Below are positions 1-39,040 of a stretch of DNA of 39,040 bases, piece by piece (the first letter of the stretch is position 1; each line of letters begins with the position of its first letter). Where the stretch lies: positions 1-39,040 of IMG/VR virus record IMGVR_UViG_3300048598_000487; one strand, written 5' to 3'. The position numbers and the translations under genes were made by a program. Source of the DNA: a virus (taxonomy: Duplodnaviria; Caudoviricetes). Below the pieces are notes generated by a model. The model worked only from the letters and a program-made list of their open reading frames with translations, made no database searches and was not told where the DNA came from.

Positions 1-54
1 TCACTTAACCTTGCCAAGGTTAGAACACGGGTTCGAATCCCGTCGCCCGCACCA
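1..54 (+). tRNA. tRNA-Gly(GCC), 3' portion (5' end outside window); provirus integration target
   Basis: Anticodon arm TAACC-TTGCCAA-GGTTA (6-22), T arm ACGGG-TTCGAAT-CCCGT (27-43), acceptor 3' strand CGCCCGC, discriminator A, encoded CCA (52-54). A73 is the archaeal/eukaryotic Gly discriminator. Confidence 0.95.
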
Positions 55-1095
55 ACGATCATACCGGTTAGCACGCCTCCGCCGGTCATCAGAAGGGAAA
101 GGGAGGTGAGGTTGCGGGGGGCTCGCAGGCTCGGGGAGTTTGGCGACGCACCAAACCTGCTGGGCCTCCGCGATCGCTTTATCGTTCTTCTTCCGTGCGT
201 AGTAGGTTTCCGTGGTCTTGGTGCTGGCATGCCCCATCATCCGGGACACCGCGTCGAGCGGTACTCCGGAGTCGATGCCGACCTGTCCCCAGGTGCGGCG
301 GCACGCTCTCAGATCGTACTCGACACCAGTCTCCCTGCGGACGATGGCCCGCAGGTCGGTGGTGCCGTTGGTCGAGAACACCCCGTCCCGTCCCTTCTGC
401 AGGTTCTGCAAGCTGGGGAACAGCAGGTCCGAGACAAGGTATTCATTGGCTAGGCTCTTCGCCCTGGCCCGGAGATAGCGGCGCAGGATCGGCAGGCCGT
501 CGGGATGTATGGCCGAGTCCCGTGGCTCGCCATAGCGCCCCTTGCCCTTGACCTCTTCCGCGTGCATGACGCCGCGATCGAGGTCCAGGTCCCCGACCCT
601 GGAGAACCGCAGTTCTTTGGGACGGAGCCCCGAGCAGATCCCCAGGACCGACATGGCATAGGCTTCCATGCGGCGCCAATCATCGTCCGGAACGCGCGCC
701 GCGGCATCAATGATCGTTGCGCGGTCCCGGTCCGAGATGGGGTCCAGCCTCCTCACGGCGTTATGCGGAAAGTGCTGCGGGAACCTGATCCTCGCCCGGT
801 CCACCGCCGCATTGCCTATGTACCGGCACAGCCCGGCCAGGGCATCGATGTTGTGATCGATGCCGCTGTCGGCCATGCCCCTGGACCGGAGCAGGCTGAT
901 GTATGACAGGACGTCCAGGTCGACGAAATGATGAGGGTTGGTGCTCTTGATCTTCCCAACCTGCTTGAGAGTCGTCATGTCCTTATGCATTCGCCGCAGC
1001 CTCCGTCCCAGCTCCTTGTGGGTGGACTCGGCGATCGCTCCGCCCATGACCCCAAGGTATTCGTTGGACACGGTTAGGAAGGGATAGCGTCCCAT
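1..1095 (-). CDS. int: Tyrosine recombinase/integrase
   Basis: Catalytic motifs SGLRPKEL (R), VKGK (K), ACRRTW, MMGH, TTETYY (Y). Start likely ATG 1095 (MGRYPFL) after a GCGAGGT RBS rather than 1167. The ORF runs through attL and stops antisense within the tRNA. Confidence 0.93.
   Translation of the reverse strand: MGRYPFLTVSNEYLGVMGGAIAESTHKELGRRLRRMHKDMTTLKQVGKIKSTNPHHFVDLDVLSYISLLRSRGMADSGIDHNIDALAGLCRYIGNAAVDRARIRFPQHFPHNAVRRLDPISDRDRATIIDAAARVPDDDWRRMEAYAMSVLGICSGLRPKELRFSRVGDLDLDRGVMHAEEVKGKGRYGEPRDSAIHPDGLPILRRYLRARAKSLANEYLVSDLLFPSLQNLQKGRDGVFSTNGTTDLRAIVRRETGVEYDLRACRRTWGQVGIDSGVPLDAVSRMMGHASTKTTETYYARKKNDKAIAEAQQVWCVAKLPEPASPPQPHLPFPSDDRRRRANRYDRWCGRRDSNPCSNLGKVK
40..54 (+). repeat. 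attL core CCGTCGCCCGCACCA
   Basis: Identical to 36769-36783; equals the tRNA 3' end. Confidence 0.95.
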
Positions 1096-1221
1096 GGACC
1101 TCGCCCCCCTCCTACGCCCCGTCCGCGCCTTGACCACGGTAGCCCGAGCTTGTAGCATCGGAACCACCAGGGGGCGGAAGGGTGCGGCGCATAATAATAT
1201 CTCCCGAGATCGACGGCTAGG

Positions 1222-1461
1222 TCACCGTGTGGCGATCGGCACGATCTCACCGCAGGATCTGCATACCCACGGCCCAATCTCCTCGGCCCATCCACGGTGG
1301 ACGATCGTGGTCTGCCGCTGCACCCGAAGGCCCTTCCCGCACCCGGGGCACAGTCTCGCCACCGAGTACCCGCCGAGCGCGCCGTGGACGATCGGCAGCT
1401 CCGGGGCGATAACGCGCTGCAGGCGGTCGCCCTGCCGGATGAACTCGGAGTTGTCGATCAC
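1222..1461 (-). CDS. Small Zn-ribbon protein (CPGC...CRSC)
   Basis: GTG start overlapping the upstream TGA (GTGA coupling); two CxxC pairs. Confidence 0.65.
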   Translation of the reverse strand: MIDNSEFIRQGDRLQRVIAPELPIVHGALGGYSVARLCPGCGKGLRVQRQTTIVHRGWAEEIGPWVCRSCGEIVPIATR

Positions 1462-1694
1462 AGCGATCCCCCTATGAACTTCTCGAAGTCCTGCTTGAAC
1501 TTCTCCAGGTCGTCGCCCTCGACCACGTAACCGAGGTCCTTGAGCTTGGCGAGCGCTTCCTGCCGATCGTACCCATGCCTCTTTCTCATGTGGATGATCA
1601 GGCCCTCCTTGATGGTCGAGGGCAGCCGCCCCAGGACTAATGGAAGGGTATGGTAGTCGCACTCCGGGCACTGCAACGATCCGTCCTCAATCAC
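1458..1694 (-). CDS. C2H2-type zinc-finger protein
   Basis: GAGGTG RBS + GTG at 1694; CPEC...HMRKRH. Confidence 0.7.
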   Translation of the reverse strand: MIEDGSLQCPECDYHTLPLVLGRLPSTIKEGLIIHMRKRHGYDRQEALAKLKDLGYVVEGDDLEKFKQDFEKFIGGSL

Positions 1695-1798
1695 GGGAAC
1701 ACCTCGGTCGCAATGTTGACCCCCAGCAGGATCATGACGGATATGGCTACGAACACCACTGCGCACAGCGCGATGAATGCCCACTCCGATATGGTCAT
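1691..1798 (-). CDS. 35-aa single-pass membrane peptide (below ORF-track cutoff)
   Basis: MTISEWAFIALCAVVFVAISVMILLGVNIATEVFP; GGAGGG RBS; stop overlaps the next start. Confidence 0.6.
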   Translation of the reverse strand: MTISEWAFIALCAVVFVAISVMILLGVNIATEVFP

Positions 1799-1801
1799 TT
1801 A

Positions 1802-1942
1802 TTATCCCTCCTTGACCTTCGTCTGGGCGAGGGTCAGGACGGCGCATTCGCCGGTCGTGCGGTCATACCAGGCACAATCGCCTTGTATACACTGGTATTG
1901 GCCACTCCACTTGATCGCGACATCCATCGGGCAGACAACCAT
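1802..1942 (-). CDS. Small Cys-rich hypothetical protein
   Basis: MVVCPM...CIQGDCAWYD...CAV; packed in the operon with a GGTGGTG RBS. Confidence 0.55.
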   Translation of the reverse strand: MVVCPMDVAIKWSGQYQCIQGDCAWYDRTTGECAVLTLAQTKVKEG

Positions 1943-1943
1943 C

Positions 1944-2132
1944 TCACACCACCCCGTACAGCAGATCGACCATGCAGCACTCGCACAGCTCATCGATCTC
2001 CCCGCTCTCGACGACGATGTACTCAGACACATGGATGCGGCAGCACATGCACGGCTCGCCGGGATGCTCCATCGGCTCGATCACGATGCTGATGCGAGAG
2101 GCCCACTCCGGATCGATATCGCTCATGGCCAT
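1944..2132 (-). CDS. Small Cys-rich hypothetical protein
   Basis: CMCC...CECC; abuts neighbours. Confidence 0.55.
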   Translation of the reverse strand: MAMSDIDPEWASRISIVIEPMEHPGEPCMCCRIHVSEYIVVESGEIDELCECCMVDLLYGVV

Positions 2133-2135
2133 GGC

Positions 2136-2321
2136 TCACTGCCCCCCGGTCCGGTCCAGGGCCTCTTGCAGTTGCCAGCTCGGAATCCAGATGATGGTGT
2201 CTCCGACATCGAACCGAACGTCCCCGTCCCCGACCTCGGTGACGGTGCATACGGCGTCCTTGGCGTCGTTATAGTCATTGCGCGACGCCCACTGGGCCAC
2301 GATCTTGGCCTCCTTGGACAT
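2136..2321 (-). CDS. Hypothetical protein
   Basis: 61 aa, tiling in the leftward operon. Confidence 0.55.
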   Translation of the reverse strand: MSKEAKIVAQWASRNDYNDAKDAVCTVTEVGDGDVRFDVGDTIIWIPSWQLQEALDRTGGQ

Positions 2322-2322
2322 C

Positions 2323-2511
2323 TCACTTCGCCCCCTTCACGACGATGTTCACGCCAATGTTCGGCAGGTAGAACTTCCTCTCGCCCTGGCGGGCCTCGAC
2401 ATCGCCGCACGCCCATGCCAGGATGCTCTCGTACCTGAGCTTTGGATCGCCAATGACCGTCCTGGCCTCGTTGAGGATGGCCTTCTCCAGCTTGTTCAGG
2501 CTCACGATCAC
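2323..2511 (-). CDS. Hypothetical protein
   Basis: GTG start at 2511 overlapping the upstream TGA, GGGGTG RBS. Confidence 0.55.
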   Translation of the reverse strand: MIVSLNKLEKAILNEARTVIGDPKLRYESILAWACGDVEARQGERKFYLPNIGVNIVVKGAK

Positions 2512-2867
2512 GCACCCCCTTCCTTCTTCTCCGGGATCTGCGGGAGGCCGAGCTTGGCCCGCTCCGCGTTCTCGTCGAACGGCTGCGGTGCGAGCGGTAC
2601 TCCGCCCATCAGCAGCCACACCCGGCGGGCCTCCAGGACCGCGAGGTCATTGATACCTCTCGGGGCCAGGGGATCGAAGTAGCACTTCCCTATCCCCGGC
2701 CCGCCCTTGGTGGTGTCGCCCACCTGTATCGACGATGCGCGGCCGATGCTCTCGGCGATCTTCCGCTCGGCCCTGACCAGGCGCTCCTTCAGCGCATCGA
2801 TCTCCTTGACCTGGTCCTCGACGGTCTGGACCAGCCATTGCTCGGTAAGCGGATCGAGCGGCATCAC
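2508..2867 (-). CDS. Hypothetical protein with coiled coil
   Basis: GGAGGTG RBS, start/stop overlap, heptad segment. Confidence 0.6.
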   Translation of the reverse strand: MMPLDPLTEQWLVQTVEDQVKEIDALKERLVRAERKIAESIGRASSIQVGDTTKGGPGIGKCYFDPLAPRGINDLAVLEARRVWLLMGGVPLAPQPFDENAERAKLGLPQIPEKKEGGA

Positions 2868-3577
2868 TCCACCTCCACGGCGTCGTCCAGTTCCTCAGCC
2901 GATGTAAATCCGCAAGCTGTGTACAGCCGCAGCGCGCGGTTCAGCGCGCGGGTGCAGGCCAGCTCCCGCAGGTACGAGTGCATCGCGGTCATCTTGACGT
3001 TCTTCGTCGTCGCCGTGGCGATCGCGGTGTACGGGCGGCCGACCTGGGCCATGAGGTCCTTGCGCAGGTCCTCCGGGAACTCCTTGACCATCTTGAGCAG
3101 CTCCATGTCCTGCGGCGAGAGGACCGGGAAGATGTACCCCCTGGCCTCGTAGCCGATGAGCTTATTGTCTTCGCGGATCTCCTGCGAGATCTCGGCGTGC
3201 ATCGATTTGTACCCGCCCTTCTTCTCGGCCTTGATTAACAGGCCCGCTTGCGTGACGAACATGCGGCCGTTGAGGTTGACCACCAGCTCCTTGGGCATGC
3301 CCAGGACCTGGTTGACCTCGAAGCTGTTCGTTGGTACGTCCTCGGCCGGAACGAACTCAGGCTGGACGTCCAACGCCTGCTGCTTCTCGACCGGAAGTCC
3401 CATCTCCTCCGGGCGCAGGGGCCGCACCCGGCCGTCCGCTTCCAACATTATGTGCTCGCCGTCCTTGCCGACCAGCCGGGCATACTGCCCGACCGGAGGT
3501 CGCTCCAGCGTGTAGCCATGGACCTCCGTCAGGTCCGCCAGCTTGGCCTTCCACACTCCTATCATCATGTTCGACAT
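2864..3577 (-). CDS. Single-strand annealing protein (Rad52/Redbeta-like recombinase)
   Basis: LNGRMFVTQAGLL...ELACTRALNRALRLYTACGFTSAEEL resembles the conserved core of viral SSAPs. Confidence 0.65.
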   Translation of the reverse strand: MSNMMIGVWKAKLADLTEVHGYTLERPPVGQYARLVGKDGEHIMLEADGRVRPLRPEEMGLPVEKQQALDVQPEFVPAEDVPTNSFEVNQVLGMPKELVVNLNGRMFVTQAGLLIKAEKKGGYKSMHAEISQEIREDNKLIGYEARGYIFPVLSPQDMELLKMVKEFPEDLRKDLMAQVGRPYTAIATATTKNVKMTAMHSYLRELACTRALNRALRLYTACGFTSAEELDDAVEVE

Positions 3578-3579
3578 GC

Positions 3580-3909
3580 TCAGTTCCTCCCGATACCCAC
3601 CGCATCCCTGACGACCTCAGCCATGTACAGCCCCGGCTTGGTCAGGGTGTACGCTCTCGATCGCGCTCCCCCGTCGATGTGCCGCAGCTGCCATTCGACG
3701 ATGCCGCTCGTTGTCATCTTGCACAGCTCGAACGAGATGCCCGATCTCTCCACGCCCACAACGCGGCCGATTCCCCGGGCGGTCACCGCCGCCGGTGCGT
3801 CGTACTCGCTCACCGCACCCTGCTTGTTCAGCAGGTGCAGGAGGATGCGTTCCCATGTGGTCAGCTCCGGTCCAGCGCTCTCGCTATTGCATGTGGCTAA
3901 TGCTTCCAT
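3580..3909 (-). CDS. Winged-helix DNA-binding protein
   Basis: LTTWERILLHL...GIGRVVGVERSGISFELCKM...YTLTKPG; MarR/ArsR-like pattern. Confidence 0.75.
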   Translation of the reverse strand: MEALATCNSESAGPELTTWERILLHLLNKQGAVSEYDAPAAVTARGIGRVVGVERSGISFELCKMTTSGIVEWQLRHIDGGARSRAYTLTKPGLYMAEVVRDAVGIGRN

Positions 3910-3954
3910 GTTGTCCGTCTCCCTGCGCTCTTCGCGCTGAAGGACGCATTGATC

Positions 3955-4065
3955 TGTTAATATTTCAATACTTCGTAATTATTGTAATTCGTTTCGATTG
4001 TAATATCGTATTATTTTATTATAAAATCACCTGTAATATTTAAATTCATGAATACCATAGTTGCA
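3955..4065. promoter_or_regulatory. AT-rich divergent promoter/operator region
   Basis: Very AT-rich gap between divergent genes; TATA-like TTTTATTATAAAA; ATTGTAAT at 3981 and 3997, TGTAATAT at 4032. Confidence 0.7.
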
Positions 4066-4070
4066 ATGCA

Positions 4071-4292
4071 ATGCCTACCATCGAAAGGCGCAAGCCACCG
4101 CGCGGCAGCAAGATACTAGACTACCAGAAGGTCCAAAGAACTGGCGGAATTACATTGAATAAAGATTGCCGAACAGCTCTAGACATCAAGGGAGGGGAAT
4201 GGCTTGTTATCTATCCCGGTCCGGAACCAGGCACGGTAATCATGAAGAAGGTGCCTCACATGGAATTCGTTGATGAGTCGGACGATAAATGA
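4071..4292 (+). CDS. AbrB/MazE/SpoVT-family regulator (candidate repressor)
   Basis: KVQRTGGITLNKDCRTALDIKGGEWLVIY...VIMKKV swapped-hairpin signature. Confidence 0.8.
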   Translation: MPTIERRKPPRGSKILDYQKVQRTGGITLNKDCRTALDIKGGEWLVIYPGPEPGTVIMKKVPHMEFVDESDDK

Positions 4293-4567
4293 GATGAGCG
4301 ACGATCCAAATCCTGATTGATATTTCTCATGTGTTTTTGAACCAGCTCGCGTAGCGCAGGGTTTTCGAGATCTTCCTTTTCCCCACCCACGATCGTGATG
4401 GCCACACATCTCAGTTCCACATGACCCCCCGCGAAGGAGGCTGCATATGACCATAATACCATCTGTGAGAGGTGCCCGAAAATCATCGGCGCATATTGCG
4501 CTTTTATTGCATCGCACCATATTTTAACTGGACAAAACAAAATTACCGAGGCATGTTGATGCGCCAA
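4256..4567 (-). CDS. Possible hypothetical protein convergent on the AbrB-like gene
   Basis: TTG start with GGAAGGGT upstream and a minus-strand TTTATAA at 4601-4607; no recognisable motif. Confidence 0.3.
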   Translation of the reverse strand: MAHQHASVILFCPVKIWCDAIKAQYAPMIFGHLSQMVLWSYAASFAGGHVELRCVAITIVGGEKEDLENPALRELVQKHMRNINQDLDRRSSHLSSDSSTNSM

Positions 4568-4668
4568 CCAACCCTTCCAAATACCGAAAGTGCAGACGCA
4601 TTATAAACGATCCTTATCCCCTAACGATGATGGTCTATCGAATCACCGGAAACAACCCTTCGTCGGAG

Positions 4669-4747
<79 letters not shown>

Positions 4748-4837
4748 GAAGGGGCGAGAGCACCAAGATATCTTCTTGCTCTATTGATTTTTAGAAAACA
4801 TACTCCACGGGGACCGTCACCGGAAATCGTACCTACG

Positions 4838-4878
4838 TATTTTTAAATTACAATAGTATTGAACCTCAAGGAGGCGGA
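4838..4878 (+). promoter_or_regulatory. Promoter and RBS of the rightward early operon
   Basis: TTTTTAAATT TATA-like box, ATTACAAT motif (4847), GGAGGCGG RBS at 4870. Confidence 0.65.
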
Positions 4879-4881
4879 GCA

Positions 4882-5409
4882 ACGGCACGTCCTAAAAAAT
4901 ATGAGCATGGGTTCAAGATCGTCACTTTTTCCGCGCCAGAGGATTTGAGCAAGAGACTGAGGGATTATGGGGAGGCCAATCCTGGTGGGCTATCGTCGTT
5001 CATCTGCGAGTGCCTGGAAGCCAAACTAACTGGGGTCGACTCCAAGCGGATCGCAAAGGAGTTGCGGACGGAGAACGACCAGATTACCATACTACGAGGT
5101 GAACTCTCCGAGCACGAACAGAGGGCCAGAGATCTCCAGGCCCAGCTGAACGAGCAGAGGGAAATCCATCAAGACACCACTGACAATCGCATCGAACTCC
5201 TCGCGCAATGCGTGCGCACCGGCCGCATCAACGACCTCGAGCTGTTCCGCGCTTGGGCCGACGCCCCGGCTGGGCGGGAGGTCCTCCCCCGCTGTAGGTT
5301 CCCAACCGCCGATGACGCCTTCGAATGGATGTCCTCCGATCCCGATGCCGTCGCCTGGCGAGGCGACAACGATCCCCGCGTGCGCAAGCTGCAAGGGGGA
5401 TTGAAGTGA
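4882..5409 (+). CDS. Ribbon-helix-helix (CopG-like) + coiled-coil protein
   Basis: In-frame upstream extension (T)ARPKKYEHGFKIVTFSAPEDLSKRL...LSSFICECLE gives a full RHH; start is ACG 4882 or TTG 4945. Confidence 0.7.
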   Translation, partial: TARPKKYEHGFKIVTFSAPEDLSKRLRDYGEANPGGLSSFICECLEAKLTGVDSKRIAKELRTENDQITILRGELSEHEQRARDLQAQLNEQREIHQDTTDNRIELLAQCVRTGRINDLELFRAWADAPAGREVLPRCRFPTADDAFEWMSSDPDAVAWRGDNDPRVRKLQGGLK

Positions 5410-5624
5410 CCACCCGATCGGAGCGCATATCGGAATGGCTGGCAACCCTGCCGCAGGACGGCCGGTTCACCACCACCGACGCCTACGAACGCTTCCTGCG
5501 TCGCTGGCCGAGCATGAGGTTCAGCCGCATGAACGCCGCGCAGCAACTGACCAAGAGCGGAATGTTCCAGCGGGTCGATGCCCGCGCCCGCGACCAGGTG
5601 TGGACCGCAGCGGTGGATCAATGA
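5406..5624 (+). CDS. Small winged-helix-like protein
   Basis: GTG start overlapping the upstream TGA; FTTTDAYERF...AAQQL...FQRV...W. Confidence 0.6.
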   Translation: MTTRSERISEWLATLPQDGRFTTTDAYERFLRRWPSMRFSRMNAAQQLTKSGMFQRVDARARDQVWTAAVDQ

Positions 5625-6067
5625 TCGAGTTCGAAGTGCTCGGACTGCCGAAGCCCAAGGGCTCGACGAAATCATACCCCTACCGCCGCAAGGATGGGAA
5701 GCTCGGGGTCAGCACCACCAACAGCTGCCCGGGCACCGCGGAATGGGAGGAGCGGGTGCGCACAGAGGCGGGGCGCGCCGTCCCGGACGGTCCGGTGGCC
5801 GCGCTGGACAAGGGATGCGCGGTCACGCTGTTCTTCTTGCTGCCTCGGCCGCAGTACCTTCGGAAGAAGGATGCCTGCGCCATTAAGCGCCCGGACATCG
5901 ACAAGCTCGCCCGCGCGGTCTTGGACGGCCTCACCGGCCCGATCGTGCGCGATGACTCGCTGATCGTTAGCCTGGTGGTGGACAAGGATTACTGTCAAGG
6001 GAACGAGCGCGCCGGCTGCCTCATCACGGTCGAGCCGCGCGAACCGAGGAGACTCGAACGGAGGTAA
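5621..6067 (+). CDS. rusA: RusA-family Holliday junction resolvase
   Basis: MIEFEVLGLPKPKGS...RPDIDKLARAVLDGL...DDSLIV..LVVDK. Confidence 0.9.
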   Translation: MIEFEVLGLPKPKGSTKSYPYRRKDGKLGVSTTNSCPGTAEWEERVRTEAGRAVPDGPVAALDKGCAVTLFFLLPRPQYLRKKDACAIKRPDIDKLARAVLDGLTGPIVRDDSLIVSLVVDKDYCQGNERAGCLITVEPREPRRLERR

Positions 6068-6071
6068 GGAC

Positions 6072-6953
6072 ATGGCTAGGAAGAAGAAGGACAAAGAGGA
6101 GACGGTGGTGGAGATCCCGCCCAACGCCTCCCCGGAGCTGGTAGAGGAACGCATGGCCGAGGTCGTCGACGCGGCGATCCCGCTGGAGGACCCCCAGGAG
6201 AACTGGGACTCGTTCCACGATCGCGGCGCACCGACTCCGGACCCGATGATCGAGGAGGGCGTCGGCGACCCCATCAAGCGCGAGCCGTTCTGGCGCGGCG
6301 GTCCGCTGGACACCGTTAAAGGGATGCCGTGGCACTCCGTCCTGAACCAATGCCCTCCGGGCAGCATCATCGTGCTGCTGCCGGGACTGTACTCCTGGGG
6401 CGAGGGCGAGAAGCAAGAGTCGGTGCAATTGGGAAAGGAGCTGGAGCTGGAGGTTGATGATCCCTCGTTCTGGACCCCAGAGAAGATCATTGACTATATC
6501 TGCACCATCTACTCCGAGGAAGAGGATGAACAGGAGATCGAGGAGGACCCCAACTACGTCAGAGCCCAGGACATGGTCGCCGAGGGCGAGGGGCGCAAGC
6601 AGACGCAGCAGCTGAGGTTCGACTCCGACTCGGGACAAATGGTCCCGGCGCCGGTGGCCACCATACTGCACAAGCCCCGCGCCGTCCCGGTGGAGATCAA
6701 GCTGGCCAACAACCAGTTCAAGATCAACACCACCGAGGAGGGCCAGGAGAACATTGCCGAGAAGTCCCGCGACGACATCCGGGAGTGGGTCATTCCCCGC
6801 ATGAAGGTGCTCAAGGACGCCACCATCCGGCAGGGAGACTTCGATGCGGCGGTCGATCTGATGGTCCAGGTAATCCTGGGCGAGGTCGATGTGGAAGAGG
6901 TCTGGAAGGACAACGTCAAGCAAGCCTCACCAGCGGCCAAGGGGGAGGCTTGA
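6072..6953 (+). CDS. Acidic hypothetical protein
   Basis: 293 aa, GGAGGT RBS, GC3-biased codons. Confidence 0.75.
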   Translation: MARKKKDKEETVVEIPPNASPELVEERMAEVVDAAIPLEDPQENWDSFHDRGAPTPDPMIEEGVGDPIKREPFWRGGPLDTVKGMPWHSVLNQCPPGSIIVLLPGLYSWGEGEKQESVQLGKELELEVDDPSFWTPEKIIDYICTIYSEEEDEQEIEEDPNYVRAQDMVAEGEGRKQTQQLRFDSDSGQMVPAPVATILHKPRAVPVEIKLANNQFKINTTEEGQENIAEKSRDDIREWVIPRMKVLKDATIRQGDFDAAVDLMVQVILGEVDVEEVWKDNVKQASPAAKGEA

Positions 6954-6955
6954 GC

Positions 6956-7162
6956 ATGCCCCCGCCTCGCTTGAAGAAAAACATCCCCCAGGACCTCCTC
7001 GACATAACAAAGTGCCCTGACTGTGGCAAGGTCCAAAAGAAGGTCCGAAAGGTAGCGGGGGACACCTGCGAGAACGAGGACTGCGAAAGCACCGTCGACC
7101 CCTACGTCACCAGGGAGGGCGAGACCGTCCTCATCTGGCAGAACCCCAACTGGGACGGGTGA
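6956..7162 (+). CDS. Zn-ribbon protein
   Basis: CPDC...CENEDC; GGAGG RBS. Confidence 0.65.
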   Translation: MPPPRLKKNIPQDLLDITKCPDCGKVQKKVRKVAGDTCENEDCESTVDPYVTREGETVLIWQNPNWDG

Positions 7163-7166
7163 TCGG

Positions 7167-7529
7167 ATGCCTCTCTACAAGGGACACTTGATCTGCACCA
7201 AGTCCGGGACCGTGCGCTACACCAAGGGTGCCTCGACCAAACCCAGCGAGGTCGCCGTATCGTTCAACTTCGAGCTCCCCGACACCCTGTTCTGGAAGCC
7301 GGTCATCCCGCTCAAGGTCCAGGTCGACCCGGTCAAACCCCCGGTCATCACGCCGGAGCTGCGCGTGAAGGCGCAGGAATTGCTGGAGAAGGAGTTCGGG
7401 CTGAAGATCGAGCTCGCCATCGTCGCCAAGGACCCCTGCCCCGAATGCGGCCTGTACCGTGACGGGGAATGTGATCCCGAGAAGGACCCCTGCGACGAGA
7501 GGAAGACCTTCATGGAGGTGAGGGGGTGA
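7167..7529 (+). CDS. Hypothetical protein, C-terminal Cys cluster
   Basis: CPEC...C...C; operon tiling. Confidence 0.7.
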   Translation: MPLYKGHLICTKSGTVRYTKGASTKPSEVAVSFNFELPDTLFWKPVIPLKVQVDPVKPPVITPELRVKAQELLEKEFGLKIELAIVAKDPCPECGLYRDGECDPEKDPCDERKTFMEVRG

Positions 7530-7909
7530 ACGCGCTCAGCAGCGCCTGCGCCACGCGACATCACAACGCGTGCAAGGGCGTCAAGGGCCGCGGCGATGAC
7601 GCGCAGCCATGCGGGTGCGTATGTCATGCCCGCTCGGCGGTCGTCGCGCAGAAGGAGCAGCGCCGCGCGGCGAAGGCCGCAAAGCCCAGACCGAGGCCCG
7701 ATCGCCAATCATTCCACGGAGCCCGGGGCGTTGGGAAATCGGCGCTCATGGAGGAACAGGTCAAGAAGGCCGAGGGGGAGGGCAAGAAGGTCCTGGTCAT
7801 CAGGCCCGACACCGAGGGCCGCCCGGCATGCTACGGCCTCTGCTACGAGCTGTCCAGCGCGTGCAATGCATGCGGCAGCTTCAACGCTTGCAGGAAGGCG
7901 ACGATATGA
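7526..7909 (+). CDS. Cys-rich hypothetical protein
   Basis: GTGA coupling; Cys clusters at both ends; central GARGVGKS. Confidence 0.6.
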   Translation: MNALSSACATRHHNACKGVKGRGDDAQPCGCVCHARSAVVAQKEQRRAAKAAKPRPRPDRQSFHGARGVGKSALMEEQVKKAEGEGKKVLVIRPDTEGRPACYGLCYELSSACNACGSFNACRKATI

Positions 7910-8592
7910 TCACGGCATCTGCGGGGGGGGGGGTGTCCCGCGTGAGCAGCCGCTCCCGTAATCCTTCCCGCGCTCTCATGAAGCGGGACGTCTGGGCTCT
8001 CGGTCCGCCCTCCAACGGCTACCCTGGCGCGTTCCCGCGAGGGCTTATCAAGCGCATCAAAGCCAACGGGTGGTGGGGGCAGGACCGGCTGTGGATGTTC
8101 AGCGGCTCATTCCAGGATGTAGGCGGAACCATGGTGGATGCACGATCCGGACGGGTATGCTCAAAATGCCGTAACGTCGAGGTCGCATGCAAGTGCCCCG
8201 ACGGCCCTGCGCTCTCCAAGGTCGAGGTGCGCCCGACCTTTGTAGCGGATTGCGAGGACCTGCCGTGCGAGGACGAATCATTTGATTTCGTGATGCTGGA
8301 CCCACCATATTCGGAGGCCGAGGCTGCCGACCTGTACGACATGCCGTACTGCAACATCCCCAAGGTGGTCAACGAGGCAGCTCGAGTATGCGCTCCGGGC
8401 GGCCGGGTGCTGATGCTGCATCGCCTGATACCGTGGGCCGGGCCGTGGGAGAACGAGCACAAGAAGCGCCTGGTCCCGGAGGCGGTGATCGGTGTGTACA
8501 CCATCGCCGGTTACACCAATATTCGCTGTCTTAGCGTGTGGCGGAAGAACGAGAGCCTGACGCCATTCCTCGGGGACGGTGACCGACAATGA
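7906..8592 (+). CDS. SAM-dependent amino (N6-A/N4-C) methyltransferase
   Basis: YPGAFPRG, WMFSGS, ADCEDLP..DESFDFVMLDPPY, EAARVCAPGG. Start could also be GTG 7942 or ATG 7978. Confidence 0.8.
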   Translation: MITASAGGGVSRVSSRSRNPSRALMKRDVWALGPPSNGYPGAFPRGLIKRIKANGWWGQDRLWMFSGSFQDVGGTMVDARSGRVCSKCRNVEVACKCPDGPALSKVEVRPTFVADCEDLPCEDESFDFVMLDPPYSEAEAADLYDMPYCNIPKVVNEAARVCAPGGRVLMLHRLIPWAGPWENEHKKRLVPEAVIGVYTIAGYTNIRCLSVWRKNESLTPFLGDGDRQ

Positions 8593-8894
8593 CCCGTCAC
8601 AGCCCGTTCACCAGGCGGGGACGCCAGATGCTCCTGCACCTGCGGAGGAACGACCCTGACGCGCTGCTTAAGGACAGCGACCGGCGAGCGTTCACCCAGC
8701 CGGGGATAGCCAAGGAACTCGGGGCCAGCCGCGGGACGACCTCCGATCTTCTCCGCGTGTTCACCGACGAGGGGTTGGTCATCCAGGGCCGGACAGTGGT
8801 CGGAGGCCAGGGAGCGACCCCGTACACCTACATTCTCACCGACAAGGGCCGAGCCGCCGCCAAGCTCGTCGCGCTGCTGGAGGAACAGTCATGA
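8589..8894 (+). CDS. Winged-helix DNA-binding protein
   Basis: FTQPGIAKELGASRGTTSDLLRVFTDEGLV...YILTDKG. Confidence 0.8.
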   Translation: MTRHSPFTRRGRQMLLHLRRNDPDALLKDSDRRAFTQPGIAKELGASRGTTSDLLRVFTDEGLVIQGRTVVGGQGATPYTYILTDKGRAAAKLVALLEEQS

Positions 8895-9208
8895 ACATCG
8901 CGGTCATCGATCACGTCATCGCGACGTCACTGGACCTCCGGGAGCGCGTCATCGTTTACCTGGCCGCCCTTCCTCCATGCGAGCCGGGAGCGTTCGACGC
9001 GGAGAGGACCACGGACCGCATAGCGAGGACGCTGGGCAGCTCCACCGCGAACATGTACCGCACGATCACGCTGATGGAGGCCGAGCGGCTCATCAGATCG
9101 GACCGGACCTATCCGAACCGAGGCAGCCAGCGCGGGTACACCTCGGTCTGGTCGCTCACCGAGGACGGGCGCAAGTTGGCCGAGGCCATCAGGGAGAGGA
9201 TGACATGA
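8891..9208 (+). CDS. Winged-helix DNA-binding protein
   Basis: IARTLGSSTANMYRTITLMEAERLI...WSLTEDG. Confidence 0.8.
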   Translation: MNIAVIDHVIATSLDLRERVIVYLAALPPCEPGAFDAERTTDRIARTLGSSTANMYRTITLMEAERLIRSDRTYPNRGSQRGYTSVWSLTEDGRKLAEAIRERMT

Positions 9209-9402
9209 GCGCCGCGGGCTCGACGATCGTCATACCCTGCCGGTGCGAGAACGGCCGTCCCTGCGGCAAGACCATGGAGGTCAGGACGATCGGCAAGATG
9301 ACCATGCTCAACATCGTCGGTCATGACGACAGCAAGGGCATGATGCTCATCGACGAGGACCGCCGCAAGCTGATCGAGGCGCTCGGAGGCGAGGCCCGAT
9401 GA
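9205..9402 (+). CDS. Hypothetical protein
   Basis: ATGA coupling at both ends. Confidence 0.6.
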   Translation: MSAAGSTIVIPCRCENGRPCGKTMEVRTIGKMTMLNIVGHDDSKGMMLIDEDRRKLIEALGGEAR

Positions 9403-9692
9403 GCTATTCAGAACTGTACGTGACCTGCGCTGACGCCTTCGAGGACCAGGCCCCGCTCAAGGGCAAGGGGCTGCTGGTCAAGGAGTTCCCCGAGAAGGTC
9501 GTCGTGGCGGTGACCGCCGACGAGCCCGTAGAGTTCGAGCTCGAGGGCCTGATGGGGTGCACCATCGAGCCGTTCTATTTCTACATCTGGAAGAACGGCT
9601 GGCTGGCCACTATCCTGGCTCCCGACGGCGGGCCTATTATGGGGAGGGGCATGGAGGATGAACTGATCAGGATCATCGGAGGCAGAGCATGA
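9399..9692 (+). CDS. Hypothetical protein
   Basis: ATGA coupling, GC3 bias. Confidence 0.65.
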   Translation: MSYSELYVTCADAFEDQAPLKGKGLLVKEFPEKVVVAVTADEPVEFELEGLMGCTIEPFYFYIWKNGWLATILAPDGGPIMGRGMEDELIRIIGGRA

Positions 9693-10255
9693 TCCGCAGC
9701 CACGTCAGCGGCGACTCGATCGTCAACCGCGTTTACTGCGATGAATGCGGTTGGCGCCTCTCCCTCCACTATAAGGACGAGATGGGGGACGATTTCGGAC
9801 CGGGAGATGACGACTATCTCCACCCGATGAAGGCCGAGCAGCACCTCTGCCCGATCTGTTTCAATCGCATCATGAAGCGCGCGGTGCGATCGCACTGCCA
9901 CACCGACTGCCGCACCAAGCCCTGCGAGCGTGGCCACGACTGCTGGGTCAACCCCTTCCCGCAGCTCATGTACCTGCACTACGTCTCGCAGCGCGTCGGG
10001 AACTTCCATCCGCACGTCCCTCGGCTCCTCGAGCTGACCTTCGGGCGGGTCGAGGGCAAGTGCTGCGCGCATCCCAAGCGCGTCCGGACGGCCTATTTCG
10101 ATGAGGACCATGGCACCGAGTATGAGGACCTCTGCGATGGTTGCGGCAAGTACTGCGACTGGGCAGAGTGCGATCACCAATGTTCTTGCTACGGCGAGGA
10201 CGGCGTGGAGATCGACATCAGGACAGGCCGGCAGATCACGGAGATGATCTCATGA
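9689..10255 (+). CDS. Cys/His-rich multi-zinc protein
   Basis: Multiple CxxC motifs (CDEC, CPIC, CDGC). Confidence 0.65.
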   Translation: MIRSHVSGDSIVNRVYCDECGWRLSLHYKDEMGDDFGPGDDDYLHPMKAEQHLCPICFNRIMKRAVRSHCHTDCRTKPCERGHDCWVNPFPQLMYLHYVSQRVGNFHPHVPRLLELTFGRVEGKCCAHPKRVRTAYFDEDHGTEYEDLCDGCGKYCDWAECDHQCSCYGEDGVEIDIRTGRQITEMIS

Positions 10256-10983
10256 CACGCTCCATCGGGGCGACAAGATTGGAGTGCTGTCTGCGTTACA
10301 CCAAATGTGAACCGTGGGCATATGGGAGTTGCGCGGATTGCGAATTTCGTCCCCTCAAGATCTATCAAGGAAACAGTCTCAAGCGGTCAGTCGTCCGATT
10401 TTGCAACGAGCACGGCGTCGGCATCATGATGTGCACGGACTGGCGGAACCCTATGAAGTTTCCCTATTATGCCCTGGACAATGGCGCCTACTCTGCCTGG
10501 TCCAACGGACGGGAGTGGGACGAGGAGCACTTTCTCAAGATATTGGTTCGGGCGATGGTGGCTATCAGGCAACCAGACTTCGTCGTTGTGCCCGACCAGG
10601 TCGCTGCTGGGGGGGATTCCCTGCGCTTCTCGGTGAAATGGATCAAGAGACTTCCCGAGTTTCCCGGCACGCGATACATGCTGGCGGTGCAGGATGGTAT
10701 GGAAGAGGAGGAAGTTCACAATGCGCTCAAAAAGTGGGACTTCGGTGGGCTATTTGTCGGGGGGACGATGGGCTGGAAGCTCAAGACTTCGCCGCAGTGG
10801 GTAGATCTTGCGCATCACCATCACATGCCGTGCCACATAGGACGCATAGGGCCGTGGCATCGCATTCTATGGGCAGCCAGGATAGGGGCCGACAGCATAG
10901 ACTCAACCACCTGGGTGCAGCAGGACAGGCTGCATCACATCACCGACGCCAAGATGCAGCAGACACTCGGGACGGTGGTCTAA
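10252..10983 (+). CDS. TGT-fold (DpdA-like) base-exchange enzyme
   Basis: ALDNGAYS, VVPD, AVQDG, LFVGG, CHIGR, GADSIDSTTW match tRNA-guanine transglycosylase-like barrels of viral DNA-modification loci. Confidence 0.7.
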   Translation: MTRSIGATRLECCLRYTKCEPWAYGSCADCEFRPLKIYQGNSLKRSVVRFCNEHGVGIMMCTDWRNPMKFPYYALDNGAYSAWSNGREWDEEHFLKILVRAMVAIRQPDFVVVPDQVAAGGDSLRFSVKWIKRLPEFPGTRYMLAVQDGMEEEEVHNALKKWDFGGLFVGGTMGWKLKTSPQWVDLAHHHHMPCHIGRIGPWHRILWAARIGADSIDSTTWVQQDRLHHITDAKMQQTLGTVV

Positions 10984-11411
10984 TGGTCATCCTCTCGTTC
11001 AGCGTCAAGGAGGCCGAGATCCAGGCGGGGGTAAAGATCAGGACCACCAGGGTCTACACTCCGGAGAAGCACGCGCTATGGCAGCGCACGCTGGTCGGCG
11101 GGGACAAGACCCTCCAGGGCTGGTGGAAATCTCGCCGCCCGGAGGGGTACAAGCTGTTCGATCGGCAGGGGCACGATCTTTTCCGCATGAAATGGGAGCG
11201 GAGTGAGAAGGGCGAAACCCTCATTCCTGCTCGGGAATTAGTTCCGATGTCGGGACGCTTCATTACTATGGAGCCCATCGAAGCATGGCAGTACATCAAC
11301 GAGGAAGGCTTCAACGGAGACCTGAAGGAGCTGAGCATGTTCTTCGAGGAACATTACCCGAACGTCGAGGACATCATCTTCCAATCCATCGCCTTCCCCC
11401 CGGAGGAGTAA
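10983..11411 (+). CDS. ASCH (PUA-like) domain protein
   Basis: ILSFSVKEAEIQAGVKIRTTR (GxKxxTxR) ... EEGFNGDLKELSMFFEEHY; TAATG coupling to the TGT-like gene. Confidence 0.7.
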   Translation: MVILSFSVKEAEIQAGVKIRTTRVYTPEKHALWQRTLVGGDKTLQGWWKSRRPEGYKLFDRQGHDLFRMKWERSEKGETLIPARELVPMSGRFITMEPIEAWQYINEEGFNGDLKELSMFFEEHYPNVEDIIFQSIAFPPEE

Positions 11412-13544
11412 ATGGCCGTACCGCAGTCGGCCGCAGGGGACGCAGCGTTGACCGCCTCCGGAGTCTCCGACGTCTCTCGATGGGAGGCGTTCTTCCAGGG
11501 CACCGAGTACATGCAGAGGGTCCGCGAGGTCGCCGACCTATACCCCGAGGTCCGCAGCGTCAACGTCAAGTACGATGACCTGGACCGATTCGACGCCGAC
11601 CTCGCCGCCAGCCTGCTGGAGCACCCCGACCTGTACCTCCTGGCGGGCAAGCAGGCGATGAAGAACCTGATGCACCAGGACATGCGCGGCGCGGACATCG
11701 CGGTGCGCGTCGACCGCCTGCCCCGCGACGCCAGGGTCAACATCCGCGACCTGCGCGGCAAGTACCTCGGCCGCCTGGTGAGCTTCGAAGCGTTGGTAAC
11801 GCGCGCCACGCAGGTGAAGAGCGACGTGCGCATCGGGCGGTTCAAGTGCCTGCGGTGCGGGCATACCATTACCCAGGAGATGGAGGGACAGCACTTCTCC
11901 GAGCCGATGGAGTGCGCCAAGGAACAGGACGGCTGCGGACGCTCGGCCGCCTCCACCCGGTTCAAGTTCCTCCCGGACATGACCGTCACCCAGGACATCC
12001 AGAAGATCGAGTGCCAGGAGCCGCTGGAGAATGCGCGCGGGGGCACTTCCCCGGCCCGCGTCACAGTGTGGCTGACCGGCGAGCTGGCCGGGGCGGTAAG
12101 CGCGGGGAACCGCGTCATCGTCAACGGCATGCCGAAGATGGTGAGGCAGGGAAATCCTCCAAAGAGCACGATCATGGAGACCGACGTCGACGCGGTGAGC
12201 GTCGAAGTGCAAGGACAGGAGTTCGGCGAGCTGGAGATATGCGACGAGGATCGCGAGCGCATCGAGGCGATGGCACGCTCCCCGCTGCTGTACCAGGACC
12301 TCATCGCCTCGATCTCGCCGAGCATCCGCGGCTATGAGATGGAGAAAGCGGGGCTCCTTCTGCAGCTGTTCGGCGGCGTCCCCAAGGTCCTCGACGACGG
12401 CACGCGGCTGCGCGGCGACATCCACATCCTGCTGGTCGGCGATCCAGGGGTCGCGAAGAGCGCGATGGTGCGGTACATGTCGCGGCTCGCGCCGCGCGGG
12501 GTGTTCGCCAGCGGCAAATCGTCCAGCGCGGCTGGCCTGACCTGCGCGGCCACCAAGGACGGCGATTGGGGCGAGGGCCGGTGGACGCTGGAGGCCGGGG
12601 CCATGGTCCTCGCCGACAACGGGTTCCTGGGCGTGGACGAGCTGGACAAGATGAAGGACGAGGACCGCTCGTCCATGCACGAGGGAATGGAGCAGCAGCA
12701 GATCCACTATAACAAGGCGGGCATCGCCGCCACGCTGCAGACGCGCTGCTCCATACTCGCAGCCATGAACCCGGAGGACGGGAGGTTCGACGGCAACCGC
12801 ACGCTGGTAGAGCAGCTGGACATACCGGACACGCTGGTCAGCAGGTTCGACGCCATCTTCCTGATCCAGGACCGGCCCAACGTGCAGCGGGACACCGACA
12901 TCTCCGGGCACATCCTCCAGTCGCACCGCCGCGGCGGTGCGCTCGCCAACATCGGTGAGGAGGGCATGGCCGGAATCCTGCAGGAGACGGAAGAGGTGGC
13001 CCCCAGATACGACGCGGAGATAATGCGCAAGTACGTGGCCTACGCGCGTCGCATCAAGCCGGTGCTGACGGTCGAGGCCATCGGCGCGATACAGCAGCAC
13101 TACGTCGGCATCCGCAAGCTCGGCGAGGGGGACGACAAGGCGGTGCCGATCACCGCGCGTCAGCTCGAGGGCTACGTGCGCATGGCCGAGGCTTCGGCGC
13201 GATCGCGGCTGTCGCGGTGGGTGCAAGCGCAGGACGCCAAGCGCGCGATCGACGTGGTCGAGTACTACCTGAATCTCTTCACCCCGACCAACGGCGGCCT
13301 GCGGGACATCGACGCAGTGATGGCGCCGATGCCGAAGAACAAGCGCGACAAGGTGCGCGCGGTCCTGGACATCATAAGGACCGGGGGCAGCGAGGGCATA
13401 TCGATCATGGAGGTGTGCGAGGTCGCCGACGAGAAGCTCAAGCTGGACGAGGACGAGGTCAAGGAAATGATCCAGAAGCTGCTGCAGCGCGGCTCGATCA
13501 CCGAGGTCGACGCGGCCAGGGGCGTAATGAAGGTGGTCAAGTGA
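11412..13544 (+). CDS. mcm: MCM replicative helicase
   Basis: Zn finger CLRC...C..C, Walker A GDPGVAKS, WTLEAGAMVLAD, Walker B VDELDKM, SRFD, ITARQLE, C-terminal wHTH. Confidence 0.97.
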   Translation: MAVPQSAAGDAALTASGVSDVSRWEAFFQGTEYMQRVREVADLYPEVRSVNVKYDDLDRFDADLAASLLEHPDLYLLAGKQAMKNLMHQDMRGADIAVRVDRLPRDARVNIRDLRGKYLGRLVSFEALVTRATQVKSDVRIGRFKCLRCGHTITQEMEGQHFSEPMECAKEQDGCGRSAASTRFKFLPDMTVTQDIQKIECQEPLENARGGTSPARVTVWLTGELAGAVSAGNRVIVNGMPKMVRQGNPPKSTIMETDVDAVSVEVQGQEFGELEICDEDRERIEAMARSPLLYQDLIASISPSIRGYEMEKAGLLLQLFGGVPKVLDDGTRLRGDIHILLVGDPGVAKSAMVRYMSRLAPRGVFASGKSSSAAGLTCAATKDGDWGEGRWTLEAGAMVLADNGFLGVDELDKMKDEDRSSMHEGMEQQQIHYNKAGIAATLQTRCSILAAMNPEDGRFDGNRTLVEQLDIPDTLVSRFDAIFLIQDRPNVQRDTDISGHILQSHRRGGALANIGEEGMAGILQETEEVAPRYDAEIMRKYVAYARRIKPVLTVEAIGAIQQHYVGIRKLGEGDDKAVPITARQLEGYVRMAEASARSRLSRWVQAQDAKRAIDVVEYYLNLFTPTNGGLRDIDAVMAPMPKNKRDKVRAVLDIIRTGGSEGISIMEVCEVADEKLKLDEDEVKEMIQKLLQRGSITEVDAARGVMKVVK

Positions 13545-13780
13545 AGTTCATCTGTCCAACGTGCGGTGGGGAAGGAGTACTCCAGCCGTTCGTTTATCCG
13601 TACTTTGTGAAGGGGCTCATCAGGAGAAGATACTTCGCGATGTGCTCCTGCCCCAATTGCTTCCGCAGGACTGTGGTCAGATCATCATTTGACGCCGAGA
13701 TGACACGCTCCCAGTTCAAGCAGCTCCTAGTAGAGATAGAGGCGCGTTCCAGGACGCCGATCGGGAGGGTGGATGATTGA
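13541..13780 (+). CDS. Zn-finger protein
   Basis: GTG start; CPTC...CPNC. Confidence 0.6.
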   Translation: MKFICPTCGGEGVLQPFVYPYFVKGLIRRRYFAMCSCPNCFRRTVVRSSFDAEMTRSQFKQLLVEIEARSRTPIGRVDD

Positions 13781-14803
13781 ATGAAGGTCGGCTCACTCTT
13801 CACTGGCATCGGAGGGCTGGACCTCGGCCTGGAGCGTGCGGGCATGGAGGTCGCCTGGCAATGCGAGGTCGACCCGTTCTGCCGGGAGATACTGCGGAAG
13901 AACTGGCCGGGGGTGCCGGTCTATGACGACATTCGAGGAATACGACGGGTACGAGGAGGAGCAACGAGAACTGGAGGAGGACCTGGAGGCGTGGCGGGAG
14001 GAGTTCTGGAAGAGCTATCGCCCGTTCTCCCGCAACATAGCGACGAGGGAACAGGCGGAGCGGTCGATCGGGTCGATGTCCTGGTGGGCGGATTCCCATG
14101 CCAGGACCTCAGCGTGGCGGGCCGCGGTGCGGGCCTTAAAGGCGAACGAAGCGGACTGTGGTTTGAGATGCTCAGATGCATTCGCCTGGTTCGACCCAAG
14201 TACGCTGTCGTGGAGAACGTTCCAGGTCTCGTTAACCGGGGACTCAACGCCGTTCTTGGGGGTCTGGCCCTTAGCTCTTATGATGCGGAGGTCGATTGTA
14301 TATCGGCGGCAGCCGTCGGGGCGTGCCATCGACGCGATAGGATCTTCATCGTTGCCTACCCCGAGCGCGACGCCGTATGGGACGAACCGGTCACCGAGCA
14401 ACGGAGCGAGGGTCCGACCCTCGCTCCAGACAATGGCATCGAAGAACCTCTGGCCGACGCCCTGGGCGTCGGCCTCGCACGGGGCAGGCCTGCACGGAAA
14501 GGGAGGGATGGACCTACAGACGGCGGTCAAGCAAGGGGAGTCGGCCAGGCCGACTCCCCGCTCTCACTGCGTGGACATGGGCACGCTCCTGATGGCGAAG
14601 TATTCGGGCCAGGCGCGAAAGAAGCGCTTGCCCGGTTCCGACTACGATCCCGAGAATGGTGGGATGCTGAACCCGACGTGGGTCGAGTGGCTGATGGGGT
14701 TCCCCATCGGGTGGACAGACTCAGATGCCTCGGAAACGCCGTCGTCCCCCAGGTCGCGGAAGCAATAGGGGAAGCGATCATAAGATGGGAAGGGCTGGCA
14801 TGA
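13781..14803 (+). CDS. C5-cytosine DNA methyltransferase, large (alpha) subunit lacking motif IX
   Basis: Motifs I FTGIGG, IV GGFPCQ, VI ENV, VIII HRRDRIF, X LGNAVVP. Confidence 0.92.
   Translation: MKVGSLFTGIGGLDLGLERAGMEVAWQCEVDPFCREILRKNWPGVPVYDDIRGIRRVRGGATRTGGGPGGVAGGVLEELSPVLPQHSDEGTGGAVDRVDVLVGGFPCQDLSVAGRGAGLKGERSGLWFEMLRCIRLVRPKYAVVENVPGLVNRGLNAVLGGLALSSYDAEVDCISAAAVGACHRRDRIFIVAYPERDAVWDEPVTEQRSEGPTLAPDNGIEEPLADALGVGLARGRPARKGRDGPTDGGQARGVGQADSPLSLRGHGHAPDGEVFGPGAKEALARFRLRSREWWDAEPDVGRVADGVPHRVDRLRCLGNAVVPQVAEAIGEAIIRWEGLA
13923..14768 (+). CDS. Nested +1-frame small (beta) subunit of the C5 methyltransferase
   Basis: Open +1 frame wholly inside the alpha gene; GGGGTG RBS before ATG 13923; LPTP/WPTP/RPTP repeats; motif IX-like LNPTWVEWLMGFPIGWT. 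Confidence 0.75.
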   Translation: MTTFEEYDGYEEEQRELEEDLEAWREEFWKSYRPFSRNIATREQAERSIGSMSWWADSHARTSAWRAAVRALKANEADCGLRCSDAFAWFDPSTLSWRTFQVSLTGDSTPFLGVWPLALMMRRSIVYRRQPSGRAIDAIGSSSLPTPSATPYGTNRSPSNGARVRPSLQTMASKNLWPTPWASASHGAGLHGKGGMDLQTAVKQGESARPTPRSHCVDMGTLLMAKYSGQARKKRLPGSDYDPENGGMLNPTWVEWLMGFPIGWTDSDASETPSSPRSRKQ

Positions 14804-15225
14804 CCGCATCATGTCAGCCGTGGTGGTCCGCAAAGCAGGACATCGGGACCCCTAGAGATCTCTTCGATCTGCTAGATGCCGAGTTTCATTTCAGTCTCGA
14901 CCCATGCTCTACCGATGCCAATGCTAAATGCGCTCGACATTACACCCCCGAGCAGGACGGTCTGGCGCAGAGATGGGACGGGGCGGTGTTCATCAACCCC
15001 CCATATGGAAAGATAGATCCGTGGGTGGAGAAGGCGTTGCGGGAGATAGATCACTGTGAAGTCATCGTCTTCCTGGTCCCATCTAGGACAGACCGCCCAT
15101 GGTTCCATGCCCTTCTACGTGGGGGGGCGGAGTTGAGATGGCTGGATCATCGCATACAGTTCGAGGGAATGAAACACAAGGCAATGTTCGCCTGTTTCGT
15201 CGCAATACTGAGGGGGCCGCGGTAA
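14800..15225 (+). CDS. Phage-type DNA N6-adenine methyltransferase (Dam family)
   Basis: TPRDLFDLLDAEFHFSLDPC...DGLAQRW...FINPPYG...LVPSRTD. Confidence 0.9.
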   Translation: MTASCQPWWSAKQDIGTPRDLFDLLDAEFHFSLDPCSTDANAKCARHYTPEQDGLAQRWDGAVFINPPYGKIDPWVEKALREIDHCEVIVFLVPSRTDRPWFHALLRGGAELRWLDHRIQFEGMKHKAMFACFVAILRGPR

Positions 15226-15226
15226 C

Positions 15227-15475
15227 ATGACTGCCTCCGACGATCCATGGGCGGCGCTCACCATCGTCTACGACCCGGAGGACCTGGAGAGTCTGGTAGC
15301 CACGCTCTATAACGATCCGGCGGTGCGCGTCGAGGACATCCCCGACCGAATTAACCTGGATATGACGGCACGCGGCTGCGAGTTCAGGCTCAGCAATCGA
15401 ATCCTGCAGCGCGTCCTCCGGTCGCTGCGAGAGCAGGAGCGCATCCCCGCGGTCAAGCCGCACCGGCGGCGGTGA
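15227..15475 (+). CDS. Hypothetical protein
   Basis: 82 aa, last gene of the early operon. Confidence 0.6.
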   Translation: MTASDDPWAALTIVYDPEDLESLVATLYNDPAVRVEDIPDRINLDMTARGCEFRLSNRILQRVLRSLREQERIPAVKPHRRR

Positions 15476-15770
15476 CCGGAACCGCGGCGCAATAGCCAAA
15501 TACACCCCGCTCAATAATGCGGATCAAGGGCCTGAGAAGCTCCGTCTCCTAACGAGTTTTCGACGGGCCCCGGGGCGGTGGCATCGGAACCACCGAACGC
15601 GCCGCCCCTCCCATTTCTCGCAAAACACCACGATAATTATCAAGTGCACCACCACCCCGTCATCGGTCCGGAGATAGCTCTGGCAGAGAGATGGGATGCC
15701 CTCCGGCCGTGCGGTACACCCGTCGGTCGGAGCAATGCTCGGAGCGATCGCCGATCGTGAGGTGAGTTCT

Positions 15771-16004
15771 ATGGATATTCCAAAGCACAAGCTATGGCTA
15801 GTCTGGTGGATGACATGGGGCGACAAGATCCACAGCCGCTTCCATGAGCGCCGGGACCGCGCCGAGGAGCACGTCATGGAGCTGCAACGCCGCAAGGACG
15901 TAATAGCGCTGCAGTACGGAGAGGTGGAGAACTGCCTCGCCGTCACCGACGATTGGAAGAAGAAGTTCATCGAGAACCATCCCGAGCTGTTCGAGAGGGA
16001 GTGA
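15771..16004 (+). CDS. Hypothetical protein
   Basis: Perfect GAGGTGA RBS before ATG 15771. Confidence 0.7.
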   Translation: MDIPKHKLWLVWWMTWGDKIHSRFHERRDRAEEHVMELQRRKDVIALQYGEVENCLAVTDDWKKKFIENHPELFERE

Positions 16005-16009
16005 GCTCC

Positions 16010-16186
16010 ATGGCGACGATCATCAAGTGCGCGATCGACGGGGAGCCGTGCAACCTGAGCGGAGGACGATGCCGCCACCTCAAGGACTGGTCCGGCAAGT
16101 GCACCAGCAGACAGAAGGAGAAGGTGAGGCGCAAGATCCCCGAGCCGAAGAGCAGGCCATGGATCCGCGAGCCCGAGGAGCTGTAA
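16010..16186 (+). CDS. Small Cys-containing basic protein
   Basis: GGGAGTGA RBS; four Cys. Confidence 0.55.
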   Translation: MATIIKCAIDGEPCNLSGGRCRHLKDWSGKCTSRQKEKVRRKIPEPKSRPWIREPEEL

Positions 16187-16195
16187 AGGGATCGG

Positions 16196-16438
16196 ATGCG
16201 CAGCTACCACAAGAGGTTGCTCAACGAGGCGTACCGTACGCTAAGCGCCCGGAAGAAAAGCTTCGACTACATGGATGTAATGCGGCTGCTTCCGTCAGGC
16301 GATCACTCGCCGATCGAGCGCGAGGTATGGCGGGAGATGCGGGCTTCCAAGGACCTGGAGCTGGTGACGCCTGGAACGAAGCACCGGCGGGCGAGGTATA
16401 GGCTAAAGCCAGGGAGGCGGCGGCCGCGCCGTCATTAA
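16196..16438 (+). CDS. Basic hypothetical protein (possible wHTH)
   Basis: 80 aa, helix-helix-wing pattern. Confidence 0.55.
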   Translation: MRSYHKRLLNEAYRTLSARKKSFDYMDVMRLLPSGDHSPIEREVWREMRASKDLELVTPGTKHRRARYRLKPGRRRPRRH

Positions 16439-16467
16439 TAAGAGTCATCCCCGGGTCTGAACAGGGG

Positions 16468-17004
16468 ATGGGAGCGAAGCGCAAGGGCACGGCCAGCAAG
16501 ATTACGAAAGCACCAACGAAGGCCGCACCCCCCACCCCCGCGCCCGCATACCCGCCTGGCCCGCGCAAATGCAAGCACGCCAAGAAGAACGGCAAGCCCT
16601 GCCGCGCCCCACCCCTCAAGGACAGCGACTTCTGCCTGGCCCACGATCCCCGCCCGGAGATCCGCGCAAAGCTCGCCAAGTCGAGCAGCGCGGGCGGAGA
16701 GGCCAAGGCCGCGAAGGACAGCATCCAGTGGGACCGCATTGAGGTCACCGACCGCGAGTCGCTGCGCAAGTTCGTGGACCAGGTCGTCGATCAGGTAGCG
16801 CGGGGGAAGATGCAGCCCAAGATCTCCTACGCCCTCGCCCCGCACCTGACGCTCCTGGTCAAGCTGTTCGAGCCGACGGACGCGGACCCGGCACCTCCGG
16901 CGTCGCAGGACGCCGAGATCCTCCCCGCGGTATTGGAGGTCCTCGACGCGCACCCCGAGGCCAAGGCCGAGATGATCAAGCGCATGGAGATGATCTCCAA
17001 GTGA
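16468..17004 (+). CDS. Terminase small subunit (putative)
   Basis: Directly upstream of and overlapping terL; CKHAKKNGKPCRA...FCLAHDP Zn-like motif. Confidence 0.7.
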   Translation: MGAKRKGTASKITKAPTKAAPPTPAPAYPPGPRKCKHAKKNGKPCRAPPLKDSDFCLAHDPRPEIRAKLAKSSSAGGEAKAAKDSIQWDRIEVTDRESLRKFVDQVVDQVARGKMQPKISYALAPHLTLLVKLFEPTDADPAPPASQDAEILPAVLEVLDAHPEAKAEMIKRMEMISK

Positions 17005-18413
17005 CCGCCGAGGCGCTCCCCAGGTGCAATACAGGGGACGACACCCTCGGTCAGCCAGCGAATGGGCACCTAACATTATCTCCCAGTCTCGACAGGCTGA
17101 GGAAGGCTATCGACCCTGCGTTTTGGGCGCGCGAGGAGCTGGGCTTTGAACCAGACCCTTGGCAGGTCGACGCCCTGCGCGCCGACGACCGCGAGGTCAT
17201 CTTTCTTTGCTGCCGGCAGAGCGGGAAAAGCACTACCGCGGCCATCAAAGCAGCCCACCGCGCCGTCTGTCGTCCCGGCTCGATGATCATCCTCATCTCT
17301 CCCACGCTGCGGCAGTCCATCGAGTTGTTCGACAAGGTGCGCACCGGGGTGATCGCCAAGCTCAAGGACCCTCCCAAGTTGGTGGAGGACAACAAGACCT
17401 CCCTGCGCCTGGAGAACGGATCGCGCATCGTGGCCCTGCCGGCCAGCCCGGACACCGTGGTGTGCTACTCGGCTGTCGACCTGCTGATCAAGGACGAATC
17501 GGCCCGGTGCCCCCCGGACATCGACGAGGCGGTCCTGCCCATGCTGGCCACGACCAATGGGCAGTATATCCAGCTGTCGACCCCCAAGGGCAAGCGCAAC
17601 AAATTCTATCACGACTGGATCGAGAGCAAGGCCCGCAAGTTCAAGGTCATCGCCGACGACGTGCCGCGCATCACCAAAGCCTTCCTGGCCAAAATGAAGG
17701 CCAAGCTCGGCTCCAGGAAGTACGGCCAGGAGTTCCTGTGCGAGTTCCTGGAGGAGCAAGAGGGTGACCAGTTCAAGCGCGAGTGGTTCGCCGACAAGTA
17801 CGTCCTCGACCACCCGCCCGGCGCTCGCGCGGTGCGCTTCTGGGACAAGGCGGCGACCGAGGTACGCAAGAACGACAAGGGGAAGGAGGAGAACGACCCC
17901 GACTGGACCGCGGGGGTCAAGATGTGCGAAAAGGACGGGCAGTTCTGGGTCATCGACGTGCGGCGTGACCGGCGCAGTCCCAAGGGTAACGAGGACTTGA
18001 TCAAGGATACCGCAGCGAGCGATGGCTACACCGTCGCAGTGCGCATGGAGGAGGAGGGCGGGTCCAGCGGTAAGGACACCTCCGATCGCTACCAGCGCAG
18101 CGTGCTCAAGGGCTACAACTTCAAAGGCATCCGCAGCACCGGTTCCAAGGTCGAACGGGCCGAGGCGTTCTCGGCCGCTTGCGAGGCCGGGAACGTGTTC
18201 ATCGTCCGGGGGAAGTGGGACTACAACGGCTTCGTCGATCGCCTTTGCTCCTTCCCGAGCGTCGATGTTCACGATGACGAGGTGGACGCCGCGGCAGGTG
18301 CGTTCAACGAGCTGGCACGGACCGACCGCGGGTACGAGCCGTCAGAGGAGGATGCCTGCGGCGGGAGCCGCATACCGGACGAGCTGATGGAGGACTACGA
18401 TGGCATATTTTGA
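17001..18413 (+). CDS. terL: Terminase large subunit
   Basis: PWQ, Walker A RQSGKS, Walker B LLIKDE, STPKG, QEFLCEF, nuclease WDKA..DWTAG..HDDEVDA. Confidence 0.95.
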   Translation: MTAEALPRCNTGDDTLGQPANGHLTLSPSLDRLRKAIDPAFWAREELGFEPDPWQVDALRADDREVIFLCCRQSGKSTTAAIKAAHRAVCRPGSMIILISPTLRQSIELFDKVRTGVIAKLKDPPKLVEDNKTSLRLENGSRIVALPASPDTVVCYSAVDLLIKDESARCPPDIDEAVLPMLATTNGQYIQLSTPKGKRNKFYHDWIESKARKFKVIADDVPRITKAFLAKMKAKLGSRKYGQEFLCEFLEEQEGDQFKREWFADKYVLDHPPGARAVRFWDKAATEVRKNDKGKEENDPDWTAGVKMCEKDGQFWVIDVRRDRRSPKGNEDLIKDTAASDGYTVAVRMEEEGGSSGKDTSDRYQRSVLKGYNFKGIRSTGSKVERAEAFSAACEAGNVFIVRGKWDYNGFVDRLCSFPSVDVHDDEVDAAAGAFNELARTDRGYEPSEEDACGGSRIPDELMEDYDGIF

Positions 18414-18427
18414 GGAGAGGTGAGGAC

Positions 18428-19768
18428 ATGGCCGAAGCGAAAGCACAAGAGACGACGGAAGAGGGGGACCTGTACGTCTGGTCCACCGGGCACTACTACG
18501 CGAAGCCGCACATCGACGCCAAGAAGATCATGGACACCAGGCGTAATTACGCGGTCAAGGGGAACGTCAAGAAGCTGAAATCGACGCTGTTCGCCGACAA
18601 GTACACGCTGGAGATCCTGGACCCGGAGCGAGAGCCGGACGTGGAGCTGTCCGCCCGGCTGATGAATATGTTCGAGGCGGCGGGCGTGCGGCTGTGGAAC
18701 CGCATGCAGCTGGCCTACGATGACGATCTGACCTGGGACATCTCGATCATGAACCAGGTGTGGGAGTGGGTGGACAACGAGTACGTCCTCACCCGGCTGC
18801 GCCGGCTCTCGCCGCGCAACTTCGAGAACGTGCCATCCGGAGGCGGGTACCGGGCCTCGGCCGACATCCTGCAGGGCATCTGCCTCAATGAGAAGGGGGA
18901 GATGGAATACTGGCACGACAACGGCTCGTTCCGGCCGGGCTCGAAGAAGCAGCTGGACCCCAAGAACCTGTTCATCGTCCGCGATCCGCAAAGCACCGAG
19001 CTGCCGGGCGACAGCGACGTGGCCACCCTCGCGCCGGTGGTGACGCGCTTGAACTTCGCGCAGGTCGCTCTCGGGCAGCTGCTCAACCGCGTCGGCTCCC
19101 CGACGATCTTCATCAAGATCACCGACCCCCAGAAAGGCGACAAGGAGTACGCCGACAAGCTGCTCAAGAACTGGGGCAAGGACAGCGTGTTCCAGCTGCG
19201 CTCGAACATGGAGCCGATCGATCTCAAGATCCAGGACAACGGCACTGCCCTGCGCGCCGTGGACAAGTACGAGGGCATCATCAAGGAGTATTTCAAGCCG
19301 TCCTCCCTGCTGCAGCGGGAGGGCGCCACCATCGGCGGCAACGCCGCGGCCGAGGCCGACCTGTACAGCCAGTACGCCCGCGGGGTGTACACCTACATCG
19401 AGGACGCCTTCGAGGTCCTGCCGCAGATCTACCTCGAGGCCAACGGCTTCGAGGGCTACACCGCACAGTTCCACATCGGCAAGCAGGCCGCCAGCATTGA
19501 CTACATCAACACGCGCATCGCCGAGGTCGGGACTACCACCAGGACGATGACCGTCAACGAGGTGCGCGGCGAGCTGGGCAAGCCAGCGATGACGCCGGAG
19601 CAGATCGCGGCGATGGCCGAGGAGTGGGACCTGGTGGCCCCGGCCGCCGCGCCCGTCGACCCCTACGCCATGATCAACGCCGAGCCCACCTCCAACGCCA
19701 AGGCGCTCGAGCGCGAACTGCGCAAGGCCGGCGACCGCGCCTTGGAGGACATCGTCAAGGAGCTGTGA
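18428..19768 (+). CDS. Portal protein
   Basis: Position after terL, ~446 aa, C-terminal MTVNEVRGELG motif; GAGGTGA RBS. Confidence 0.85.
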   Translation: MAEAKAQETTEEGDLYVWSTGHYYAKPHIDAKKIMDTRRNYAVKGNVKKLKSTLFADKYTLEILDPEREPDVELSARLMNMFEAAGVRLWNRMQLAYDDDLTWDISIMNQVWEWVDNEYVLTRLRRLSPRNFENVPSGGGYRASADILQGICLNEKGEMEYWHDNGSFRPGSKKQLDPKNLFIVRDPQSTELPGDSDVATLAPVVTRLNFAQVALGQLLNRVGSPTIFIKITDPQKGDKEYADKLLKNWGKDSVFQLRSNMEPIDLKIQDNGTALRAVDKYEGIIKEYFKPSSLLQREGATIGGNAAAEADLYSQYARGVYTYIEDAFEVLPQIYLEANGFEGYTAQFHIGKQAASIDYINTRIAEVGTTTRTMTVNEVRGELGKPAMTPEQIAAMAEEWDLVAPAAAPVDPYAMINAEPTSNAKALERELRKAGDRALEDIVKEL

Positions 19769-19769
19769 C

Positions 19770-20441
19770 ATGGACCCCAAGCTGCTGGCCCAGGTGATGG
19801 CAGCGCTGAACACCTGGTTCGCGTCTATGGCCGCATCGCTCACCGACAATGCGCGCACCTCCTACGCTGAGGGGGCTAAGGCCGCCGACCGCGAGGTGCG
19901 CATACGACTCGGCAGCAGCGCGTACTCCGAGGCTGCGGCGAACTATGCGAAAGAGTACGGCCGCAAGCTGGTCGAGGACGGCGGCTCGGAGGTGTTCGAC
20001 AAGGAGGCTGGCAAATACGTCTTCAAGCCCTGGTACTCGGACTCCAGCGAGGAGACGCGATCGCGCGTGGTGGAGATCATCGAGCAGGGCATCAAGGACG
20101 GCAAGCCCGCGGGAACTAAGGAGCGCAAGAAGGGCGGGTACACCGACGGCTCGATCGCCAAGGACCTGGAGGAGTATTTCGACGAGCGGCGATCGCACGC
20201 CTCGACCGTTGCGCACACTGAGAAGGCCAACATCACCAACGCTTCGCGCCTGGAGCAGCTGCAGCGCCGCGGGGTGCGCGAAGTCGACGTGTACGACGGG
20301 ACCGATGACGACGACGAGTGCCGCGCCGCCAACGGCTCGCGGTGGCCGATCGAGTACGCGCTCGAACATCGTCTGCAGCACCCCAACTGCACCCGGCGGT
20401 TCCGCGCAGTGCTCGACGGCGCCACCATCCGGAGGGGATGA
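19770..20441 (+). CDS. Head morphogenesis protein (SPP1 gp7/Mu F-like)
   Basis: VAHTE, C..ANG, HPNCTR motifs. Confidence 0.85.
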   Translation: MDPKLLAQVMAALNTWFASMAASLTDNARTSYAEGAKAADREVRIRLGSSAYSEAAANYAKEYGRKLVEDGGSEVFDKEAGKYVFKPWYSDSSEETRSRVVEIIEQGIKDGKPAGTKERKKGGYTDGSIAKDLEEYFDERRSHASTVAHTEKANITNASRLEQLQRRGVREVDVYDGTDDDDECRAANGSRWPIEYALEHRLQHPNCTRRFRAVLDGATIRRG

Positions 20442-20609
20442 ATGCCGTCCGGTCGTGACCTTTCCCAGCGGGAGATCTCCGAGATCCTGCGGCGGAATGC
20501 CGGAGGGGAGTGGCCGGCGCAGATCGCCAAGCGCATGGGACTTTGCCATAAGACCGTGGTCAAGGTCATCAGCGGGGCCAGGAATTCAGATAAATCATCC
20601 CCCCGCTGA
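20442..20609 (+). CDS. 55-aa helix-turn-helix protein (not in ORF track)
   Basis: MPSGRDLSQREISEILRRNAGGEWPAQIAKRMGLCHKTVVKVI; GGAGGGG RBS. Confidence 0.7.
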   Translation: MPSGRDLSQREISEILRRNAGGEWPAQIAKRMGLCHKTVVKVISGARNSDKSSPR

Positions 20610-20616
20610 GACCCTT

Positions 20617-21840
20617 GTGCCCTACTCGACGATAGCCGAACTGCCAGAGGTCGTGAGGATGGCCCTGACGGAGGAAGCGCAGGAGATCTTCCTCGCGGCG
20701 CACAGTGCGGTCGTGGCGAGGAACCCTGGCGACGAGTCTTGGGCCATGCGCGCCGGATGGGAGGCGGTCGGCCGGCAGTTCAAGAAGGGCTCCGAAGGAA
20801 AGTGGCACGCCATCCTCGAGAACAAGGGCGGGATGCGCGCGCTGTACTCCAAGGCCGAGCACCTCAACGCCAAGCACGACACCATCCTCCAGACGCTGGA
20901 CCGCAGGGTGGGCGAGACCTTCTTCGACGCCTCGGAGTTCGCCAAGTCGGTGGACGCCTGGAAGGGCGTGCCGCTGATCTATGTGCCCAAGGGCATGGGG
21001 CACCCCGACCTCGACGCTTTCGACGAGGACCCCGAGGCCGCACTGGCCAAGGTGAAGGGGCAGATCGTCGGAGAGGTCAGCGGGCCGAAGATCTCCAAGG
21101 CCGGGCATCCCCGCCTGCTCGCGGACCCCGAGTTCGCGGACGCGAGCATGGACCAGCTGATCGAGGACGGAGTCCTGTCGCTCAGCACCGCGTTCCGGGC
21201 GCCAGTCAAGGACGGCCACCTGGCCGGACCCCCGCAGCCCCATCACGTCCTGGTCTTCGAGGAGGACGAGGAGAACCAGCCCAAGGACCAGGGCAGCGGA
21301 TTTCTCAACAAAGAGGGGACCATGAACGCCGACGACAAGGGACACTTCGAGTGGCTCAGGATGAAGCTCGGTTTCGCCGCGGGCGGGACCAGTGACCAGA
21401 GGAAAGAGGACGAGGAAATGGCAGACAAGGAACTGGAGCAGAAGCTCGCCGCGGCAACCACGGAGGCCGCCGACCTGAAGAACAGGCTGGCGGCCAAGGA
21501 GACCGAGCTCACGAACAAGGGCGAGCAGCTGAAGGCGAAGGACGACGAGATCACCGCGCTCAAGGCCAAGCTGGCGAGCTTCGAGCAGGCCAAGCGCGAC
21601 GCGGACTGGGAAGCGATCAAGAGCAAGCTGCCCAAGGGCATGGTGCACAAGGCCGAGGACGAGGCCGCCTCCAGGAAGATGTTCGAGGAGCAGCCGGCCG
21701 TGTTCGCGCAGAAGGTGCTGGACCTCAAGATGAAGGGCGCCACCTCCCTGGAGGGCGAAGAGCACCAGGGCGATGCGCAGTTCGAGAGCGGACCCGGCGC
21801 GTGGGACGCCAAGAACAAGACTTTCAAGGAGCTGAGCTGA
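20617..21840 (+). CDS. ChaB domain - prohead protease - scaffold fusion
   Basis: GTG start: PYSTIAELPEVVR...AQEIFLAA...GWEAVGRQFKK..GKW (ChaB); WKGVPL...GHP...LSLSTAF...HHVL (protease-like); coiled-coil C-terminus. Confidence 0.8.
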   Translation: MPYSTIAELPEVVRMALTEEAQEIFLAAHSAVVARNPGDESWAMRAGWEAVGRQFKKGSEGKWHAILENKGGMRALYSKAEHLNAKHDTILQTLDRRVGETFFDASEFAKSVDAWKGVPLIYVPKGMGHPDLDAFDEDPEAALAKVKGQIVGEVSGPKISKAGHPRLLADPEFADASMDQLIEDGVLSLSTAFRAPVKDGHLAGPPQPHHVLVFEEDEENQPKDQGSGFLNKEGTMNADDKGHFEWLRMKLGFAAGGTSDQRKEDEEMADKELEQKLAAATTEAADLKNRLAAKETELTNKGEQLKAKDDEITALKAKLASFEQAKRDADWEAIKSKLPKGMVHKAEDEAASRKMFEEQPAVFAQKVLDLKMKGATSLEGEEHQGDAQFESGPGAWDAKNKTFKELS

Positions 21841-21841
21841 A

Positions 21842-22729
21842 ATGGTCGACACCGGATATCCGGCACCTGCCGGCAAGATCGTGGTCAGGGGCGAGCCCCC
21901 CATCCGCATTAACAAGAATATCGGCGTGGCCACCGAGATGTACCCCGGCCGCCTGACCGTAAGGGAGCTGACCGACTACGACATCAAGGTCGGGGACGGC
22001 ATTCTGCCGCCCATCGGCTTCCTGGAGTTCGAGCGCTCGCCATTGAGCACCAGGCCGGCGAACATCGACAGCATCTACACCGTCGACACCGAGGCCGCCG
22101 TGATCAAGGGCGGAGGTTACGCTATCAGAGGCAAGCTCGCCAAGGGTTTCGTCGCTCTCGAGGGAGACGACCTGTTCTCCTGGGGCAAGGGCATGGTCGC
22201 TCCGGGCTGCTTCATCAAGGGCATGCCCGCGATCAAGGTGCCCTTCACCAAGAAGACCTCGGTCGAGGACACCAACGTCGACATCCCGGCGCACGTGCTG
22301 ATCCACGATGTGGCGGTGTACGTCGCCGTTAACGATGCCAGCGGAACGATCGACGTGGGGTTCGAGAACGCCACCGAGTCCGGTGACCTGGACGGGCTGC
22401 TCGACGGCGAGTCCTGCGCCTCGGTCGGATGGACCGAGCACAACCTGGTCGACGCCACCGACGCCAACAACACCCTGGGCGCCCTGCTCTACGAGGTCGC
22501 CATCAAGGACGCCACCGGAACCCCGGTCTACTACCGGGTCCCCAAGATGCCCGGTTACGAGACCGACGGGACGATCAAGAGCCTGGTCTACACGACCTCC
22601 AACCACACGATCTCGGGCGATCTCTACCTGATGGTCTCCAGCCCCGGCATCGTCAAGGTCGGCAAGGCCGGAGCGGGAGTGAGCGCGATAGCGGCGGACG
22701 CGGACATCATCATCGAGGCGGTGATCTAG
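21842..22729 (+). CDS. Head decoration/capsid-associated protein (putative)
   Basis: Between scaffold and capsid genes; beta-rich. Confidence 0.6.
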   Translation: MVDTGYPAPAGKIVVRGEPPIRINKNIGVATEMYPGRLTVRELTDYDIKVGDGILPPIGFLEFERSPLSTRPANIDSIYTVDTEAAVIKGGGYAIRGKLAKGFVALEGDDLFSWGKGMVAPGCFIKGMPAIKVPFTKKTSVEDTNVDIPAHVLIHDVAVYVAVNDASGTIDVGFENATESGDLDGLLDGESCASVGWTEHNLVDATDANNTLGALLYEVAIKDATGTPVYYRVPKMPGYETDGTIKSLVYTTSNHTISGDLYLMVSSPGIVKVGKAGAGVSAIAADADIIIEAVI

Positions 22730-22730
22730 A

Positions 22731-23606
22731 ATGGCAACAGCATGGGAATCAGCAGCTAGGTATCTGGACGGTCAGATGAAGGAGCCTGCGCGGCAGGCCA
22801 TTGTAGCGAGGCCGCTCTTCGCCAAGACCGTGCGCATCCCCAAGGGGAAGATGTCCATCGACTACGACAAGATCGGGGAGATGGGTGAGGCGGAGATATC
22901 CTACGAGTACGCCAACGACGGCTCGGAGGATATGATCACCGCGACCGAGGCCACCATCAGGATGGCGGTCATCCAGAAGAAGTACAAGATCCCCAAGGGG
23001 GTCATGGACGCCTACGCTTCCGAGGGCAAGCCGATCGGCACCGCCGCCATGATGAGCGCGATGCACGTCGTGGCCACCAAAGAGGACACCCTGCTCATCC
23101 AGGGCTGGAAGCCCGACGGCAGCGCCTACAAGATCAAGGGGCTGTACCAGGGGGCGACCAACACCACCCCCGGCGCCGACTTCGGCACCTACGGCAACGC
23201 GATCATCTCGGTGACCAACGCGCTGTCGGAGATGACGGTCGACAAGATCAACGGGGTGAACTTCAACCTGGTCCTGAACCCGGTGCAGTACGCCCAGCTC
23301 TCGGCCAGCGCGGCGGTCGGCTATGTCGACGAGTGGGATCGGGTCATGAAGCTCCTGAACAAGAAGCCGAACGGCTACCCCGGCATGATCCTGGAGTCCA
23401 ACGACATCGTCGCCGGCACCGGCATGGTGAGCGCGGTCGACCCCACCGGCAACCTGTTCGACCTGGCCATCATGCAGGACATGTCCAACGATCTGGGCAT
23501 AGACTCCAAGAGCCCCAACACCTCCGACACCTATGGCAAGGTCTACGAGGTAGTGGTCCCGCGGATCGTCAACGGTGATGCGATCACCACCCTGACCGCT
23601 ATCTGA
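22731..23606 (+). CDS. Major capsid protein (HK97 fold, encapsulin/Linocin-like)
   Basis: 291 aa; ARQAIVARPLF, VATKEDTLLIQG, NLVLNPVQYAQL, EVVVPRI; strong codon bias. Confidence 0.85.
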   Translation: MATAWESAARYLDGQMKEPARQAIVARPLFAKTVRIPKGKMSIDYDKIGEMGEAEISYEYANDGSEDMITATEATIRMAVIQKKYKIPKGVMDAYASEGKPIGTAAMMSAMHVVATKEDTLLIQGWKPDGSAYKIKGLYQGATNTTPGADFGTYGNAIISVTNALSEMTVDKINGVNFNLVLNPVQYAQLSASAAVGYVDEWDRVMKLLNKKPNGYPGMILESNDIVAGTGMVSAVDPTGNLFDLAIMQDMSNDLGIDSKSPNTSDTYGKVYEVVVPRIVNGDAITTLTAI

Positions 23607-23615
23607 TCGTCCCTC

Positions 23616-23650
23616 GGCCGGGGGGAGCAAACCCGGCCATCCGATCTTTA
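23616..23650 (+). terminator. Post-capsid hairpin/terminator
   Basis: GGCCGGG...CCCGGCC stem (23616-23638) followed by TCTTTA. Confidence 0.45.
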
Positions 23651-23662
23651 TCTGGAGGGTAC

Positions 23663-24040
23663 ATGACGATCATCGAACCGGAGCTCTGCAAGCGGCAGCC
23701 GCCGCAGCAGGGACGCATTGCGAGAGAAGGACAGACCCAGGCCGACGCCGAGGCCGCTCCGTTCAACGTCGCCGACTTCGTGTTGCCGCTGTCCGGAAGC
23801 GACGGGGAGAAGGTCCTCAGCAATACTACCGTCGCCGACCTGGCGAGCGACACCGCGTGCAAGGCGGTGTTCGTGCAGAACGATCCGGACAGCGCCGGCC
23901 GGCTCAAGGTCGGGTTCAGCGCGACGCCGAAGATCAAGCTGGAGCCGGGCCAGGGCCAGTGGTTCTACGTCACCAACCTGAACAAGATCAAGGTGCAGGC
24001 CATCAGCACCGCGACCGCGAACTACTCGTACCAGGTCTGA
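23663..24040 (+). CDS. Virion accessory protein (beta-rich)
   Basis: GGAGGGT RBS; AVFVQND...LKVGF...LEPGQ jelly-roll-like pattern. Confidence 0.6.
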   Translation: MTIIEPELCKRQPPQQGRIAREGQTQADAEAAPFNVADFVLPLSGSDGEKVLSNTTVADLASDTACKAVFVQNDPDSAGRLKVGFSATPKIKLEPGQGQWFYVTNLNKIKVQAISTATANYSYQV

Positions 24041-24044
24041 GGGC

Positions 24045-26084
24045 ATGATCGCCGCCGCCGTCCTCGCCCACCGCCGCCCCGGACCCTCGAACCCCAGCGG
24101 CCTGTTCACCTGCGACACCCTGCCCGGCCTGGTGTACGCCAGCGACATGCGCGTCAACTACGGTGCCCGCACGCCGATCAGCGACGCCAACCCCACCGGG
24201 AGCAGGGTGTCGAGCACCGGCCTGGTGCTGTCGTGGGACGGGCACACCCTCCGCAACGGCAAGGCTAAGAACTTTGCCGATGGGACGGGAGTAACCGATG
24301 GCACCCTGTCCGGGGGCGTGACCGCTGGCGGGGCAACGGGCATCAGGGGGGCGGCGACGGCGCTGGACGGAGTGGACGACCAAATCCAGGGAGCTGGGCT
24401 GCCTGCTGTCGGCAGCGGTACTGTATGGGCTATATTTTCCCGCACCCGCACCGGCGTCAATGAAGGAATCATCGAACTATATGGTGCATCTCCAGTATTG
24501 AATGCGTCACCGTGGATAAGGCTTGACACATCTGGCCGCATAGCAGCCACCTTCCCAGGGGCTACGGGAATGTTAAACACCGCAGCAAACACCCTTAATT
24601 ATGACTGCCCGGTCGGTATCCACTTCGTAGAGTTCAAGTGGACTGCGACCGGCTATTCATTCGCCCTGGATGGCGTAGTGCTTGAACGTGTGATTTCTGG
24701 CTGCACATTCCCGGCTACTGGCACAAACTACGCCATCGGGCGATACTATGATACCAGGGTCCTGGGCGGGAATGTGATCGAGGCCCTGGTCTGGGGCCGT
24801 TACCTGTCAGACTCGGAATCCAGACAACAGTATGAGGACACTTTCGGCTGGGTTCGCAACACCGCCAACCCCCATTGCTTCGACATCGATGACCAGCACC
24901 CCCTCGGGACCGACCGCGTGGTCATGGGAGATGGGCAATCGCTGCTGGCAGCCTATGATATGGAGACGCTGACCGCAGCCGGACTGCTCTATGATGCCTC
25001 CGGCGGAGGCCATCATGCCACGGTAACGGGCGCGAAGTACCAGAGAGGGATGATAAAGAATGCCACGATGGCCTTCGCCGCCGCCGGGGACAACATCAAT
25101 ACCGGCATCACCGCGGACTACGCGCAGCTCACGTACATCTTCGTCATCCGGCCTACCAACTTCACCGCCGCGTACAACGTCCTCGGCAAGCTCAGCGGCG
25201 ACCAGATAACGCTCGAACAGACGACCGGCAAGCTCATCTTCGGCAGCAACGGCACGGTCAAGGCCACTAACGGACTGACCGCCGGGCAGGGCGCCATCGT
25301 CATCGTCAAGGTGGACGGCAACAACGTCAGCTTCAAGCTCAACAACGTGGCCAACGGCTCCGGGGCCGTCACCGGGCGGACGGCCAGCGCCAACCCCTAC
25401 AAGATCGGGAGCTTCGGCGGGACCGCCCTGATCGGCATGATCGGCCCGACCTTCATCATCAACGGCATCACCACCGACGCCCAGGATACCAACCTGTTCT
25501 ACGATTCTCAGAAGATGCTCGGCCTGGTCCAGGGCGGCACCTCTGACATCAACGTGCCCGGCCAGGTTGGGGCGGCGGTGGACCTGAACGGCACCTCGCA
25601 GTACATCGAGGTGCAGGACTGCCCGGCCATCCATCTTACGAGCATGAGTCTAGGGGCTTGGGTCAATAGCGACGCGACCAACCCCTGGAAAAATATTCTC
25701 TCCCGATGGGGGGGCACCATTGCTTCTGCGGCATATGGGCTCAGGCTTAATGCATCTGGAAGGCCCCAGATAGATGTTAGTGATGGGTCAAATTCTAGTA
25801 ATGTAGCTGCTGGTTCTGCCCTCGTTCAGAATAAGTGGGTTTTATTGGTTGGCACATTCGAGGGAGTCAATGGCAGACTGTACGTCAATGCTGTTGCTGA
25901 AACTCCTATCACAAATGCAATTGTACCGCAGGCCACATCAAATCCGCTAAGAATAGGCGAAATAAGCACCACGACAGGATTTGCGTTCGATGGCCTCATC
26001 GCCTGGCCGTTCGTTGCCAGCCAGGCATATTCTCAGCAGATCATCAACCGCATATTATTGGCCGGAAGAATGGCGAGGTGGTAA
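24045..26084 (+). CDS. Multi-LamG (ConA-like) head fibre/adhesin
   Basis: ALDGVDDQI, LYDASGGGHHATVTGA, DLNGTSQYI, WVLLVGTF..LYVN, FDGLI: three LamG domains. Confidence 0.85.
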   Translation: MIAAAVLAHRRPGPSNPSGLFTCDTLPGLVYASDMRVNYGARTPISDANPTGSRVSSTGLVLSWDGHTLRNGKAKNFADGTGVTDGTLSGGVTAGGATGIRGAATALDGVDDQIQGAGLPAVGSGTVWAIFSRTRTGVNEGIIELYGASPVLNASPWIRLDTSGRIAATFPGATGMLNTAANTLNYDCPVGIHFVEFKWTATGYSFALDGVVLERVISGCTFPATGTNYAIGRYYDTRVLGGNVIEALVWGRYLSDSESRQQYEDTFGWVRNTANPHCFDIDDQHPLGTDRVVMGDGQSLLAAYDMETLTAAGLLYDASGGGHHATVTGAKYQRGMIKNATMAFAAAGDNINTGITADYAQLTYIFVIRPTNFTAAYNVLGKLSGDQITLEQTTGKLIFGSNGTVKATNGLTAGQGAIVIVKVDGNNVSFKLNNVANGSGAVTGRTASANPYKIGSFGGTALIGMIGPTFIINGITTDAQDTNLFYDSQKMLGLVQGGTSDINVPGQVGAAVDLNGTSQYIEVQDCPAIHLTSMSLGAWVNSDATNPWKNILSRWGGTIASAAYGLRLNASGRPQIDVSDGSNSSNVAAGSALVQNKWVLLVGTFEGVNGRLYVNAVAETPITNAIVPQATSNPLRIGEISTTTGFAFDGLIAWPFVASQAYSQQIINRILLAGRMARW

Positions 26085-26085
26085 C

Positions 26086-26181
26086 ATGGTAATGCATCGA
26101 TTGCAGGCTGATCTATTGTGCCAGGATAAGGACGTGGCCGATAAGGAGGTCCTGCCGGTCGAGGAGGTGGTCAAGGGATGA
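26086..26181 (+). CDS. 31-aa peptide, possibly an internally deleted gene
   Basis: GAGGTGG RBS; ATGA coupling to the next gene. Confidence 0.4.
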   Translation: MVMHRLQADLLCQDKDVADKEVLPVEEVVKG

Positions 26182-26597
26182 CGGTCAGCTCGAGCGACAT
26201 CGCCTTGGAGTCTCCGTATGCGGTGAGCGATGTGGCCGGTTCTAAGTTCACCACTGCGGAGTTCGACCGGCTGTTCACCAGGGCTCAATCCCGCCTCGAT
26301 CGCGAGGCCCCGGCCAGCATGTCCTCGGACGACCGCGATCGCGCGCACCTCATGCTCATATGCCACATGCACGCCGTCAAGCTCGGCGAGGTGGGGCTGC
26401 GCAGCGAGTCCATCGGTGCGTACTCATACACCAAGGACTCCGGCACCAGCTCCTACCTCGAGGAGTACCGCGAGCTGATAAGCGCGGCGGTCGGCAGCGA
26501 CCTCACCTCCGGGAGCGGAGGAGAGAGAATCGACGCGGAGATGGATGACATGGACCTCGACCAGTCCGTGGTACCGCGGTACACGGAGGGAACATGA
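26178..26597 (+). CDS. Head-tail adaptor
   Basis: LICH...SESIGAYSYT...YLEEY motif; synteny. Confidence 0.75.
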   Translation: MTVSSSDIALESPYAVSDVAGSKFTTAEFDRLFTRAQSRLDREAPASMSSDDRDRAHLMLICHMHAVKLGEVGLRSESIGAYSYTKDSGTSSYLEEYRELISAAVGSDLTSGSGGERIDAEMDDMDLDQSVVPRYTEGT

Positions 26598-26902
26598 GCC
26601 TGGACGCGATGCTGAACCAGACGGTGCATATCGCCGCGAGGACTGCACTAGGCAAGGGCGGGAACGCGCCGACCTACGCCGCTCCGATCTCCTACCCCGC
26701 GCGCGTCGAGCGCAAGGCCAAGATGATCAGGGGCAAGGACGGCAACGATCGCGCTGCCTCGATCCGCGTGTACCTCGCCGGGGACGTCCCGGTGGACCAG
26801 TCCGACCAGCTGACCTTCGACGGCGCGGCCTACGAGATCCTGGAGATCGAGCAGCAGCCGGGGCGCTACGGCGCCATGGAACTCAAGGTGGTGTTCGCAT
26901 AG
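26594..26902 (+). CDS. Head closure protein (SPP1 gp16-like)
   Basis: QTVHI...YPARVE...DQLTFDGAAYEI. Confidence 0.75.
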   Translation: MSLDAMLNQTVHIAARTALGKGGNAPTYAAPISYPARVERKAKMIRGKDGNDRAASIRVYLAGDVPVDQSDQLTFDGAAYEILEIEQQPGRYGAMELKVVFA

Positions 26903-27297
26903 GCAGCATATCGGCCAAGATCTCCGGCGCGGACCGCATGAAGGCAATCATCGAGTCCCTGCCGATCGTGGTCGTTGACGCCATCGCCGACGGCCTCACC
27001 GACGTCGAGGAGACGATCATGGTCGAGTCGTTCCCGGAGGTCCCGAGGAAGCAGGGCGACCTGGAAGGCTCGGCGTTCGCCAATGACGCGGTGGTCACGC
27101 CGGAAGAGCAGTCGGTCACCATGGGCTACAACATCGTGTATGCGGTGCCGCAGCACGAGAATCTCGAGTTCTACCATCCCAAGAAGGGCAAGGCCAAGTA
27201 CCTCGAGGATCCCGCCAACCGCGTGGCACCGTCGATACCGGACATCATGGCGAAGCACGTGGAACCGGCGATCAGGTCCGCAGGAGGCGGGGAATGA
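26899..27297 (+). CDS. HK97 gp10-like neck/tail-completion protein
   Basis: VPRKQGDLEGS, YAVPQHE, AKYLEDP; start ATA 26899 or ATG 26938. Confidence 0.8.
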   Translation: MGSISAKISGADRMKAIIESLPIVVVDAIADGLTDVEETIMVESFPEVPRKQGDLEGSAFANDAVVTPEEQSVTMGYNIVYAVPQHENLEFYHPKKGKAKYLEDPANRVAPSIPDIMAKHVEPAIRSAGGGE

Positions 27298-27704
27298 GCG
27301 CCGACGACTGGCTGGATGACGTCGCCCAGCTGCTGGAGGATCGCGAGGTCGGCATCTACTCTCCGGCAGACGAGGAGGTGGTGAACATCTTCACCTGTGA
27401 GATGCAGGACGCCCCGGAGGTATGCCTCACGCTGTACCAGTACGCCGGCCGGACGCCGGAGCGGACCCTCGACGGCAAGCAGTACTACCGCCCCGGCCTC
27501 CAGCTGGTCGCCAGGGCACGGGTGTACGCGGACGCCAAGGCGCTCCTGGTCAACGCCAGGGCAGCGATCGACGGGCTGGCCAACGTCACAATCGGCGCGC
27601 ACTTCTACACCGAGATCGCCGCGCTGCAGGAGATGTTCCCGCTAGGCCGGGAGAATGGACTGATCAAGCTTAGCCAGAACTACAGGACGGAATGGAGAGT
27701 ATGA
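27294..27704 (+). CDS. Tail terminator ('minor capsid' family)
   Basis: PGLQLVAR...PLGRENG..LSQNY; synteny. Confidence 0.75.
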   Translation: MSADDWLDDVAQLLEDREVGIYSPADEEVVNIFTCEMQDAPEVCLTLYQYAGRTPERTLDGKQYYRPGLQLVARARVYADAKALLVNARAAIDGLANVTIGAHFYTEIAALQEMFPLGRENGLIKLSQNYRTEWRV

Positions 27705-27705
27705 C

Positions 27706-28422
27706 ATGAGCGACGGACTGATCGCATGGGGCACGACCCTGACTCGGGATGGACACCTCGTCGCCGAGCTGAACAAGATAGGTGGGTTGGAAGGCAAGGT
27801 CAACAAGGTGGACATGACCCACCACCAGAGCCCTTACGGGATCAAGCAGCCCAAGCCGGGGCTGCGGGAGATCTCGGATGTGAGCATCGAGGGGAACTTC
27901 ATTCCCTCCGACACCGACGGCCAGATAGCCATGTGGGCCGACTACAAGAGCGGCGCTGTCAGGGAGTGGGTGATCTCCAGCAAGGAAGAGGAATACTCCT
28001 GGACCTTCAAGGGATTCGTCTCCGCATATTCGACCGACCAGCCAGTGGATGGCAAGGTACCGTTCAAGGCGTCCATAACTCCGACCATCGAGGAGGATGA
28101 CGACGTGCCGGTGCTGGGCATCGGGGAGAGCAACGATCTCTCCGGACTGACTGCCTCGGCGGGCGTGCTGCTGCCTGCGTTCAGCGCCACTGTCTATGAT
28201 TATGTACTGACCGAGGCCGCGGGCGCCACCGGGGTGACCCTAACTCCGACCGCATCCCTGGGCGTGATCGAGGTCGACGGCAACGTGGTCACCAGCGGGC
28301 AGGCGTCCAGCAACATCGTCCTGGGCGCGGCGGGCAGCCTCAAGGACGTCGAGGTCAGGGTAACGGAGACGGACAAGGTGCGCAAGACCTACCGGGTCAA
28401 GATCGCCAAGGCGCTGACATGA
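27706..28422 (+). CDS. Tail tube protein with C-terminal cadherin-like beta-sandwich
   Basis: VDMTHH...KPGLR...WTFKGFV; LSGLT...LPAFSATVYDY...VTLTPT...KTYRVKI. Confidence 0.85.
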   Translation: MSDGLIAWGTTLTRDGHLVAELNKIGGLEGKVNKVDMTHHQSPYGIKQPKPGLREISDVSIEGNFIPSDTDGQIAMWADYKSGAVREWVISSKEEEYSWTFKGFVSAYSTDQPVDGKVPFKASITPTIEEDDDVPVLGIGESNDLSGLTASAGVLLPAFSATVYDYVLTEAAGATGVTLTPTASLGVIEVDGNVVTSGQASSNIVLGAAGSLKDVEVRVTETDKVRKTYRVKIAKALT

Positions 28423-28700
28423 GCGACGAGTCCGGGGAGCTGCCCGCTCCCCTCTCCCAGTTCTCGCTCAACCTCAATACCATATGCAACTGGAGAGAGG
28501 CCACCGGCCGCAGGATAGAGGAGTGCGACTTCAACAACGAGATCGACGTGCGCATGCTGATCTTCTGTGGCCTCAAGGACGAGGTCGAGAACTTCACTCT
28601 GAAGGACGCCGGCCGGCTGATCACCAGCTACAACAAGGCGGCGACGCACGCCTTCCTGAAACGCGTGCTTCTCGGCGAGGTGACCGGCCGAAAAAACTGA
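28419..28700 (+). CDS. Tail assembly chaperone (gpG-like)
   Basis: Between tube and tape measure; ends in the slippery A AAA AAC TGA. Confidence 0.8.
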   Translation: MSDESGELPAPLSQFSLNLNTICNWREATGRRIEECDFNNEIDVRMLIFCGLKDEVENFTLKDAGRLITSYNKAATHAFLKRVLLGEVTGRKN

Positions 28701-29044
28701 GGACGTCCGAGTGGCGGGAGAAGTGGGCCATCGGACGTTACGATCTCCGCCTCAGCGAGGAGGAGTTCTGGGCCCTCTCTCCGCAGCAATACGAGGACCT
28801 GGTGCGGCGTCGCGACCAGGCGGAACGCGAGCATGAGCGGAAAGAGAACTGGAGGGCGGCGGCCATGATGGCCCATGTATTCAACCTGCTACGGAACCCG
28901 GCGAAGGAACCGGCCCGCTGCGCGGAGGACTTCCTCACGACGCAGCAGGGCACGGGGAAGGTCATGACGAGCAAGGACATGCGCCGTCAGGTTCAGTGCC
29001 TGCATGCGGCGCTGACCAGCAAGGAAACCAAGAGGAGACGGTAA
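28691..29044 (+). CDS. gpT-like extension reached by -1 frameshift
   Basis: The -1 frame has no suitable start and encodes LRLSEEEFWALSPQQY. Confidence 0.8.
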   Translation, partial: KKLRTSEWREKWAIGRYDLRLSEEEFWALSPQQYEDLVRRRDQAEREHERKENWRAAAMMAHVFNLLRNPAKEPARCAEDFLTTQQGTGKVMTSKDMRRQVQCLHAALTSKETKRRR

Positions 29045-29045
29045 G

Positions 29046-30578
29046 ATGGAGATCGAGGGACTGAGCTTCACGGTCGACTGCAACTCCAAGGGCATGGTGA
29101 GCGGAGCGGCGGAGGCCGAGAAGGCCATGGATTCCATGGGCACCAAGGCCCAGGAGACCGCGGGGAAGATCGGCACGGCATCCGACCAGGAGGCGCAGAA
29201 GACCGAAGAGTCATCCGAGCGCACCTCCAAGGCCAACGAGAAGAAGAAGGCCAGCTATGCTGATCTCGCCCTCGGCCTCAACCAGACGGTGGTAGCCGGG
29301 TTCTCGCTGTACTCGCAATTCGACGACCTGGAGAAGAAAGAGCTGCAGGTGGAGCGCGCCGCGCAGAACGTCGAGAAGGCCACCCAGAGCATGAAGGACG
29401 CCCAGGACCGGTACAACACTGCGGTGCAGAAGTATGGAAAAGATTCCCCGCAAGCGATCGACGCGCTGCAGGACTACCAGCTGGCGCAGGAGGACGCGCG
29501 GCTGGCCACGGAGTCCCTGGAGATCAAGCAGGGCGACCTCAACCAGGCTCAGACCACCGCTTACCTCACGGTCATCCCCTCGGTCATCAGCGGCCTCGAT
29601 GGGATCAACCGCGCCTGGAAGACGATGAAGGATATGGACCTCAGCACCGAGCTGGGCAAGGTCAAGGGGGCGCTCGGAGAGCTGGGCAGCGACAAGGCCG
29701 GGACCCTGGCCTCGGTCGGTCTGGGCGTTGGAGCGCTGGCCGTGGCCTGGGGTGCGTTCAATACCAAGTCCGAGGACACTCGCATCGCACTGTCGCTGCT
29801 GGCAGGAGGGCTCGTCGCCGCCGCGGCCGCGCAGTGGATCTGGAACGCGGCAACCGCATTCGGCATCGGCCTCACCGGGGTCGGCCTGGCGTTGGTTGCA
29901 GTTGCCGGCAGCGCTGCGGCCATCGTGTACGCCGCGTCCGCCACCTACGGTTCGTCTACCGACGCTAGCGTGGCGGCGTCCAACCAGGCGGCCATCGATC
30001 AGAGCGTGACCAACGGGCAAGCCCAATCCACTGCGGTCACCGCGGCCGACGGGTCGACGGGGACCGGAGGGGCGGATACGTCATCCCTGAGCCAGCAGAC
30101 CGAGACTAGCGGCCGGGCCAACACCACCTCCAAGCACCTGGTGTTCCGGGCCTCGCCTCCGAACTACGAACCGGCGATCACTCCAAGCGGGGAGGCTATA
30201 GGCTTCAACGAGGCCAACGCGTACATCCAGTGGACATCCCGGCCGGACAACATGGTGGGGGCGGAGATCTGGGACATCACCCATCCCGACGGCACGCCCT
30301 ACCCCAAGGCCACTGTCTTCAATCGCGAGACCGGGGAAATGGTGGCCACCTACGGAGAGGGCGGCCTGGCCCTCGAGGAGCAGCTGGCGATCATCGGCGA
30401 TACCGGTCCGGAGCGCGTCCTCAACCCCGCAGAAACCGTGGCCTACGACGCCGGGGCGGCCCGCGGGGGCGCGAGAACGATCGTCAACCACTTCTATGTC
30501 AACGGGGCCAGGGACGTCGACGTGGTGGTCGAGGAGATTGCCCGGAAGATGGCCGACGAGAGGGGGATGAACTATTGA
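29046..30578 (+). CDS. Tape measure protein
   Basis: Ala-rich coiled coils, hydrophobic segments, C-terminal YGEGG...IIGDTGPERVL. Confidence 0.85.
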   Translation: MEIEGLSFTVDCNSKGMVSGAAEAEKAMDSMGTKAQETAGKIGTASDQEAQKTEESSERTSKANEKKKASYADLALGLNQTVVAGFSLYSQFDDLEKKELQVERAAQNVEKATQSMKDAQDRYNTAVQKYGKDSPQAIDALQDYQLAQEDARLATESLEIKQGDLNQAQTTAYLTVIPSVISGLDGINRAWKTMKDMDLSTELGKVKGALGELGSDKAGTLASVGLGVGALAVAWGAFNTKSEDTRIALSLLAGGLVAAAAAQWIWNAATAFGIGLTGVGLALVAVAGSAAAIVYAASATYGSSTDASVAASNQAAIDQSVTNGQAQSTAVTAADGSTGTGGADTSSLSQQTETSGRANTTSKHLVFRASPPNYEPAITPSGEAIGFNEANAYIQWTSRPDNMVGAEIWDITHPDGTPYPKATVFNRETGEMVATYGEGGLALEEQLAIIGDTGPERVLNPAETVAYDAGAARGGARTIVNHFYVNGARDVDVVVEEIARKMADERGMNY

Positions 30579-32536
30579 CCCTCCGCGCTACGATCAACGG
30601 CATCGAGGTCATGCCCTTCCGCGACTCGGTCAAGGTCAGCGAGAAGCTGGACGGCCGCAGCTCCGGGTCGCTGATCCTTCGCTACGATGCCGAGGACATC
30701 CCGATCAGGGCGCAGCGCGGCCAGGAGGTCATCGTCTGGGACGACGAGGTCACCGAGACCGTCAACCGCACAGTGGCCTCCCGGCCGGGAACGATGGGAG
30801 TGTCGGGGCGGGCCAACGGCGGCATCGACGTGGGCATCTCCCCGGATAGACCGTCGGGCACCATCGAGATCATGCACTGCCCGCTCGAATCTCTTGACTA
30901 CACCGACTTGATCAGGGTCGGTCCGGATGCCGACAATCATTTCCTGTCGGTCTACGCGGATTCCGGCACGGTCAACTTCTATGCCACGGGGTTCAACGAG
31001 GGGACTGGCAGCACAGAGGACTTCTTCATCTCCACCGATGCCTGCCTTACCGTCGATGTCCCATCGCGGATCTCGGTGGTGTGGGCGCCAGATGGCGCAG
31101 GGACCAGATTCTGGCTATATGTGGATGGGGCGCTCAAGGGCACCGAGGCGCTGGCCTGTCCGGCTGCGATCGTCAACCTACTGGAGTATAAGAGTCCCTA
31201 TGTGACCTTCTACTATACTGCCCGTTTCCTCAACATCGCTCCGTACCACTGCTATGTGGCGGACGTGCGATGGTGGACTACCGAGAGGAGCGCGGCGCAG
31301 GTCCTCGCCGCGAGGAACGTCCGCGTCGACGGCGATCCTGATCTCCTCGCCTATTGGAAGCTGGACGAGGGCGACGGGTACCTGGCCGCGGACAGCATCG
31401 GAGAGCTGGACATACCGCTCGACGGCGACTATCCCTTCTGGGACTATTGCCCGGTGGACTGGGCGCACGAGGCCACTGGTCCCGCTTGCCAGCCGGTCGC
31501 CGGAGACTACCGCTACTATGGGGGCAAGGTCAAGGGCGTGGCTGTGGACCGCACCGCCCCGGGGATCGTGGAGCAGAAGATCAGTCTCACCGACTTTGGG
31601 GAGGTCCTCGATCGGACGATCATCGACTACGAGTCGCTAACCCCGGTGCTCACCAAACCCCTTGTGCAGCTGCTGGCGTATACCCACCTGACGGCAGAGG
31701 GCATCACCTACCAGTGCATCCCCTCCGACGGGCCGAGCATCGCGGAGGTCAGCTATCGCAAGATCTTCCTGCAGAAGGCGTTCAAGAGCATCGCCACCGA
31801 CTCCGGATGGCTGCTGTACATCGATCAGTACAAGGAGGTGCGGTGCCACCCCCGCAGCTACCGCGCGGCGCTGTGGCACATCAGCAACGACGATTCGCCG
31901 AGCCGCTTCCTGGAGGGCAGCATGAGCGTGCAGGAGGACCGCGCGCAGTATGCCAACCGCATCTACGCGCGGTTCCAGTACCTCGATGGGGACGGGGTCA
32001 CCAAGCTCACCGGGATGATCATGGCCCAGGATGCCGAGGAGATCGCCGCCCGGGCCGCGGCCGAGGGAGGCAGCGGGCTGTACGAGGCGACGGTGGACCT
32101 GGCCGACGTGGACTCCCCGGACCAGGCCGCGGAGCGGACGCAGGGCATCCTGGCGCAGCGCAAGGTCATGGGTTCCATTGTCTCCTACCGGACCGCGCTC
32201 TACGGGCTGCGGGCGGGGCAGCTGCAGAGCATCGAGGATACCGACCTCGGGATCTCCGGGGCCTACCTGATCACCGAGGTGTCGCTGGAGTTCGACAACT
32301 TACTGCCGACGTGGACGGTGACGGCGTCGTCATGGCACGTCAGCAAGGAGCCGATGGCGGCGATCGAGAACGCCATTGAGAGCAAGAGGAACTTCGACCG
32401 GGTGAGCGAGGACTTCACCAGCGACATGGTGAGCGAGGCTTCGGCCGCCGCGATCGCGGAGACGGTGACGATCGAGAGCGGACCGGTGGAGCACCGCATC
32501 GGTACCATGCGGATAGGGTTCTCGGAGGTGGGATGA
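30575..32536 (+). CDS. Tail tip/baseplate hub protein with inserted LamG domain
   Basis: TTG start overlapping the TMP stop; GQEVIVWD, LYIDQYK, YANRI, GLRAGQ; LYVDG...LAYWKLDEG LamG motifs. Confidence 0.75.
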   Translation: MTLRATINGIEVMPFRDSVKVSEKLDGRSSGSLILRYDAEDIPIRAQRGQEVIVWDDEVTETVNRTVASRPGTMGVSGRANGGIDVGISPDRPSGTIEIMHCPLESLDYTDLIRVGPDADNHFLSVYADSGTVNFYATGFNEGTGSTEDFFISTDACLTVDVPSRISVVWAPDGAGTRFWLYVDGALKGTEALACPAAIVNLLEYKSPYVTFYYTARFLNIAPYHCYVADVRWWTTERSAAQVLAARNVRVDGDPDLLAYWKLDEGDGYLAADSIGELDIPLDGDYPFWDYCPVDWAHEATGPACQPVAGDYRYYGGKVKGVAVDRTAPGIVEQKISLTDFGEVLDRTIIDYESLTPVLTKPLVQLLAYTHLTAEGITYQCIPSDGPSIAEVSYRKIFLQKAFKSIATDSGWLLYIDQYKEVRCHPRSYRAALWHISNDDSPSRFLEGSMSVQEDRAQYANRIYARFQYLDGDGVTKLTGMIMAQDAEEIAARAAAEGGSGLYEATVDLADVDSPDQAAERTQGILAQRKVMGSIVSYRTALYGLRAGQLQSIEDTDLGISGAYLITEVSLEFDNLLPTWTVTASSWHVSKEPMAAIENAIESKRNFDRVSEDFTSDMVSEASAAAIAETVTIESGPVEHRIGTMRIGFSEVG

Positions 32537-33012
32537 TGGAGACCAGGGACGGCATCAGGCCGCGGGTGAACGTGAGGATCGTCGTCGGCGACGATCTCAC
32601 CGGCGAGGAGCGTGTGATCGAGACGCACAACACGGTCACCGACGACGGCCTCGAGCTGATGCGCGACCTGTTCATCCAGAAGAGCGGGGTGAGCAAGGTG
32701 GCGTACATCGCCTTCGGGACCGGGACCACCGCTCCGGACAACGACGATGAGGCGCTGGAGGCGGAGGTGCACCGCGCGGCGTTCGTCATCCCCGAGGTCA
32801 CCGACCTGGTGAGTTCCGTCGCTCACGTGACCTATTACTTCTACCTGGGCTCGGCCGCCGGCGCGCTGGGGAACATCACCGAGATGGGGCTGCTTAACGC
32901 CGAATCCGATGGATCACTGTTCGCCCGGGTGACCTTCGACGCGATCGCCAAGACCGCGACCTCGTACATCAAGGTGGAGTGGGTCGTGGGCATCGAGGAG
33001 CAGGAGGTATGA
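32533..33012 (+). CDS. Tail-tip/fibre-attachment protein
   Basis: HNTVTDDG...YIAFGTGTTAP..DEALEAE...ITEMGL..LFAR. Confidence 0.7.
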   Translation: MMETRDGIRPRVNVRIVVGDDLTGEERVIETHNTVTDDGLELMRDLFIQKSGVSKVAYIAFGTGTTAPDNDDEALEAEVHRAAFVIPEVTDLVSSVAHVTYYFYLGSAAGALGNITEMGLLNAESDGSLFARVTFDAIAKTATSYIKVEWVVGIEEQEV

Positions 33013-33013
33013 G

Positions 33014-33805
33014 ATGACTGAATATGTGAAGCTAGACAAGGCGACGGATGACATCTGGGACGAGGCCGCCTGCGATCACTTCGAGACGCAGTACGACTGC
33101 GCGAGAGTGGAGTTCGAGGAGGGGAGCTGGAAGGTCAAAAAGGACCTCTCTCCGGACGCCGACGGCACCAGGAGCTTGGGTACCGCCGCTGCGCGGTACA
33201 AGGACGTCCGGGCGCTCAACCTCCTGGAGTCCGGCCCGCACCTCCATGACGACTTCATCGGCGCGGTCCTCGACACTAATTTGTGGCACGCTGCCGGGGA
33301 CGGCGGCGCTGGCCTGGCCCCGGATACCGATGGGGGAGCGATGGTTGTGCAGAGCGGATCGGCGATCATGGACGAGGAGTCCGTGGATCAGGGCGGGTAC
33401 CGCTGCTTCCGGTATGGCAAGAAGGTCAAGCTCTCCATGCGGCTGAAGATCTCCGAGCACCTCCAGCAGATGATGTTGGATCTGGGGCTGTGGAAGGATT
33501 CCACGCACTATCTGCTGTTTACCCTGACCAATGTCGCCTCGGCAACCGATTGGTATGCCGAGACGTGCAACGGCTCGACCCCCGACAGCACGGACACCTT
33601 GGTGCTCAGCGATCTGGACTGGCACGTATTCGAGATACGGTGTGAGAGCGGGCATGTGTACTTCGACATCGACGGGACCAACGTGGCGGACGTTGCCGCC
33701 GACATCCCGACGGACAACATGGAACCATACATCCACATGCGCACCACCGAGGGCGAGGTCAAGACGATCCTGGTGGACTACATCGACGCGTACCAGGAGA
33801 GATAG
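33014..33805 (+). CDS. Tail fibre/receptor-binding protein, ConA-like domain
   Basis: DLSPDADGTRSLG; HDDF; WHVFEI...VYFDIDG; VDYI. Confidence 0.65.
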   Translation: MTEYVKLDKATDDIWDEAACDHFETQYDCARVEFEEGSWKVKKDLSPDADGTRSLGTAAARYKDVRALNLLESGPHLHDDFIGAVLDTNLWHAAGDGGAGLAPDTDGGAMVVQSGSAIMDEESVDQGGYRCFRYGKKVKLSMRLKISEHLQQMMLDLGLWKDSTHYLLFTLTNVASATDWYAETCNGSTPDSTDTLVLSDLDWHVFEIRCESGHVYFDIDGTNVADVAADIPTDNMEPYIHMRTTEGEVKTILVDYIDAYQER

Positions 33806-33815
33806 GAGGAACAAC

Positions 33816-33938
33816 ATGAGCGAGGAAACACTGGAGAGGATCAGGGACATCGGGGCCACCGCGGCGGTGTGGGCATGGGCGATCGTGGGCATACTGGCCA
33901 TCGTGCTGATGATCAAGGTCGGGTGCATCATATGGTGA
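33816..33938 (+). CDS. 40-aa membrane peptide
   Basis: GGAGG RBS; AAVWAWAIVGILAIVLMIKVGCIIW. Confidence 0.6.
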   Translation: MSEETLERIRDIGATAAVWAWAIVGILAIVLMIKVGCIIW

Positions 33939-35386
33939 GTGGCTTCGTCGATCCGAGCTTCGGCCCCAATAGGTTCAGGGGCGAGAGTTCCATCAATCTC
34001 AACCAGGCGTTCGGCCGGGACGGCGCCGCCAACGACGATGGCCATGCAACCACGCTGCCGAGCCGCAGCTCGTGGGAGTTCAAGTGCACCCGGTTCTACA
34101 ACCTGGCGGCCCAGGGCGTCAAGGTCGATCGCTCCGAGGGGCACGATCCCCAGGCCAAGGACGTCCTGGTGGCCGCCGGATGGGAGGCGGTCGCCGCCGA
34201 TCTCCTGGAGACCCTCGACGCGGCGCACATCTACGGCATTCAATGCATCTTCACCCTTGGGGGGCTGAGCGATCCCAACACCTGGCAGCAGGCGGAGAAG
34301 CTGCTGGACACCGAGAGCGCCGAGTTCAGGGAGTTCCAGGTCTTCATGGCCAAGATCGCGGACGCGCTCTACGGCCATCCCGCGCTCAAGTTGCTGGAGG
34401 CGCTCAACGAGGCCGACTTCCGCAGCGTGATCAAGGGACATTGGCTGAAGCTGTTCCCGCAGGGCTACATGCAGCTGCTGCGCGGCTTCGCCGTCTGGCA
34501 GGTCACGCTGCTCGACGGCGTCCGCGAGCTGCAGATGCGCAAAGGAACGCCACTGGGCAACGGTACCGCGATGGACGGCACGCTGTACACCGATCCCAAC
34601 GGCAATGCGGCCATGCCCTGGGGCACCAACGAGTGCATCTACGAGATCATCCCGCTGATGGGGGCCGGTTGCGACGTGTGGACGCCGCACATCTACCAGA
34701 ACGAGGACAATCCAGATCACCTCCTGGTGCTCCGGCGCGATAAGGTGCCGTCGTTCGTTCGTGCCGCCGAGGTCGCCGCCATGGAGCTGATCATCGCCGA
34801 GGCGGGGGCGCTATGGCGGGGCGGCACCCGGACAGCCGAGCTGCAAGCAGTGTTCGATCAGTACCCCGGTCTCACCGTGTGCTGGATGATCAGGTCCTGG
34901 GATCCCAAGATCTACTCGGTCCCGGTCATCCCCGTTCGCGTGCCTTACTCTCCTGCGCCGGTAGAAACCCCTGTCGAGACGCCAGCGCCGGTGGCTAACG
35001 ATCCGGTACCCGAGCCTAGTGATTCCTCCTCTCCGGCGCAGGACACCCCGGAGGAAGAGGGTGACAAGGAAGAGGGTGACAAGGAAGAGGGTGACAAGGA
35101 AGAGGGTGACAAGGAAGAGGGTGACAAGGAAGAGGGTGAGGACGTGCCTCCGGAGGCCGCAGAGCCGCCCGCCGTCGAGGAGCCTGCCTCGGAGACGCCT
35201 GCGACGGACCCGCCCGCTAATGAGCCTCCTAGCGAGGACCCGACGGAATCGACCGACCCCGGAGAAGAAACATCCAACGGAAATGAAGGCGCTCCGGAGG
35301 GGTCGACGGTGACGGGCAATAAGGGGGCCGGGTTCGTGATCATCGAGATCCTGAGATGGATATTCAGCCTGTTCAGAAGGAGATGA
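33932..35386 (+). CDS. Clan GH-A (GH5-like) glycoside hydrolase; candidate endolysin
   Basis: LDAAHIYGIQCIFTL, YGHPAL..EALNEA (acid/base), TPHIY, IIAEAG (nucleophile); acidic Pro-rich linker; amphipathic end IIEILRWIFSLFRRR. Confidence 0.7.
   Translation: MVSGFVDPSFGPNRFRGESSINLNQAFGRDGAANDDGHATTLPSRSSWEFKCTRFYNLAAQGVKVDRSEGHDPQAKDVLVAAGWEAVAADLLETLDAAHIYGIQCIFTLGGLSDPNTWQQAEKLLDTESAEFREFQVFMAKIADALYGHPALKLLEALNEADFRSVIKGHWLKLFPQGYMQLLRGFAVWQVTLLDGVRELQMRKGTPLGNGTAMDGTLYTDPNGNAAMPWGTNECIYEIIPLMGAGCDVWTPHIYQNEDNPDHLLVLRRDKVPSFVRAAEVAAMELIIAEAGALWRGGTRTAELQAVFDQYPGLTVCWMIRSWDPKIYSVPVIPVRVPYSPAPVETPVETPAPVANDPVPEPSDSSSPAQDTPEEEGDKEEGDKEEGDKEEGDKEEGDKEEGEDVPPEAAEPPAVEEPASETPATDPPANEPPSEDPTESTDPGEETSNGNEGAPEGSTVTGNKGAGFVIIEILRWIFSLFRRR
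35054..35139 (+). repeat. Perfect 15-bp tandem repeat GAAGAGGGTGACAAG x5 + partial (EEGDK)
   Basis: Read directly; in frame within the hydrolase linker. Confidence 0.95.
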
Positions 35387-35393
35387 AGGAAGA

Positions 35394-35708
35394 ATGATAG
35401 AACTGAGTGTGGAGCAGATCGCCGCGATCTATTTCGCGGCCGGCATAGTGTGCAGCGTGATCATCGTCAAGGCAACGAAGAGCTATACCTGGTTCAAGAG
35501 CCGGGTAGCCTGGGCGCACAGGAAGCTAATCGCCATCGAGAGCAAGGTCCCCGAAGCATTGAAGGAGCAGTACGCAGCGGTCAAGGAGGCCGTGGCAGCG
35601 GCGGACGCGGCCATGGAGGACGACAAGATCGACGCCGCCGAGACCGAGCTGATCGTGAACAAGGCCGTGGCCGCGGTCAAGTCCCTGGTCAAGCTGGTGA
35701 AGGGGTGA
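35394..35708 (+). CDS. Holin-like membrane protein
   Basis: N-terminal TM helix followed by a basic stretch; next to the hydrolase. Confidence 0.5.
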   Translation: MIELSVEQIAAIYFAAGIVCSVIIVKATKSYTWFKSRVAWAHRKLIAIESKVPEALKEQYAAVKEAVAAADAAMEDDKIDAAETELIVNKAVAAVKSLVKLVKG

Positions 35709-35716
35709 TGTGGTAA

Positions 35717-36148
35717 GTGGATGATGGTCACGATCCGCTGATGGACGAGCTCCCCGTCTATCCGTTTTGCTCCGAGCATTCCAGGATCAATGACTGCGTG
35801 CGCAGGGGCGAGGACGGGCGTAAGTCCCTCGAAGATCGGGTCGGTGACCTTACCATTGCGCATACCAAGCTGGAGACTACCGTCGGCAGCCTGGTGACGG
35901 CGATCGAGAAAGACCGCCAGGACCGGAAGGAAGAAAGGATGCAAGAGGTCGAGGAGCGGGAGAAGGACCGCAAGGCCATGCAGCAGAACATCACGTTCTA
36001 TCAGAACCTGGTGACCAGCAACAACAAGGCCAGCATCGAGGAGCGCAAGGAGCTCATCAAGTACGGCGGCAAGGTGGTCATGATCCTGCTGGTGGCGGTG
36101 GTCGGCATCAAGGTGGTGACCTACGCGATGGGCATACCGTTCCCCTAA
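35717..36148 (+). CDS. Coiled-coil protein with C-terminal TM (lysis module)
   Basis: FCSEHS, coiled coil, VVMILLVAVVGIKVV. Confidence 0.6.
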   Translation: MDDGHDPLMDELPVYPFCSEHSRINDCVRRGEDGRKSLEDRVGDLTIAHTKLETTVGSLVTAIEKDRQDRKEERMQEVEEREKDRKAMQQNITFYQNLVTSNNKASIEERKELIKYGGKVVMILLVAVVGIKVVTYAMGIPFP

Positions 36149-36221
36149 ACTTCTCCTCAGCCCTTTCTTTCTATAAGCTTACTTTTATTAATACAGGATG
36201 TACTTTTATCTCGGGGAACAA

Positions 36222-36662
36222 ATGTCGCTCTACAGGCCGAAGGATAGGAAGGAAGCAAAGAAATCATTCATAGCGATTGCCATTTTCATCATCGCCTTCG
36301 CGATCATAGCCGGGGTGGCGATCGGAATGCTGACGTCCGGAGGGGCGAGTTCGTCCGGGGCCAAGCTCTCCGGCTTCACCTATGCCAACTATCCATCGGC
36401 CTCGGCGGCGCAGATGCCCGACGCGGGGAATCGTTACGTGCTGTGCACCGTCACCATTACCAACACTGGGAATGCTAACCTCGTGGTCAACCCGAACTAC
36501 TTCACCCTGACGACCACCGATGGGCAAGTACACTCGTACTCGTGGTGGGTGGACTATTCCATGCCGTCTGGCCTGGTGGCGGGGGCGAGGGCTACAGTCA
36601 CTATTGGCTTCGAGATCTCGCAGTCGACCACGCCGGATACGCTCAAGTTCGCACAATGGTGA
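36222..36662 (+). CDS. Membrane-anchored DUF4352-like Ig-fold protein (moron)
   Basis: N-terminal TM; PDAGNRYVLCTVTITNTG...VNPNYFTLTTTDG...LVAG....TIGFEI; own TATA-like box at 36184-36193. Confidence 0.75.
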   Translation: MSLYRPKDRKEAKKSFIAIAIFIIAFAIIAGVAIGMLTSGGASSSGAKLSGFTYANYPSASAAQMPDAGNRYVLCTVTITNTGNANLVVNPNYFTLTTTDGQVHSYSWWVDYSMPSGLVAGARATVTIGFEISQSTTPDTLKFAQW

Positions 36663-36683
36663 GCTGGGCCAGCGCGCACCCCA

Positions 36684-36710
36684 AGGAAAAAGGTGGAAAG
36701 GGTTTTTCCT
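36684..36710 (+). terminator. Inverted repeat with T-run after the moron gene
   Basis: AGGAAAAA...TTTTTCCT. Confidence 0.45.
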
Positions 36711-36768
36711 CGATTTCCATTTGATTAACTTGAGAAACGCGCGGTCTGGCAACGCTCGCTGGCGCGGG

Positions 36769-36783
36769 CCGTCGCCCGCACCA
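36769..36783 (+). repeat. attR core CCGTCGCCCGCACCA
   Basis: Exact 15-bp copy of 40-54; flanking bases differ on both sides. Confidence 0.95.
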
Positions 36784-36956
36784 CTATCCATATCCAGGCA
36801 GGTACTCATTTTTTCAATCAGGGGGCTATTGGACACTGGCTGCGTCTGGCTTACCGGACTGGGTATTGTTACGACAGTCCAGGCCCGTTGAGCCTCCGCA
36901 ACCGCTTGGTCGTTCTTCTTGCGCGCGTAGTAGGTCTCGGTCGTCTTGCTCGTAGA
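36784..36956 (-). pseudogene. C-terminal relic of a second, related tyrosine integrase
   Basis: Minus strand encodes STSKTTETYYARKKNDQAVAEAQRAW vs ASTKTTETYYARKKNDKAIAEAQQVW in the proviral integrase. Confidence 0.85.
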
Positions 36957-37370
36957 TTCATACTTATGGCCATGGTGCGAAGGGGCATGTTTACGCTTGC
37001 GAAGATATAACTAGGGTTGAGGTCAAAATCTGAGGTATCGGGCAGCCCTTTTCGATGTGGCGTTAATGAAGCCGACGTATGCCAGCGAATTTTGCCCATG
37101 CCGCTGTGATGGATTTCTAAAACTGTCACATATCGGTAAGGGCCTTGTCAGCGCCGATGATGGAGGTCGGTGTCTCCCTAGCCGACTCTAAAATGGTAAA
37201 TCATGAAATATTAGGCGAGCCGTCAGAGGGCTTCGCGCCGCAAGCATTCATGTTCTTGTTATACGCAGCATTTGCCTATAATGGGACGATGATTATCAGT
37301 ATGGTTAGGTTCCAGATAGCCTTCTTTCCAAGGCCTCCCCCTAGGAAAACATTTCAATGGATCTGTATAT

Positions 37371-37844
37371 TCAAATCATTTTTGCCCAATTCGGCAATGG
37401 TGGAACGTGACCGAACTTTTCGACATACTTGTCCTCGATTGCTTTTGTGATCTCATAAGTCAGTCCAATTCTCCTCTTCTGGTCCTTGAACCCTACAGAG
37501 CCGCCCGATCTTCTGATTCGTGCAGATTTCCTCGCTTTGGGCTCAATGAACAGGTTGGCGACCGAATCGATCGGTTTGGTTGTTGATTCCTTGAACCTCC
37601 AATCGAACCGGATGTCCTCTCCGACCTCAACGTTATATGGGCGCATAACCACCTCGCTGATCACACCGATGGTAATGAAAAAGACGCTCGCGAAAGCAGC
37701 AAGGATTGTGCCCATGAGCATTAAGGTCGAGAAAGTTCCATGGCCTTCAATTCCAATGTATAATTGATAGGCGATGTAAGCCAGCGCCATCAATGAACAC
37801 ATACCAGTCATCCCAATCGTTAGAGGATCGGGAGGGTTCTTCAT
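37371..37844 (-). CDS. Two-TM membrane protein with PH-like C-terminal domain
   Basis: GAGGTG RBS before ATG 37844; 2 TM, RPYNVEV...IEDKYVEKFGHVPP. Confidence 0.7.
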   Translation of the reverse strand: MKNPPDPLTIGMTGMCSLMALAYIAYQLYIGIEGHGTFSTLMLMGTILAAFASVFFITIGVISEVVMRPYNVEVGEDIRFDWRFKESTTKPIDSVANLFIEPKARKSARIRRSGGSVGFKDQKRRIGLTYEITKAIEDKYVEKFGHVPPLPNWAKMI

Positions 37845-38087
37845 GTCGACACCCCACCTCATTCACGAGATTCCATATGAATAGATACGCCCATCGCACC
37901 ATAGTTCAGTAATAATGCGCCAGTCTCCATCGCTTTTGACCTCATTGATGCCTTTTCGATTAAGGGCGTGCTCCATTCAATTACATCGACGCATGTTGCC
38001 GTGGGCAATCTCCAAGCTGCTGTCAGCCTTCTACCGTTTCTATAACGGCCAGGAGCCATGGTCAGAAAACTGCCTAACATGTATCGC

Positions 38088-38630
38088 CTAGTTCTTCTTC
38101 TTGAACCGTTCATACTTTCTGTTCCATTGGCTCGACGACATGGCAAGCCTATCTCTTTCCATGCCGGGACATAGCTCATCATAAGATTTGGGCGGATATT
38201 TGCCCATACGCTGATAGTACGCCTCTTTCAACTCAAGAGCGATGGGATGGTCGATCGGATAATACCAGGCGATATCATTACAGATCGTTCCTCCTTTTTT
38301 ACCCAGGAGGGATGTTGTGAACCCGATCATCCGTATGTCCGGCCAGGCGATGATGATCGGCTTCTTGCCCAACCTCATGTTCAATTTCACGCCATCGTCC
38401 GATATCTCCACGGATTTCGGCCTATTCAGATAATTGATTTTGATGCCAACGACGTAGAAACAAATACTCCCAAGGACGACGCCGATAATGATGTTTAATG
38501 TCCTTGTAAACGAATCTGGATAATCAAAATTCATCCAGATTTCCATTAGCACGACGGTCAGTGTTATAAGGAAGGCCCACGATATGATGGGGCCATAATT
38601 CACCGAGTTCTCATATCTTCTAGTGTCCAT
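38088..38630 (-). CDS. Two-TM membrane protein, paralog of 37371-37844
   Basis: 2 TM, RPKSVEI...LKEAYYQRMGKYPP. Confidence 0.75.
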   Translation of the reverse strand: MDTRRYENSVNYGPIISWAFLITLTVVLMEIWMNFDYPDSFTRTLNIIIGVVLGSICFYVVGIKINYLNRPKSVEISDDGVKLNMRLGKKPIIIAWPDIRMIGFTTSLLGKKGGTICNDIAWYYPIDHPIALELKEAYYQRMGKYPPKSYDELCPGMERDRLAMSSSQWNRKYERFKKKN

Positions 38631-38916
38631 CGTTCAGCCCCCTTATGCTTTTAAACACATCCGATATCCCCTTTCCTGTTCCCGCCAGGGATACTAAGAG
38701 GGAAAATCCGTATGCAGTTTTTGTATTTGAATCGATATTTTGTGCAGTCATGCCTTTGAAGGACTCCCAAAGCCCATATGCCGACAGCTCCAACCCAAGA
38801 ACGCTTAGGAGCAGACCTCCAAAGCCACTAGTCATAGTATCCGCATATATGGCTATTACCAAACCACAAATCGAAGACGCTAGGGCCATTGGAAATGCCA
38901 GATAGGCATTGATGAA
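38620..38916 (-). pseudogene. Hydrophobic Gly-rich C-terminal gene fragment cut by an IS
   Basis: Open frame up to the IS boundary; its stop overlaps the start of the next gene. Confidence 0.5.
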
Positions 38917-39040
38917 GCTAGTTTCATAAATCCTCTGCTCGCATCGCGTTCCACGTCCAGAACTTGTTCTGGACCTCGAGGAACATGAGGTCGCGGTCAC
39001 GCGACCTCACCTCGCCGCCCAGCGTTCTCTTCACGGCCGA
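38917..39040 (-). mobile_element. End of an IS5-family insertion sequence (transposase C-terminus + terminal IR)
   Basis: Minus frame 39040-38924 = SAVKRTLGGEVRSRDRDLMFLEVQNKFWTWNAMRAEDL*, like IS5/IS903-group C-termini; GCTAGTTTCATAAATC resembles an IS903-type IR; GC jump. Confidence 0.65.

What the first reader, a model, noticed from the sequence alone, without database searches (positions are those of the whole stretch)
10252..11411. TGT/DpdA-like transglycosylase translationally coupled to an ASCH protein, with no precursor genes
The TGT-fold gene (with an extra Cys-rich N-terminus) is joined by TAATG to an ASCH gene, right before MCM. Known viral DpdA enzymes swap guanine for 7-deazaguanines and often come with folE/queD/queE/queC; none is present here. 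Archaea make preQ0 for archaeosine, so the virus could tap the host pool. ASCH domains bind or process modified nucleotides. Inference: a minimal writer + reader/eraser DNA-modification (or tRNA-targeting) module.
Basis: partly seen in the sequence, partly recalled or inferred. Interest (0 to 1): 0.7.

Follow-up and report, generated by a model that had tools for sequence, protein, structure and literature searches.

The report
Compact viral DpdA-like guanine-swapping enzyme
A virus integrated in what is likely a methane-making archaeon carries a compact enzyme predicted to swap guanine in its own DNA for a host-made 7-deazaguanine, a known disguise against host nucleases; the ASCH gene beside it is real but does not travel with it in related viruses, so the two are likely separate tools and not one module.

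Summary
Both genes are real. 10252-10983 (243 aa) folds as a TGT barrel and keeps the three active-site aspartates (D76, D115, D217). It belongs to a widespread compact viral family (671 relatives; phrog_15826). In 23 of 67 distinct related loci a queD, queC, queE, folE, QueF-like or preQ0-transporter gene lies within 300 nt, which ties the family to 7-deazaguanine chemistry. No such gene was found in this provirus. All 5 tested Methanomassiliicoccales carriers encode the full preQ0 pathway. 10983-11411 is an ASCH protein with the YqfB-type K-T-R-E amidohydrolase residues. The pairing is not conserved: 0 of 85 TGT loci have an adjacent ASCH of this clade and 0 of 10 ASCH loci have the TGT. The TAATG overlap is ordinary: 12 of 12 junctions here overlap or abut. 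DpdA-only viruses using host precursor are already published. What is new: a subfamily apparently outside DpdA1-4, with a changed pocket (invariant Lys176, Gly197-Arg198) and an N-terminal Cys4 motif. Activity is untested.

The parts
10252..10983 (+). Compact DpdA-like (TGT-fold) guanine transglycosylase, 243 aa, family phrog_15826
   Evidence: GC3 0.70 against 0.81-0.91 in the three neighbouring genes
10285..10341 (+). N-terminal Cys4 motif (C12, C19, C27, C30), predicted zinc site; found in a subclade only
   Evidence: block pLDDT 82-88; zinc binding inferred
10477..10491 (+). DNGAY motif: D76 (predicted general acid/base) and Y80 (predicted base stacking)
   Evidence: D76 in 205 of 207 aligned sequences; aligned by hhalign to CAjan DpdA DSGAF; roles from DpdA Asp95/Phe99 (PMC10164549)
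10834..10905 (+). HIGRIG ... DSIDS: H195, family-specific G197-R198, and D217 (predicted nucleophile)
   Evidence: H195 and D217 in 207 of 207; aligned to ArcTGT HLFGCG...DLFDS
10983..11411 (+). ASCH-domain protein, 142 aa, with YqfB-type G-x-K18-x-x-T21-x-R23 and E108; predicted amidohydrolase; recurs near MCM in related viruses
9689..10255 (+). Upstream Cys/His-rich ORF, overlapping the TGT start (ATGA); no family found
11412..13544 (+). MCM helicase (context)
7906..8592 (+). DNA methyltransferase-like gene (context, same gene run)
13781..15225 (+). C5 cytosine methyltransferase with an overprinted second frame, then a Dam-type adenine methyltransferase (context)
1..1167 (-). Tyrosine integrase running into a tRNA fragment at 1-51; left edge of the provirus (context)

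Best explanation
The gene at 10252-10983 encodes a compact TGT-fold enzyme that likely acts as a stand-alone viral DpdA, predicted to swap some guanines in the replicated viral DNA for host-made preQ0 (or a close 7-deazaguanine) and so to blunt host restriction, while the neighbouring ASCH protein likely works independently of it. Shown: fold, conserved residues, gene context, non-conserved pairing. Inferred by analogy to DpdA/TGT: D217 attacks the sugar and releases guanine, D76 acts as acid/base, D115, Q147 and Y80 hold the base, and the 7-deazaguanine displaces the enzyme. Inferred from context: DNA is the substrate (no PUA or other tRNA-binding domain; early replication region with three DNA methyltransferases), the base comes from the host's archaeosine pathway, and modification is probably sparse. 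The low GC3 and patchy distribution suggest a later-acquired accessory gene that landed next to a resident ASCH-MCM block. The ASCH protein is predicted to be a YqfB-type amidohydrolase acting on N4-acetylcytidine in tRNA or free nucleosides.
For: Fold. Active site: D76 205/207, D115 206/207, Q147 207/207, G171 207/207, H195 207/207, D217 207/207, in the same order as in CAjan DpdA (dPreQ0 shown) and ArcTGT. Guilt by association: 23 of 67 distinct loci have a 7-deazaguanine gene on the same strand within 300 nt (24 by my profiles, one unconfirmed and dropped); these loci are spread across the tree. Distant cultured relatives are annotated 'DpdA-like tRNA-guanine transglycosylase' and sit beside a Vut_1/YhhQ transporter. 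Hosts: 5 of 5 tested carriers have ArcTGT, QueC, QueD, a QueE-like gene beside them, and GCHY-1. A methyltransferase-type cluster lies within 6 kb in 22 of 67 loci (one cluster also holds ParB-like proteins). Independence of ASCH; L001 shares the portal and C5 MTase with this virus and has the TGT without the ASCH.
Against: No member of this family has been assayed in the papers I saw. The pocket differs from canonical DpdA/TGT: Gly197 sits where a hydrophobic residue sandwiches the base (DpdA Leu236), and Arg198 replaces the usual Gly, so preQ0 specificity is not assured. DpdA-only phages can be unmodified (Orion, host without the pathway) or barely modified (7-11, 0.02% of G). Profile comparisons to ArcTGT, CAjan DpdA and HVTV1_69 give only short, non-significant matches; the residue mapping rests on motif order and secondary structure, not on a superposition I could inspect. 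By VIA Z alone unrelated TIM barrels tie with TGT. One related virus (L009) has a 71-codon ASCH piece 1.2 kb upstream of its TGT, cut by the contig end. The host is inferred, not named.
Confidence: 0.62

Rival explanations
1. Same writer, different base: the remodelled pocket takes the anionic precursor CDG (7-carboxy-7-deazaguanine) instead of preQ0.
For: Invariant basic residues in the pocket loops: K176 in 206 of 207, two residues past the loop that sets C7-substituent specificity in TGTs, and R198 in 195 of 207. Of 50 whole records 8 have QueD and 4 QueC, none both; 5 of the QueD-only records are 100% complete. L058 has folE-queD-queE with no queC in the locus. dCDG exists in a virus (STSV-2) with no enzyme assigned (PMC10516641).
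Against: 6 loci carry queC, two of them with queE (L080 has the full preQ0 set), and the sister clade carries a QueF-like T-fold gene that would act on preQ0. The two basic residues could simply bind DNA phosphates.
Confidence: 0.13
2. First reader's module: the TGT writes a 7-deazaguanine and the ASCH protein reads or edits it (for example by hydrolysing a 7-amide).
For: Adjacent and overlapped genes; the ASCH protein has amidohydrolase residues; L009 holds both genes 1.2 kb apart.
Against: 0 of 85 TGT loci have this ASCH adjacent (80 show at least 500 nt downstream); 0 of 10 ASCH loci (about 7 distinct) have the TGT; no overlap among 261 genomes; 2 of 55 records carrying the TGT have any ASCH match; no ASCH in the two long forms found; the overlap is the norm for this gene run.
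Confidence: 0.08
3. RNA-targeting enzyme: the barrel, perhaps with the PUA-like ASCH protein standing in for ArcTGT's PUA domain, re-modifies host tRNA.
For: ArcTGT is the top VIA row; Q147 matches TGT's Gln rather than DpdA's His; ArcTGT has a PUA domain; all 19 ASCH proteins tested in 10.64898/2026.02.27.708502 act on tRNA.
Against: The host already has ArcTGT; the protein has no C-terminal zinc or tRNA-binding domains; family members lie among DNA methyltransferases and with the gene set of DNA-modifying phages; most have no ASCH.
Confidence: 0.08
4. Intact but nearly idle accessory gene, or a non-nucleic-acid role like Cap10 (base conjugation involving a protein).
For: Orion's DNA is unmodified; relatives occur in phages of M. 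smegmatis, which lacks the pathway; Cap10 scores Z 13.6 and has the same His-Asp spacing of 22.
Against: Near-invariant active site over 207 sequences; no CBASS or Cap9 partner seen in the loci; the mycobacteriophage copies come with a precursor transporter.
Confidence: 0.09

Closest known systems
Phage DpdA1 (Escherichia phage CAjan gp35; DpdA-only phages 7-11 and Orion; PMC6884629)
   Same: Compact TGT barrel; same order of active-site motifs (DSGAF, LDG, GG, H-x-F-G, DSSSW); same partner genes; often no precursor genes.
   Different: Only a 31-column weak profile match (probability 5.8%); Gln for His at the Watson-Crick position; H-x-G-R for H-x-F-G; invariant W/F-K after GG; about 205-245 aa against 306.
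DpdA4 / DUF6610 (HVTV1_69; singleton in some haloviruses; PMC10516641)
   Same: Archaeal virus, TGT-like, can stand alone; nearest named cluster in the ESM Atlas (0.86, a lead only).
   Different: PF20314 hits HVTV1_69 at E 3e-56 and 0 of 119 members of this family; no significant profile match.
'DpdA-like tRNA-guanine transglycosylase' of cluster P mycobacteriophages (Majeke gp54), ReqiPine5 gp03, Erythrobacter phage R6L gp10
   Same: Same family by sequence (26-38% identity, E 1e-4 to 2e-17 for Majeke and R6L) and the same signature motifs.
   Different: Annotation only, no assay seen; bacterial hosts; paired with Vut_1 or PAPS-reductase genes; no Cys4 N-terminus.
Archaeosine tRNA-guanine transglycosylase (ArcTGT, PDB 1iq8)
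   Same: Fold (Z 14.4, rmsd 3.1, 213 aligned), catalytic aspartates, likely the same precursor pool.
   Different: 243 against about 580-640 aa; no C-terminal zinc, C2 or PUA domains.
YqfB-type ASCH amidohydrolases (PDB 9kyf; PMC6972931)
   Same: For the second gene: fold (Z 6.1, rmsd 3.0, 96 aligned) and K21/T24/R26/E74 equivalents (K18, T21, R23, E108).
   Different: A viral clade with insertions; no substrate tested; no link to 7-deazaguanines found in my search.

Membership tests
TGT/DpdA superfamily | TGT-type (beta/alpha)8 barrel | tested here: met
   (all rows shown are TGT-fold)
TGT/DpdA superfamily | Three invariant active-site aspartates | tested here: met
   D76, D115, D217 at 205-207 of 207, at the ends of the expected strands; roles
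TGT/DpdA superfamily | Two hydrophobic residues sandwiching the base (DpdA Phe99, Leu236) | tested here: not met
   Y80 met (Y/F/W in 205 of 207); the second position aligns to G197 (G/A in 207 of 207); alignment by sequence only
TGT / bacterial DpdA | C-terminal structural zinc site | tested here: not met
   no Cys after C194; an N-terminal Cys4 motif exists in a subclade instead; CAjan DpdA also shows no C-terminal Cys cluster
Viral DpdA (functional) | Association with folE/queD/queE/queC/queF/yhhQ in part of the family | tested here: met
   23 of 67 loci within 300 nt; none found in this window
Viral DpdA (functional) | Inserts a 7-deazaguanine into DNA | not testable with these tools
   needs LC-MS/MS or an exchange assay
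DpdA1 | Sequence or profile membership | tested here: inconclusive
   weak match to one reference, CAjan; the Pfam copy did not recognise CAjan DpdA itself, so PF23859 could not be tested
DpdA2 and DpdA3 | Sequence or profile membership | tested here: inconclusive
   only Foldseek rows from nt-1 (TM 0.45, 15% id) and phiST (TM 0.45, 12% id), which I take to be their DpdA proteins; no direct sequence comparison
DpdA4 (DUF6610) | PF20314 match | tested here: not met
   0 of 119 members; positive control HVTV1_69 E 3e-56
ArcTGT | C1/C2/PUA tRNA-binding domains | tested here: not met
   243 aa barrel only; host ArcTGT shows them
ASCH superfamily (second gene) | ASCH fold and GxKxxT/ExR octapeptide | tested here: met
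   K18, T21, R23 in 67 of 67
YqfB-type amidohydrolase (second gene) | Hydrolyses N4-acetylcytidine | not testable with these tools
   residues present; activity needs an assay
Conserved TGT-ASCH module | Gene pair recurs in related viruses | tested here: not met

The most novel reading that the evidence does not exclude
This is a fifth viral DpdA subfamily, widespread from Methanomassiliicoccales proviruses to bacterial phages, whose pocket has been rebuilt with invariant Lys and Arg to insert the carboxylate precursor CDG straight into DNA. That would explain its many QueD-only partners and give viruses a negatively charged guanine mark drawn from the host pathway one step before preQ0; here an added N-terminal zinc finger would help it grip DNA.
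Probability: 0.15. Interest if true: 0.65.

Novelty: new variant of a known kind. Interest (0 to 1): 0.38.

Why it matters
It extends predicted 7-deazaguanine DNA modification to viruses of Methanomassiliicoccales and points to a large, untested, very small (about 210 aa) transglycosylase subfamily that current Pfam models miss. Cultured phages carry it (R6L, Majeke, ReqiPine5), so one LC-MS run can test it. A minimal single-protein base-exchange enzyme would also be a handy DNA-labelling tool. The writer-plus-eraser module, which would have been the surprising part, is not supported.

Tried and rejected
Pfam, NCBIfam and PDB sequence searches with P0001 and P0002 alone found nothing. Foldseek PDB with the ASCH model gave no match at E<=0.001. 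PF04266 does not detect P0002, so the Pfam ASCH count (1 of 50) is insensitive; I repeated it with a 67-sequence profile. That profile still sees only this ASCH clade well, so distant ASCH genes could be missed. The narrow ASCH alignment found no viral contigs locus, and two broader alignments could not be used for that scan, so ASCH-side loci come from one metagenome scan (10 loci, about 7 distinct). Global hhalign runs gave nonsense alignments. Complex prediction of TGT with ASCH returned no verdict; it is no evidence either way. No sequencing run was listed, so expression and insertion variants are untested. The queD-like hit at L023 was not confirmed and was dropped (24 to 23). The tree is the quick one; it labels L070 'none' although that group has queD. 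Searching all 261 genomes with the MCM did not name a host. Only 50 of 80 viral loci were searched as whole records. A 176-aa start called by a database (P0004) was rejected because it would drop the first two barrel strands and conserved Y38. Palindrome counts showed no clear target motif. Iyer et al. 2013 (PMC3763556) is not held; from recall it discusses TGT-like and ASCH domains in DNA-modification neighbourhoods and may bear on novelty. Not-in-print checks: and supplement searches for R6L, Majeke, Ksquared, ReqiPine5 (0 hits in 1 held file of PMC10516641; 0 in 11 files of PMC6884629). Supplementary Data S1 of PMC10516641 was apparently not among the held text and could list this family.

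Full report
Setting. The window is a whole IMG/VR record classed as a provirus (CheckV 44%). It runs from an integrase and tRNA fragment at the left end through an early gene run, terminase, portal and capsid-type genes to lower-GC DNA after about 36 kb, with a second integrase remnant at 36838-36948. The layout looks close to complete, but that is my reading. The host is likely a Methanomassiliicoccales archaeon: all 5 genome hits of the first scan are from that order, the protein groups with them in the tree, and a right-flank protein has relatives in 12 of 261 genomes of the order (no other order was searched).

Observation. ORF A (10252-10983, 243 aa) and ORF B (10983-11411, 142 aa) share the A of TAATG, and MCM follows at 11412. 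The overlap carries no special weight, since 12 of 12 junctions from 7167 to 13781 overlap or abut. Profiles for QueD, QueC, QueE, FolE, QueF, a T-fold protein, Vut_1 and PAPS reductase find nothing convincing in six frames of the window.

ORF A. It has 671 relatives at E<=0.001 among 795 candidates. All 119 aligned members match phrog_15826 (unknown function), 58 weakly match phrog_887 (queuine tRNA-ribosyltransferase) and 8 weakly match Pfam TGT. The AF2 model (pLDDT 94) is an eight-stranded barrel. Foldseek ranks TGTs first (E 2e-6). VIA-align gives ArcTGT Z 14.4, Cap10 13.6 and bacterial DpdA 12.9, though pyruvate kinases and aldolases score alike. In a 207-sequence alignment D76, D115, Q147, G170-G171, H195 and D217 are almost or fully invariant, in the order of the motifs in CAjan DpdA and ArcTGT. 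DpdA uses Asp95 as acid/base, Asp256 as nucleophile, Asp130 and His181 for the base edge, and Phe99 and Leu236 as a sandwich (PMC10164549, passages). Differences from that pattern: Gly197-Arg198 where others have [FLM]-Gly, an invariant Lys176 after the GG loop, no C-terminal zinc site, and an N-terminal Cys4 motif in 31 of 121 proteins. Here residue 35, the usual start Met, is Leu, so the extension is likely part of the protein.

Context of the family. Among 85 loci (67 distinct groups), 24 have a pathway gene on the same strand within 300 nt by my profiles (distances are to open frames, so slightly generous). NCBIfam confirms representatives as QueD, QueC, QueE, FolE and a queuosine-precursor transporter, and the T-fold neighbour weakly as QueF-like; one hit was not confirmed, leaving 23. 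Whole-record searches gave QueD in 8 of 50 and QueC in 4 of 50, never both. The other 44 groups show no pathway gene in the fetched DNA, so the lone state seen here is the majority. Cultured relatives are in 20 phage records; cluster P mycobacteriophage copies are annotated 'DpdA-like' and follow a Vut_1 gene. All 5 tested archaeal carriers encode ArcTGT, QueD, QueC, an adjacent QueE-like gene and GCHY-1, so precursor supply by the host is plausible. The window's own host genome was not available.

ORF B. ESM Atlas structure neighbours are ASCH clusters, the top five VIA rows are ASCH/PUA-like (Z 4.8-6.1, modest), 21 of 67 relatives match PF04266, and the only PDB hits of the profile are YqfB (E 0.07). 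K18, T21 and R23 are invariant in 67 of 67 and position 108 is D/E in 66. These match YqfB Lys21, Thr24, Arg26 and Glu74 (PMC6972931, passages). A preprint reports tRNA ac4C removal by all 19 ASCH proteins tested (10.64898/2026.02.27.708502, passages).

Is it a module? From the TGT side, none of 85 loci has this ASCH adjacent (80 show at least 500 nt downstream). L009 has a truncated ASCH piece 1.2 kb upstream and L011 a distant ASCH about 3.9 kb upstream. From the ASCH side, none of 10 loci has the TGT; they share RusA and other early genes with this virus, and in 4 (two distinct viruses) MCM follows within about 240 nt. In 261 genomes of the order, 8 have the TGT, 5 the ASCH, none both. The TGT gene has GC3 0.70 against 0.84, 0.81 and 0.91 around it. 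I infer an accessory gene that arrived next to a resident ASCH-MCM block.

Mechanism. Most likely (0.62) a stand-alone DNA transglycosylase using host preQ0, working beside three methyltransferases as anti-restriction, with ASCH separate. Rivals: CDG as substrate (0.13), idle or Cap10-like (0.09; 10.1101/2025.04.06.647259, passages), writer-reader pair (0.08), tRNA target (0.08). No activity is shown.

Against what is known. DpdA-only viruses are the largest group in PMC6884629 (76 of 180; passages), with Orion unmodified and 7-11 at 0.02% dADG. PMC8651126 (passages) already proposes host-pathway hijack for the archaeal virus HRTV-29. PMC10516641 (parts 2-5 of 7 read) defines DpdA3 and DpdA4 and notes singleton DpdA4. 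This family fails the DpdA4 test; against DpdA1-3 my tests are inconclusive. It works like a DpdA; filing it as a separate subfamily is probable but unproven. Z. mobilis residue numbering and the M.EcoHK31I comparison in my notes are recalled.

Verdict. Observation confirmed, interpretation half right. New variant of a known kind; interest 0.38.

Noticed in passing
window 13781-14803 and 13836-14768: The C5 methyltransferase gene carries a second long ORF overprinted in another frame that matches phrog_1008 (DNA methyltransferase); the second-frame protein recurs in 7 locus groups including the window. It resembles two-polypeptide methyltransferases such as M.EcoHK31I (recalled).
   Followed up: partly
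L004:5165-5464, L005:3123-3410, L007:2700-2999, L008, L010: In the sister clade the TGT gene abuts a 95-99 aa T-fold gene with weak QueF similarity: a candidate QueF-L-like enzyme that would convert the inserted base.
   Followed up: partly
records G012-G044: Viruses with this TGT carry QueD alone (8 of 50) or QueC alone (4 of 50), never both in that set, always next to the TGT gene. Unexplained.
   Followed up: partly
window 1-51 and 36838-36948: The integrase reading frame runs into a tRNA fragment at the left end; a 71%-identical remnant of an integrase 3' end with a shared 15-nt stretch lies near the right boundary, suggesting repeated integration at one site.
   Followed up: partly
L093:3439-3996, L094:3261-3794 and 4505-5422, L092:7343-8386: Cultured phages pair this TGT family with a Vut_1/YhhQ transporter and/or a PAPS-reductase-domain gene.
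   Followed up: partly
L099:9067-9222: A second, partial ASCH copy lies about 1.6 kb downstream of the full ASCH gene.
   Followed up: no
window 9689-10255: Cys/His-rich 188-aa ORF overlapping the TGT start; no family in Pfam, PHROGs or NCBIfam.
   Followed up: no
window 33869-35386: 505-aa late gene with a perfect 15-nt tandem repeat at 35037-35154 and an acidic linker; no Pfam family.
   Followed up: no
P0203, P0204: Two long proteins (930 and 544 aa) contain this TGT domain joined to unrelated sequence; could be fusions or miscalls.
   Followed up: no
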